From sequence record NC_073320.1: a stretch of 42,462 bases of DNA; one strand, written 5' to 3'. The notes under the pieces were generated by a model. It searched no databases, was not told the origin of the DNA, and saw nothing but the letters and a program-made list of their open reading frames with translations. Positions within the stretch are counted from its first letter, which is position 1. Every line of letters begins with the position of its first letter. Positions 1 through 42,462 of this stretch are shown piece by piece. A program made the position numbers and the translations under genes. This DNA comes from Escherichia phage 26.

Positions 1-2011
1 CATATGCGAGTAAATCACGGCACAGCGCCTGAACAATGTTTTCGCAGGCTTTGCCGCCGTGGGTGTACAGGGTAGTCCATTGGCGGGTTAACTGGTTTTC
101 ACCCTGATACTTGATTCGCACATTCGTGTTTACTCGTCCGTCTTCGTCTGTTTCCTTTGTCACACTAACGCCGATTCCCGGATACGAGAGGATACGGCCT
201 GACGGCAACTCCACACACAACCACCAACCTGGAACCTTCCTGCCGGATAAATCGGTTTCTACTGTTCTCCAGATTCGGATAGCGCGCTCGCCATTCTTGC
301 GCAGATGCGCCCCCGCCCAAAATTCACGACCCGGATTTCTTACAGCGGCTAAAATACCGTCTTTGAGGTCTCGCCAGAACGCTACTGTTTCCGGGTGTGA
401 CTCACGCCACATACGCTTGATTGCGTCACATGTGCGCCACACTTTCTTGTCCAGAATATACGACGGTCGGTCATCCTTTTCACCTGGATGTGGCGGTCGC
501 TTGGCTTCCTGGATACGCGCCCATTCATACCCTCTCGCAGTGGCCGACCAGATGTGGTCCGGGAATGTACCGTCCATTGTTTTAGCCATCTCAATAAGGT
601 CAAGACCTAGGTTTTTAGCAAACGTAACGAACGCTCCGACACCCCCCTCATAGCCGAGGCCAAGCTCGCATGCTTTGCCTATCTGTCTGATTTCCTTGAA
701 GTTTTTCTTAATATCGTCGGGGTCCATGCCGAACATCTTGCCCGCGGTTACGCAGTAAATATCCAGTCCGGCGCGGAACGTATCGAGCGCGGTTTCTTCG
801 CCCGCCAGCCACGCAAGCCCTCGTCCTTCAACGTTAGAGTAATCAGCAACAACAAACTTATGCCCAGCTTCCGGTATGATGCAACTACGAACCGTCGATG
901 CCGTTAGTTTGGCTACATCGAAACGGCGATGCGCGCGGCCCTTAAGTAACGCAGAAATCCCTTTATCCAGTTCATCATCGTGATAGTACCCGCGCGCCAG
1001 GTTCTGTGGTTGGAAGCCTTTACCCGCCCACCGCAAAGTGCGTTTTGCCCCACCGTACTGTAAACACCCCCGGCGGCGGTCGTCAGAAGAGCGGCCTAAC
1101 AGCAGCGGGTTATATTTCGTTGACGCTGTTGATGCGGCCCCGAGCCGCATTTCGATAATCGTGCGAGCGTCGTCCGGTAAATCATCATCAGCCAACAGGT
1201 CGTTAAGCGTCGATTTCTGTGCGTTGTGGATGCGGTGTGCGGGTGCGAGTTCACGCAGAATCGGAAGGAAGTCTTTACCAGTAAGCGAGCCGCCGTATTT
1301 GCGCTGTGCTTCTTCATGTAACTGTGCCTTGTGTTTCTCCACGGCTTCAATCGCGGATTCCGCCAGTGCAACGTCAACCTTAAACCCACGGTCGTTGATT
1401 AACTGGTCCAGTTCCAGTACACGGTCCTCGAACTCGGAGTTACCCCACCGCGGCAGCTTATGGAAGACTTCACGCATCGCTGTGATGTCGCTAACGGCGT
1501 ACTTGATGAACATCTCCCACTCGTCCGGGTGCGTTTCGGCGGTGTAGCGGCGTATTTTGTAGTTCTTAGGTGTCGGTTTAGAGAAACGCTGAATCAGCGC
1601 CTTACCGCGTTTGTCCTTTGCGTTGTCCGCGGACACGCCCAGCACTTCGCACAACGCATCAAGTGAACCCGGCAGCGCGTGACGAAACGCCCAAATCATC
1701 GTATCAATGGTGTTGCTTACCGGAATATCAAAGCCCCAGCAGTGCTTCATGATGAGCCTATCGAAAAGTCCACCGTTGTGCCACACCATCTTGATGCGGC
1801 TGTTCGGCTTCACCAGGCGGCGTAACGCGCGGTGTAAATCTCCCGGCATGTCGCTGCCGTCGGTGCAATCCCACACCTGCACAGGCTCGTCATCAAAAGC
1901 ATAGGTACAGATTAGCACTTCGGTGGTTGGGTGTTCAGCGTAAGCGTAGGAGCCGACTTTCTTTAAATCGGCTTCGGAGAATGTTTCAAAGTCTAAGAAC
2001 AGGTAACTCAT
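1..2011 (-). CDS. DNA polymerase, family A with 3'-5' exonuclease domain (first 670 codons; gene wraps the window junction and ends at 42272)
   Basis: ATG at 2011-2009; N-terminus MSYLFLDFETFSEADL has a DnaQ-like Exo I (D-x-E) motif; frame stays open to position 2 and joins in-frame with 42462 (..LLAYA/MINVEGGG..). Confidence 0.85.
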   Translation of the reverse strand, partial: MSYLFLDFETFSEADLKKVGSYAYAEHPTTEVLICTYAFDDEPVQVWDCTDGSDMPGDLHRALRRLVKPNSRIKMVWHNGGLFDRLIMKHCWGFDIPVSNTIDTMIWAFRHALPGSLDALCEVLGVSADNAKDKRGKALIQRFSKPTPKNYKIRRYTAETHPDEWEMFIKYAVSDITAMREVFHKLPRWGNSEFEDRVLELDQLINDRGFKVDVALAESAIEAVEKHKAQLHEEAQRKYGGSLTGKDFLPILRELAPAHRIHNAQKSTLNDLLADDDLPDDARTIIEMRLGAASTASTKYNPLLLGRSSDDRRRGCLQYGGAKRTLRWAGKGFQPQNLARGYYHDDELDKGISALLKGRAHRRFDVAKLTASTVRSCIIPEAGHKFVVADYSNVEGRGLAWLAGEETALDTFRAGLDIYCVTAGKMFGMDPDDIKKNFKEIRQIGKACELGLGYEGGVGAFVTFAKNLGLDLIEMAKTMDGTFPDHIWSATARGYEWARIQEAKRPPHPGEKDDRPSYILDKKVWRTCDAIKRMWRESHPETVAFWRDLKDGILAAVRNPGREFWAGAHLRKNGERAIRIWRTVETDLSGRKVPGWWLCVELPSGRILSYPGIGVSVTKETDEDGRVNTNVRIKYQGENQLTRQWTTLYTHGGKACENIVQALCRDLLAY

Positions 2012-2027
2012 TATTTTCGACCCTTAG

Positions 2028-2052
2028 TAAAAAGGCCCAATGAAGGGCCTTA
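2028..2052 (-). terminator. hairpin AAGGCCC-N6-GGGCCTT with U-tract in minus orientation, between SSB-like and polymerase genes (attenuator)
   Basis: 7-bp GC stem, T5 run on minus strand. Confidence 0.4.
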
Positions 2053-2070
2053 GTTAAATTGATTCAGATA

Positions 2071-2697
2071 TTAACGGCGACGACGTTCGCGGCGAGGTGC
2101 TTCGTCTTCTTCGTCGTCTTCCAGGTCATTAACGCTTGCAGCGACTTTAGAACCACCGAATGCTTTACCTTCGCTGACGTATTTAATCGCCAGCAGGTTA
2201 ACACCGAGAACTTTGTATTTCTGGCTGAACCAGATTTCGACGCTTACGTTAGCAACGCAGCCGCTGTAAACCTGTTCACCTTCAATCTGTTCACCGTCTA
2301 CATTGAAGTCCTGTTCTACCTGAGTCTCGCCTTTTTTAGAGGTTACAATCAGCGGTTGTTTCTGTGCCTTCGCTTTGAAGTAGAAACCTTCCGGGAAGTC
2401 TTCAAACGGATTGTCGCGCTCGGCAATGTCTTTAATCGCGCATTTATCCATGTGCTTACCTTCGCCGTAGTTTGACTTCATCCACTTCTCGGCAGCGGCG
2501 GCCCCTAGTGCTTCTTCTACAACCGCGTAAACGGTGTCGTACATTTCGTCGATTTGCGCATGGTCTGACGGCAGGATGATAGTCGCGCTGTACTGACCTT
2601 TAGTGATAGAGCCATCGTCGTTTTCACGGTCTTTTTCGCGTTCGAATACGTTAACCCATGCAGTGTTTACTTTACGCAGATTCAGTTTAATACCCAT
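2071..2697 (-). CDS. ssDNA-binding-like protein (DUF2815-type by context)
   Basis: 208-aa ORF between Cas4-like nuclease and PolA; acidic stretch NDLEDDEEDE near C-terminus; called from position and composition, no diagnostic motif. Confidence 0.45.
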   Translation of the reverse strand: MGIKLNLRKVNTAWVNVFEREKDRENDDGSITKGQYSATIILPSDHAQIDEMYDTVYAVVEEALGAAAAEKWMKSNYGEGKHMDKCAIKDIAERDNPFEDFPEGFYFKAKAQKQPLIVTSKKGETQVEQDFNVDGEQIEGEQVYSGCVANVSVEIWFSQKYKVLGVNLLAIKYVSEGKAFGGSKVAASVNDLEDDEEDEAPRRERRRR

Positions 2698-2765
2698 CGT
2701 GATTTCTCGCTTTTCAGTTTATATTTCAAAGTTTACTCCGGGAAGCTGCCCGGCCAGTGATTAGA

Positions 2766-2794
2766 ACTATAATAGCTAACTATTCAGGTGTCAA
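2766..2794 (-). promoter_or_regulatory. sigma70-type promoter P3 (TTGACA-17-TATAGT) with AATAG-N4-CTATT dyad in the spacer
   Basis: minus-strand reading TTGACAcctgAATAGttagCTATTATAGT just upstream of SSB-like and polymerase genes. Confidence 0.5.
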
Positions 2795-2798
2795 CACT

Positions 2799-4040
2799 TT
2801 ATTCTAAATCTTCTTCACTAACCTGATTCCACTCAGGACGTTTGTCGTCTGCCGTTGCGACACATGGCGCACCGGTCTTGCGGGTAATGAAGTCTTTCAG
2901 TTCTTCTTCCGGTATAACTTTAACGGCCTCGGTCGGCGTCATAAGCACTTCTTTAGTCAGCTTGTCGCCGTACTTCTCGAATACCGCATCGGAATCTTTC
3001 CACGCACGGTTGCCCATCTTACCCTCAACCAGCTTGTACCCCGGCACTTTCTTACCGGAATGCAACGCGGCGGCCATAGCTTTTTCAACCTTATCAATGT
3101 GCTGACGCAACAACGGCAGCTTCTCATACTCAGCGACGAGTTGCTCCGGCGTAAGTTCCGGCGCAAAGTCGTCTTCCAGTTCTTCCGCCAGTACCGCGTT
3201 AACCGTCTTTGTACGCGCGGCGCATTGTTCTGAGAACCGACACCACTGACAACCATCGACCGACGGCCTGAAGTCCGACGCTTTCAGGTTCTTCTTGCCA
3301 CGGAAATACGCATCAAGAGCCAACATCGCACGTTTCTGCGCGAACTTAGCGAACAGTTCCAGACCTTCAACCGAGATGTCCCACTCCGATGCACCGCCAG
3401 CGTATGGCTGAAAGATGACCAGGCGAACAACTGTGATGTTATAACGTCTCTTGAGTCGGCGATAAACACCGAGAGCGTAAAGCATAAGCTGCTTGTTTTC
3501 TTTCGCTTCGACACGATGTCGTCCTGTTTTCAGGTCGCCGATGATTAGCATGTGCTCGTCGGTGTTGGCTAGTTCCTGAACGGCAACAAAGTCAGCGGTT
3601 CCGAACGTCTCTACACCTTCATATCCTGGATGCAATACCTCAGTAAGATTGACACGCATCTCGAGCTTGGCGAAAGTCGCTACATCTATAATCGCTTTGC
3701 AGTAGTCGGTGTACTTTCGCACCTGCTCAATCATGTCAGCCGTAATCAGTACCGCGCCTTTCATCGGACTGATTAGTGCCTTAATCGGGCCTTTACCCCC
3801 ATCCAGCACGTAAGCGCCGACTTCACGCACTAACGGTAACGCAGTGCCCTTGATGTACTGGTTAAGATGGACCTCAGCTATAGTGTGGCCCGCGATTCCT
3901 GTAATGGCGGATTTACCGGATGTGTTAGGAATATCTTTTTCACAGGCCAGTGATGCCGCACAGTAGAGCCACTTCTTGGCGCCTGATGGCGACAGTAGGG
4001 CGTGCACATCGTTATTGCCGCCACGTTCTTTTAAAATCAT
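2799..4040 (-). CDS. PD-(D/E)XK RecB-family nuclease with Cas4-like Cys cluster (DUF2800-type)
   Basis: motifs IIGDLKTG, EAKEN, QLMLYALG; C-terminal CQWCRFSEQC; start placed at ATG 4040 after RBS GGAGAGGG (track ORF begins at upstream TTG 4061). Confidence 0.7.
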   Translation of the reverse strand: MILKERGGNNDVHALLSPSGAKKWLYCAASLACEKDIPNTSGKSAITGIAGHTIAEVHLNQYIKGTALPLVREVGAYVLDGGKGPIKALISPMKGAVLITADMIEQVRKYTDYCKAIIDVATFAKLEMRVNLTEVLHPGYEGVETFGTADFVAVQELANTDEHMLIIGDLKTGRHRVEAKENKQLMLYALGVYRRLKRRYNITVVRLVIFQPYAGGASEWDISVEGLELFAKFAQKRAMLALDAYFRGKKNLKASDFRPSVDGCQWCRFSEQCAARTKTVNAVLAEELEDDFAPELTPEQLVAEYEKLPLLRQHIDKVEKAMAAALHSGKKVPGYKLVEGKMGNRAWKDSDAVFEKYGDKLTKEVLMTPTEAVKVIPEEELKDFITRKTGAPCVATADDKRPEWNQVSEEDLE

Positions 4041-4183
4041 TCTTCTACCCTCTCCACCCAAGCATCGTCAAAAGTATCAAAATCAAGATTATCGTATGCC
4101 GCGTACGCGTCATTTACATCTGAGTATCGGCTGTGCTCTGTAGCCACGCCATTAGTGTAAGTAAATATTGCCCAGTAAATCAT
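4037..4183 (-). CDS. hypothetical protein, 48 aa
   Basis: below track cutoff; RBS GAGGG 9 nt before ATG 4183; stop overlaps nuclease start (ATGA). Confidence 0.4.
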   Translation of the reverse strand: MIYWAIFTYTNGVATEHSRYSDVNDAYAAYDNLDFDTFDDAWVERVEE

Positions 4184-4194
4184 AATTCCGACCC

Positions 4195-4431
4195 TCAATC
4201 CAAACTATCAACGTCAAGTTCGTCCAGCATAGACTCCGCCTCATCTGCTGCGGAAATAAGCGCTTTAGCAAGTTCTCTCGCCATATAAGGCGTATACTCC
4301 ATGAATGAAAGCCCTGTCATATTATCCGCACGGTCGAAATCTAGAGTTACTCTTTTCTGCTTACCCTGTATCGTGTTGCGAACCTCAAGGCTAACTCTGG
4401 TTTCATCGTTGTTAATATCTTTAATAATCAT
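4195..4431 (-). CDS. hypothetical acidic protein, 78 aa
   Basis: start moved to internal ATG 4431, giving ATGA overlap with upstream stop. Confidence 0.5.
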   Translation of the reverse strand: MIIKDINNDETRVSLEVRNTIQGKQKRVTLDFDRADNMTGLSFMEYTPYMARELAKALISAADEAESMLDELDVDSLD

Positions 4432-4700
4432 ACCCTGTTCTCCCACTGGTCAATTAAATGTCGCGTCTTATGGTCACAGTGCATAGCCCATCCATACATT
4501 GACTCGAAGACATAAAAGTCAGGTTTGGCGAAAGTCGTGCGCTTAATCTGCGACACATGACGGCCTATATCTTTAGGCTGTGGTACTTTTCCTAAGTACG
4601 CCATCTCTTCCATCTGGTGCGCACCGGACGTCGCACGCAACAACCACAACGCCTCTGTGTTATCCCGCCGGTCTACGGCTCGGTAGAGTTGGTAAATCAT
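4428..4700 (-). CDS. hypothetical protein, 90 aa
   Basis: start moved to ATG 4700, giving ATGA overlap with upstream stop. Confidence 0.5.
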   Translation of the reverse strand: MIYQLYRAVDRRDNTEALWLLRATSGAHQMEEMAYLGKVPQPKDIGRHVSQIKRTTFAKPDFYVFESMYGWAMHCDHKTRHLIDQWENRV

Positions 4701-5032
4701 TGCGCCTTCTCCTGCATTTTCAGAAAGACAATCATAGCGGCGCGTAGAGGGTTTGTACCGATAACACATGAGTCGTCTACGTAAATCATACTGGTTGCGT
4801 CTCCGGTAATACCGTCAATAACCGCATTATCCGGTAAAGCAATCCATTCTAAATCTGTAGCTACAATCGAGATATTGTTACCGGTGATAACAGGCCACGC
4901 GTCCTGTATCCGATTACAATAATCTACTACTCCAGAAGCTAATGCCATCTGATGTCCTTGTGAGACATCTCCGTATAACGCGCGGCTGACACGTGCATTA
5001 ATTTCTATGTCTGTTAAATTTTCGTATTTCAT
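4697..5032 (-). CDS. hypothetical protein, 111 aa
   Basis: ORF in leftward early operon. Confidence 0.5.
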   Translation of the reverse strand: MKYENLTDIEINARVSRALYGDVSQGHQMALASGVVDYCNRIQDAWPVITGNNISIVATDLEWIALPDNAVIDGITGDATSMIYVDDSCVIGTNPLRAAMIVFLKMQEKAQ

Positions 5033-5075
5033 AATTCCTACCCTCAGTTAAAGCGGCCCGAAGGCCGCCGGATAG

Positions 5076-5546
5076 TTATTCTTCTTCGAAATACTTGTTC
5101 TTGATTGCTGTCAGGCGTTCCAGATATTCAGCCAGGTCTTCGTCTTTAATCGCGGCAATCTTCATCTTCTTACCGGTGAACTCTTCCAGCAGTTCATCGG
5201 AATCATCGCACGCGGCATCGCTCGGACCTTCGTTAATCGCATCGTCGATAGCCTGAATCTGGGCACGCAGAGACTGGTAATCGACTTCTTCTTTCTCTTC
5301 TTCCGGCTCTGGCGTTGGTCCCTCTACTTTAGCTTTACGCGGTTTGCGTTTCGGCTTCTCTTCTTCCGCCGGTTTAGTGTCAACGATGTCTTCACCTTCG
5401 ACCGGGATTTCTTTTGTTGCTTCTTTTGCAACAGTAGGCTCGATTGTTGCGGTTTCAGCAACGGCAACTTGTTTCGCACTGTTCGCAGCAATCAGTTCAT
5501 GCGCGACTACGAAACGTTCCAGTAATTTTAAGAATTGGTCTAACAT
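5076..5546 (-). CDS. hypothetical acidic early protein, 156 aa
   Basis: RBS GAGGAGAG; Lys/Glu/Pro-rich low-complexity middle, acidic tail ..KYFEEE; first gene after promoter P2. Confidence 0.55.
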   Translation of the reverse strand: MLDQFLKLLERFVVAHELIAANSAKQVAVAETATIEPTVAKEATKEIPVEGEDIVDTKPAEEEKPKRKPRKAKVEGPTPEPEEEKEEVDYQSLRAQIQAIDDAINEGPSDAACDDSDELLEEFTGKKMKIAAIKDEDLAEYLERLTAIKNKYFEEE

Positions 5547-5577
5547 TTGTTTCTCTCCTCTCGTTTGGTACGGGCTA

Positions 5578-5607
5578 ACTATAATAGCGAACTATTCATT
5601 ATGTCAA
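5578..5607 (-). promoter_or_regulatory. sigma70-type promoter P2 (TTGACA-18-TATAGT) with AATAG-N4-CTATT dyad; divergent from XRE gene
   Basis: minus-strand reading TTGACAtaatgAATAGttcgCTATTATAGTTAGCC; same block as P1 and P3. Confidence 0.5.
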
Positions 5608-5671
5608 TTGGCTTTCCTAAAATAATTAATATGGTACTATTCACATATAAACTGACTAAGGAGTAATTACT

Positions 5672-5887
5672 ATGCAACCATCTGAACTAGGCATCCGTGT
5701 AGAACAACGCCGTAAAGAACTCGGCATCTCCCAGCGCCGTCTGGCCGTCCTGACTGGCGTTTCCCAGGGCGCGATTAACCAGCTGGCACTCGGGGTAACT
5801 CAGGACGTACGCCCGGCAACGTTGTTTAAACTGGCGGAAGTGCTGCAAGTAGATGCTAAGTGGCTGGCGCTAGGTGAAGGGGCTTAA
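5672..5887 (+). CDS. XRE-family (Cro/CI-like) helix-turn-helix transcriptional regulator
   Basis: 71 aa; HTH LGISQRRLAVLTGVSQGAINQLALG; RBS TAAGGAG; only plus-strand gene in the early arm. Confidence 0.8.
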   Translation: MQPSELGIRVEQRRKELGISQRRLAVLTGVSQGAINQLALGVTQDVRPATLFKLAEVLQVDAKWLALGEGA

Positions 5888-5902
5888 GCCCCTTTCTTTT
5901 TA
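5876..5902 (+). terminator. rho-independent terminator of XRE gene
   Basis: AAGGGGGC-TTAA-GCCCCTT hairpin containing the stop codon, then TTCTTTTT. Confidence 0.45.
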
Positions 5903-6097
5903 TTGCACCTTTATCGGGTATCTTTTGCGAAACTTACCTAACCCGCAGTACACGCTGTAAGCCTCTGTGTAACTGTACACAACATGATACCCACGCCCAT
6001 AAGGAACTACGTTAAGAACTTCTACTATTTCGCCTCTGTGGTTGGTGTATTTATTACCTTTCAGTTCGTCGCTTACTTCTTTAAATTTACCGCTCAT
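5900..6097 (-). CDS. hypothetical protein, 65 aa
   Basis: ATGA overlap with primase-helicase stop. Confidence 0.5.
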   Translation of the reverse strand: MSGKFKEVSDELKGNKYTNHRGEIVEVLNVVPYGRGYHVVYSYTEAYSVYCGLGKFRKRYPIKVQ

Positions 6098-8334
6098 TCC
6101 AAATCCTCCTCTGTCACGGTCAGCATCTCATTCGGTTCGTATATTGTCTTTGGCCTTAATCTGTCACCCATCTTTTCCGGTATCCGGTATGTGCCGGGTA
6201 TAACTTCACCGTTAACATCGCACCCTAACATCAACTCACCGTCTTTCAGCATCTTCTCGAGATGATGGTTGGTGATGGCGTGGTCGCCAGAATTCGCCAC
6301 TATCTGCCGTTGTGTGAAGCCTCGTCCGGTGTCGTCTGACTGTTGCAGGTCTTCCAGCGCTGCAAGTATTGATTCCTTACGCCCTTCATCCTCTCCACGT
6401 TTTACAGCGTTCTTTACGTTTTCTTTACCTTCCTTTGTCAGCCCTTCTTCTCGTTCTTTCTCCTCGTCAGTCTTGAACGGCTCGAAGCCCCACGGCATCA
6501 GTACAAGCGCCTTGTGCGGCTCAGGCAGGTCCAGGTTTACGATTATGCCGTACTCCTCTGTGCTACCCAGGAACTCAACCGCGCGGTATTCTTTCGGCGG
6601 CTGGGCTTCACGGAACTGTACCGACTCAAGCACCATGCCAACCGTTTTCTGTTGGGGCCCGTGCTTAAATTTCGAGTGGTATACGTTTATCTGACGGTCG
6701 GTTGCACGCTCGATTGTCAGTTCCACGTCGACACCTGCATACAGTGCCCCGCTGCCGCGGGCTTTCTTTCCACCCTTCGGTGTATGGTGGACAACGCCTA
6801 CCGCGGCTTTAGTTGCGTCGCGTACTTCTTTCAGAATGGCGATAACTTTACCCATACCGATTGCCGTCGATGAGCTGTTCTCGTCGAACTTATCAATTGT
6901 CAGTGCCAGTGTCTGGTTGAGGGTGTCAAACGCAATCATGCCGATTGGCTCGTCGCCAGCGGTTTCACGCATTATCTTAATCAGGCTTTTCAGTTTTCCG
7001 ACTTCACCCATGTCGATGACGTGTACATAATCTTTACCCTCAACGCCGTATTTAGCCGCGAGTGCATCAATACGTGTACGTGTGGCTGCGCCACCTTCAC
7101 CGTCGATATAGAAGTGGTGGCAACGCTGGGTGTCCGCCCCTGCGAAGCGATAGCCGGCGGCGCTAAGGTACATCATCCCCAGCGTATAAAACGATTTGTA
7201 CGTGCCGGATTCCCCGACGATATCCCAGATACAATCCGACGGCATGTACCCCTCAACGACGAAATCGGCCTTTACCGGTTCCGGTAGCTCGTCCTCCCCT
7301 GAGTCATCCTCGTCTTCCAGGTCGTCGAGGCTGCATGAAACTGACTCACGCGTACCCCAACCGATGGCCTCCGCCACTTCACTGAACGGCAGCCCGGTAG
7401 CATCGCACGCGTATTTCCACACTTCTTTCGGTGACATGCCTTCGGTAGCCGTGATGTCGGTGTCGTGAATCATGGTTACGTTCGGCGCTTCGTACCCTTC
7501 GCGTGGGAAGCACAGCAGGAAGTCGTCTGGGCGCGGCGTCGGGTCGCTGTATTTTCCTGCATGTTCTGGCGTAGCGGGCATTTTCAGTCCGCGTGGTGTC
7601 ATGACGCCGCCGTACTCAAACGCCAGTGCTTCAAACGCGTCAGTAAACGCGGTGCGCAGTTCTTCCGGTATCTGGTAATCCGATGCGCTGCTAACATCAA
7701 CGGCCGGGATGCCTTCCAGTAACTCTTCTTGGTCAATCAGGTCGTTGCGGCGCGACCAGATAACCTGAGAGCCAACTGGTGGCAGGTACATCGGTTGTGA
7801 AAGAGTGAAACCGCTGCGGTCCGCACCCATGCCTTTGAAGAAGTGCTCCAGCAATCCATGACGAACACGGATGATGTCGCCACCTTCGACCGGACGACCC
7901 AATGGCATGACGACACGAAAGCGCGGGGACTCGTCGGTATGTGATGCCGTGGTATATAGACACATCGCCAGGCGGCTGCGCTTAACCAGGCGCACAGCTT
8001 CCTGATACTCTTCCGGTGTTGCGCTGTCGAAGTCCAGATACGCCAGCGACGATTTGCTTACAGATGCATCGCAGCGATAGAAGAACCCTTTACGCGCTTG
8101 CTTAAAGTCACCGGTTTCCGGGTCTTTTACGGTGCTGTGCGTAGCGTCGCACGCGGCAGTGATATAGCCCGGTGCTGTCTTAGGGTTAACCCCATCACGA
8201 ACGGCATCGAGCGGCTGGATCAACTCTTTCAGGTCGTCCAGCGTTGCCGTGTGTGTGGTTCTGACGTTTATATCCTTTTTCTCCGCACGCGCGTTGCGAC
8301 GTGACCACGAGTAGGATAGAATTACATCGGACAT
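6094..8334 (-). CDS. replicative primase-helicase (N-terminal primase-like domain plus RecA/DnaB-like ATPase)
   Basis: 746 aa; Walker A GESGTYKS in C-terminal half; C-terminus ..VTEEDLE. Confidence 0.7.
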   Translation of the reverse strand: MSDVILSYSWSRRNARAEKKDINVRTTHTATLDDLKELIQPLDAVRDGVNPKTAPGYITAACDATHSTVKDPETGDFKQARKGFFYRCDASVSKSSLAYLDFDSATPEEYQEAVRLVKRSRLAMCLYTTASHTDESPRFRVVMPLGRPVEGGDIIRVRHGLLEHFFKGMGADRSGFTLSQPMYLPPVGSQVIWSRRNDLIDQEELLEGIPAVDVSSASDYQIPEELRTAFTDAFEALAFEYGGVMTPRGLKMPATPEHAGKYSDPTPRPDDFLLCFPREGYEAPNVTMIHDTDITATEGMSPKEVWKYACDATGLPFSEVAEAIGWGTRESVSCSLDDLEDEDDSGEDELPEPVKADFVVEGYMPSDCIWDIVGESGTYKSFYTLGMMYLSAAGYRFAGADTQRCHHFYIDGEGGAATRTRIDALAAKYGVEGKDYVHVIDMGEVGKLKSLIKIMRETAGDEPIGMIAFDTLNQTLALTIDKFDENSSSTAIGMGKVIAILKEVRDATKAAVGVVHHTPKGGKKARGSGALYAGVDVELTIERATDRQINVYHSKFKHGPQQKTVGMVLESVQFREAQPPKEYRAVEFLGSTEEYGIIVNLDLPEPHKALVLMPWGFEPFKTDEEKEREEGLTKEGKENVKNAVKRGEDEGRKESILAALEDLQQSDDTGRGFTQRQIVANSGDHAITNHHLEKMLKDGELMLGCDVNGEVIPGTYRIPEKMGDRLRPKTIYEPNEMLTVTEEDLE

Positions 8335-8392
8335 GTTATATTTCCTTCAGCAAGTAATTTGGCCTCGGCGTTCACCGCGTCGGGGCTTTCTT

Positions 8393-8626
8393 TTATTCCA
8401 GGTCTTCTAAAGTAGCTGTCATTCCGCGAACTTCAGCAACAGCACTATATTTCCCACAAACATTTTTCACGACACCGGATTTAACCAACACCTTCAGCGA
8501 CCCTTCAATGATGGCGGAACTATAATACTTAAAATAACTACGTCGCAAGTCGATAACGCTGCACGACCCTTTTTTACGTGTTAATGAAACGACTGCCGTA
8601 AATACGCGTGACTGGAACTCGGTCAT
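8393..8626 (-). CDS. hypothetical protein, 77 aa, C-terminal ..TLEDLE tail
   Basis: ORF upstream of primase-helicase; shares C-terminal EDLE motif with primase-helicase and nuclease. Confidence 0.5.
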   Translation of the reverse strand: MTEFQSRVFTAVVSLTRKKGSCSVIDLRRSYFKYYSSAIIEGSLKVLVKSGVVKNVCGKYSAVAEVRGMTATLEDLE

Positions 8627-8793
8627 TTTACATTCTCCTTAATCCACGATTCCACTTTCTCCGGGTCAAACGTACCTGGCTGGCGGCGGCCCATAATGCG
8701 AATACAACAATCGGGGAACTTCCCACTCTTTAACCAGTTATTCAGTGTGCGGCGAGTAACCCCGATACGCTCGGCTACTTCATTCTGCGTCAT
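8623..8793 (-). CDS. small HTH DNA-binding protein, AlpA/excisionase-like, 56 aa
   Basis: below track cutoff; MTQNEVAERIGVTRRTLNNWLKSGKFP; ATGA overlap with downstream gene; first gene of leftward arm. Confidence 0.55.
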   Translation of the reverse strand: MTQNEVAERIGVTRRTLNNWLKSGKFPDCCIRIMGRRQPGTFDPEKVESWIKENVK

Positions 8794-9262
8794 TCTAAAA
8801 CCCTCATTATCAGTTAACGAAACAGAGTATACATTGCGAATAATGGGAAATCAAACATAATCGCACCTATTGACATTATGAAAATATTCGTTTAAGGTGC
8901 TTCTATATCTTAGTTACTTTGATTCTTGTTCACCTTGTAAGAATGCTTAACCCGTGCGTTAAGCAAAGGGTTAAGCAGCAGGCTTACTGAACACGAGAAT
9001 TATTGTAACTTTCCTTCCTAAGTATCTCCGGTTGCCCTGGGCAAGCTATATTCTCATCGGCAGCATATCTCTTAAGTATCTGATTTTCTTAATGTGCCGT
9101 AGATTCGCAACCGTAAAAATGTAACGATTATTGGGCAGGCTTAAGGCCTGCCCTTTAGTTACCAAGTAATAAGAATAAAGGCACAACCCCTGCATGAAGA
9201 ATCACAACGGCAACGTAACTATCCTCTTGCACACCCCAACATAATAGGATACTATTCACTTA
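8794..9262. other. 469-bp non-coding region between divergent early arms; candidate origin/regulatory hub
   Basis: no ORF over 16 codons on either strand; GTTAAGC x3 (8945-8976), TAAGTATCT x2 (9019-9027, 9073-9081), hairpin GGGCAGGC-TTAAG-GCCTGCCC (9133-9153), dyad copy at 9243. Confidence 0.3.
9243..9256. promoter_or_regulatory. AATAG-N4-CTATT dyad copy upstream of first rightward gene
   Basis: flanks (ccaaCATAATAGGATACTATTCA) match the reverse complement of the 23-bp element at 19486 and 29732. Confidence 0.4.
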
Positions 9263-9289
9263 TTGAAACGAGACAGAGGAGTGAGGGTT

Positions 9290-9478
9290 ATGTTTAAGAA
9301 GGGTCAGTTGGTTAAAATTAAAGAGACCAAAGAACTCTCGGTCATATTCGCGTCCCACAAAGAAAATAGATATTATTTTGCCGCATCTTTAACAGTATCG
9401 TATCTCACCGTTTTATACGCACAGGATATGGAACTCATCGGCAACAATTTTAAATTCAAAGGGCGAAGTGATGTTTAA
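9290..9478 (+). CDS. hypothetical protein, 62 aa
   Basis: ATG after RBS GGAGTGAGGG (track ORF starts at upstream TTG 9263). Confidence 0.5.
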   Translation: MFKKGQLVKIKETKELSVIFASHKENRYYFAASLTVSYLTVLYAQDMELIGNNFKFKGRSDV

Positions 9479-9701
9479 TCATATAATTAAATACGACTAT
9501 CACGATGGGGTTAAACTCGCCAAACATGAGATAGAAACATGGTGCGGCTGTAAGCCTGAATTTAGCGATTGGTTGTTCCAGGATGCACAGCACGCCATGT
9601 TAGTTATGGAGCAGGAAGGGAGAATTGTGCCGTGCAAAAGTTGCCTGAAAAATATAATCAAAACGGCATCGAATCGTGATGCTCGTGCCGACGACTCTTA
9701 G
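9471..9701 (+). CDS. hypothetical Cys-containing protein, 76 aa
   Basis: ORF overlapping upstream stop; CGC..CKSC. Confidence 0.5.
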   Translation: MFNHIIKYDYHDGVKLAKHEIETWCGCKPEFSDWLFQDAQHAMLVMEQEGRIVPCKSCLKNIIKTASNRDARADDS

Positions 9702-9715
9702 GGAGGTTGCCGTTA

Positions 9716-9973
9716 ATGAATAACACTGAACTGAAAACAGTAGCGGAATATAACCGTAAAATACGGGTTATGCGTCGTGGTGCGGGGCTGGAGCAGTTCT
9801 ATAACATGTGGCGCATTGCGACGCGCGACCCTGAGTTTCTTCAGACAGGTTATTATTCCATTAAAGGCATTATACCGATTCGTGCACGTAAGGATTATGG
9901 TTGGGTTCGTGAGACCCCTAATCTTTTGTGGTGCTGGTATTGTGGTGAATTCTGGGTAAGGGTTAAGGACTAA
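9716..9973 (+). CDS. hypothetical protein, 85 aa
   Basis: ATG after RBS GGGAGG; C-terminal CWYCGEFW. Confidence 0.5.
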   Translation: MNNTELKTVAEYNRKIRVMRRGAGLEQFYNMWRIATRDPEFLQTGYYSIKGIIPIRARKDYGWVRETPNLLWCWYCGEFWVRVKD

Positions 9974-9976
9974 GTT

Positions 9977-10120
9977 ATGAGAGAAGCATTCGAACGGTGG
10001 GCTGTCGTCGAGGGTCTGCCGGTTAACAAGGGTTCAAAGAAAGAGTACCTGAACGTTAAGACGCGTCTCGCGTGGCGGGCGTGGAAAGCTGGTGTGCAAG
10101 CTGTGATGAATACGAGGTGA
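9977..10120 (+). CDS. hypothetical protein, 47 aa
   Basis: below track cutoff; tightly packed between neighbours. Confidence 0.35.
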   Translation: MREAFERWAVVEGLPVNKGSKKEYLNVKTRLAWRAWKAGVQAVMNTR

Positions 10121-10123
10121 TTT

Positions 10124-10321
10124 ATGGGTGAGTGGATTAAGTGTAGTGAGCGGATGCCGGGTGATTTTGAAGATGTGCTGGTTACTGATGGGGATAACGT
10201 TGAGGTGATGTGGCGGCATCGCAGTGGTTTATGGGACTATTGGGCCCCGCGTAACCCGAATATCTCTAGTAACGATGTAACCCATTGGATGCCGTTGCCT
10301 GAGCCACCATCGTTGGTATAA
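10124..10321 (+). CDS. DUF551-like phage protein
   Basis: C-terminal VTHWMPLPEPP motif (family recalled from memory). Confidence 0.5.
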   Translation: MGEWIKCSERMPGDFEDVLVTDGDNVEVMWRHRSGLWDYWAPRNPNISSNDVTHWMPLPEPPSLV

Positions 10322-10339
10322 CAGGTGGTGTAACAGGTC

Positions 10340-10353
10340 AATAGGTTACTATT
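10340..10353. promoter_or_regulatory. AATAG-N4-CTATT dyad copy immediately before a terminator
   Basis: caATAGgttaCTATTtgg; no -35/-10 context, so looks like a binding site rather than a promoter. Confidence 0.35.
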
Positions 10354-10367
10354 TGGCTTTGTGACTT

Positions 10368-10400
10368 ACGCTGCTACACAGCAGCGTATCATTTTTCTCA
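10368..10400 (+). terminator. rho-independent terminator
   Basis: ACGCTGCT-ACAC-AGCAGCGT hairpin then ATCATTTTTCTCATTTTT. Confidence 0.55.
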
Positions 10401-10458
10401 TTTTTGTTCTATTTCACCAAACGCAACAATCGAAGCGACTATTGCAGGAGATGCAACA

Positions 10459-10635
10459 ATGAAAACGTTCACAGAGAAACTTATGTGGCTCGTTGCAAAG
10501 CGAGATTCGGCAACCCGAAGCTACCGTAAATGTGCCAACTGCGGCAGCGAGCAGGTGCAGTTAATCCAGTACCTGGGCGACTCGGTTACGCATAAGTGCA
10601 GAAAGTGCCATCACGTGAATACACAACACCAATAA
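10459..10635 (+). CDS. small zinc-ribbon protein, 58 aa
   Basis: below track cutoff; RBS GCAGGAG; CANCGS..CRKCHH (two CxxC pairs). Confidence 0.45.
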   Translation: MKTFTEKLMWLVAKRDSATRSYRKCANCGSEQVQLIQYLGDSVTHKCRKCHHVNTQHQ

Positions 10636-10642
10636 AATTTAC

Positions 10643-10672
10643 TTGCACACTAAGATAGAATAGGCTACTATT
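10643..10672 (+). promoter_or_regulatory. promoter-like element (TTGCAC-17-TACTAT) with AATAG-N4-CTATT dyad in the spacer
   Basis: TTGCACactaagatagAATAGgctaCTATTcat, 30 nt upstream of the 10703 ORF. Confidence 0.4.
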
Positions 10673-10702
10673 CATTTACACAAACGAGAGGAGAGACAGA
10701 AG

Positions 10703-10816
10703 ATGTACAGCGAATTTGATTTGTGGGATGTGGTTCTTATGTGGGCCTCCGGGGAAGATGTTGTTTGCGACGGCGACACATTAAGTATCGTATGCGAGGA
10801 GCCAGAAGATGAGTAA
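10703..10816 (+). CDS. hypothetical acidic peptide, 37 aa
   Basis: strong RBS GAGAGGAGAG; overlaps start of next gene. Confidence 0.3.
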   Translation: MYSEFDLWDVVLMWASGEDVVCDGDTLSIVCEEPEDE

Positions 10817-11447
10817 CAAAAACGAAGTATTCGAGTACCTGATTGACCAGCTACGGCGGCAGGTAAATAAGAAAGATGTCACGTCTTTCAATGTGTCTGT
10901 GCGGATATCCGACCTTGATGAGGTCAAGCAGGTAATCCACAACCTACAGCAGCATATCGCTGGTAAGGACGACGAAATACGTGCGCTGAAAGACAGTTTA
11001 CGGCAGAAGCTACCAGTCGTAGATGTAATGGGTGAAATTAAACGGTGGTGCATAGACCGTAGTATTGCCGGACGGGGTAACTATACCGACGAGGAAAACG
11101 CCATAATCGATGCTTACATCGGCTTGGAGCACAACCCGTACAAGCAACAGTGCGAAGACCTGGCGCACGAGGTGCAGTCACTTAAGAATAAGTTACGAGA
11201 TATGTCGGATCTGGTGGATGAGCTACTGGGGACAATAACGTTAATGAACGGGGAATACGGTTGCCGTAAGGGAAATGCCCGCGAGTGCCACCATAACTGG
11301 CGATTCGTTAATGGTAAAGCTCCCGCGGTATGTATTAATTGCGGGGTGGCTAAATCCAGCGAGTGCGAACATGAGTGGTGTGTCGAAACCTTTTACGGAA
11401 CCCGAGTATCTCCGACGTACTGCCGTAAATGTGGAGCGACCAAATGA
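10809..11447 (+). CDS. hypothetical protein, coiled-coil N-half and Cys/His-rich C-half
   Basis: 212-aa ORF; C-terminal CINCG..CEHEWC..CRKCG. Confidence 0.6.
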   Translation: MSNKNEVFEYLIDQLRRQVNKKDVTSFNVSVRISDLDEVKQVIHNLQQHIAGKDDEIRALKDSLRQKLPVVDVMGEIKRWCIDRSIAGRGNYTDEENAIIDAYIGLEHNPYKQQCEDLAHEVQSLKNKLRDMSDLVDELLGTITLMNGEYGCRKGNARECHHNWRFVNGKAPAVCINCGVAKSSECEHEWCVETFYGTRVSPTYCRKCGATK

Positions 11448-11647
11448 CCAGCATCTTATTTATCTGGGTATTGTCCGCAGGCCAGATGCAACTAGCGGCA
11501 TCAGAAACGTTTTATTCGATGGAGGCGTGCCAGTCAGCGGCACGCGCCGCAGAGAACGCGCACTTCCTGTTTCAGGGGGACAAGCACAACGATTCAGAGG
11601 TACGCGCTATCTGCTCACCTAAGCGACTTGGTAAACAGGAGAAGTGA
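11444..11647 (+). CDS. hypothetical small protein with N-terminal signal-like hydrophobic segment
   Basis: MTSILFIWVLSAGQMQLAA..; ATGA overlap with upstream stop. Confidence 0.45.
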   Translation: MTSILFIWVLSAGQMQLAASETFYSMEACQSAARAAENAHFLFQGDKHNDSEVRAICSPKRLGKQEK

Positions 11648-11649
11648 TT

Positions 11650-11883
11650 ATGGCACTCCAGGAAGAATACACCGTTGTAAAATTCACCACATCACCAGGC
11701 CGCGTTTATGCATTCCCTACTAGCGATTATAGTGACGGAATAATATGTGAGATTGTTGATGGTAAACCTTGCTGCACAACCTGGATGCGTTTCGAACTTC
11801 TTCGCGCAATCAAATATTCGCGTGCAAAAGTAGTAGGAAAGGCTAGCATCGAATTAACTGTTGAGTACGTACAGGAGAAGTGA
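11650..11883 (+). CDS. hypothetical protein, ~77 aa
   Basis: ATG after AGGAGAAG RBS; same 16-nt initiation region repeated at 11866. Confidence 0.5.
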   Translation: MALQEEYTVVKFTTSPGRVYAFPTSDYSDGIICEIVDGKPCCTTWMRFELLRAIKYSRAKVVGKASIELTVEYVQEK

Positions 11884-11885
11884 TT

Positions 11886-12176
11886 ATGGTACAGAGATAC
11901 GAAACATACGGGTACGACTGGGAACTGGAAGTTTACAAATGTGACGCGGGTAATCTTGTAAGTTACGAAGACTACGTGAAACTCGAAGCCGAGTTACAGA
12001 AATACAAAGACCAGTTCCCGGATTACGTCGAGTGCGCGAACTGTGGGTCAATTACACATGTGGAAGGGGCCGAAGACGCTATGGGGCAATCCGGTTGCCA
12101 AATAGGTGAGCATGATTGGGTGCTAGATGCCGACGAGGATTATTTTGTGTGTCGCAGTTGTGGGGAGACGACATGA
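11886..12176 (+). CDS. hypothetical Cys-rich (zinc-ribbon-like) protein, ~96 aa
   Basis: CANCGS and CRSCG pairs. Confidence 0.5.
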   Translation: MVQRYETYGYDWELEVYKCDAGNLVSYEDYVKLEAELQKYKDQFPDYVECANCGSITHVEGAEDAMGQSGCQIGEHDWVLDADEDYFVCRSCGETT

Positions 12177-12466
12177 GACTCGCAACTGACATCCTGAAAC
12201 GAAGCGGCCTTGCGCCGCTGTCACCGAGAGCTAAAACACAGATATACAAGCGCCGCGGCAACGCGCTGTACCCTGAGATTCAGGCCCGGCGCAAAGCTGT
12301 CCGCGCCTGTGGATTCCAGAACGGGAAGGCCGTGAATCTCGGTGAGTTCAAAACGCAGGAACGCGCAGCAATCGCTAACCGGTTATTTAATTACTGGAAA
12401 TCGCTGGGGTACGATGATATTCCGACGAAACCACAGAGACGACAATACATCTGGAGACACAAATAA
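12173..12466 (+). CDS. hypothetical basic protein, 97 aa
   Basis: start ATG 12173 overlaps upstream stop. Confidence 0.5.
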   Translation: MRLATDILKRSGLAPLSPRAKTQIYKRRGNALYPEIQARRKAVRACGFQNGKAVNLGEFKTQERAAIANRLFNYWKSLGYDDIPTKPQRRQYIWRHK

Positions 12467-12497
12467 ACCGTTATTAAGATAATTCCTAAGCGTGGTA

Positions 12498-12535
12498 TCC
12501 TCCAGTTACTGCATACTTAATACGCACCTGGAGGA
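12498..12535 (+). promoter_or_regulatory. stem-loop sequestering the holin Shine-Dalgarno
   Basis: TCCTCCAG-N22-CTGGAGGA; the 3' arm contains the GGAGGA RBS 7 nt before the TTG start. Confidence 0.35.
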
Positions 12536-12541
12536 TTCATC

Positions 12542-12850
12542 TTGGATAAATTTACTGAAACAGTGACAGGCTGGCTTCTCGCTGCAGCACTCGCTGGAGG
12601 GGTAATCGGACTACAACAACATAAGTACGTTATTTCTGGCCCCATCGACGGCTTCTGCTTTATTGCAACTGGCTTCACTTGCGCCGTATTTGGTGCGCCT
12701 CTTGCCGCTCAATGGTTCGGTATCACGGGCGACCGTGAAATCGCTGGTCTGGGCTTCATCATCGCCATTCTCTGGATGCCTATCTATTCCCGCCTTTCCG
12801 GTATCGTAGCCGGAGAATACATCGCACGTCGAGGAGGCCCAGATGAATGA
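12542..12850 (+). CDS. holin (three predicted TM segments)
   Basis: 102-aa membrane protein, TTG start after GGAGGA, directly upstream of endolysin. Confidence 0.55.
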   Translation: MDKFTETVTGWLLAAALAGGVIGLQQHKYVISGPIDGFCFIATGFTCAVFGAPLAAQWFGITGDREIAGLGFIIAILWMPIYSRLSGIVAGEYIARRGGPDE

Positions 12851-13115
12851 GTTATTCTGGTTCGGCGGTATGCTGGCAATAGGCGGCACATCGCTGTTTA
12901 ACGTGTATCACCCCAGCGTGGACGACGGGATATTTGGCCGGGTGCTCTATATCCTGACCACTATTGTCTGCGCCGCCGGATGTATCCACCTGTTACAGGG
13001 CAGCATGTCACCTACGTTGCCTGAGACGTTAATCACATTAGTTGCGCTGCGCCAGATTCGCCAGGCGTGGCTGTCATACGGAGGGTATAAGCGTGTCTCG
13101 AAATATTTCAGATAA
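12843..13115 (+). CDS. small membrane protein (second holin/antiholin-like)
   Basis: 90 aa, two hydrophobic segments; overlaps holin end and endolysin start. Confidence 0.45.
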   Translation: MNELFWFGGMLAIGGTSLFNVYHPSVDDGIFGRVLYILTTIVCAAGCIHLLQGSMSPTLPETLITLVALRQIRQAWLSYGGYKRVSKYFR

Positions 13116-13599
13116 TGGCTTGCAGTTCAAGAAAGCGTGGGAAAAATTTCGCGGAACTGCTTACAAAGCAACAAAGAACGAAAAATACTGGACCATCGGC
13201 TGGGGCCATACCGGGCCGGATGTGTATGAAGGGCAGAAGATTACCGAGGGCCAGGGGTTACTGTTGCTGAACCGCGATATGCAGTGGGCGGTGAAAGCAG
13301 TCGATGAAGTCGCGCACCCATCGCTGACACAGGCACAGTTTGATGCCGTTGTTGACCTGGTGTTTAACGCGGGGACTGGGGTTATCTCGGCGACTACCGG
13401 AACCGGTAAGGCGCTGCGTAGCGGAGACATCCACACCTTACGGCATAAGTTGAGTCAGTTCATCAACCAACGCAACCCGAAAACAGGTAAACTCGAGCCT
13501 GTGCTTGGCCTACGTCGCCGTACTGCGGGACGACTGGCGCTGTTCGACGGTAAACCGTGGCAAGAGGCTGAGGCTATCGGGAGAGCGGTGAAAGGTTGA
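13093..13599 (+). CDS. endolysin, lysozyme (glycoside hydrolase family 24-like)
   Basis: GLQFKKAWEKFRGTAYKATKNEKYWTIGWGHTG signature; GTG start after GGAGGG (track ORF starts upstream at 13042). Confidence 0.85.
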   Translation: MSRNISDNGLQFKKAWEKFRGTAYKATKNEKYWTIGWGHTGPDVYEGQKITEGQGLLLLNRDMQWAVKAVDEVAHPSLTQAQFDAVVDLVFNAGTGVISATTGTGKALRSGDIHTLRHKLSQFINQRNPKTGKLEPVLGLRRRTAGRLALFDGKPWQEAEAIGRAVKG

Positions 13600-13664
13600 C
13601 ACCTAAGACTAATCCGACGATACTTAAATCACCTCCTGTTCCATCCCTCTACTCTCCAGTTTTA

Positions 13665-13695
13665 TCCCGGCCCTGACCCAGCCGGGATTTTTTTT
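13665..13695 (+). terminator. rho-independent terminator after lysis cassette
   Basis: TCCCGGC-N9-GCCGGGA followed by T8. Confidence 0.7.
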
Positions 13696-13717
13696 ATCTA
13701 TTCCCTGCAATGACTAG

Positions 13718-13746
13718 TTGACTATTATCTTCGACCATATTATATT
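13718..13746 (+). promoter_or_regulatory. sigma70-type promoter (TTGACT-17-TATATT) with degenerate dyad ACTAG-N4-CTATT
   Basis: good -35/-10 match 34 nt upstream of the 13780 ORF. Confidence 0.5.
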
Positions 13747-13779
13747 TACTTCATCGACAACGAGAACGGAGTAGAGAAG

Positions 13780-14028
13780 ATGAGTAACGTATCGACGATA
13801 GAAATAACCGAGGAACTTGAAGCTAAATGCATCGCATGGACTATGGATAACGACCTGGTTGCTATGCGTAAATTTCCAATGAAAATCACGGATACCGAGG
13901 CATTCAAAGACGCACAACTGATGGCACGTATCGCCGTTAGTAACCTGAGCAACAGCATTCCGGCGGATGCGTTCTGGTTCTCCGCGATGCAGACACTGAA
14001 AGCAGCTTATGCGGGAGGGAAGAAATGA
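13780..14028 (+). CDS. hypothetical protein, 82 aa
   Basis: RBS GGAGTAGAGAAG; first gene after promoter. Confidence 0.55.
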   Translation: MSNVSTIEITEELEAKCIAWTMDNDLVAMRKFPMKITDTEAFKDAQLMARIAVSNLSNSIPADAFWFSAMQTLKAAYAGGKK

Positions 14029-14219
14029 AAGTTAAAGCAACTAAAGTTACCTGGTTACGCGCCTTGGAATATGTGACAGAGGGTAAAGTGTATGATGTGT
14101 ACAACCCAACAACCAGTGGTCTAGGTTATGTTATAGCCGATGACGGCTGTGATATTTTCATAGATTTTAGTGACGAAGGTGATGGTTTCCACGGTGTTAA
14201 ATGGGAGATTGTAGAATGA
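14025..14219 (+). CDS. hypothetical protein, 64 aa
   Basis: ATGA overlap with upstream gene. Confidence 0.5.
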   Translation: MKVKATKVTWLRALEYVTEGKVYDVYNPTTSGLGYVIADDGCDIFIDFSDEGDGFHGVKWEIVE

Positions 14220-14374
14220 GCGAACAAGGTCCAGCAAGCCAACCATTACGCGTAGGCCGTAAAGTCAGTCACACCCCGTTCCCCACACGCGAGGAACTGA
14301 TGAAACGTAACAGTTTCCCGGGGCCGGACAAGAACAAGTATCTTAATCGCATGTGGGGAGAGCGTAAAGAATGA
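14216..14374 (+). CDS. hypothetical protein, 52 aa
   Basis: below track cutoff; ATGA overlaps at both ends. Confidence 0.4.
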   Translation: MSEQGPASQPLRVGRKVSHTPFPTREELMKRNSFPGPDKNKYLNRMWGERKE

Positions 14375-14595
14375 CTGACCGCGAATACGAAAAGATGATG
14401 GTTGAGGCTGTTAACAGCGGCGCAGACATCAGACACGTGATTCACGTACTGAATACTAAAATCGCGGTTGCCGCGCAAATGGTTGAGTCGCTTTACGAGA
14501 CGCGCCGTGAACTGATTAACCGCTTCAACCTGAACAAAGGTGACACCAATGCCATCGACACCGGCAAAATCTCAGGCGTGAAGCTGGAGGACTAA
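14371..14595 (+). CDS. hypothetical protein, 74 aa
   Basis: ORF in operon context. Confidence 0.5.
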   Translation: MTDREYEKMMVEAVNSGADIRHVIHVLNTKIAVAAQMVESLYETRRELINRFNLNKGDTNAIDTGKISGVKLED

Positions 14596-14600
14596 CAAAA

Positions 14601-14900
14601 ATGAGTAGTAGCACATTAGATAAAATTGAAAAAATGCAGGTCATCCTGCGAAATATGAAATCAGACATTAAGCGGCAGGACAGGTTGAATTCAATAAACA
14701 GAATGGAACTAACTACGAAGCAAGCGCAGAAGCGCAATGCTGACGCAGCATGGATAGCAATGGAACAGATTAAGCGCCGCCATGAATTGCATGCCCTGTC
14801 TGTTGAGTTGGGATTTGCTGAACGAAGGGATGATTATAGCGCAATAGAGTTAACTGACGGATGGCATTGCTTTACCTACAAACCAAGAGAGCCAGATTGA
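14601..14900 (+). CDS. hypothetical protein, 99 aa
   Basis: ORF in operon context. Confidence 0.5.
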   Translation: MSSSTLDKIEKMQVILRNMKSDIKRQDRLNSINRMELTTKQAQKRNADAAWIAMEQIKRRHELHALSVELGFAERRDDYSAIELTDGWHCFTYKPREPD

Positions 14901-15169
14901 GCCACAAGAAATTTGCAATTAGCCGTGAGCACGCCGCCTGTGCGGTAGACGATATACGAGAAACGGCGCGGCTTGGTGATGAGATAGCGGGGGTAAGTAT
15001 GTTCAGTGACATTAACGCAGCAATCGAAGAAGCAATCTGGCGTCGCTACAACGGCGAGCAACAGCGACATTTCTGCCTGGTGCAACGCGGTAACATGATT
15101 GCCGTGGTGCAGGACCGCGATAACAAATACCCGAATGTGATGTGGACAACGAGGAATTTCTTAGGATGA
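14897..15169 (+). CDS. hypothetical protein, ~90 aa (start uncertain)
   Basis: possible TTG start overlapping upstream stop; internal ATG at 14999 is an alternative. Confidence 0.4.
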   Translation: MSHKKFAISREHAACAVDDIRETARLGDEIAGVSMFSDINAAIEEAIWRRYNGEQQRHFCLVQRGNMIAVVQDRDNKYPNVMWTTRNFLG

Positions 15170-15402
15170 TTACCAGCATTCCTAACCTGATTAAAGAATT
15201 TGGCACGATGGCCGAGACATGCCGACAAACCGGCATCAACGAAATGACGATTGCCAAGTACAGCAAAGACGTTAACTGCGAGCGCCACGTAATTTATAAC
15301 AACCGTCTGATGACGCACGTTAAGACAAGCCCGGTGTTATTCACGCGCCGGGGTATCACTAAAACAGAGCAGCGCATTGCTAAAGAGGAGAGCGGGGAAT
15401 GA
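15166..15402 (+). CDS. hypothetical protein with HTH-like segment, 78 aa
   Basis: ATGA overlap; AETCRQTGINEMTIAKYSKD. Confidence 0.45.
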   Translation: MITSIPNLIKEFGTMAETCRQTGINEMTIAKYSKDVNCERHVIYNNRLMTHVKTSPVLFTRRGITKTEQRIAKEESGE

Positions 15403-15548
15403 TTGAATTTGATGATGTTTTATTTGAGGAATACCGAGGAACGGTGTTTTTGACTGTGATGTACGGTGTTTACTCAAAGTCCTTTAACGGGTTTTCGAAA
15501 GCAGATTGCATAAATCAATTACTGCAATGGGTGTCACGCCGAAAATAA
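15399..15548 (+). CDS. hypothetical protein, 49 aa
   Basis: below track cutoff; ATGA overlap with upstream stop. Confidence 0.35.
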   Translation: MIEFDDVLFEEYRGTVFLTVMYGVYSKSFNGFSKADCINQLLQWVSRRK

Positions 15549-15557
15549 CCACACCAC

Positions 15558-15580
15558 AAGCCCTCTACGGAGGGCTTTTC
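15558..15580 (+). terminator. rho-independent terminator
   Basis: AGCCCTC-TACG-GAGGGCT then TTTTC. Confidence 0.5.
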
Positions 15581-15675
15581 TGTACATACCGCCCAATCCC
15601 CTTATATAATCCCTTTAGACGCGTAGGGCGCGTCTAGTGCGCTCTGATGGTCAGACGCATATGCAAGGGGATTCT

Positions 15676-16188
15676 ATGAAGCTGAAACTCAAGCAGCCAT
15701 CGCCAGAGGTGGTGCAAGCTGCACATGAAGAAGCTGTTAGCGCAAACCGTCGCCGTAGACGACCGCGCGGCAAACAGAGCCTTTATCAATCATCCCGTAA
15801 TTCCGCAGCGTTGTGGGACCCGGACTATTGCGATGAGTTAATCGAGTTCTTCGACCGCACGTCGTGGGAGCTTGTGCCTACGTCCAAAGGTGACGAACGC
15901 CCATTAATTCAGGATAAACCGCCATCGCTCGCCCGCTTCGCCTTACACATCGGCGTCACTATCCCGATTATTAAGCTGTGGCTGCGCGAGATTCCCGCAT
16001 TTGCAGAAGCCTATGAAACTGCGCAGGCACTGGAAGAGGCATACTTCACTGAGACAGGGGCTGCGGGCATCTCTGCTACGTTTGCCGCCGCGAAACTGGG
16101 CCTGAATAAGAAAGAAGAATCGACTGGCGAGGGTTCCGAACCTATTGAGATTCGTTTCGTTAAGGCTGTTAAACCGGGGGTTGAGTAA
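15676..16188 (+). CDS. terminase small subunit (by position)
   Basis: 170 aa directly upstream of TerL with shared stop/start (TAATG); basic N-terminus RRRRRPRGK; start ATG 15676 chosen after AAGGGGA. Confidence 0.55.
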   Translation: MKLKLKQPSPEVVQAAHEEAVSANRRRRRPRGKQSLYQSSRNSAALWDPDYCDELIEFFDRTSWELVPTSKGDERPLIQDKPPSLARFALHIGVTIPIIKLWLREIPAFAEAYETAQALEEAYFTETGAAGISATFAAAKLGLNKKEESTGEGSEPIEIRFVKAVKPGVE

Positions 16189-17423
16189 TGGATATTCCAT
16201 TAACAGAACCCCAACAGGACTTTGTATTCAGTACAAAAACACATCCGGCTATTGTCGCAGGACTGGGGGCCGGCAAGTCCCGGGCGGCCACTATGCGTCT
16301 CCTGTATCTCATGTTGCGCGAGCGCGGGATAAATACCCTGTACACCATGCCTACATATGACCTGTTGAAGCTGCGCGCCATCCCCGGTGTGGTTGATGAC
16401 CTGAATATGATGGGGCTTAAGTATGACCTCAACAAATCGGAATACAGTATCCACGTTAAGGGGTACGGCACTATGTTTTTCAGGTCATACGACAACCCGA
16501 ACCGTCTAATCGCTTTTGAAGTAGCCCATTCTGTCGCCGATGAACTTGACGTTCTTACTAAAGAACAGGCATCTCTGGTGTGGCGTAAAATTTCAGAGCG
16601 TACCCGACAGCCTTGCAGAGGGGGTAACAGTATTGCTGCTGTGACCACCCCTGACCAGGGATTCTCTGGATTTGTGTATGACTATTGGGTTACTAACGCC
16701 GATAGTTCTACGGAACTGATTAAGGCTTCTACGTTGTCGAACCCCTATTTACCTGATGGCTACGTCGAACAGATACGCAGGAACTACGACGCGGCTTTAG
16801 CCGATATGTATATCAACGGTGAATTTGTCAGTTTGACGGCCAATAAGGTGTATCACTATTTCAAACGAAGCACCCATGACTCCACTCGCACCTTGCAGAA
16901 CGGGGACGCTCTGCACATAGGGCTGGACTTTAATATCGGTGGATGTTGCGCCACTGTGAGCGTTATCGAAGACGGCAACCCGACGGTGGTTGATGAGTTT
17001 GTTAGCCATAATACCGACGACTTCGTTAATAATGTGAGGATACGGTACCCAGGCCATACGGTTACGGTTTACCCTGACGCCTCGGGCCGCTCAGGCCACA
17101 CTAATGCATCATTATCCGACATAGGTATCATAGAAAAGGCGGGTTTACGTGTTAATGCCCCAAGTAAGAACCCATTCGTTAAAGACAGAATAAACGCGGT
17201 TAACGCTCTTTTGTCGCATAGCCGTTTGAGGGTTAACACTTCAAAATGCCCTAAATTAACGCAGTCACTGGAGACGCAGGGGTATAACGATAATGGTGAA
17301 CCGGAGAAGTTCAAAACACACCCGGCTATTGACGACTGGAACGACAGTTTAGGTTATTGTATGCATAGGCTGTTCCCTGTTGTTCGCCCTGTTATCAATA
17401 CACCAGTTCGTTTCGCAATTTAA
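16188..17423 (+). CDS. terminase large subunit
   Basis: 411 aa; Walker A GLGAGKS; upstream of portal. Confidence 0.8.
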   Translation: MDIPLTEPQQDFVFSTKTHPAIVAGLGAGKSRAATMRLLYLMLRERGINTLYTMPTYDLLKLRAIPGVVDDLNMMGLKYDLNKSEYSIHVKGYGTMFFRSYDNPNRLIAFEVAHSVADELDVLTKEQASLVWRKISERTRQPCRGGNSIAAVTTPDQGFSGFVYDYWVTNADSSTELIKASTLSNPYLPDGYVEQIRRNYDAALADMYINGEFVSLTANKVYHYFKRSTHDSTRTLQNGDALHIGLDFNIGGCCATVSVIEDGNPTVVDEFVSHNTDDFVNNVRIRYPGHTVTVYPDASGRSGHTNASLSDIGIIEKAGLRVNAPSKNPFVKDRINAVNALLSHSRLRVNTSKCPKLTQSLETQGYNDNGEPEKFKTHPAIDDWNDSLGYCMHRLFPVVRPVINTPVRFAI

Positions 17424-17435
17424 GAGGATTATTCA

Positions 17436-18908
17436 ATGTTAACTATGAACGGTCAGAATCAGGGTGTTAAGACTAAACACCGGGAATGGCTGCACCACTT
17501 TAGTAAATGGCAGAAGGTGCGTCATGCCTTAGAGGGCGACCTTATTCGCTATCTGCGCAACGTCGGGAAGAACGAACCAGACCAGACCTACGCAGCCCAG
17601 CGCCAGGAAGAATACGAGAACGGCGCTATCTGCTACAACTTCACCAAGAGAACGCTGGCTGGGATGGTCGGCAGTGTCATGCGCAAAGACCCTGAACAGA
17701 TTATCCCGCCTGAGATGGAATATCTGCTACGTAATGCCGACGGTTCCGGTGTCGGACTGTGGCAGCACGCGCAGGACACGTTGATGGAGATTGACTCGGT
17801 AGGCCGCGGCGGGTTGCTGGTTGATGCACCAGAGACCGCCGCGGCAACGGCAGCCGAACAGAACGCGGGATTATTAAACCCGGTCATCGCATTCTACACC
17901 ACAGAGAACATCATCAACTGGCGACTGACACGAGTCGGTTCAGTTAACCGCGTGACAATGGTCGTGTTGCGTGAGGCGTGGGAATACTCAGAACCGGGCG
18001 CTGAGTTCGAAACAAAGTTCGGCGAACAATACCGCGTCCTTGACTTGATTGACGGTCGCTACCGCCAGCGCATTTATCGCTTCGATGCCGAAGGTGGCGC
18101 TCAGGACGAAGTAATCGAAATATTTCCGGAACTCGGCGAACAGTTACGCGGCAAAATCCCGTTCACGTTCATCGGGGCGAGCAACAACGATGCGACCATC
18201 GACGACGCACCTTTGCTGCCGTTAGCCGAGCTTAATATCGGACATTTCCGCAACAGCGCAGACAACGAGGAGTCCAGCTTCGTCGTAGGTCAGCCAACTC
18301 TGTTCATCGCCCCCGGTGAGAACATGAGCATGGAACAGTGGGCGGAAGCCAACCCCCACGGCGTGCGCATGGGGTCGCGTTCGGGCCATAACATCGGTTA
18401 CGGCGGCAACGCGTTTCTTGTCCAGGCGGGAGAGAACAACCTTGCCAAACAGAACATGCTGGATAAAGAGAATCAGGCCATCCAGATTGGTGCGCAGCTT
18501 ATCACCCCGACACAGCAAATCACCGCCGAATCGGCCCGTCTGCAACGCGGCGCTGATACGTCCGTTATGGCGACAATCGCACGTAACGTAAGCATGGCGT
18601 ATACCGATGCGTTGCGCTGGGTAGCTGCGATGCTGGGGCTGCGCGAAGACACAGAGATTGAATTCAAGCTGAACATGGAGTTCTTCCTGCAACCGATGAC
18701 CTCTCAGGACCGTGCACAGTGGATGGCAGACATTAACGCCGGTTTGCTGCCAACAACTGCTTACTATGCGGCTTTGCGTAAAGCGGGCGTAACTGACTGG
18801 ACTGATGAGGACATCCAGAACGCTATCGAGGATGCGCCGCTGCCGTTAGGTGCTGTCACTCAGGTAGCGGGAGAAATTCCGCAGTCGGCGCAACAACAAC
18901 AGGAGTAA
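17436..18908 (+). CDS. portal protein
   Basis: 490-aa ORF between TerL and head-morphogenesis gene. Confidence 0.65.
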   Translation: MLTMNGQNQGVKTKHREWLHHFSKWQKVRHALEGDLIRYLRNVGKNEPDQTYAAQRQEEYENGAICYNFTKRTLAGMVGSVMRKDPEQIIPPEMEYLLRNADGSGVGLWQHAQDTLMEIDSVGRGGLLVDAPETAAATAAEQNAGLLNPVIAFYTTENIINWRLTRVGSVNRVTMVVLREAWEYSEPGAEFETKFGEQYRVLDLIDGRYRQRIYRFDAEGGAQDEVIEIFPELGEQLRGKIPFTFIGASNNDATIDDAPLLPLAELNIGHFRNSADNEESSFVVGQPTLFIAPGENMSMEQWAEANPHGVRMGSRSGHNIGYGGNAFLVQAGENNLAKQNMLDKENQAIQIGAQLITPTQQITAESARLQRGADTSVMATIARNVSMAYTDALRWVAAMLGLREDTEIEFKLNMEFFLQPMTSQDRAQWMADINAGLLPTTAYYAALRKAGVTDWTDEDIQNAIEDAPLPLGAVTQVAGEIPQSAQQQQE

Positions 18909-18910
18909 AG

Positions 18911-18940
18911 AAAAAGGCCCCATAGCGGGGCCTTAGTTTT
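18911..18940. terminator. bidirectional terminator AAGGCCCC-ATAGC-GGGGCCTT
   Basis: 8-bp GC stem flanked by A-run upstream and T-run downstream; sits between convergent portal (+) and DnaN-like (-) genes. Confidence 0.6.
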
Positions 18941-19460
18941 ATTTAAATCTTGCGGGCATTAGCACCATATATGCAGTGTTTGAAAATGATATTTTGCATC
19001 CTCTGGTTTGGTCCTGGAAATCGAAACGAGCAATTTCATTTTTGTATGCCTTAGAAATCTTGTGCGCGTCCGCCAAGTAGGGCATGGTGAATCCTATGCT
19101 ATCAACCGCCCCAGGCGTGATGTGCGCCACACGCCGCCAGTCAGGAAATTTTCCGTCTACAACATCCACCGGAAGTGTACATATAAGCGAACGACTATCG
19201 TCATAGAAAGAAACACTGCTGTAGTCGTGGTCTACTTCCGCGTAGTTAAATTTATAAGGCTCTCTCCCTTTGATGTCTATGAGAACCCCATTCTCGACGT
19301 TTGTCTTAACATTGTCGCAGAACAATCTATGGCCGTCCGTAGACACTATCAACCCTTCCGGGTCTATGTAAAAAGCATTCAGATAGTAGCGCACATCATT
19401 TTTAGCTCTGCATATTTTTGCCCCTATATACGCAGGGAAAGTAATTACTGTAGTAATCAT
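18939..19460 (-). CDS. truncated beta sliding clamp (DnaN) homolog, 173 aa
   Basis: motifs DVRYYLN, STDGHRL, VDGKFPDWRRV, IGFTMPYL, AYMVLMPARF match domain II and the C-terminal end of domain III of bacterial DnaN (recalled E. coli DnaN); RBS GAGGAGGAG; opposite strand to flanking late genes. Confidence 0.7.
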   Translation of the reverse strand: MITTVITFPAYIGAKICRAKNDVRYYLNAFYIDPEGLIVSTDGHRLFCDNVKTNVENGVLIDIKGREPYKFNYAEVDHDYSSVSFYDDSRSLICTLPVDVVDGKFPDWRRVAHITPGAVDSIGFTMPYLADAHKISKAYKNEIARFDFQDQTRGCKISFSNTAYMVLMPARFK

Positions 19461-19485
19461 TTTAACTCCTCCTCGTTTCGATAAC

Positions 19486-19508
19486 TGAATAGTACCCTAT
19501 TATATTGG
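19486..19508. promoter_or_regulatory. 23-bp promoter-like element TGAATAGTACCCTATTATATTGG, copy 1
   Basis: identical 23-mer at 29732-29754; contains the dyad; reverse complement gives a perfect TATAAT positioned before the DnaN-like gene. Confidence 0.5.
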
Positions 19509-19561
19509 TGTCTGCAAATATTATTTTTATGCGTTACACTGGCGATACTACAGGAGGGCAC

Positions 19562-20605
19562 ATGAGCTTACTTACATCCCTAATCAGCCACCAGATTTGG
19601 CTGCAACGCACCGCATCCGGTGAAGTGAAAGACCTCGCACCGTTCATTGAGGAAATGCGGGACGAAATCAAACGGCAGGTGCTATTATTCGGCGACGACG
19701 GGCGAAGCACCGCGCGACTGAATAAACTGTTACGCGACCTGGAAGAAGCATTAACCGGGCTTACAGGAGACTGGCAAACAAAGCTGACAGAAGACCTTAA
19801 GGAACTGGCGGCGTATGAGGCAGAGTGGAACGTAAAGACACTGGCCGCCAACGTTAACGCGGAATTTGTTACACCTACCGCCGAACAGGTGTGGGCCGCT
19901 GCCGAGTTTCAGCCCTTATCATTAAGCGACAAGCCTGCCGACTTCACTAAGCTGATGTCGGGTTGGGGTGAAACGGAAGTAGCACGTCTCGTAACAGGCG
20001 TTAAGATGGGCTTTGTTCAGGGCCAAACCACGCGGCATATCGTTAAGAATGTCGTAGGCGCTGGTGGACTGGCTGACATCTCTGAACGCAACGCCGCTAC
20101 GGTAATACGTACTGCGCTGTCCCACGTATCCAACGAAGCCCGTAACGAGACATACCGACAGAACGACGACATCATTGAGAAGTACGAAATCGTCGCCACA
20201 CTCGACAGCCGTACATCAACAATATGCCGTAGCCTGGACGGGCAGGAATACGAAATCGGCAAAGGGCCGAGACCCCCTTTCCACCCTAACTGCAGAACGA
20301 CCACTGCGCCCGTAATCAGTTCAGAGTTCGACTTCCTGGATAAAGGCGCAAAACGAGCAGCTAAAGGTGCGGACGGCGGCACTCAAGTGAGCGCGGATAC
20401 CACATACTACGAGTTCCTGAAACAACAGCCGGCGTGGTTCCAGGACCAGGCGCTCGGCCCTGTTCGCGGTAAGATTTTCCGTAACAGCGGTATATCGCCG
20501 GAAGAGTTTCGCGTAATATCTGTAGATGGTTTCGGGAATCCGCTGACGCTTAAGCAGATGGCGGAACTCGATAAACGTGTTGCTGATTATCTGAAAGAGG
20601 AATAA
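19562..20605 (+). CDS. head morphogenesis / minor head protein (by position)
   Basis: 347 aa after portal; ATG 19562 after RBS AGGAGGG (track ORF starts at upstream TTG 19505). Confidence 0.5.
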   Translation: MSLLTSLISHQIWLQRTASGEVKDLAPFIEEMRDEIKRQVLLFGDDGRSTARLNKLLRDLEEALTGLTGDWQTKLTEDLKELAAYEAEWNVKTLAANVNAEFVTPTAEQVWAAAEFQPLSLSDKPADFTKLMSGWGETEVARLVTGVKMGFVQGQTTRHIVKNVVGAGGLADISERNAATVIRTALSHVSNEARNETYRQNDDIIEKYEIVATLDSRTSTICRSLDGQEYEIGKGPRPPFHPNCRTTTAPVISSEFDFLDKGAKRAAKGADGGTQVSADTTYYEFLKQQPAWFQDQALGPVRGKIFRNSGISPEEFRVISVDGFGNPLTLKQMAELDKRVADYLKEE

Positions 20606-21066
20606 TGATGGGCTTTTTCAAAGTAACTGATGCGCCGTCGCGTCGCGTAGTCCAGTACGCCCGCGTGGCTGGCTCTGGTGAGAACGTGGTGTTTATTGAA
20701 GATGAAAGTGTACTTGGTACACCAGTAGACGATATGCCGTTTGCAGATAAAACCGGCATCGCACTACCAGCGGCTGGGATGCTTTACGAGATTCCGTATC
20801 TGGCTGACGCTGGCGATGTGTATTTCTCAGTGCAACCGAAAGACACTGAACTGGTGGACGGAAGCGCAACTATCACTGTCGAAGTTAAGGCGGGCAAAGC
20901 ACCATACGCTCTGACCTGGTACAAAGACGGAAAAGAAGTGGTAAACGCCCCGGAAGAGGCTTTGTCCCTGACGGTTAACGCGGCCGGAGAATACTTCGTT
21001 AAAGTTACTGACGCCGATGGTGTAGAGGCGGTAAGCAAGGCGGCGAAGGTTACTAAGCCCGAATAA
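20605..21066 (+). CDS. Ig-like domain protein (possible decoration protein)
   Basis: LTWYKDGKEV motif shared with the 24065 ORF (QWYKDNNAI). Confidence 0.45.
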   Translation: MMGFFKVTDAPSRRVVQYARVAGSGENVVFIEDESVLGTPVDDMPFADKTGIALPAAGMLYEIPYLADAGDVYFSVQPKDTELVDGSATITVEVKAGKAPYALTWYKDGKEVVNAPEEALSLTVNAAGEYFVKVTDADGVEAVSKAAKVTKPE

Positions 21067-21141
21067 ACTGAAGCCCAGAAAGGGGCTTTTTAGTGTCTGT
21101 GATTATTCCAGTTATTCCACTCAATTGTAAATGTCGGAATA

Positions 21142-21157
21142 AACTATTCGAATAGTT
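21142..21157. repeat. perfect 16-bp palindrome AACTATTCGAATAGTT (everted copy of the dyad half-sites)
   Basis: self-complementary; overlaps a TTGACT -35-like hexamer. Confidence 0.6.
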
Positions 21158-21268
21158 GACTTTTCACTGAAAATGTGCTAAGCTCCACCTGAGCTTGTGA
21201 AGTATGAACAAGCGACCGCGGCGCGGGCAGGTAACGGAGCGGGACGTAAGTCCTGAGTGTAGTTACGC

Positions 21269-21297
21269 TGACGCGTTCGGAAGGGCCATACTATATT
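21269..21297 (+). promoter_or_regulatory. promoter-like element (TGACGC-17-TATATT) upstream of spanin genes
   Basis: -35/-10-like hexamers with 17-bp spacing. Confidence 0.35.
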
Positions 21298-21364
21298 GCT
21301 TGTATAAAAAGTAACTGGTTTACTGAGATTACGCCGTTTCTATGTTTAAATGATAAGCACTAGC

Positions 21365-21391
21365 GCCCCGCTTTAAGGCGGGGCTTTACTT
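21365..21391 (+). terminator. rho-independent terminator/attenuator
   Basis: GCCCCGC-TTTAAG-GCGGGGC then TTTACTT. Confidence 0.5.
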
Positions 21392-21408
21392 ATCGAGAAA
21401 GGGGAAAC

Positions 21409-21795
21409 ATGAATCTTAAAGCAACTGTCGTAGCGGGAGCATGTTTCATAGTCCTGGCTTACGCGCACGGCATCTACCAATACCGCGGCGGCTGGAACGA
21501 AGGCCGGGCGAATCTCGTTTCGCAGCAACAGCAGAAAGCACAGGCTGAGTTAGCGAAGAAAACACAACGGCAGCAGCAGGATGAATCGAAGGCCGCAGCC
21601 GCCGACAACGAAGGCAAGACGAAATCAGAGGTGATTACCCGTGAAGTCGTTAAGTACATTAAAACGCCTGGTCGCAGCGTGTGCACTTTCGACGATACTC
21701 GCGTCCTGCTCAAGTCCCGCGCCGTCGCAAACGCCAATTCCATCCCCGGATACGACAATGATGCAGCCGCCGTGCAAGCTGGCACCCCCAAGTAG
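21409..21795 (+). CDS. i-spanin (Rz-like)
   Basis: N-terminal TM LKATVVAGACFIVLAYAHGIY, Gln/Lys-rich coiled-coil, periplasmic C-terminus; contains embedded lipoprotein gene. Confidence 0.6.
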   Translation: MNLKATVVAGACFIVLAYAHGIYQYRGGWNEGRANLVSQQQQKAQAELAKKTQRQQQDESKAAAADNEGKTKSEVITREVVKYIKTPGRSVCTFDDTRVLLKSRAVANANSIPGYDNDAAAVQAGTPK

Positions 21796-21904
21796 CGACG
21801 CTGACGAGGATTTAGCTATCGACGCCCAGAACGCCGAATGTGTACGGCAACTGAGGCTGAAAGTGTTCATGTTGCAGGATTACGTGAGGAATATTCTGGA
21901 ATAG
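21641..21904 (+). CDS. o-spanin (Rz1-like lipoprotein), out of frame within and extending past the i-spanin gene
   Basis: signal peptide with lipobox ILASC, Pro-rich mature region, GTG start after GAGGTG. Confidence 0.55.
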   Translation: MKSLSTLKRLVAACALSTILASCSSPAPSQTPIPSPDTTMMQPPCKLAPPSSDADEDLAIDAQNAECVRQLRLKVFMLQDYVRNILE

Positions 21905-21986
21905 TTGCCTTGCATGTTGGAATAATTTATTCTTGACATGTAAATCCGGGTGGCCCGGGTTCCAACGTCCAGGGGACATACTGACT

Positions 21987-22688
21987 ATGAATCGTTTTTT
22001 ACGTTATCCGTTCCAGGAAGAAGCTGGGGCAGAAGATAAAGCTGGCGGCGGTGACGCGCCGAAAATGTTCACTGTTGAAGAAGTTCAGGCGCTGATTGAG
22101 AAAGAAGTTGCCGGGCTTAAGGCCAATCAGGAAGCGTTGCTGGCGGAGAAGAAAGAAGCCGCACGTAAAGCAAAAGAGGCTGAAGAAGAACGGCAGCGCG
22201 CACACCAGGAGGCGTTAAAAGCCGCTGGTAAGATGGATGAGTTCGAAAAGACGATTCGTAGCCAGTATGACCCGGTGTTAGCCGAGAAAGATGGGCGCAT
22301 CTCCAAAATGGCGGAGCGCATCCTCGGCAGCGAACGTAAAGCGGTGTTAGGCTCTTTCGCGGGTGACTTTATTACCCCGGAAGCAGTAGACATTCTTGCA
22401 CCGTTCGTTAAGACTGAGTTCGAAGGCGATGATGTGGTTACTAAGTTTGTCGGCGCAGATGGCAACGTAATCACGACTGACCCGGAACAGTTCCGCAAAT
22501 ACCTGCGCGAACACAAAGCGTTTTCGCATTTGATTAAAGCAAATGCAGCTTCCGGCGGCGGGGCTTCCGGTAGCAAAGGCGGCGGGGCCGCACCAGCGTT
22601 TAAAGACATGAGTGAAGCGGAGCGTTTAGCTCTGTATAAATCGAACCCTGCCGAATTTGAACGGCAACTTAAAGCCCTGAGGAAATAA
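21987..22688 (+). CDS. scaffolding protein (by position and composition)
   Basis: 233 aa, Ala/Glu/Lys-rich helical, directly upstream of major capsid gene. Confidence 0.55.
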   Translation: MNRFLRYPFQEEAGAEDKAGGGDAPKMFTVEEVQALIEKEVAGLKANQEALLAEKKEAARKAKEAEEERQRAHQEALKAAGKMDEFEKTIRSQYDPVLAEKDGRISKMAERILGSERKAVLGSFAGDFITPEAVDILAPFVKTEFEGDDVVTKFVGADGNVITTDPEQFRKYLREHKAFSHLIKANAASGGGASGSKGGGAAPAFKDMSEAERLALYKSNPAEFERQLKALRK

Positions 22689-22690
22689 TA

Positions 22691-23740
22691 ATGGCAATTA
22701 CCACTATCGGCGATATCGTAACTGGCAACATCCCGGTCCTGGCGTCTTATATGACTGAGGACCCGGTAGAAAAAACCGCGTTCTTCCAGTCTGGTATTCT
22801 GACCCCGACCCCATACGCTGCCGAGATTGCCCGCGGCCCGTCCAACATCGCTAATATTCCGTTCTGGAAAGCGATTGATACCTCTATCGAGCCGAACTAC
22901 TCGAACGACGTATACCATGACATCGCAACCCCGCGTAACGTGCAGACCGGTGAGATGATGGCGCGCGTTGCATACCTGAACGAAGGTTTTGGCCAGGCCG
23001 ACCTGACTGTCGAACTGACCAGCCAGAACCCGCTGCAATCCGTAGCGTCCCGTCTGGATAACTTCTGGCAGCGTCAGGCGCAACGCCGTCTTATTGCTAC
23101 CGCACTCGGTCTGTACAACGACAACGTAGCCGCTACTGATGCTTACCACGAGCAGAACGACATGGTTATCGACGTGTCCGCTACTCTGGGTTTCGACGCA
23201 GGCGCGTTCATCGACGCTACCCAGACTATGGGTGATGCACTGATTGGCAACGGTGGTGAAGTGCTGGGCGCTATCGCGATGCATAGCTTCGTTTATGCGC
23301 AGGCCCGTAAGCAGCAGCTTATTGACTTCATCAAAGACGCTGACAACGACACCCTGTTCGCCACCTACCAGGGCTACCGCGTGGTTGTTGACGACAGCAT
23401 GACCGTAGTAGGTAGTGGCGGCAGCCGTAAGTTCATCTCCATCATCTTCGGCAACGGCGCTATCGGTTACGGCGAAGGTTCTCCGTCCAACCCGCTGGAG
23501 TACGAGCGCGAAGCGTCCCGCGGCAACGGCGGTGGCGTAGAAACCCTGTGGACCCGTAAGACCTGGTTGCTGCACCCGCTGGGCTACAGCTTCACCAGCG
23601 CAGTAATCACCGGCAACGGCACCGAGACCGTCGCACGTTCTGCTTCCTGGCAGGACCTGGCGAACGCTTCCAACTGGAACCGTGTTGTCGAACGTAAGCA
23701 CGTACCGATCGCCTTCCTGGTAACTGGTGTAGGGGCTTAA
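22691..23740 (+). CDS. major capsid protein
   Basis: 349 aa after scaffold gene, followed by a terminator. Confidence 0.7.
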   Translation: MAITTIGDIVTGNIPVLASYMTEDPVEKTAFFQSGILTPTPYAAEIARGPSNIANIPFWKAIDTSIEPNYSNDVYHDIATPRNVQTGEMMARVAYLNEGFGQADLTVELTSQNPLQSVASRLDNFWQRQAQRRLIATALGLYNDNVAATDAYHEQNDMVIDVSATLGFDAGAFIDATQTMGDALIGNGGEVLGAIAMHSFVYAQARKQQLIDFIKDADNDTLFATYQGYRVVVDDSMTVVGSGGSRKFISIIFGNGAIGYGEGSPSNPLEYEREASRGNGGGVETLWTRKTWLLHPLGYSFTSAVITGNGTETVARSASWQDLANASNWNRVVERKHVPIAFLVTGVGA

Positions 23741-23755
23741 GGTTAAGCTATAATC

Positions 23756-23784
23756 GAGAGGGACTTCTGTCCCTCTTTTCATTT
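23756..23784 (+). terminator. rho-independent terminator after capsid gene
   Basis: AGAGGGA-CTTCTG-TCCCTCT then TTTCATTT. Confidence 0.5.
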
Positions 23785-23799
23785 ACTAAGAGGTAAATT

Positions 23800-24054
23800 A
23801 TGGCCAAGACCGGAAAAGGCTTGCCGCGCAGCCTTGAGAATACCGATTTCAGTAGTGTTGTGCCCGAAGCAACGGCAGAAACCGCTGGACTGGTTAAGAA
23901 AGGAGCCGCAGTAACGAACATCGGTTCGCAAACCGTTACGGGTGAAGACGCCACCGCGGTTGCTACGTCCGCACAGACTGCGGTTAACGCCGTAGGCACT
24001 AAACTAAACGAACTTCTGGCGCAACTCCGCGCCGCTGGCGTAATAGAATCATAA
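23800..24054 (+). CDS. hypothetical structural protein, 84 aa
   Basis: Ala/Thr-rich ORF in head module. Confidence 0.45.
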   Translation: MAKTGKGLPRSLENTDFSSVVPEATAETAGLVKKGAAVTNIGSQTVTGEDATAVATSAQTAVNAVGTKLNELLAQLRAAGVIES

Positions 24055-24064
24055 GGGGATTAAA

Positions 24065-24406
24065 ATGGTTGATGTAATTAAACGTCGTATTACCGGGGTG
24101 TCCGCCGATACAGTAGGTGCTAAAATCGATATGGCAAATATCGCCCCAGCGTCTTTTTCTACCGCACTGAACGCTACCACAGCAGTTACAGCCGGGCAGA
24201 CTATGACACTGACCGTAGTTGTTACCGGTGGCCTAGCTCCGTACACCTACCAGTGGTACAAGGATAACAACGCCATCGCCGGGGCTACCGCAGCTACATA
24301 TGCTAAAGCGTCGACCACTACCGCCGATTCAGGCACGTATAAAGTGGTTGTTCACGATGTGTATGGTAATATTATCTCCAGCAGCACTGTAGCAACTGTG
24401 TCTTAA
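24065..24406 (+). CDS. Ig-like domain protein
   Basis: YTYQWYKDNNAIAG..GTYKVVV Ig-like signature. Confidence 0.5.
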   Translation: MVDVIKRRITGVSADTVGAKIDMANIAPASFSTALNATTAVTAGQTMTLTVVVTGGLAPYTYQWYKDNNAIAGATAATYAKASTTTADSGTYKVVVHDVYGNIISSSTVATVS

Positions 24407-24442
24407 TACAACGGCCCTTCTGGGCCGTAATAAGGAAAGGTC

Positions 24443-24622
24443 ATGGCAGATAATTACGTAATCCGCGAAAAGTACACCCACGTTGACGTTGTTGACGGTC
24501 AGGTGATGCCTGTTCGCGGTGTTGTAGAAGCGGATGAACTGGTTGTGACGCAACCAGACAACGAAGAAGCGCACAACAACGGCGGCGGTACTAAGCGTCG
24601 TCGCCGTAAGTCAGAGGAATAA
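24443..24622 (+). CDS. hypothetical protein, 59 aa
   Basis: below track cutoff; RBS AAGGAAAGG. Confidence 0.35.
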   Translation: MADNYVIREKYTHVDVVDGQVMPVRGVVEADELVVTQPDNEEAHNNGGGTKRRRRKSEE

Positions 24623-24625
24623 TTT

Positions 24626-25138
24626 ATGCCGCTAATCGTGGAAGATGGGTCAATAGTACCCGGCGCTGACAGTTACATTAGTCTGGCTGACGCCCGCGCG
24701 TTAGCGGCTAATTATGGTCTGGAGTTGCCCGCGGATGATACAGCCGCAGAGGTGGCCTTGCGCAATGGTGCTACTTATGTCGGGCTGGCGGAGCCGCAGA
24801 TGTGCGGTCGTCGTGTGTCCGCTGAACAGTCTCTGGCGTATCCTCGCACTGGTGTAACATTGAATGGGTTCCCCGTCGCGAACAACGTTATTCCGGCGCA
24901 GTTAATCCTGGCGCAAGTAATCGCCGCGGTTACGTATGGCGCAGGCACTGATGTTCGGGCTAACTCTGATGGGCGTTCCGTGCAGACTGAGCGTGTTGAT
25001 GGTGTGGTGACAGTGACGTACTTCAACAACGGCAACAGTGGAGCTACAACTGCGATTACCGCTGCGGACGACGCCATACGCCCGTTATTGTGTGGTGGGC
25101 ATAACAATGGCTTCTCGTTTAACGTGTACCGGGGTTAA
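24626..25138 (+). CDS. head-tail joining protein (by position)
   Basis: 170-aa ORF in connector region. Confidence 0.4.
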   Translation: MPLIVEDGSIVPGADSYISLADARALAANYGLELPADDTAAEVALRNGATYVGLAEPQMCGRRVSAEQSLAYPRTGVTLNGFPVANNVIPAQLILAQVIAAVTYGAGTDVRANSDGRSVQTERVDGVVTVTYFNNGNSGATTAITAADDAIRPLLCGGHNNGFSFNVYRG

Positions 25139-25140
25139 AA

Positions 25141-25755
25141 ATGGCGAAGACTAAAACAGAGATGTTTACCCTTATCGGTGAGAACCTCCCCGATAACACC
25201 ACCGGACTTATTACCCCCGAGAAATTACGAGAAGTAATGACGCAGATGGCAGACTCGCCTATTTACGCCACTCCTGGTGTTAAAGAGGTTGAAGTTCTCC
25301 GTGCCGCGTCGACCGCGATACAAGCGCCTACCGCCGCAGACACAGCATTGCAGTTATCGTTTGGCTCCGCCCAGGGGAGCGCATCTGACCCGGTAATGAT
25401 TAATGCAGCGGGGCTGGTTACGTTCAACACCGCAGGTAACTACGCCGTTCGCATCAAGTTACAGGCTGGCCGCACCGGCGCTAGTGGGACGTCCATCCTG
25501 TTATCACGCATTCTCCTGAACGGCGCTCAGTACGGTTCTCCCGCAGCCACAAAACTGGTAAGCGCCGATACTACAATCCCGATTGAATCCCGCGTTGTCA
25601 TTAACCCTACCGCAGGCCAGACGTTTGCCGTTCAGATTATGCGGGACAGCGCCGGGAGTAACTTCGGTGGCGTATACCCTCAAGCGGCTACCGTAACTGC
25701 ATGGGGTACAGCACCGTCCGCTCTACTGGTTATCTCGAGACTGGAGGCAGCCTGA
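25141..25755 (+). CDS. hypothetical structural protein, 204 aa
   Basis: ORF in connector region. Confidence 0.45.
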   Translation: MAKTKTEMFTLIGENLPDNTTGLITPEKLREVMTQMADSPIYATPGVKEVEVLRAASTAIQAPTAADTALQLSFGSAQGSASDPVMINAAGLVTFNTAGNYAVRIKLQAGRTGASGTSILLSRILLNGAQYGSPAATKLVSADTTIPIESRVVINPTAGQTFAVQIMRDSAGSNFGGVYPQAATVTAWGTAPSALLVISRLEAA

Positions 25756-26114
25756 TGAGCACCGCTTTCAGTAAACGTATGCAAGGTGTAGGTACGCGCC
25801 TGCTAACCAAATTCGGCAGCACGGCATCCCTTGTTCGCACTGGCTCGAAAGTATGGGATGAGGTTCTCGGTGAGTTCGTCTGGTCTGACGATGAAGTGTT
25901 GCCGTTGAAGGCTGTTCCGGTTCCGGTTAACGCAGGACTGGTAAACGGTACGACGATTCAGGCGGGCGACATGATTGTTAAAGCAGATTGCAGCGTCGTT
26001 CCGAAGATGGAAGACAAGGTGCAATTCGGCGGCGAGCAATGGTCTGTCGAAGCCATCGAGAAGAAGATGGTTAACGATGATGTCGTGGCCTACTTTATCC
26101 AGGTGAGAAAATGA
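25755..26114 (+). CDS. hypothetical structural protein, 119 aa
   Basis: start at ATG 25755 overlapping upstream stop. Confidence 0.45.
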   Translation: MSTAFSKRMQGVGTRLLTKFGSTASLVRTGSKVWDEVLGEFVWSDDEVLPLKAVPVPVNAGLVNGTTIQAGDMIVKADCSVVPKMEDKVQFGGEQWSVEAIEKKMVNDDVVAYFIQVRK

Positions 26115-26506
26115 GTTTCGCGCTTGATGTCTCTAAGTTCGTGGAAAAGGCGAAGAAGAACCCTGAGAAGGTAATGCGTCAGGTGTCTATCAAGCTATTT
26201 TCCGCTATTATAAAGGCGAGTCCGGTGGATACTGGCCGCTTTCGTATGAACTGGATGGCATCTGGTGGTACTCCTGCCGCCGGAACTACAGACGCTACGG
26301 ATAAATCAGGAAACACGGCAGCCGGAAACGCTACAAGTTTTGTTCTGAACGCCGCTGACTGGCGCGATTTCACGCTGACGAACAACCTGCCGTATGCACA
26401 ACGGCTGGAGTACGGCTGGTCGCAACAGGCCCCGCAAGGATTTGTCAGGGTAAATGTGTCCCGCTTCCAGCAACTCATTAACGAAGAAGCCAACAAGGTG
26501 AAATAA
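26111..26506 (+). CDS. head-tail/tail completion protein (by position)
   Basis: ATGA overlap; connector region. Confidence 0.45.
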   Translation: MSFALDVSKFVEKAKKNPEKVMRQVSIKLFSAIIKASPVDTGRFRMNWMASGGTPAAGTTDATDKSGNTAAGNATSFVLNAADWRDFTLTNNLPYAQRLEYGWSQQAPQGFVRVNVSRFQQLINEEANKVK

Positions 26507-26919
26507 TGGGCTACTTTGAGGACTTAACCAAAGCGTTCGATGTGCCGCTGGTAACATTCGGAACAACCAACGGCATCAAGGTCGCGCTTGAAAATATCGA
26601 CGCGCCGACGTCAACCAATACCCCGTATCTGGCAAGTTACATGTTGCTGGCGAATACGGAACAGGCGGATTTGTTCTTCACGGAACAACGCGCCGGTGTT
26701 TATCAGGTAGACATTAACTACGCATCGGTGAAAGGTAGCGCGCCAATCAATAAAATGGCAGACTTACTTAACACGGCGTTTAAAGCAGGTAAGTCATTTT
26801 CGCGTAACGACATCTGCGCCGAGGTTCAATCGGTTAGCCTGGGGCCGCTGATTGTAGAAAACGGATGGGCCAAACGACCATTGTCTATTAACTTTATTGC
26901 ATTCACCAAGAGGCTGTGA
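26506..26919 (+). CDS. tail terminator-like protein (by position)
   Basis: 137-aa ORF directly before tail tube gene. Confidence 0.45.
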   Translation: MGYFEDLTKAFDVPLVTFGTTNGIKVALENIDAPTSTNTPYLASYMLLANTEQADLFFTEQRAGVYQVDINYASVKGSAPINKMADLLNTAFKAGKSFSRNDICAEVQSVSLGPLIVENGWAKRPLSINFIAFTKRL

Positions 26920-28088
26920 ATATGGCTACAACTCCTTTTAAGGGCGCGACTACCGCGCAATTCTATGTGGCGGAAGTCACCCCGGGCGTAACACCGACTA
27001 ACCCAGTATGGTCGCCGTTGCGTAACACAGGTGGCGTCCCCGCCATTACCCGCGACACACTGACCTCCAACGAACTGGACGGCAGCCGTGAAACTACATC
27101 CATCCGCACGGGCAACAAACAGGTTAGCGGGGAGTACGCCATTGAGCTTAGCTCGAAAAGCCAGGATGACTGGTTAGCGGGTGCTTTAGGCTCTACGTGG
27201 CAATCCGGTGTATCCTTGGCTGACCTGTCAATTACCGTAGCACCGGCTGGCAAGACGTTCACCCGTGCTGATGGCAGCTTCATTACTGACGGCGTTGAAG
27301 TAGGCGACCTGATTGCGTTTACCGACTTAACCGGTGACAACGCAAAACCATTTATCGTCACTGCGGTAGAGGCACTGGTATTGACCGGTGCGGGCATCCA
27401 GCACACTCTCACCACAGAGACCGCTACTACTGCGGCTAAGACCGGCGACAAACTGGAAACCGGTAGCCAGTGTAAGACGTTCTCTATTCTCACATGGTAC
27501 AAAGGCCAGTGCGGCGGGACTGACGCGTACACGCTTACCAAAGGCGTGGAAGTTTCAGGTTTTACCGTCGAGCAGGCTGTTAACGCGATGGTAACGGGCA
27601 GCTTCCCGTTCATCGGGCGCAGCCAGGAGATTCTCACTACGCCACCGTCTGGTTCTGATTTCTCCTCTGTTACGTTTGGTGATGAGCCGTTCTCCTCGGT
27701 TGACGTTTCTGTGTTCGACGGTTCTACGCCGTTGCGTTGTGATAGCCTGACCATCACCAACGATAACAGCGCGTCCGCGCAGTTCGAACTCGGCAACACT
27801 AACGTAGCGTTTGTGGAACGTAGCCGCGCGGCTAACACCTTCTCCATCTCCGGTAAGCTGTACGACATGGCGATGATTCAGAAGTTTATCAACGAGCAGC
27901 AGGTAGAGATTAACTCTATTCTGGCGGGGGTAAACGGGGCTATGTCTTTCAGTCTGAAACGCGCAGAACTCACGGCGGTTACACCAGAGATTGGCGGACC
28001 TGAGTCAATCACTCAGTCCATTGAAGGCCAGGCTACCGGCAACCAGTATCAGTCGTCTATCGTTATCCAGCGTATTAGCTACGCATAA
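26916..28088 (+). CDS. major tail (tube) protein
   Basis: 390 aa upstream of chaperone/tape-measure genes; followed by strong terminator. Confidence 0.6.
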   Translation: MNMATTPFKGATTAQFYVAEVTPGVTPTNPVWSPLRNTGGVPAITRDTLTSNELDGSRETTSIRTGNKQVSGEYAIELSSKSQDDWLAGALGSTWQSGVSLADLSITVAPAGKTFTRADGSFITDGVEVGDLIAFTDLTGDNAKPFIVTAVEALVLTGAGIQHTLTTETATTAAKTGDKLETGSQCKTFSILTWYKGQCGGTDAYTLTKGVEVSGFTVEQAVNAMVTGSFPFIGRSQEILTTPPSGSDFSSVTFGDEPFSSVDVSVFDGSTPLRCDSLTITNDNSASAQFELGNTNVAFVERSRAANTFSISGKLYDMAMIQKFINEQQVEINSILAGVNGAMSFSLKRAELTAVTPEIGGPESITQSIEGQATGNQYQSSIVIQRISYA

Positions 28089-28116
28089 AACTAAGGCCCC
28101 TTTCGGGGCCTTTTTC
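28089..28116. terminator. bidirectional terminator AAGGCCCC-TTTC-GGGGCCTT
   Basis: 8-bp GC stem then T-run; between convergent tail tube (+) and moron cassette (-). Confidence 0.65.
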
Positions 28117-28347
28117 TTACTCGTCGATATTGCTTCGATACTCCCGTAACTTCTCCAGACTTTCAATTGCTTCCGCTAAGTCGGTTCCGGTGTCCTTGTG
28201 CCCACGAAGACCCATACACAGCAGCTTCTTCAATGCGTGCTGTAGCGCCGGGTCGCGTATATCGAAGGCGCGTAGCACATCGTAAACGTCTACTGTCATT
28301 GTGCTGCCGTGAGTATTTGTCATTGTGCGGTTGTATTTTGAAGTCAT
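28117..28347 (-). CDS. hypothetical protein, 76 aa (moron cassette gene 3)
   Basis: ATGA overlap with phosphoesterase stop. Confidence 0.5.
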   Translation of the reverse strand: MTSKYNRTMTNTHGSTMTVDVYDVLRAFDIRDPALQHALKKLLCMGLRGHKDTGTDLAEAIESLEKLREYRSNIDE

Positions 28348-29474
28348 CCCAGCATCTCCGGTGAAATAGTTAAACGTGCGACCTCTCCATATTCTGCGCT
28401 ATATGTTATCACGTTAGCGCTACGACCAGACATCCATCCACCGCGGGAGGCGTATGCGTCTTTCGCGGCTAAGGTGCGGTGTTGCTCAACAATCATGTTA
28501 CGGCTTTCTACAATCTTCTGATGGTGCAGGTGGCCTACGTGGGCGTAGCTATAAACACTCTCGCCAAACGCTTTGCGGAACTTAGCTATCATAATGGGCT
28601 CGACCACCTCAAACCGGCATTTATGCCCGTGGGTAAAGAACAGCGTCGTTTTGCCGTGTCGCACCATCTTGTAAACATCCGGCGACGTATCGACGAACAC
28701 ACGCGGCTCGTTGTCGTACAGCGTACTGAACATCTCGGCCAGCCAAATCATTCCGCTTTCATCGTGGTTCCCTTGCACTATAAGCAAGCGAACATTTTTA
28801 TGCTTAACCAGCGCCATATCTACAACACGGCGCACCATACGAATCATGTAGCGAACAAGTTTTTGGTAGCGAGTGTCCGCGTCAAGGGCGTGACCGCTTG
28901 CCGGCGTAACGGCAACCAGACTATCGAAGTGCGCGAAGTCACCTAACAGGTTAATAACTCCGGTTCCAGCGTCCGGCGCTTTCTGAAACGCCGCGTCGAA
29001 CCATCGGGAGAACAGGCCTTCCGCAATCTTCATATCCCAGTCGTCGCCGCTCTCGTCGGCCCAGGCCAGCATGCCGAGATGGAAATCTGATACCGTGTAA
29101 AGATTGAGTAGTTTATCGTCTCGTTTAGCGCGAACGGCTTTAACAGGCGCAACTGGAGTAATCTCTGACTTCATGCCTTCGATTACGGCTTTCATTAACT
29201 CGACCTGACGTTCGGCGTCAGTGTCGGTCTTAACCCATTGCAATTTAGTGTTGCCGAACTCGTCCACCAGTGACGACGTTCCTTTAATCTTGTAGCCGTC
29301 TGGTACAAGATGACTGACGTCGCGGCCGTGTCCCACGCCTTTCTTAGCCAGCTTTGCTTTACGGATACGAATTACGCGGTCTGAGATGCCATATTTACGG
29401 GCTATATAGATAGTTTTAACTCCGGCGTTCAATTCTTCCTGTAACTGTTCGTCGGTTATTTTCTTCCGGGCCAT
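28344..29474 (-). CDS. HTH domain - calcineurin-like metallophosphoesterase fusion (moron cassette gene 2)
   Basis: N-terminal MARKKITDEQLQEELNAGVKTIYIARKYGISDR; phosphoesterase motifs SDFHLG, GDFAHFD, GNHD, THGH, GHLHH. Confidence 0.7.
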   Translation of the reverse strand: MARKKITDEQLQEELNAGVKTIYIARKYGISDRVIRIRKAKLAKKGVGHGRDVSHLVPDGYKIKGTSSLVDEFGNTKLQWVKTDTDAERQVELMKAVIEGMKSEITPVAPVKAVRAKRDDKLLNLYTVSDFHLGMLAWADESGDDWDMKIAEGLFSRWFDAAFQKAPDAGTGVINLLGDFAHFDSLVAVTPASGHALDADTRYQKLVRYMIRMVRRVVDMALVKHKNVRLLIVQGNHDESGMIWLAEMFSTLYDNEPRVFVDTSPDVYKMVRHGKTTLFFTHGHKCRFEVVEPIMIAKFRKAFGESVYSYAHVGHLHHQKIVESRNMIVEQHRTLAAKDAYASRGGWMSGRSANVITYSAEYGEVARLTISPEMLG

Positions 29475-29512
29475 GCTTACTTCCTCGTGTTTAGGATTTG
29501 TCCTATGCTAGC

Positions 29513-29704
29513 TCACTTCTCGTTAACATTCGAGTTGCAAGCCCAGATTAAAATAAATACCCACGGCAACAGAACCCAACCAAGAAATAGATTAGCCATG
29601 AATATCGCCAACTTCGCTTTATGGTTGCGGAAATACGCAACCAGGAAAGGCGCGAAATAAGCGAGCAGTGCAAACAGAATTAAGGAAACTGGTAAACTTG
29701 ACAT
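29513..29704 (-). CDS. small two-TM membrane protein, superinfection-immunity (Imm)-like (moron cassette gene 1)
   Basis: FAPFLVAYFRNHK..FLGWVLLPW; start ATG 29704 after GGAGGG (track ORF begins at 29719); family match from memory. Confidence 0.5.
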   Translation of the reverse strand: MSSLPVSLILFALLAYFAPFLVAYFRNHKAKLAIFMANLFLGWVLLPWVFILIWACNSNVNEK

Positions 29705-29731
29705 TTTAAATCCCTCCATTGTTGGTGTGGG

Positions 29732-29754
29732 TGAATAGTACCCTATTATATTGG
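29732..29754. promoter_or_regulatory. 23-bp promoter-like element TGAATAGTACCCTATTATATTGG, copy 2
   Basis: identical to 19486-19508; reverse complement supplies TATAAT about 40 nt upstream of the Imm-like gene start. Confidence 0.5.
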
Positions 29755-29871
29755 GGTGCGCAAGTAGTGTGCTAGAATAATTTTGCGCCTAGTGTCGCAC
29801 ACGAAAAGCGGGTGGTTCCCGTCTGGCGCATTTATCGTTAACCAGTAACCTCTTAACCAAAGGATTAAAGA

Positions 29872-30288
29872 ATGAAACTTTCTGATTTTTATTTCGAAGA
29901 GAAAGCACTGGTAGGCAAGAAGATGCCTATTCTCCTGCCAAATGGTGAAGACTCAGGGGAATGGCTTAATGTTGTAAATCCGGATGCGGATGCCGCCGTT
30001 AAAGCGGGGCGTGCTTTCATTATCGCGTACCGCCGCGGGCTAGCGCGTTTTGAAGAACTGGAAAAAGCCGCCAAAGATTCCGGCGACTATACTGAATATA
30101 ACCTGGCGGTTAACGAACTGGCGGAAGACCTCAACCGGCAACTTGCGGCAGAAGTCGTAAACGGGTGGAGCTTTGATGAGCCTTTCTCTAAGGAAGAATT
30201 TAATAATCTCCTCTGCCAGTTCAAGGCATTAGGCACACAGGTTGCAGCGTTCCATAACGCCGAGCGCAAAGCATTACAGGAAAAGTAG
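29872..30288 (+). CDS. tail assembly chaperone (G-like)
   Basis: 138-aa ORF before tape measure; overlapping -1 frame ORF downstream. Confidence 0.6.
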   Translation: MKLSDFYFEEKALVGKKMPILLPNGEDSGEWLNVVNPDADAAVKAGRAFIIAYRRGLARFEELEKAAKDSGDYTEYNLAVNELAEDLNRQLAAEVVNGWSFDEPFSKEEFNNLLCQFKALGTQVAAFHNAERKALQEK

Positions 30289-30653
30289 ACGCGCTGTACA
30301 GGTTCGCCACCTATGAGTTTGTGGATAAGCATAAAATCAGAGAGTTTGATTCTATAGCTGACGGACACGAACAGGCGCTTATCGCGATGGGTGTAATCGA
30401 TAAGAAAAAACGTGCAGCGCGACGGGGTGGGCCAGAATGCCCGCCCCTTTTTATATCCACCTTTGAGACGTATTGCGACATTAAGTTTACGCGACACGTG
30501 CGCGAGGACGCTGTAGTATTGTTTGCAAGAGAATCCGTTACATGGCAAGACCTGAAAGCCTATCTCGGTGTTACGCAAAAGCAGCTTAGTCTGTTCGAGA
30601 TAGACATTATCATGGGCTTAGAAGCAATCTTTGAAGGTAGAAATCATGGCTGA
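30258..30653 (+). CDS. tail assembly chaperone -1 frameshift extension (GT-like)
   Basis: -1 frame open from 30258 to 30653, overlapping the last 10 codons of the chaperone; candidate slip site G GAA AAG / A AAA G at 30279-30285 just before the TAG stop. Confidence 0.45.
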   Translation, partial: RRAQSITGKVDALYRFATYEFVDKHKIREFDSIADGHEQALIAMGVIDKKKRAARRGGPECPPLFISTFETYCDIKFTRHVREDAVVLFARESVTWQDLKAYLGVTQKQLSLFEIDIIMGLEAIFEGRNHG

Positions 30654-32916
30654 TACCGCTAGTTTGATAGTACGAGTATCATCGACCGGCGTCGATAAAA
30701 CCACATCACAACTGAACGGGCTTACCAAAGCCGCAGGTGCTGCCGCGGCTGCCGTTGTCAGTCTGGAAACCGCAAAACAGGTGTTCAGTGCGCTGGTGGA
30801 CTCCCAGCGCAACTTCGATAAACTGAACTCCGGCCTCATCACAATGACCGGGAGTGCTGAGAACGCGGCAAAGGCTTTCAGTGTCCTGCAACAGTTCGCT
30901 AAAGAAACTCCATACGGCCTTAACCAGGCGGTAGAGGGTTTTACCAAGCTAGTAGCGCTCGGGCTTAACCCCAGCAAAGAGGCATTAATCTCCTACGGCA
31001 ACACCGCGGCGGCTATGGGTAAAGACCTTAATCAGATGATTGAGGCCGTGGCGGACGCCAGTACCTTTGAGTTTGAGCGACTGAAAGAGTTTGGCATCAA
31101 GTCGTCGCAGCAGGCGGATACGGTTTCGTTCACGTTCCGTGGCGTAACGACTACTGTTAAGAAGAACTCCGAAGAGATTCAGAAATACCTGTTAAACATC
31201 GGTAACACTGATTTCGCCGGGGCGATGGAGACGCGCTCGAAGACCTTAGACGGTCAGTTGTCGAGCCTGGCGGACTCTTTCGACGGCCTTGTACTTGCCG
31301 TAGCGCAGTCTGGTTTCGGTGATGCGGTAGGCGAACAAGCCGCGACAGCAGAAGATGCCATCACGGCACTCACCGACGCAATCGCGTCTAACGAGATAGC
31401 CGCTACGCTCCAGGATTGGGTGACGCTGTTCAATGAGTCGTTCAAGTTTATTTCTGATGCTTTGAACGACCTTGCGTATGACACAGAAGACAAATCGGCG
31501 GACATGTCGGATTCGCTTGGCACAATCCCTGACGCTATCCGTGAGTGGTTGCCGGATATCCAGCAGACTTTCCACGAGGTTATTGCATGGTTCCAGCGCA
31601 TCGACGACTATGCTGTGGCGTTAGGGCAGACACTTGCCGATGTGTTCGACCCAAGCAAAACGGCAGCGCTCACATTTAAAAACCTGACCGCGGAGGCCGA
31701 CGCCGCGTATGCCGCCAGCATAAAACGCGCTGAGGCGGAATCCCAGGCTATTACTGACAGGTCGAAACAGCGTAAAAAAGAAATTGAGGAACAGCGCAAA
31801 CAGTATGACGAGCGCAAGAAACAAGAAATTGACTTAGCCAGCCTTGTTAATAAAAAAAGCGGGACTGGCGGGGCGGGAGCTACCGACGATAAAGCTGCGA
31901 AAGCCGCCGCTAAGAAAGCAGAGCAATTGCGGAATCAGGCGCAAGATTACCTCGACACTTTGGCCCGTCAGAACAATGACGAGCTAAAAGCCATTGACGC
32001 ACAGGAACAGCAGAAACTGGCTAAAGCGAAAGAGTTCTACAGTCAGGGCGCGCTGTCGTTAAAAGAGTACGAACAGGCTAAAACTGCCATTGTTCTTGAG
32101 GCAGGGCAAAAACGACAAGATGAACTTGATAAACGCCAGAAAGAAGCCCAGGAGAAGCAGCAGAAAGGTGATGATTTCATGGCTCAGATTATGGGTCAGA
32201 ACGCTACTGAGCTTGAGCTTCTCGACATCCAGGAACAGCAGAAACTGGCTGTCGCCGATAAGTATCGAGAACAGGGGCTTATTAACGAGGAACAGTATCA
32301 GGCGGCGCTTAACGCCATCAATGAGCAGTATGCCACGAAACGTGCAGATGCTTTAGGTAGTTCTTTCGGTGACATGGCGGCTAATGCTAAAACGGCATTT
32401 GGCGAGGCGTCCACAGCGTATAAAGCGTTCGCTATTGCACAGGCCACTATCGCAACATACACGTCGGCTATCGAAGCATATAAGTCTACCGCAGCGATAC
32501 CGGTTGTCGGCCCATTCCTGGCGCCGGTTGCCGCGGCTACTGCCGTTGCCGCGGGGCTGGCTAATATAGCCAAAATCCGCTCGGCGCGTGAGCAGGGTGG
32601 CCAGTTATCGGCAGGCCAGATGTCTACCATCGCGGAACGTGGTAAGCCAGAAGTTATCATGCCTGCGGGCGCGTCACGCGTGCGCACCGCGCAGCAGATG
32701 AAAGAGATTATGGGACAAAATGGTGGCAACTCGGGCGGCGATAACGTCACCATAGTCAACAATACCACAGGGCGTGTGGATTCTGCCGTAACAGAACGTG
32801 ATGACGAAGGGCGTTTACGTATTATAATCAGTGAAACAGTAGCGTCGCAGTTACAGGATAACAACTCACCAATTTCTAAAGCTCGCCGCTCTACTCGCGG
32901 TCAGCCGGGGTATTAA
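30646..32916 (+). CDS. tape measure protein
   Basis: 756 aa, long coiled-coil with internal repeats, Ala/Gly-rich hydrophobic segment; start ATG 30646. Confidence 0.8.
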   Translation: MADTASLIVRVSSTGVDKTTSQLNGLTKAAGAAAAAVVSLETAKQVFSALVDSQRNFDKLNSGLITMTGSAENAAKAFSVLQQFAKETPYGLNQAVEGFTKLVALGLNPSKEALISYGNTAAAMGKDLNQMIEAVADASTFEFERLKEFGIKSSQQADTVSFTFRGVTTTVKKNSEEIQKYLLNIGNTDFAGAMETRSKTLDGQLSSLADSFDGLVLAVAQSGFGDAVGEQAATAEDAITALTDAIASNEIAATLQDWVTLFNESFKFISDALNDLAYDTEDKSADMSDSLGTIPDAIREWLPDIQQTFHEVIAWFQRIDDYAVALGQTLADVFDPSKTAALTFKNLTAEADAAYAASIKRAEAESQAITDRSKQRKKEIEEQRKQYDERKKQEIDLASLVNKKSGTGGAGATDDKAAKAAAKKAEQLRNQAQDYLDTLARQNNDELKAIDAQEQQKLAKAKEFYSQGALSLKEYEQAKTAIVLEAGQKRQDELDKRQKEAQEKQQKGDDFMAQIMGQNATELELLDIQEQQKLAVADKYREQGLINEEQYQAALNAINEQYATKRADALGSSFGDMAANAKTAFGEASTAYKAFAIAQATIATYTSAIEAYKSTAAIPVVGPFLAPVAAATAVAAGLANIAKIRSAREQGGQLSAGQMSTIAERGKPEVIMPAGASRVRTAQQMKEIMGQNGGNSGGDNVTIVNNTTGRVDSAVTERDDEGRLRIIISETVASQLQDNNSPISKARRSTRGQPGY

Positions 32917-32919
32917 TTA

Positions 32920-33414
32920 ATGAGCGATTTGAGGTTCCCTATGTCCCTTCGGCCTATAGTGTCGAAGGGGTACTCCCAGACCAGAGGGAGTAATATCTGG
33001 CGCACCGAGGTTCAGGGCGGATTACCTCGTCAGGGGCGAGACACGTACTTCGAACCGGTCCCCATTAGTGTAACGCTTGTCGTGTCTTCTCTCGGGCGTC
33101 AGGCGTTCTATAGCTTTCTTAATAACATAGACGGTGGCGCGTCTTCGTTTATCATGCCGCATGACACCGGTTTAGGTATTGAAGACCACCAGGTGCTTAT
33201 CACGTCGGACATTAGTGACAGCACCGACGATGGCAAGAACTGGGTAATCTCGTTCACTGCTACGGCGGAGAGAACAGCGATTCAGGAAGACACATGTCTT
33301 ACGAAGAATCTGCCCGATTTGTTCGGTTGTTATGGCGATTGCTTAGGCGGTTTCCTTAAAGCATACGGATCTGCACAATCAACGTTTCCACGAATTTGGG
33401 GCCCAATGCAATGA
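32920..33414 (+). CDS. minor tail protein (distal tail)
   Basis: 164-aa ORF directly after tape measure. Confidence 0.5.
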   Translation: MSDLRFPMSLRPIVSKGYSQTRGSNIWRTEVQGGLPRQGRDTYFEPVPISVTLVVSSLGRQAFYSFLNNIDGGASSFIMPHDTGLGIEDHQVLITSDISDSTDDGKNWVISFTATAERTAIQEDTCLTKNLPDLFGCYGDCLGGFLKAYGSAQSTFPRIWGPMQ

Positions 33415-33926
33415 GTCAGGAATCAGTAGAAGCCGCTTATCGCCGTAAACTGGCATCTAACCCAGACGGCGAACTGGATTACATTACTCTTGAAATAACG
33501 CACCCGCTTCTCTCGAAGCGGTGGCTGCTTGTGCGCGGTACGTCTGACCTTACCGCTACGCTTGAGACTGGCGAAACTGTTACGTTTGAAGCCACCCCTA
33601 TGGACGCCAAGAACGCCGCGAACAATAATGACATGGACCAGACAGCATCATTCTCGCTGCCAGATGTTCTTAACATTCTCGATGAAGAGATGGACCGCAT
33701 CCCCTACAGCAATACGGAGATGCCTAAATTCATATTCCGTCGCTACGTAAGCACCGACCTGTCGTACCCGTGCGACGGCCCTGTAGTGTACGAGTTGCAG
33801 ACTTTGACGCAAGAAAAAGGCGTGTTCACCGCAGAGACCGGAACGCCTATGCTCAACCAACGGCAGACAGGAATCCTGATGACGCCGGAAGAGATACCGC
33901 TGTTGCGTGGGGTGCTTTTGTCATGA
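33411..33926 (+). CDS. minor tail protein
   Basis: 171 aa, ATGA overlap. Confidence 0.5.
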   Translation: MSQESVEAAYRRKLASNPDGELDYITLEITHPLLSKRWLLVRGTSDLTATLETGETVTFEATPMDAKNAANNNDMDQTASFSLPDVLNILDEEMDRIPYSNTEMPKFIFRRYVSTDLSYPCDGPVVYELQTLTQEKGVFTAETGTPMLNQRQTGILMTPEEIPLLRGVLLS

Positions 33927-34288
33927 GTATAACTGAATATACGGGCCTCCCTTATGATTTCCGTCGTTACAATTGTTGGCATCACGTGCGCAGGGTGCGC
34001 GGTGATGTTGGACTATCTACCCCGACTTTCGACGTAACCTCCCCGACGGCGATAGACGCGGCGTTTGACGCAGGTCACTCCAACCCTAAAGGTCTGGAAC
34101 GTGCCGCCAGTCCGCAGAACTATGACGCCGTGTTGCTAGGCAGCTACCACAGAGGGCGTGTAGTGTGGCATGCAGGCGTGTATTATGACGGTATGGTAAG
34201 CCACTGTGAGTTAGCGTCCAGACAAGTGCGCCTCGACCGCCTGGACGATTTACGCGACACATATCAGGAGATTGAATTTTGGCGATAG
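33923..34288 (+). CDS. minor tail protein with Cys/His motif (gpK-like?)
   Basis: 121 aa; YNCWHHVRRV; ATGA overlap. Confidence 0.4.
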   Translation: MSITEYTGLPYDFRRYNCWHHVRRVRGDVGLSTPTFDVTSPTAIDAAFDAGHSNPKGLERAASPQNYDAVLLGSYHRGRVVWHAGVYYDGMVSHCELASRQVRLDRLDDLRDTYQEIEFWR

Positions 34289-36828
34289 TCATCCACTACA
34301 CCCGCAACGAAGACGGGACGTTCTCACAAAAACGGCATAACGACTCGCCGCTGAATTTCGTCGTAAACCATATCCCTGACGGTGTGCCGTTTCGCGTTTT
34401 CCTCGAAGAGATAGGAGAGGATAGCGACGTAACAGAAGATTTTGACGCGTTAAAACAGGATGCTGTTTTCCACGTCCTGGAGGGCGCTGGCGGCGGTGCT
34501 ATCAAGGGTGTGATGAAAGTGTTCAGCATAATCCTTAAACCACTAGCTAAATTACTCACACCATCAACAAAAGGCGCGTCTAACAATCTCGCTAACCAGC
34601 AAGCAGACTCTCCGAACAACAGCCTGACAGACCGGAATAACAAGGCCCGCCCATACGAGCGAACTTATGACATCTGCGGCCGGGTGCAGACGATACCTAA
34701 TAACCTTATGACCACTTATAAGGTTTTCGATAATGCAGGCCGTATCATCGAGTACGGCTACTATGACGCCGGGCGTGGGTATCTCGACGTTAAAGCAGAA
34801 GACATCACGGACGGTGACACCAAAGTCCAGGAGATAACCGGAACTTCTGTCGCTGTGTATGCTCCGTACACATCACCCAATAACACAAGCTCACCGCAAC
34901 TTCTTGTCGGCGAACCTATCGACCAAAAGTTGTATATCACCATCGCATCTAATGAAGTAGACGGTGTGGTACTGAAAGCTCAAAACGGCATAAGAGTAAA
35001 CCCAAGCGATACCGGCGAGATATCGCTGCAAGGGACAACGGGTATTGTACGTGACGCAACCGGTGATTCCGCGTTTACAGAGATTTTGTCAGTTGGGGAC
35101 GTGGCGGTTTTCAATCTCATTCTGGTAAAAGATGTCGCTAACGTAAGCGGTAATTACACGGTCACTTACGTCGATGATTTCGAGGTTAGAGTCTCTGTAG
35201 GCGGTATGCTCGCCGAATGGCAGAAGCTACCGTCTGGTTTTACCCGGCTTACACAGGGCAATGAGGCGTGGATTTCACCCTCAAACACATACGATAAATC
35301 ATTAACCGACTGGACAACGCTTAACCGTCTGCCAGTAGAGCGCATCGTTGCAAATATTGCCGCCGCTAATGGCATGTATAAAGACAATGGCAGTAAACTA
35401 AGGGCCTCTGTCACCGTCGAGTTGCAGTATCAGTTACTTGATGACACAGGAACGCCTTACGGTCCTGTATACAGTAAACAAGGCACTATCTCCGGGCGCT
35501 CATCGGATTACACTGGCGTGACAATATATGCTGACCTGCCGTCGGCGTATAATGTTCGTGTACGGGCGCGAAGGGTGACAAACCTGGACCTTGCTTTCGA
35601 GGGTACCGTAGTTGATGAGGTTTCGTACATAAACCTGTACGGGCAAATACGCGACACCACACCTAACTACGGCAACAGAACCACCGTACATTCCGCACGT
35701 AAACAGACACCCAGGGCCGCAGAGGTTAAACAGCCACAATTGCGAATGGTGGTAACTGAGATGGTGCACAAGTACCTCGGTAACGGTGTTTTCGACTCCG
35801 TAAGAACACCAAACACGCAAGCGGTACAGTCGCTGATTCGTCTTGCACGTGACCCGGATGTTGGTGCGTTGAATCTGACAACGGCAAATATGGACAAACT
35901 GCTGGCGGTACAAAGCGAAATTGAGAGTTATTTCGGTAACGCATCAGCAGGAGAGTTTTGCTATACGTTTGACGATTACAAAACTACGATGCAGGACATA
36001 GTAACTACGATAGCGGAAGCGATTTTCTGCACTCCATATCGGAGAGGCGCCGACATTCTTCTTGACTTTGAACGCCCACGGATTGGCCCTGAGATGGTAT
36101 TCACCCACCGCAGCAAAACTACCGCTTCGGAAAAGTGGACGCGCACATTCAACGACGCTCAGGTATACGATAGTCTTAAGTTCTCCTACATCGACCCAGA
36201 TACTAACGTAAAAGAGACCATCAGCATTCCCGCCGAGGGCGGTGTTAACACAGAAACGTATGACTCTAAAGGTATCCGTAACTATCGACAGGCATACTGG
36301 GCCGCATACCGCCGATATCAGAAAAACCTGTTGAAAAAGGTCACGGTATCTTTCACGGCGACAGAAGAAGGGGTTTTTGCGATGCCAGGACGTGCCGTAA
36401 GTGTGGTGAAAGGTTCTCGCATGGCCCCTCAGGATGGCTATATAGTCGCCGTTAACGGCCTGACGCTTACGCTATCGCAACCAGTTACGTTTACCCCAGG
36501 GGATGACCACTCACTGATTCTCAAGAAGCGGGACGGAGGTGTTCAGAGTGTTACCGTTGTTCCGGGAAGTCATGACCGTGAAGTGATTATGTTATCCGCA
36601 CCGCAGGAAGCAATTTACACAGGTAATAGTGCACTAAAAACTGAGTTTTCATTCGGCAACGAAGCAAGGCATAATGCTCAGAAGATAGTTGTTTCTTCAA
36701 TCGACCCGGGCGACGACCGCACGGTCAAGATTACAGGCTACAACTATGACGACGGATTCTATAAATACGACGGCGTCGCACCTTTCGGTCGCGGTTTCTC
36801 CGACGGATTCAGCAATGGTTTTAGTTAA
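34279..36828 (+). CDS. tail tip / central fibre protein (J-like)
   Basis: 849 aa after minor tail proteins; TTG start after AGGAG. Confidence 0.6.
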   Translation: MAIVIHYTRNEDGTFSQKRHNDSPLNFVVNHIPDGVPFRVFLEEIGEDSDVTEDFDALKQDAVFHVLEGAGGGAIKGVMKVFSIILKPLAKLLTPSTKGASNNLANQQADSPNNSLTDRNNKARPYERTYDICGRVQTIPNNLMTTYKVFDNAGRIIEYGYYDAGRGYLDVKAEDITDGDTKVQEITGTSVAVYAPYTSPNNTSSPQLLVGEPIDQKLYITIASNEVDGVVLKAQNGIRVNPSDTGEISLQGTTGIVRDATGDSAFTEILSVGDVAVFNLILVKDVANVSGNYTVTYVDDFEVRVSVGGMLAEWQKLPSGFTRLTQGNEAWISPSNTYDKSLTDWTTLNRLPVERIVANIAAANGMYKDNGSKLRASVTVELQYQLLDDTGTPYGPVYSKQGTISGRSSDYTGVTIYADLPSAYNVRVRARRVTNLDLAFEGTVVDEVSYINLYGQIRDTTPNYGNRTTVHSARKQTPRAAEVKQPQLRMVVTEMVHKYLGNGVFDSVRTPNTQAVQSLIRLARDPDVGALNLTTANMDKLLAVQSEIESYFGNASAGEFCYTFDDYKTTMQDIVTTIAEAIFCTPYRRGADILLDFERPRIGPEMVFTHRSKTTASEKWTRTFNDAQVYDSLKFSYIDPDTNVKETISIPAEGGVNTETYDSKGIRNYRQAYWAAYRRYQKNLLKKVTVSFTATEEGVFAMPGRAVSVVKGSRMAPQDGYIVAVNGLTLTLSQPVTFTPGDDHSLILKKRDGGVQSVTVVPGSHDREVIMLSAPQEAIYTGNSALKTEFSFGNEARHNAQKIVVSSIDPGDDRTVKITGYNYDDGFYKYDGVAPFGRGFSDGFSNGFS

Positions 36829-36840
36829 AGAGGACTCTAT

Positions 36841-38817
36841 ATGTCAAGCGGATGTGGTGATGTTGTAAGTCTGGAGTCGATGCAAATCGCACGTAAACAC
36901 CAGATTTTCGAAATCGAGGTTATCACCGGTAAATCCGGCGGTGTTTCCGGTGGTGCGGATATTGATTACGCGACCAACGCAGTTACTGGCCAGACCCAAA
37001 AGACGCTCCCGGCCGTGTTGCGCGACGTTGGGTTTCTTCCTGCTGGCTTTGATTTTTCCACAGGTGGCACCTTATCTATAAATGATAGAAATAAATCAGT
37101 TTTGTGGCCTTCTTCCTCAGGCGGCGATGACCAGTACTACACATGGCAGGGGGTTCTACCTAAAGTTATTCCCGCTTCCAGTTCTCCTAGTGCATCAGGA
37201 GGAGTAGCACCAGGTGCTTGGGTTCAGGTATCGTATTTAGCGTTAAAAACCGATTTAGCCTCTGTTTTAGGGGCTTCCATGATAGGGCTGCCTGCTGGTG
37301 GCTCTCTTGATATGGCCTTAAAATACACGACGCCAGAGCAATTTCTTGCTTCAGCAACTGATATGACTGAAGCCATCCAGATGGCCTTTGATTACGGGGA
37401 CGTAGTAGACTTGTCAGGGTCGAACTATACAATAGCTCGCACGATAAATATTCCGGACGGTCGTGTGCTGCGCATGCAAGGCTCCAACATTACGGCGGCT
37501 ACGGGGGTCACACCCCTATTCTCTTTCTCAGGAAAGAACTTAGGTCTAACAATCATTGGCGGCAGTGGTGTAGTGACAGGGTCAGCTAGTGCCTTTTTGT
37601 ACTGCGAGGGCGCGAGCGACACCCCGGTAAACGCGGACTATGTTAAGCAAGTACGTATTTATGGGGTAAACGTATCTTCTGCTACGTTTGAACGGGCTAT
37701 ACTGTTCGACAAAGCGGTACGTCAAGTGTTTATAGATAGCTGCATGTTCTATACACGCAACGGCATTGAGTCTACTGGTAAATGCGTAGAAGTAATGATT
37801 AATAAATCCATTATTTATGGCGCTACCTCTGATACCGATACATTCGGCGTTAAATTGTCCAGCACGGGAGGTACAAACTTCTACAATGAAGGGTGGCGTC
37901 TAACCGACTGCACAGTTGATAACTTTGCTAATTCAATTGACCTAGCTGATGTGTTTGTATTTACATTCAAGAACGGATATGTGGCTTGTAATGCAACAAC
38001 AGCTTTTGCCGTTACTGTTCGCGGGGTTACCACAACAACGCATTGTCGAGAAATTAACTTTGATGGGGTTATTGGCGGTAAGGTGCGTTTCTTAGATAAT
38101 GCGTCCGGCTCATTGACCATGCATACTCTTATTACAGGAGAGATTACGAACTGTAAACCTGGAACGTGTATAGCTATCGGGGCAAACTTGGCAGGTATTG
38201 ATATCCGCAATATCAAAATCACTTCAAGTCCATCTTGCATACTGGCTTCTGTAGCTAACAACAGTGGTAATATCCATTTTGCAGGCGTTTCTACCGACAG
38301 CACCCTAACCGCGGGCATTATCTTCAACGGAACAAACGGCGGAAACTGTAGCATCTCTGATTTTATATACGCTGGCTCTGGCGAGGCTCTTTCTCTCGCG
38401 CGGGCGGTTCTGCTGTCCAATGTGCCGGTTGTTGGGGCGACGACACCAATTTGGTCTGTGCGTCACGGCTATCAATCTACAACAACGACGGTTACTACAG
38501 GTAATTATATTTCTAGCACTCAATTCACTGCTGCGAAAGGCTCTAAACTACTGTTTAATATTAACATGTCGTACACTGGGGCGGCCGGGTCTAACGGGCA
38601 GTCAATCGGGATAAATGTACCGGCGAATGTATCGCTGCCGAATGGTGCGAAAAGTATGACATTAATACTTCCTGCGGCATCCGGAACAGTTGGATTGACA
38701 CTAGTATGTACTGTTACTGATGATTTTATAAATAATTTATTCAGCGTGACAAATAACACAGGCAACACCTTATCAATACTACCCGGTGCGCACGTTTCAG
38801 TATCGCTATGTAATTAA
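36841..38817 (+). CDS. tailspike / receptor-binding depolymerase with beta-helix
   Basis: 658 aa; N-terminal anchor MSSGCGDVVSLESMQ..; Gly/Ser/Thr/Asn-rich repetitive region typical of right-handed beta-helix. Confidence 0.65.
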   Translation: MSSGCGDVVSLESMQIARKHQIFEIEVITGKSGGVSGGADIDYATNAVTGQTQKTLPAVLRDVGFLPAGFDFSTGGTLSINDRNKSVLWPSSSGGDDQYYTWQGVLPKVIPASSSPSASGGVAPGAWVQVSYLALKTDLASVLGASMIGLPAGGSLDMALKYTTPEQFLASATDMTEAIQMAFDYGDVVDLSGSNYTIARTINIPDGRVLRMQGSNITAATGVTPLFSFSGKNLGLTIIGGSGVVTGSASAFLYCEGASDTPVNADYVKQVRIYGVNVSSATFERAILFDKAVRQVFIDSCMFYTRNGIESTGKCVEVMINKSIIYGATSDTDTFGVKLSSTGGTNFYNEGWRLTDCTVDNFANSIDLADVFVFTFKNGYVACNATTAFAVTVRGVTTTTHCREINFDGVIGGKVRFLDNASGSLTMHTLITGEITNCKPGTCIAIGANLAGIDIRNIKITSSPSCILASVANNSGNIHFAGVSTDSTLTAGIIFNGTNGGNCSISDFIYAGSGEALSLARAVLLSNVPVVGATTPIWSVRHGYQSTTTTVTTGNYISSTQFTAAKGSKLLFNINMSYTGAAGSNGQSIGINVPANVSLPNGAKSMTLILPAASGTVGLTLVCTVTDDFINNLFSVTNNTGNTLSILPGAHVSVSLCN

Positions 38818-38847
38818 AACTAAGGCCCCAAACGGGGCCTTTTCTCT
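38818..38847. terminator. terminator AAGGCCCC-AAAC-GGGGCCTT at end of late arm (likely bidirectional)
   Basis: 8-bp GC stem then TTCTCT; between convergent tailspike (+) and HNH remnant (-). Confidence 0.65.
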
Positions 38848-38979
38848 ACTCTTCGGATAACTTCTCCAGTACAAACGCCAGTTGTGCATTAGCAGCGTCT
38901 CTCTGTTGCCGTAGGCGTATAACCTCCTCTTCGAGTTCCTTGATACGTTTTTGCAATGCGGGAATCGGGGCTATGATGT

Positions 38980-39465
38980 TCACGCGGTTTCTCCGTGTTT
39001 TTCATGAAATCCGTAAGCAGCCTCCGCAGCTTTACGTGCGGCAACAGCTTCGTCAAAATTATCAAACTGTCCTAGATGTATTTTTCTTCTGTCGACTTTT
39101 ATCTATGCCACCCATTTGTTTCTTCTCTTTTCCCGCCATACGCCAAGAGCGCCACTAGTATTGTTTACCCCTATTGATGCGTTGCGGCTATTTCCGGTGT
39201 TGGTAACTTTCCGTAGGTTGCATATTCGGTTATCAGTTCGAATATGATTGATGTGGTCTATCTGTTCCTGTGGCGTAAGTGGGTTATCTGGGTTGCAGAT
39301 ATTCCACGCTAACCGGTGCGCCAGTTATAATTTTCCGTTTACTCGGATACGAATGTACCCATCCCGTGGGCAAAAACATCCTGCTTTCTTTCCGATAAAA
39401 CCCATACGTTTTGTTTCTACCCATGTAAAAATACCGGTTTCTGGGTCGTAAGATATCTTGCTCAT
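38980..39465 (-). pseudogene. HNH-AP2 homing endonuclease gene disrupted by two in-frame stop codons
   Basis: frame from ATG 39465 reads MSKISYDPETGIFTW..GYIRIRVNGKL-TAA-LAHRLAWN..IDHINHIRTDNRICNLR..NKWVA-TAG-IKVDRRKIHLGQFDNFDEAVAARKAAEAAYGF..-TGA; no frameshift, stops at 39325-39327 and 39103-39105. Confidence 0.7.
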
Positions 39466-40886
39466 TTCTTACTCCTACGTTTCATATACTCAAGGAGGAT
39501 ATCCTGCACCTGTTTTTTCTCGTCTGTACGAGCGGCGACAACTTCATCAAGAGTATCTCGGGCTATTATTTTATAAATGAATACAGACCGTTTGTATCCG
39601 GATTGCATCTGCCTTACCGGGCCTATGCGCTCGATAACCTGCAAATAGTGTTCCAGGTTCCACCCCTGACTCATAAAGGCCATGTGATGCCCGCCGTGTT
39701 GTAGCGACAGCCCGTGACCTGCGGACGCTGGGTGTATCAGGAGCATAGGTATTTCACCACGGTTCCACGCTTCCATCTGCTTATTACCCTTAGCCCCTTT
39801 GGCGAACGCCTGTGCTTGCGGGAATCGCTTAAGGATACGCTCCAGTTCGTGCTTAAACTGATATGCCACCAGTAGCGGCGCGCCATGTAACTCCTCAACA
39901 ATGGACTCCAGCGCATCCAGTTTCGTGTCGTGCACTTTCTCCCAGTCTTTTGTTGCTTCGCCGTCTGGCCCTGACACATATACGGCACCAGATGCAATCT
40001 GCAAACACTTCGACGTCTTCGCTGCGGCGTTAGCGGCTTCAACTTCCCCGCTCTCCAGTTCCGCAAATAACTTCTCCTCCATATCTATGTACGCCTGACG
40101 CGCCTTCTTCGGAAGGTCTATTTCAACCGGCACAATAATCGGCGATTCACATCCGAACCACTCGGCGGCGTCAATCGTGAGACTAATGTCCTTCATCTTC
40201 TGGTGAATTTCATTATCCGCCCCCGGGCGGGCATGATACTCCCGTGCCATAGCCGATTTGCCTTTTTGCACCGAGTTAAACCAGCGGTCGGTGAACGCTG
40301 TGTACGAAGAACCGAGGCGCTCGCCTGCGTCGATAAACCAGTTCTGACCCCACAAGTCTTTTAGGCCGTTTGGCGATGGCGTACCAGTCAGGTTGATAAA
40401 ACGCTTAACCTTACCGAACGCAACCTTACTGAGCGCCTTCGCCCTCTTGCTGCCACCTGAACGACTACGGAACGATTTCAGCTTAGTGCTTTCATCCGCA
40501 ACAATAACCGTAAAAGGCCAGTCGTCTTTGCCGTAGTAGTCAATCAGCCACTCGATAACTTCGTAGTTCGTGCACACCACGTTGGCATCGGACTCCAGCG
40601 CCGCGATGCGGCGCTTCTCTGAACCGGTCGCATCTACAACACTCAGGCATGGGAATTGCCATTTCTCTTGTTCTGCGGGCCACGTACCAGACGCAACACG
40701 TAAAGGAGCCAGAATTAACACTCGGTCATCGTCATTAAGTTGCCCATTACGGAACAGTCTGTTGAGAACCCACAACGTTGACCCTGACTTACCACTGCCC
40801 ATCGAAGCCCATATGTTACATCGAGGGTGCCGCAACATGAACGAAGTCATGAGCTTCTGATATTCGCGCCTTTGAAACTTAGACAT
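39462..40886 (-). CDS. SNF2/DEAD-like superfamily 2 helicase
   Basis: Walker A MGSGKS, motif II IVADEST, motif VI QVIERIGPVRQ. Confidence 0.8.
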   Translation of the reverse strand: MSKFQRREYQKLMTSFMLRHPRCNIWASMGSGKSGSTLWVLNRLFRNGQLNDDDRVLILAPLRVASGTWPAEQEKWQFPCLSVVDATGSEKRRIAALESDANVVCTNYEVIEWLIDYYGKDDWPFTVIVADESTKLKSFRSRSGGSKRAKALSKVAFGKVKRFINLTGTPSPNGLKDLWGQNWFIDAGERLGSSYTAFTDRWFNSVQKGKSAMAREYHARPGADNEIHQKMKDISLTIDAAEWFGCESPIIVPVEIDLPKKARQAYIDMEEKLFAELESGEVEAANAAAKTSKCLQIASGAVYVSGPDGEATKDWEKVHDTKLDALESIVEELHGAPLLVAYQFKHELERILKRFPQAQAFAKGAKGNKQMEAWNRGEIPMLLIHPASAGHGLSLQHGGHHMAFMSQGWNLEHYLQVIERIGPVRQMQSGYKRSVFIYKIIARDTLDEVVAARTDEKKQVQDILLEYMKRRSKK

Positions 40887-41562
40887 GATTAGCCTCGTAA
40901 ACTGCTTTTGCGAAACCCCGCGGAGTAAGGCTGCGTATTGTTTTTGTCCCCACCGATTTACCGCCTAATTTATTGTGTTGGTCAGAGTAACCGCCAACCA
41001 CGGCGACACATGATTTAACAGGCATCACAAAACCGTTACCCGCCCAAATACATGTCTTCTTAGGGTACGCGTCCCGCGGTTTTATGTATTCGGGGAACAT
41101 TGGGTGCGTGTCGTCTTCGGGTAAATAGCCGCCGTATTCGTATGGATTGAACGCGTAGTCAGGCTTACGCCATAAAGACGAAAGAACGCTAACAGGGTTC
41201 TCAATCATATAAGGTACGTTGTACTTTTTAGCCAGACGCGCCGCCACTTTGCATGTAATTACGGCCTCTACCTGAAACGTGGGGTTCTTCTTCCGCTTCG
41301 TTTCAAAATGCGCCGCGCCGCTAACGGCTAAATCTGTGCACGGAGGGAACGCAAAAATAATATCCGGCGCAACCCCGAAGTCGAATTTATTGTCAATCCA
41401 AGCGTTTATATAGTGGATGTTTTCGTGTTCAACTTTTGCACCCAATCGTGCGTAGTCTCCGTGGTCGGCGCCATCGTAGTTGAAACAATAGCAAGTATGG
41501 CCTGCTTCCGCCCACGGTTGGGCCATAAGGCCCGAACCGTCAAACAATGACCAGACAATCAT
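40879..41562 (-). CDS. C5-cytosine DNA methyltransferase-like protein (short, no obvious target-recognition domain)
   Basis: motif I-like LFDGSG, motif IV-like FPPCT, motif VI-like ENP; 227 aa. Confidence 0.5.
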   Translation of the reverse strand: MIVWSLFDGSGLMAQPWAEAGHTCYCFNYDGADHGDYARLGAKVEHENIHYINAWIDNKFDFGVAPDIIFAFPPCTDLAVSGAAHFETKRKKNPTFQVEAVITCKVAARLAKKYNVPYMIENPVSVLSSLWRKPDYAFNPYEYGGYLPEDDTHPMFPEYIKPRDAYPKKTCIWAGNGFVMPVKSCVAVVGGYSDQHNKLGGKSVGTKTIRSLTPRGFAKAVYEANHV

Positions 41563-41750
41563 TTCAGCACCAGAACTAACTCTTTACGCCCGAACGCCGT
41601 AACGTTACCGGTTACATCTTCGATAACCAGTTTACCGTTCGACTCGACGTACACCGTATCAACGGCAACAGGACTACGGGTCTTAACGTTGAAAATCATG
41701 TCGCCTGGTACGATGTCACGTGCGGGTTTGCGGTCATATTCGTGTTTCAT
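41559..41750 (-). CDS. hypothetical protein, 63 aa
   Basis: ATGA overlap with methyltransferase-like gene. Confidence 0.5.
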   Translation of the reverse strand: MKHEYDRKPARDIVPGDMIFNVKTRSPVAVDTVYVESNGKLVIEDVTGNVTAFGRKELVLVLK

Positions 41751-41780
41751 TTCTCAATTCCTTATATTGTTGGTGTAAGG

Positions 41781-42068
41781 CTAACTATAATAGTTCGCTA
41801 TTAGGTCGTCAACCTGTTTAAACGAACCGACGACAAAAACATTCGCACCACGTTTCCGGAATCTCTCATGTTCCCGTAGCTGGTGCGGGTCTGGCTTCGT
41901 GTTTTCGTCTTTCTTTATCTCAACGAACCAGATGATGCCGCCGGGGAGAATTACCAGGAGGTCCATGGCGGCTCGCCGACCTTCAAATGCCATCTTGCGA
42001 ACGAGGCCACCAATGGCCTCGAATCGGTATTTTGCGTATTTCTGGATTCGCCCTTCAGGCGTACTCAT
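41781..42068 (-). CDS. VRR-NUC domain nuclease
   Basis: DLLVILPGGIIWFVEIKKDENTKPDPHQLREHERF; start ATG 42068 (track ORF begins at 42077). Confidence 0.65.
   Translation of the reverse strand: MSTPEGRIQKYAKYRFEAIGGLVRKMAFEGRRAAMDLLVILPGGIIWFVEIKKDENTKPDPHQLREHERFRKRGANVFVVGSFKQVDDLIANYYS
41784..41812 (-). promoter_or_regulatory. sigma70-type promoter P1 (TTGACG-17-TATAGT) with dyad, embedded in the 3' coding end of the VRR-NUC gene
   Basis: minus-strand TTGACGacctAATAGcgaaCTATTATAGT-TAG; the TAG is the VRR-NUC stop. Confidence 0.45.
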
Positions 42069-42154
42069 AATACGCACCCCTCACGTTTCGTATGCTCAAT
42101 CCCGCAGCGTGGACAGATTCGACAGTCTTCTTCGTATAGCCAGTAAATTTTCAT
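42065..42154 (-). CDS. possible 29-aa Cys-rich peptide
   Basis: MKIYWLYEEDCRICPRCG..; ATGA overlaps at both ends; very short. Confidence 0.2.
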   Translation of the reverse strand: MKIYWLYEEDCRICPRCGIEHTKREGCVL

Positions 42155-42282
42155 TCCAGCACCCACAGATAAATTGCGATGAACATACCTAATACGGCGA
42201 CAATCATGCCGTATTGGCCTTCGTGACAGTAGACCCCAGCGGCGAATCCCGCCAGTACCGCGATAATCAGTTTACTTAGCAT
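42151..42282 (-). CDS. possible 43-aa membrane peptide
   Basis: MLSKLIIAVLAGFAAGVYC..MIVAVLGMFIAIYLWVLE, two hydrophobic segments; start overlaps polymerase end. Confidence 0.3.
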   Translation of the reverse strand: MLSKLIIAVLAGFAAGVYCHEGQYGMIVAVLGMFIAIYLWVLE

Positions 42283-42462
42283 AACGCTTCATCTCCGCAC
42301 CTTCCGCTACAAGAGGGAAACCCTCAGCCCATTCCGGCAGCGAGCACATTAATTTTTCCAGTTCGCCCACCGTGTACTCTGTGGTATCCGGAGTTTCACA
42401 TACCAATTCATCGTGTACCGAAAGCACGATGGGATACCCGCCACCCTCAACATTAATCATCG
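42272..42462 (-). CDS. DNA polymerase, family A, C-terminal 63 codons (continuation of 1..2011 across the window junction)
   Basis: contains motif C LSVHDELV; stop TAA 42274-42272; frame contiguous with position 1. Confidence 0.85.
   Translation of the reverse strand, partial: MINVEGGGYPIVLSVHDELVCETPDTTEYTVGELEKLMCSLPEWAEGFPLVAEGAEMKRYAK

What the first reader, a model, noticed from the sequence alone, without database searches (positions are those of the whole stretch)
38980..39465. HNH-AP2 homing endonuclease ORF with two in-frame nonsense codons and no frameshift
Downstream of the SNF2 helicase (ATGA-coupled), one reading frame encodes a recognisable HNH plus AP2-domain endonuclease, but with TAA at codon 47 (where HNH proteins usually have Tyr before AHRLAW) and TAG at codon 121 (inside the KWxAxI AP2 motif). 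Both are single-base away from sense codons and the frame is otherwise intact over 161 codons. The likely explanations are a recently inactivated selfish endonuclease, sequencing or assembly error, or less likely stop-codon readthrough. TAG and TAA are used as genuine stops elsewhere in this genome, which argues against recoding.
Basis: seen in the sequence. Interest (0 to 1): 0.5.

Follow-up and report, generated by a model that had tools for sequence, protein, structure and literature searches.

The report
Recently killed phage homing endonuclease gene
A selfish, dispensable DNA-cutting gene (HNH-AP2 homing endonuclease) in a Jersey/K1G-like phage genome has been knocked out by two single-base nonsense mutations that none of its 15 known relatives carry; this is the ordinary decay such genes undergo, not a recoding system.

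Summary
Window 38980-39465 (minus strand) is a 161-codon HNH_3 + AP2 reading frame with TAA at codon 47, TAG at codon 121 and no frameshift. It overlaps the SNF2 helicase stop (ATGA) and the start of a 45-aa ORF (GTGA).

Fifteen other copies of the gene, from GenBank Guernseyvirinae phages and from metagenome assemblies up to 99.5% identical to the window over about 6 kb around the gene, are all intact. They carry GAA (Glu) at codon 47 and GAG/GAA (Glu) at codon 121, and pN/pS among them is 0.09.

Both stops, plus N156K, are private G:C>T:A changes of the window lineage. That is 3 private changes in 486 nt where about 0.4 are expected. Private changes elsewhere are 10 synonymous to 5 nonsynonymous (4.0 synonymous expected at random, P~0.001), so they look like real, selected substitutions rather than base-call noise.

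No other conserved gene carries an in-frame stop. The window has no tRNA, so no suppressor tRNA. TAA, TGA and TAG all end ordinary genes. No in-frame restart codon could rescue the nuclease domain.

The slot is polymorphic in relatives: intact gene, a 58-aa deletion remnant, other cargo, or empty.

Verdict: a recently pseudogenised homing endonuclease. It is ordinary and of low interest. Read-level confirmation is still missing.

The parts
38980..39465 (-). HNH_3 + AP2 free-standing homing endonuclease gene, 161 codons, now a pseudogene
   Evidence: Translation. Pfam and PHROG hits. Intact orthologues in the same slot.
39325..39327 (-). Codon 47 TAA, derived from GAA (Glu) by a G>T change at window 39327. 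It lies just upstream of the LAHRLAW box, so the 46-aa product lacks the whole nuclease domain.
39103..39105 (-). Codon 121 TAG, derived from GAG (Glu) by a G>T change at window 39105. It lies inside the KWVAEI strand of the AP2 domain.
38998..38998 (-). Third window-private change in the gene: AAC>AAA, N156K (C>A on the gene strand).
39462..40886 (-). SNF2-family DNA helicase (474 aa), intact. Its TGA overlaps the HNH ATG (ATGA).
   Evidence: The identical protein is present in Logan SRR21357621.
38846..38983 (-). 45-aa coiled-coil ORF (PHROG 5915). Its GTG start overlaps the HNH TGA, with GGAG 8 nt upstream. In HNH-less relatives it is coupled directly to the helicase.
38822..38841 (.). GC-rich hairpin terminator shared by the convergent tailspike gene (+) and the helicase-HNH-45aa operon (-).

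Best explanation
This is a free-standing HNH-AP2 homing endonuclease gene that was recently inactivated in this phage lineage by real point mutations. In relatives the intact gene sits between the SNF2 helicase and a 45-aa ORF and is translationally coupled to both. By inference from its family, it cuts the endonuclease-free allele of co-infecting related phages and is copied in by repair. In the window, two G>T transversions turned Glu47 (GAA) and Glu121 (GAG) into TAA and TAG. Translation now stops after 46 residues, before every catalytic box (HRLAW, DH, DNR, NLR, xN). No in-frame start codon follows that could express the nuclease domain. The gene is therefore a fossil drifting neutrally. 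This is the degeneration stage of the invasion, fixation, decay and loss cycle of homing endonuclease genes. Shown here: the stops, their derived and private status, the intactness and purifying selection of orthologues, and the polymorphism of the slot. Inferred: homing activity of the intact gene, and that the mutations are in the phage rather than in the assembly.
For: - All 15 other copies (9 distinct sequences) are intact, with GAA at codon 47 and GAG/GAA at codon 121. pN/pS among them is 0.09.
- Assemblies 99.2-99.5% identical to the window over about 6 kb (Logan SRR21357621; ENA ERZ28573975 and ERZ28573735) have sense codons. The Logan contig has an identical helicase protein.
- Of 18 window-private alleles in 20,667 assessable nt, 3 lie in this 486-nt gene. 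About 0.36-0.42 are expected (P~0.006-0.009). All 3 are nonsynonymous.
- The 15 private changes outside the gene are 10 synonymous to 5 nonsynonymous, against 4.0 synonymous expected at random (P~0.0013). They therefore carry the mark of purifying selection and are not random errors.
- A tblastn of all relatives' ORFs against the window finds in-frame stops only in this gene. One further hit, at 41548, is a plus-strand ORF in a stretch of L022 where all called genes are on the minus strand, so I treated it as spurious.
- The slot is polymorphic: intact HNH, a 61-aa gene, a frameshifted 61-aa gene, a 171-aa gene, or empty. At least 15 GenBank Jerseyviruses keep only a 58-aa in-frame deletion remnant of this same gene.
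- Degeneration of phage HNN/HNH-AP2 genes after spread is already described (PMC2248197).
Against: - No reads and no second copy of the window's own lineage could be found, so an assembly or consensus artefact is not formally excluded.
- Two nonsense among three changes is somewhat unlikely under pure neutrality. P is about 0.03 using the 11% nonsense fraction of G:C>T:A changes in this gene. However, the locus was picked because it has two stops.
- Three changes against about 1 expected from the synonymous rate is only weakly elevated (P~0.09, my arithmetic).
Confidence: 0.78

Rival explanations
1. Sequencing, assembly or consensus artefact. The phage has the intact gene, and the three G:C>T:A differences are errors (for example oxidative-damage artefacts at low coverage, or minority variants promoted into the consensus of a mixed population).
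For: Near-identical assemblies have sense codons at both sites. All three changes belong to the G:C>T:A class typical of 8-oxoG library damage (own knowledge), and half of all window-private changes are of that class. The window's source could not be located, so its coverage is unknown.
Against: Private changes outside the gene are strongly biased to synonymous sites (10 of 15 against 4.0 expected, P~0.0013; 4 of the 6 G:C>T:A changes are synonymous). Random errors would not show this. Random errors would not place 3 of at most 8 candidate errors in 2.4% of the assessable sequence (binomial P about 7e-4, my arithmetic). No other gene carries a stop.
Confidence: 0.17
2. The gene is still expressed by stop-codon readthrough or suppression, either as a way to keep a toxic nuclease at very low level or through growth on a suppressor host.
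For: The frame is perfectly preserved over 161 codons and both stops are one step from sense codons.
Against: There is no tRNA gene in the genome. All three stop codons terminate ordinary genes. The stops are not conserved in any relative, including ones 99.2-99.5% identical over the surrounding ~6 kb. Two different stops (ochre and amber) would both need suppression, and UAA is the most efficient terminator in enterobacteria (own knowledge). The frame is preserved simply because too little time has passed: 0.09% private divergence.
Confidence: 0.02
3. Inactivation was positively selected. An active or half-truncated nuclease was costly in this lineage (for example it cut its own genome or the host's), so knock-outs swept. 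One stop came first and the second either followed neutrally or removed a harmful AP2-less nuclease.
For: Two nonsense hits among three changes is more than neutrality predicts (P~0.03). Three changes where about 1 is expected from the synonymous rate.
Against: The statistics are weak and subject to ascertainment, because the locus was chosen for its stops. Orthologues in very close genomes are kept intact under purifying selection. Nothing indicates a changed target site.
Confidence: 0.03

Closest known systems
HNH homing endonuclease of Guernseyvirinae phages in the same slot (e.g. Salmonella phage Jersey gp35 AGP24923.1; Escherichia virus fEg-Eco19 gp54c UGV20512.1)
   Same: Same 486-nt gene at 90-94% nucleotide identity, in the same position between the SNF2 helicase and a small ORF next to the tailspike gene, with the same ATGA coupling.
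   Different: Those copies are intact. The window copy has E47* and E121* (and N156K) and cannot make the nuclease.
HNN/HNH-AP2 free-standing endonucleases of phages Xp10/OP1/Xop411, T5 and T1 (Lee et al. 2007, PMC2248197)
   Same: Same architecture: a His-Me finger nuclease with HRLAW, DNR and NLR boxes, followed by a C-terminal AP2 DNA-binding domain. Free-standing and sporadically distributed, with documented degeneration after spread. The Jersey annotation cites Xp10 NP_859005.1 as similar.
   Different: Related only at family level. The degenerate Xoo-phage copies described there are truncations or domain losses, whereas here decay is at its earliest visible stage: point nonsense mutations with the full length preserved.
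58-aa 'HNH endonuclease' remnant of SE479-type Salmonella Jerseyviruses (e.g. XQQ53182.1)
   Same: A derivative of the very same gene in the very same slot, also non-functional as a nuclease.
   Different: It was inactivated by an in-frame internal deletion (codons 17-119 lost across a short TGGGT repeat) rather than by nonsense mutations.

Membership tests
HNH-AP2 (HNH_3 + AP2) phage homing endonuclease | HNH_3 / His-Me finger nuclease domain recognisable in the sequence | tested here: met
   With the stops read as Glu: Pfam PF13392, 39.1 bits against a 24.8 cutoff, residues 48-94. PHROG 99, E=4e-63. The boxes AHRLAW, IDHINH, DNR and NLR are visible.
HNH-AP2 (HNH_3 + AP2) phage homing endonuclease | C-terminal AP2 DNA-binding domain | tested here: inconclusive
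   Pfam PF00847, 24.8 bits, E=2.7e-5, below the 33.3 gathering score. The PHROG 99 match runs through residue 159, and the motif GVW...KWVAEI...LGQF...EAA is present.
HNH-AP2 (HNH_3 + AP2) phage homing endonuclease | Uninterrupted ORF able to produce the enzyme | tested here: not met
   TAA at codon 47 and TAG at codon 121. The only in-frame ATG/GTG/TTG after codon 47 is GTG at codon 119, just before the second stop. It is therefore filed as a pseudogene of the family, not an active member.
HNH-AP2 (HNH_3 + AP2) phage homing endonuclease | Sporadic presence or absence at a fixed site among otherwise syntenic genomes | tested here: met
   The 486-nt gene matches 52 phage records, against 229 matching the slot with its flanks. 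In relatives the slot is empty, holds other cargo, or holds the HNH gene.
HNH-AP2 (HNH_3 + AP2) phage homing endonuclease | Site-specific cleavage of the endonuclease-free allele, with gene conversion (homing) | not testable with these tools
   Needs cleavage or co-infection assays. No experimental data for this orthologue group were found.
Stop-codon recoding / suppressor-dependent phage genes | The in-frame stop type is avoided as a terminator genome-wide, and/or a suppressor tRNA is encoded | tested here: not met
   TAA 36, TGA 29 and TAG 11 terminate the 76 ORFs. ARAGORN finds 0 tRNA genes. In-frame stops occur only in this gene.
Stop-codon recoding / suppressor-dependent phage genes | In-frame stops conserved among relatives | tested here: not met
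   None of 15 other copies has a stop at either position.

The most novel reading that the evidence does not exclude
The double knock-out was driven by selection against an active endonuclease in this lineage, or the nuclease is kept at trace level by double readthrough, rather than arising by neutral decay. That would make this locus a natural example of a phage purging or throttling its own homing endonuclease.
Probability: 0.04. Interest if true: 0.35.

Novelty: already known. Interest (0 to 1): 0.08.

Why it matters
Mostly it matters for annotation. The locus should be marked as a pseudogene (or flagged for read-level checking), not as two or three small ORFs or as evidence of an alternative genetic code. 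Together with its relatives it gives a tidy natural series of one homing endonuclease gene caught in every state at a single insertion slot in Guernseyvirinae: intact, freshly nonsense-mutated, internally deleted, replaced by other cargo, and absent. This illustrates the known life cycle but adds no new biology.

Tried and rejected
- **Finding the window's own source or a sibling with the same stops.** Exact look-ups of the 46-aa N-terminal fragment, the tailspike, the 227-aa ORF at 40879-41562 and a 137-aa tail protein found nothing. Pattern scans across both stop sites found nothing in IMG/VR, and a scan across the codon-47 site found nothing in JGI metagenomes or GTDB genomes. No independent copy of this lineage was available.
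- **Suppressor tRNA.** None; the window has no tRNA at all.
- **Genome-wide recoding or a generally error-ridden assembly.** Rejected, because only this gene has in-frame stops and private changes elsewhere are synonymous-biased.
- **Restart translation of the nuclease domain.** Rejected, because there is no in-frame start codon between the stops except codon 119.
- **The 61-aa ORF or 178-bp spacer in HNH-less relatives as an HNH relic.** Rejected. There is no similarity to the HNH gene; it is an unrelated small gene, frameshifted in some genomes.
- **A solved structure of a close homologue.** None found by sequence.
- **Other HNH paralogues in the window as a source of gene-conversion or assembly chimeras.** None present.
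- **Large protein-database searches and structure prediction.** Not used, because the orthologue set already answered the question.

Full report
**What is there**

The window is a complete, circularly permuted genome of a Kagunavirus/Jerseyvirus-like siphophage (Guernseyvirinae).
- A 99.6%-identical metagenome contig aligns straight across the window's ends.
- The best GenBank relative is Raoultella phage RP180, at about 89% identity.

On the minus strand, 38980-39465 reads as 161 codons plus TGA. TAA is at codon 47 (39327-39325), TAG is at codon 121 (39105-39103), and there is no frameshift.
- The ATG overlaps the stop of the 474-aa SNF2 helicase (ATGA).
- The TGA overlaps the GTG of a 45-aa coiled-coil ORF (PHROG 5915).
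- A hairpin terminator follows, shared with the convergent tailspike gene.

With the stops read as Glu, the product matches three profiles:
- Pfam HNH_3, above threshold.
- Pfam AP2, below threshold (E=2.7e-5).
- PHROG 99 'HNH endonuclease', E=4e-63 over nearly its full length.

**Relatives**

GenBank phages fEg-Eco19, Jersey, BUCT823, ORH_001 and f2SE carry a 486-nt gene in the same slot, annotated as HNH or homing endonuclease in every record that has annotation. All have GAA at codon 47 and GAG/GAA at codon 121.

An exact-protein look-up with the helicase found Logan contig SRR21357621_37529. Its helicase is identical and its HNH gene is an intact 161-aa ORF. Look-ups with the 45-aa ORF and a tail protein brought in more metagenome contigs that are 99.2-99.5% identical over about 6 kb.

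In total there are 15 other copies (9 distinct sequences).
- None has an internal stop.
- pN/pS among them is 0.09, so the gene is functional and constrained elsewhere.
- The ancestral residues are Glu at both positions.

**Are the stops real mutations or errors?**

I projected all close relatives (97% identity or more) onto the window. I called a window allele private when at least 3 relatives agreed on another base.
- 20,667 nt were assessable, giving 18 private alleles.
- Three fall in the HNH gene: E47*, E121* and N156K. All are G:C>T:A changes, against 0.36-0.42 expected (P~0.006-0.009).
- R21M, which also differs from the Logan contig, is shared with four other assemblies and is an ordinary polymorphism.
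- Of the 15 private alleles outside the gene, 10 are synonymous. Random placement, given their mutation classes, predicts 4.0 (P~0.0013).

The window's private differences therefore bear the imprint of purifying selection. They are evolved substitutions in a replicating lineage, not base-call noise.

Random errors would also not pile up in the one dispensable gene. A tblastn of every relative's ORFs against the window finds in-frame stops only here. One further hit, at 41548, comes from a plus-strand ORF in a stretch of L022 where all called genes are on the minus strand, so I treated it as spurious.

From the synonymous rate (about 0.002 per site, my arithmetic), a neutral 486-nt stretch should have collected about 1 change. 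Three is compatible with this (P~0.09).

Two nonsense among three G:C>T:A changes has P~0.03, using the 11% nonsense fraction of that class in this gene. That figure is inflated by ascertainment, because the locus was selected for having two stops.

I could not find reads or a second copy of this exact lineage. An artefact therefore remains possible, at roughly one chance in six.

**Recoding or readthrough**

This reading is not supported.
- The genome has no tRNA gene.
- TAA (36), TGA (29) and TAG (11) all terminate ordinary ORFs.
- The stops are absent from every relative.
- Between the two stops the only in-frame potential start is GTG at codon 119, and after the second stop there is none. 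The nuclease domain cannot be expressed by re-initiation.
- The 46-aa product ends just before LAHRLAW and lacks all catalytic boxes.

**Context: a homing-endonuclease slot in every stage**

The helicase / 45-aa-ORF junction is polymorphic in relatives:

| State of the slot | Where seen |
|---|---|
| Intact HNH gene | 15 copies |
| Unrelated 61-aa gene | L009, L010, L011, L014 |
| Frameshifted copy of that 61-aa gene | L024, L025, L026 |
| 171-aa gene | L007 |
| Empty, helicase coupled directly to the 45-aa ORF | L012 |

At least 15 GenBank Salmonella Jerseyviruses (SE479 type) retain only a 58-aa in-frame deletion remnant of this very gene. Codons 1-16 are fused to the last 42 across a TGGGT repeat.

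Relatives also carry paralogous HNH(-AP2) genes at other sites that the window lacks. The window has no other HNH gene of this family.

This is the classic pattern of free-standing homing endonuclease genes. Degeneration of phage HNN/HNH-AP2 genes after spread has been described for Xanthomonas phages and T5 (PMC2248197). That paper cites the Goddard and Burt cycle of invasion, fixation, decay and loss.

**Mechanism**

Some steps are shown and some are inferred.
- Inferred from the family: the intact enzyme binds DNA through AP2 and cuts the endonuclease-free allele of a co-infecting relative near the helicase / 45-aa-ORF junction. Its gene is then copied in by recombinational repair.
- Shown: in the window, translation ends at codon 47, so no nuclease can be made.
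- The downstream 45-aa ORF has its own GGAG 8 nt upstream of its GTG. By inference it is still translated despite losing coupling.

**Verdict**

This is a recently pseudogenised HNH-AP2 homing endonuclease. It is a known kind of event in a known gene family.
- Real pseudogene: confidence about 0.78.
- Assembly or sequencing artefact: about 0.17.
- Selected knock-out: about 0.03.
- Readthrough or suppression: about 0.02.

Interest is low (0.08).

Noticed in passing
L033 901-1077 (Salmonella phage SE479, PV057340.1) and the other records listed as H100-H117: At least 15 GenBank Jerseyviruses carry a 58-aa in-frame deletion remnant of this same HNH gene in the same slot. Codons 1-16 are fused to the C-terminal 42 across a TGGGT repeat. 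Several records annotate it as 'HNH endonuclease' although the nuclease domain is gone.
   Followed up: partly
L009/L010/L011/L014 2819-3004; L024 15062-15238; L007 2489-3004; L012 about 3001: The helicase / 45-aa-ORF junction is an insertion hot spot with alternative cargo: a 61-aa gene, a frameshifted copy of it, a 171-aa gene, or nothing. The 61-aa cassette is bracketed by the repeated junction GGTAAGAAATGA.
   Followed up: partly
whole window (private alleles at 2095, 25000, 32001, 36987, 38411, 38532, 38998, 39105, 39327): Half (9 of 18) of the window-private substitutions are G:C>T:A transversions. The nearest Logan relative also shows an excess (27 of 70 private changes). The cause is not determined; it could be an oxidative-damage-like mutation spectrum or a library artefact.
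   Followed up: partly
window 22127-23782 (-): A 551-codon stop-free ORF runs antisense across the head scaffolding gene (21933-22688) and the major head protein gene (22691-23740). It has no PHROG match, while the sense genes match strongly. It is probably a shadow ORF, but it is unusually long.
   Followed up: partly
window 1-2011 and 42272-42462 (-): The DNA polymerase A gene is split by the window's linearisation point. Relatives align continuously across the ends, so the window is a complete permuted genome.
   Followed up: yes
L006 1-388; L020 3687-4187; L022 18049-18564; window about 4044: Very close relatives carry additional HNH or HNH-AP2 genes at other sites: upstream of the DUF2800 / PD-(D/E)XK gene, in the tail module, and next to the DNA polymerase. 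The window lacks all of them, so this genome encodes no intact HNH endonuclease of this family.
   Followed up: partly
window 39193-39195 (codon 91 of the HNH gene): The whole metagenomic clade, including its intact copies, has Gly instead of the Glu of the conserved 'EN' box (TNTGNSRN against TNTENSRN in the GenBank phages). The effect on activity is unknown.
   Followed up: no
L030 382-873 (Salmonella phage PBSE191, OM291373.1): An intact 163-aa HNH-AP2 ORF is left unannotated in the GenBank record, between the 'putative endonuclease' and the DNA helicase.
   Followed up: yes

What the first reader, a model, noticed from the sequence alone, without database searches (positions are those of the whole stretch)
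39462..42068. SNF2 helicase, short C5-methyltransferase-like protein and VRR-NUC nuclease cluster, with a promoter inside coding sequence
The methyltransferase-like protein has motif I/IV/VI-like sequences but at 227 aa appears to lack a target-recognition domain, so it may be a non-canonical DNA-modifying or base-flipping protein rather than a standard methylase. Promoter P1 for the downstream genes is embedded in the last 10 codons of the VRR-NUC gene, with its -10 hexamer abutting the stop codon. Together with the SNF2 helicase this cluster is a candidate DNA modification, anti-restriction or repair module.
Basis: partly seen in the sequence, partly recalled or inferred. Interest (0 to 1): 0.45.

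Follow-up and report, generated by a model that had tools for sequence, protein, structure and literature searches.

The report
Phage replication genes with small Dcm-like methylase
This is the ordinary, widely conserved tail end of a Kagunavirus/Jerseyvirus-type phage replication operon (junction-cutting nuclease, tiny unknown protein, unusually small cytosine methylase, SNF2 motor protein) with a conserved internal promoter, and every part has close, already annotated or studied relatives.

Summary
On the minus strand lie VRR-NUC (41781-42068), an unmentioned 63-aa gene (41559-41750), a 227-aa C5-methyltransferase-like gene (40879-41562) and a 474-aa SNF2 ATPase (39462-40886). A TTGACG-17-TATAGT site ends exactly at the VRR-NUC stop codon.

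The window is a Guernseyvirinae siphovirus. The cluster is 86-91% identical in DNA to hundreds of annotated phages.

- **VRR-NUC:** it is the orthologue of crystallised saNUC (PDB 4QBN), a dimeric Holliday-junction-resolvase-like nuclease.
- **227-aa protein:** it has a class-I methyltransferase fold closest to DNMT3A/B and bacterial C5-methylases. Cys75 (PPC) and Glu121 (ENP) are invariant, and there is no separate target-recognition domain. It falls below Pfam's threshold.
- **Family:** the protein belongs to a very large short family found in 1520 phage records. It is 56% identical to the BASEL "Dcm-like" protein, whose residue numbering matches phage K42 Dcm. That enzyme was shown by LC-MS to make 5mC and to trigger retron Ec86. 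It is therefore most likely a real methylase, not a non-methylating base-flipper.
- **Linkage:** in most other phages the gene occurs without SNF2 or VRR-NUC, often beside Dam. The three genes are therefore not an obligate module.
- **Phenotype in relatives:** Kagunavirus isolates are highly sensitive to restriction-modification systems.
- **Promoter:** the site is conserved across relatives, but its function is unproven.

Verdict: ordinary and largely already known.

The parts
41781..42068 (-). VRR-NUC nuclease gene (95 aa from the ATG; the longest ORF starts at a GTG at 42077). PD-(D/E)XK residues are D36, E50, K52 and Q63.
   Evidence: phmmer hit to PDB 4QBN (saNUC of Salmonella phage SETP3), E 1.8e-49 over residues 6-97. 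saNUC is dimeric, HJ-resolvase-like and cleaves four-way junctions only weakly. PHROG 93 (endonuclease) at 2.5e-29. No Pfam hit at E<=0.1.
41784..41812 (-). Sigma-70-type promoter-like site TTGACG-17-TATAGT (10/12) inside the last codons of VRR-NUC. The -10 hexamer abuts the TAG stop.
   Evidence: Found by the scan. Kept in 35/35 in-register unique relatives as TTGACG, TTGATA, TTGATG or TTGACA with TATAGT or TATATT. It stays at the VRR-NUC 3' end as TTGACA-17-TATAGT (11/12), or TTGACG-17-TATAGT (10/12) in one locus, when an extra gene is inserted downstream. Two intergenic near-consensus sites on the same strand share the same -10 hexamer. The transcription start has not been tested.
41559..41750 (-). 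63-aa protein of unknown function with its own AAGGA ribosome-binding site. Its stop overlaps the methylase start (ATGA).
   Evidence: PHROG 4879 (unknown function) at 5e-46. 92-98% identical in Guernseyvirinae loci and absent from the other 70 loci that carry the methylase.
40879..41562 (-). 227-aa short Dcm-like DNA (cytosine-5) methyltransferase. Motif I is FDGSG (7-11), motif IV is PPC (catalytic Cys75), motif VI is ENP (Glu121), and K168/K169 stand in place of QxRxR. There is no TRD domain.
39462..40886 (-). 474-aa SNF2-family ATPase core (Walker A GSGKS, DEST box) with no accessory domains. It overlaps the methylase stop by 8 nt.
   Evidence: PF00176 at 42.6 bits, above the 24.9 cutoff. 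Helicase_C at 20.0 bits, below the 23.5 cutoff. PHROG 62 at 1.5e-166. PDB CHD1L aligns over residues 22-466, E 1.5e-13.
38983..39465 (-). HNH homing-endonuclease pseudogene immediately downstream of SNF2. It is in frame but has two premature stop codons.
   Evidence: tblastn against the intact 161-aa HNH of locus L011 gives 93% identity with no gaps. Stops replace Glu codons at 39327-39325 and 39105-39103. The first 46 aa hit PHROG 99 (HNH endonuclease).
38822..38841 (-). GC-rich hairpin followed by a T-run at the convergence point of the leftward operon and the tailspike gene. It is the likely end of the transcription unit.
   Evidence: Terminator-like site AAGGCCCCGTTTGGGGCCTT + AGTTTTAATT. 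This is a consensus match only and has not been tested.

Best explanation
The region is the promoter-distal part of the leftward replication/recombination operon of a Guernseyvirinae siphovirus. The gene order is DNA polymerase A, small ORFs, VRR-NUC, a 63-aa protein, a short Dcm-like methylase, an SNF2 ATPase, an HNH pseudogene, a small ORF and a terminator.

- **VRR-NUC** is a dimeric PD-(D/E)XK nuclease that cuts branched or four-way DNA made during recombination-dependent replication and packaging. This is shown for its orthologue saNUC.
- **SNF2** is a bare two-lobe DNA translocase that most likely remodels forks or branch-migrates. This is inferred.
- **The 227-aa protein** is a minimal SAM-dependent DNA cytosine-5 methyltransferase. 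Cys75 attacks C6 of a flipped cytosine, Glu121 protonates N3, and K168/K169 take the place of the canonical motif VIII arginines. It has only a loop-sized recognition element, like DNMT3. It is an independently mobile 'orphan' methylase gene that marks phage (and host) DNA with 5mC. Methyl transfer has been shown for a family member. The target sequence and the benefit to the phage are inferred or unknown.
- **The TTGACG-17-TATAGT site** in the last codons of VRR-NUC most likely acts as an internal sigma-70 promoter that feeds transcription of the 63-aa gene, the methylase and SNF2. This is inferred from conservation.
For: Context:
- The cluster is 86-91% identical in DNA to 453 phage records with the same gene order.

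VRR-NUC and SNF2:
- VRR-NUC matches PDB 4QBN at E 1.8e-49. saNUC is dimeric and HJ-resolvase-like.
- SNF2 passes PF00176 and aligns over its full length to the CHD1L ATPase.

Methylase fold and residues:
- The AF2 model has the full seven-strand class-I fold, with FDGSG after beta1, PPC after beta4 and ENP at the end of beta5.
- C75, E121 and P123 are invariant. N122, K168, T170, R210 and G216 are at least 90% conserved across 75 members at 33-62% identity.

Family:
- The family holds 7172 clusters at 90% identity and 2015 representatives at 50% identity, nearly all 205-260 aa.
- The protein is 56% identical (E 9e-95) to bas07_0054. That protein's length (711 bp) and residues C82, E128, K175 and K176 equal those reported for K42 Dcm. 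K42 Dcm raised 5mC in msDNA by LC-MS unless those residues were mutated.
- The gene sits beside Dam methylases in Dhillonvirus and in lambdoid nin regions. One family member is fused to a D12 Dam domain.

Promoter:
- Conservation is shown. Two intergenic sites on the same strand share the TATAGT -10 hexamer. The -10 hexamer ends 33 nt before the ATG of the 63-aa gene.
Against: - The protein fails the Pfam PF00145 threshold. It has no NCBIfam hit and no PDB sequence hit.
- Canonical QxRxR (motif VIII) and GNxV (motif X) were not found.
- Burke et al. found that phage C5-MTs with disrupted motifs VIII-X were often inactive in E. coli.
- I did not see the K42 Dcm sequence itself. Identity with the family is inferred from gene length, residue numbering and the close relationship of K42 to BASEL Hanrivervirus phages.
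- The K42 work is a preprint. Its CCWGG specificity was assumed by analogy rather than mapped.
- Kagunavirus isolates are highly RM-sensitive. BASEL found no link between methylase genes and restriction resistance. The benefit of the methylase is therefore unclear.
- Promoter conservation is confounded by coding constraint, because some nearby synonymous sites are equally invariant. No transcription-start data exist.
Confidence: 0.7

Rival explanations
1. The 227-aa protein is not a methylase. It would be a degenerate or neomorphic C5-MTase-like protein: a base-flipping DNA binder, an enzyme that forms a covalent cytosine adduct without methyl transfer, or one using another cofactor such as carboxy-SAM.
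For: - It scores below the Pfam threshold. Only 2 of 75 family members hit PF00145 at E<0.01.
- It has no TRD domain, no QxRxR and no recognisable motif X.
- Phage C5-MTs lacking motifs VIII-X were often inactive in E. coli.
Against: - A family member produced 5mC, and this depended on the Cys, Glu and Lys-Lys residues that are conserved here.
- SAM-binding positions are kept: motif I, the polar or acidic residue at the end of beta2, and the Asp after beta3.
- No Cx-SAM synthase or other modification gene is annotated in the close relative RP180.
- The gene is associated with, and in one case fused to, Dam DNA methylases.
Confidence: 0.08
2. VRR-NUC, the methylase and SNF2 form one dedicated functional module for DNA modification, anti-restriction or repair. 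For example, it could be a two-component DNMT5-like machine in which the SNF2 ATPase targets or drives the TRD-less methylase.
For: - The methylase and SNF2 genes overlap by 8 nt.
- In both phage groups that have this SNF2 (Guernseyvirinae and Dhillonvirus), the methylase is directly adjacent to it, upstream in one group and downstream in the other.
Against: - In 56 of 82 loci no SNF2 homologue, and in 58 of 82 no VRR-NUC homologue, was found within the up to 5 kb of flanking DNA held on each side. These include Drexlerviridae, lambdoid prophages and large myoviruses.
- K42 Dcm worked when expressed alone in E. coli.
- The VRR-NUC orthologue is a junction nuclease.
- Relatives are highly RM-sensitive.
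- PADLOC gives only generic SNF2 similarity and nothing for the other proteins.
Confidence: 0.1
3. The promoter-like site is not a promoter. It would be a by-product of a conserved C-terminal peptide (KQVDDLIANYYS) and AT-rich codon choice, and the downstream genes would be transcribed only by read-through from upstream promoters.
For: - A single 10/12 match is within chance expectation.
- The site lies entirely in coding sequence.
- Some neighbouring synonymous positions with no promoter role are equally invariant, for example Val GTT 35/35 and Phe TTT 35/35.
Against: - Both hexamers stay at 4/6 or better and 5/6 at an exact 17-nt spacing even where the peptide differs (DDLIANYYS versus DKLIEHYYI).
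- The site improves to TTGACA in other variants.
- All synonymous positions inside the hexamers are fixed: Val GTT 34/34, Tyr TAT 35/35, Ser AGT 24/24 and Ile ATT 11/11.
- It has the same TATAGT -10 hexamer as two intergenic near-consensus sites on the same strand.
Confidence: 0.3
4. The methylase is active, but its selected role is not protection from restriction. It might counter other host systems, tune phage replication, packaging or gene expression, or simply hitch-hike as a mobile orphan gene that is even a liability because it triggers retron Ec86.
For: - Kagunavirus isolates are highly RM-sensitive.
- There is no simple link between methylase genes and restriction resistance in Drexlerviridae.
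- The family member triggers retron Ec86 defence.
- The gene moves between unrelated phage backbones and plasmids.
Against: - The RM systems tested in BASEL cover only a few specificities.
- Strong purifying selection acts on catalytic residues across thousands of phages. This implies a benefit, and protection of a specific site is the classical one.
- CCWGG is not avoided in this genome: 86 sites against 58 +/- 6 expected.
Confidence: 0.3

Closest known systems
Phage K42 / BASEL 'Dcm-like C5 cytosine methyltransferase' (Drexlerviridae, e.g. JakobBernoulli bas07_0054, 236 aa), the trigger of retron Ec86
   Same: It is 56% identical over the full length (E 9e-95) and has the same short architecture. 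C82, E128, K175 and K176 there equal C75, E121, K168 and K169 here, and the CFNYD motif II variant is shared. The K42 authors also found DNMT3A to be the structural neighbour.
   Different: It sits on a different phage backbone with different neighbours, with no SNF2 or VRR-NUC next to it in the 1.5-kb flanks examined. The activity and target site of the window protein itself are untested. Even for K42, the target site was inferred rather than mapped.
Canonical bacterial DNA C5-methyltransferases (Pfam PF00145; M.HhaI, M.HaeIII, E. coli Dcm)
   Same: It shares the class-I fold. Motif I, motif IV (PC with the catalytic Cys) and motif VI (ENV-like) sit at the same topological positions. A C-terminal RSLTPRGFAKAV resembles motif IX, RKLHPRECARVM in HhaI.
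   Different: It is about 100 residues shorter and has no TRD small domain. QxRxR is replaced by K-K-T, and no GNxV motif X was found. It is not recognised at Pfam's threshold, and profile-profile comparison beyond motifs I-IV is not significant.
DNMT3A/DNMT3B catalytic domain
   Different: Identity is only 13-16% and TM-scores are about 0.4. DNMT3 enzymes keep motifs VIII-X, work as DNMT3L-assisted oligomers and carry chromatin-reading domains.
saNUC, the VRR-Nuc protein of Salmonella phage SETP3 (PDB 4QBN; Pennell et al. 2014)
   Same: It is the orthologue (E 1.8e-49, same length). The catalytic residues D, E-x-K and Q are conserved, and the gene sits in the same position in a Jerseyvirus.
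   Different: The window protein reads AAMD where saNUC has GAPD before the catalytic Asp. saNUC itself showed only weak, poorly structure-selective cleavage in vitro.
SNF2/Rad54-like ATPase cores (Sulfolobus 1Z63, CHD1L) and defence-system SNF2 proteins (DrmD, ZorD, DpdE)
   Same: It has the two RecA-like lobes with the SNF2 motifs.
   Different: It has no accessory domains. Scores lie far below the equivalog cutoffs for DrmD and ZorD (31 against 950 bits). It sits in a phage replication operon, not in a defence island.

Membership tests
DNA (cytosine-5) methyltransferase, Pfam PF00145 | Score at or above the curated Pfam gathering threshold | tested here: not met
   15.3 bits against a cutoff of 22, with only residues 3-101 matched. 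Only 2 of 75 diverse family members reach E<0.01. No NCBIfam model hits.
DNA (cytosine-5) methyltransferase, Pfam PF00145 | Class-I SAM-methyltransferase fold with C5-MTases as nearest structural neighbours | tested here: met
DNA (cytosine-5) methyltransferase, Pfam PF00145 | Motif I (FxGxG) after beta1, and an acidic or polar residue at the end of beta2 for SAM binding | tested here: met
   FDGSG at residues 7-11. The wider family consensus is L[FY]Dx[TS]G. Position 28 is Asp in 71 of 75 members and Asn in this subfamily, including the homologue of the characterised enzyme.
DNA (cytosine-5) methyltransferase, Pfam PF00145 | Motif IV Pro-Cys with the catalytic cysteine after beta4 | tested here: met
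   FPPCTDLAVSG aligns to HhaI GFPCQAFSISG. Cys75 is invariant in 75 of 75 members.
DNA (cytosine-5) methyltransferase, Pfam PF00145 | Motif VI ENV with the catalytic Glu at the end of beta5 | tested here: met
   The motif is ENP at residues 121-123. E121 and P123 are invariant, and N122 is present in 73 of 75 members.
DNA (cytosine-5) methyltransferase, Pfam PF00145 | Motif VIII QxRxR | tested here: not met
   Strand beta7 reads P-K168-K169-T170-C-I-W. K168 and T170 are about 99% conserved and there are no arginines. The K42 authors treat the equivalent K175 and K176 as substrate-binding residues.
DNA (cytosine-5) methyltransferase, Pfam PF00145 | Separate target-recognition domain between motifs VIII and IX | tested here: not met
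   Only about 35 residues (176-209) lie there, forming a loop and two short helices with no beta structure. Nearly all family members are 205-260 aa long.
DNA (cytosine-5) methyltransferase, Pfam PF00145 | Motifs IX (RxLTxRE) and X (GNxVP) | tested here: inconclusive
   KLGGKS..TKTIRSLTPRGFAKAV resembles HhaI KTGGYLVNGKTRKLHPRECARVM (motif IX), and the chain ends 7 residues later. No GNxV was seen. The hhalign comparison is not significant (probability 1.4%), and model coordinates could not be inspected.
DNA (cytosine-5) methyltransferase, Pfam PF00145 | Transfers a methyl group to C5 of cytosine in DNA | not testable with these tools
   Shown by LC-MS only for the family member K42 Dcm, in a preprint.
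Short phage 'Dcm-like' family (PHROG 757; BASEL Dcm-like / K42 Dcm) | Full-length similarity, a length of about 225-250 aa, and conserved C, E and KK residues | tested here: met
   PHROG 757 at 1.5e-85 over residues 1-226. 56% identity and E 9e-95 to bas07_0054, with C82, E128, K175 and K176 aligned to C75, E121, K168 and K169.
VRR-NUC (virus-type replication-repair nuclease) | Homology to characterised VRR-Nuc proteins, and the PD-(D/E)XK residues D, ExK and the family-specific Gln | tested here: met
   PDB 4QBN at E 1.8e-49 and 4QBO at 3.4e-6. D36, E50, K52 and Q63 align. No Pfam family reached E<=0.1 for this protein.
VRR-NUC (virus-type replication-repair nuclease) | Dimeric, and cleaves four-way junctions | not testable with these tools
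   Reported for the orthologue saNUC: a dimer by AUC and in the crystal, with weak HJ cleavage.
SNF2 family ATPase | SNF2-related N-lobe at or above the Pfam threshold, plus a helicase C-lobe | tested here: met
   PF00176 at 42.6 bits against a cutoff of 24.9. Helicase_C at 20.0 bits against 23.5, just below threshold. The CHD1L ATPase aligns over residues 22-466.
Sigma-70 promoter | -35 and -10 hexamers at 16-18 nt spacing, suitably placed before a gene | tested here: met
   TTGACG-17-TATAGT, a 10/12 match, ending 33 nt before the ATG of the 63-aa gene. Conserved in relatives.
Sigma-70 promoter | Initiates transcription | not testable with these tools
   No transcription-start data were found. 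The K1B4 transcriptome paper does not mention promoters.

The most novel reading that the evidence does not exclude
The short Dcm-like enzyme may not be a CCWGG-type site-specific methylase. It could instead be a minimal C5-methyltransferase of low specificity or structure specificity, acting on hairpins or replication intermediates. In the SNF2-bearing phages (Guernseyvirinae, Dhillonvirus) it could be delivered or driven by the adjacent SNF2 ATPase, making a split prokaryotic-virus analogue of DNMT5. This would explain how a 227-aa protein without a TRD or motif X finds its targets. It would also explain why K42 Dcm methylated retron msDNA that host Dcm apparently left largely unmethylated in a dcm+ strain. 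That last point is my inference.
Probability: 0.07. Interest if true: 0.65.

Novelty: already known. Interest (0 to 1): 0.2.

Why it matters
Little changes for phage biology. The cluster is a standard, heavily sampled piece of Guernseyvirinae genomes, and each protein has an annotated or studied close relative.

The residual value is practical:
- The 227-aa protein belongs to a huge family (1520 phage records, 269 plasmids) that curated HMM libraries miss or under-score. Many records therefore call it 'hypothetical'.
- It is probably among the smallest active DNA C5-methylases. Its target sequence and its benefit to the phage are still not properly mapped.
- Because a family member triggers retron Ec86, carrying this gene predicts sensitivity of such phages to that defence. 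That is relevant when choosing therapeutic Kagunavirus or Jerseyvirus phages.

Tried and rejected
**Sequence-level assignment of the 227-aa protein.**
- Pfam was sub-threshold, NCBIfam gave nothing, and PDB phmmer and profile searches gave nothing.
- hhalign against M.HhaI alone aligned only motifs I-IV. Against an HhaI-like profile it was not significant. The motif VII-X mapping therefore rests on manual comparison and the AF2 secondary structure.

**The 63-aa protein as a missing beta-subunit (as in M.AquI or M.EcoHK31I).** Rejected. It is confined to Guernseyvirinae, while the methylase occurs in many other backbones, and it has no methylase motif.

**An obligate SNF2 / methylase / VRR-NUC module.** Rejected as a general rule by neighbourhood analysis of 82 loci.

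**A hypermodification pathway (TET, glycosyltransferase or Cx-SAM).** No such genes are annotated in the whole genome of the close relative RP180.

**Defence-system membership.** PADLOC gave only generic SNF2 similarity.

**Domain fusions as functional hints.** There was one Dam fusion and one HNH fusion; eight other long members had no extra Pfam domain.

**Literature.** Searches on Guernseyvirinae, Kagunavirus and Jerseyvirus methylation, on the VRR-NUC + SNF2 + cytosine combination, and on phage MTase specificity found no methylome or restriction-digest data for this phage group.

**CCWGG frequency.** It is over-represented (86 against 58 +/- 6). This is compatible with protection, but equally with host-like oligonucleotide bias, so I do not use it as evidence.

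Full report
**What is there**

The window is a Guernseyvirinae siphovirus. The 2.6-kb region is 90.7% identical to Kagunavirus LM08P2 and 86-89% identical to many Kagunavirus and Jerseyvirus records. In all, 453 phage records match.

All genes of the finding lie on the minus strand:
- VRR-NUC, 41781..42068. This is 95 aa from the ATG, which has a GAGGGG Shine-Dalgarno. The longest ORF starts at a GTG at 42077.
- The 227-aa methyltransferase-like gene, 40879..41562.
- A 474-aa SNF2 gene, 39462..40886.

The 63-aa gene and the methylase gene overlap by 4 nt. The methylase and SNF2 genes overlap by 8 nt.

Annotated relatives show the same order inside a long leftward operon. The order is helicase-primase, exonuclease, DNA polymerase A, VRR-NUC, (the 63-aa gene), methylase, SNF2, a variable toprim or HNH gene, and a small ORF. 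The operon converges on the tailspike gene.

**VRR-NUC and SNF2**

- The nuclease matches PDB 4QBN at E 1.8e-49 over residues 6-97.
- 4QBN is saNUC from Salmonella Enteritidis typing phage 3, a Jerseyvirus. Pennell et al. (PMC4103454) showed that saNUC and two other standalone VRR-Nuc proteins resemble Holliday-junction resolvases and are dimers. They make symmetric cuts in four-way junctions, although saNUC was weak and poorly selective in vitro.
- The catalytic residues D36, E50, K52 and Q63 are conserved here.
- Pfam itself gave no hit for this protein.
- The SNF2 protein passes PF00176 (42.6 bits against a 24.9 cutoff) and aligns to the CHD1L ATPase over residues 22-466. It is a bare ATPase core.
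- PADLOC and NCBIfam give only generic SNF2 similarity to DpdE, ZorD and DrmD, far below the family cutoffs.

**The 227-aa protein: fold and motifs**

- Sequence libraries barely see it. PF00145 scores 15.3 bits against a cutoff of 22, and only residues 3-101 match.
- NCBIfam gives no hit. PDB sequence and profile searches give no meaningful hit.
- Among 75 diverse family members, only 2 reach E<0.01 against PF00145.
- PHROG 757 ('DNA methyltransferase') matches at 1.5e-85.
- An AlphaFold2 model (pLDDT 86.5, pTM 0.87) has the seven strands of a class-I methyltransferase. About 50 residues follow beta7 and contain only short helices.
- Generic Rossmann or methyltransferase folds score 9.7 or less.
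- The Foldseek top five hits are DNMT3A/B at E about 1e-5, with modest TM-scores of about 0.4.

The motifs sit where they should:
- FDGSG lies after beta1.
- PPC lies after beta4. FPPCTDLAVSG aligns to HhaI GFPCQAFSISG.
- ENP lies at the end of beta5.

Conservation across 75 members that are 33-62% identical to the window protein:
- C75, E121, P123, P140, Y166, W173 and P181 are invariant.
- N122, K168, T170, R210, S211, P214, G216 and A220 are at least 90% conserved.

Canonical features that are missing or changed:
- There is no TRD domain.
- QxRxR is replaced by K168-K169-T170.
- No GNxV motif X was found.
- The C-terminal KLGGKS..TKTIRSLTPRGFAKAV resembles HhaI motif IX (KTGGYLVNGKTRKLHPRECARVM). 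Profile-profile alignment is not significant, so this mapping is an inference.
- My recalled M.HhaI sequence was verified as 100% identical to a 327-aa PF00145 protein in the database.

**The family and its experimental anchor**

- The family is very large and uniformly short. It has 7172 clusters at 90% identity. It has 2015 representatives at 50% identity with E<=1e-3, nearly all 205-260 aa long.
- Homologues are in 1520 phage records, covering phages of Escherichia, Klebsiella, Salmonella, Campylobacter, Vibrio and others.
- Homologues are also in 269 plasmids.
- BASEL phages annotate it as 'Dcm-like C5 cytosine methyltransferase'.
- The JakobBernoulli copy (bas07_0054, 711 bp, 236 aa) is 56% identical to the window protein over its full length (E 9e-95). 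Its C82, E128, K175 and K176 align to C75, E121, K168 and K169.
- Those four residues and the 711-bp length are exactly what a preprint on retron Ec86 reports for the 'Dcm' of phage K42. K42 is a KarlJaspers-like member of Drexlerviridae (10.1101/2023.08.16.553469).

The preprint reports the following:
- Escape mutants map to the dcm gene.
- Expressing Dcm is toxic only when the retron is present.
- LC-MS shows high 5mC in msDNA with wild-type Dcm. Levels are low with the C82A/E128A/K175A/K176A mutant or with empty vector.
- 34 of 35 Ec86-sensitive phages encode the gene.

I did not see the K42 sequence itself, so membership is inferred from these matches. The CCWGG target was assumed by analogy with host Dcm. 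It was supported only by msDNA stem-loop mutants, not by mapping.

Overall, the family is best read as genuinely active minimal C5-methylases. Their observation of an atypical, TRD-less architecture is nevertheless confirmed.

**Is the cluster a functional module?**

I compared 82 loci that carry the methylase gene.
- Only Guernseyvirinae have the order VRR-NUC, 63-aa gene, methylase, SNF2.
- Dhillonvirus has polymerase, VRR-NUC, SNF2, methylase and, a few genes further on, a Dam methylase.
- No SNF2 homologue (56 of 82 loci) or VRR-NUC homologue (58 of 82) was found within up to 5 kb in Tunavirus and other Drexlerviridae, large myoviruses and other contigs.
- The same holds for lambdoid prophages, where the gene lies in the nin region beside Dam, NinG, RusA and Q.
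- The 63-aa protein is restricted to Guernseyvirinae, so it is not a methylase subunit.
- One family member is fused to a D12 Dam domain.

The gene thus behaves as an independently mobile orphan methylase that travels with other DNA methylases. It is not an obligate partner of SNF2 or VRR-NUC. The repeated adjacency to SNF2 in the two SNF2-bearing groups is noted but unexplained.

- The whole-genome annotation of the close relative RP180 shows no other modification genes.
- Kagunavirus isolates 'display a high sensitivity to RM systems' (PMC11990801).
- For Drexlerviridae, no simple link between methylase genes and restriction resistance was found (PMC8594841).
- Burke et al. (PMC8256090) found that phage C5-MTs with disrupted motifs VIII-X were often inactive in E. 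coli. This is a caution against assuming activity from the catalytic cysteine alone.

**The promoter**

- TTGACG-17-TATAGT occupies 41812..41784. The -10 hexamer abuts the TAG stop codon and ends 33 nt before the ATG of the 63-aa gene.
- One such match is not statistically unusual.
- Among 48 unique VRR-NUC 3' ends, all 35 that align in register keep both hexamers at 17-nt spacing. The variants are TTGACG, TTGATA, TTGATG or TTGACA with TATAGT or TATATT. This holds even though the encoded peptide differs between Kagunavirus-type and Jerseyvirus-type sequences.
- Synonymous positions inside the hexamers are fixed: Val GTT 34/34, Tyr TAT 35/35, Ser AGT 24/24 and Ile ATT 11/11.
- Several neighbouring codons vary freely. 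A few others are equally invariant, so this evidence is suggestive only.
- In eight loci an extra gene separates VRR-NUC from the 63-aa gene. There the element stays at the VRR-NUC 3' end. It is TTGACA-17-TATAGT (11/12) in seven loci and TTGACG-17-TATAGT (10/12) in one.
- Two further TTGACA-17/18-TATAGT sites lie on the same strand, at 2794..2766 and 5607..5578. By their position relative to the ORFs listed, both are intergenic and directly upstream of ORFs.
- I consider a real internal promoter likely (about 0.7). It is unproven, and unremarkable for a compact phage genome.

**Verdict**

- The cluster is ordinary and essentially already known.
- The only open questions are the target specificity and biological payoff of the short Dcm-like family, and how so small an enzyme recognises DNA.

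Noticed in passing
window 38983-39465 (-): An HNH homing-endonuclease gene lies directly downstream of SNF2, with its start overlapping the SNF2 stop. It is 93% identical, without gaps, to an intact 161-aa HNH in a relative. It carries two in-frame stop codons that replace Glu codons (39327-39325 and 39105-39103), so it is a recent pseudogene or a pair of sequencing errors. Relatives have an intact HNH, a toprim-domain gene or nothing at this position, which makes it an insertion hot spot.
   Followed up: partly
window 2766-2794 (-) and 5578-5607 (-): Two near-consensus sigma-70 sites, TTGACA-17-TATAGT and TTGACA-18-TATAGT (11/12 each), lie in intergenic positions just upstream of minus-strand ORFs starting at 2697 and 5546. 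They share the TATAGT -10 hexamer with the site in VRR-NUC. The window has 11 sites at 10/12 or better against 6.1 +/- 2.2 expected.
   Followed up: partly
L008, L009, L108, L116, L123, L143, L144 (about 350 nt upstream of the 63-aa gene): Some relatives carry an extra 84-aa gene between VRR-NUC and the 63-aa gene. It ends in a GGCCCTTCGGGGCC hairpin just before the ribosome-binding site of the 63-aa gene. Its function is unknown.
   Followed up: no
L054 and about 20 similar prophage loci; L038-type Dhillonvirus loci: In lambdoid prophage nin regions the short Dcm-like gene is preceded by one or two Dam-type (NPPY) adenine methylase genes and an unknown protein of about 165 aa. It is followed by NinG, RusA and Q. 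Dhillonvirus also pairs it with Dam. Methylase genes therefore cluster together.
   Followed up: partly
whole window: CCWGG occurs 86 times against 58 +/- 6.3 expected from dinucleotide-preserving shuffles, and 0 of 100 shuffles reach 86. The Dcm/EcoRII site is over-represented rather than avoided. The cause was not resolved and could be host-like oligonucleotide bias or protection by methylation.
   Followed up: no
window 42151-42282 (-): A 43-aa strongly hydrophobic ORF (MLSKLIIAVLAGFAAGVYCHEGQYGMIVAVLGMFIAIYLWVLE) lies between the end of the DNA polymerase gene and VRR-NUC and overlaps the polymerase stop. It could be a small membrane protein inside the replication operon.
   Followed up: no
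window 38822-38841 and 38846-38983 (-): The operon ends with a 45-aa coiled-coil-like ORF. A GC-rich hairpin plus T-run sits in the 4-nt-to-28-nt gap before the convergent tailspike gene (36841-38817, +). This may be a shared or bidirectional terminator.
   Followed up: no
plasmid hits H27-H34 (E. coli, Salmonella and Shigella plasmids of 86-96 kb): Homologues at 37-38% identity, annotated as 'hypothetical protein', sit on about 90-kb enterobacterial plasmids, possibly phage-plasmids. More distant copies named 'DNA cytosine methyltransferase' are on Pseudomonas and large Acinetobacter plasmids.
   Followed up: no
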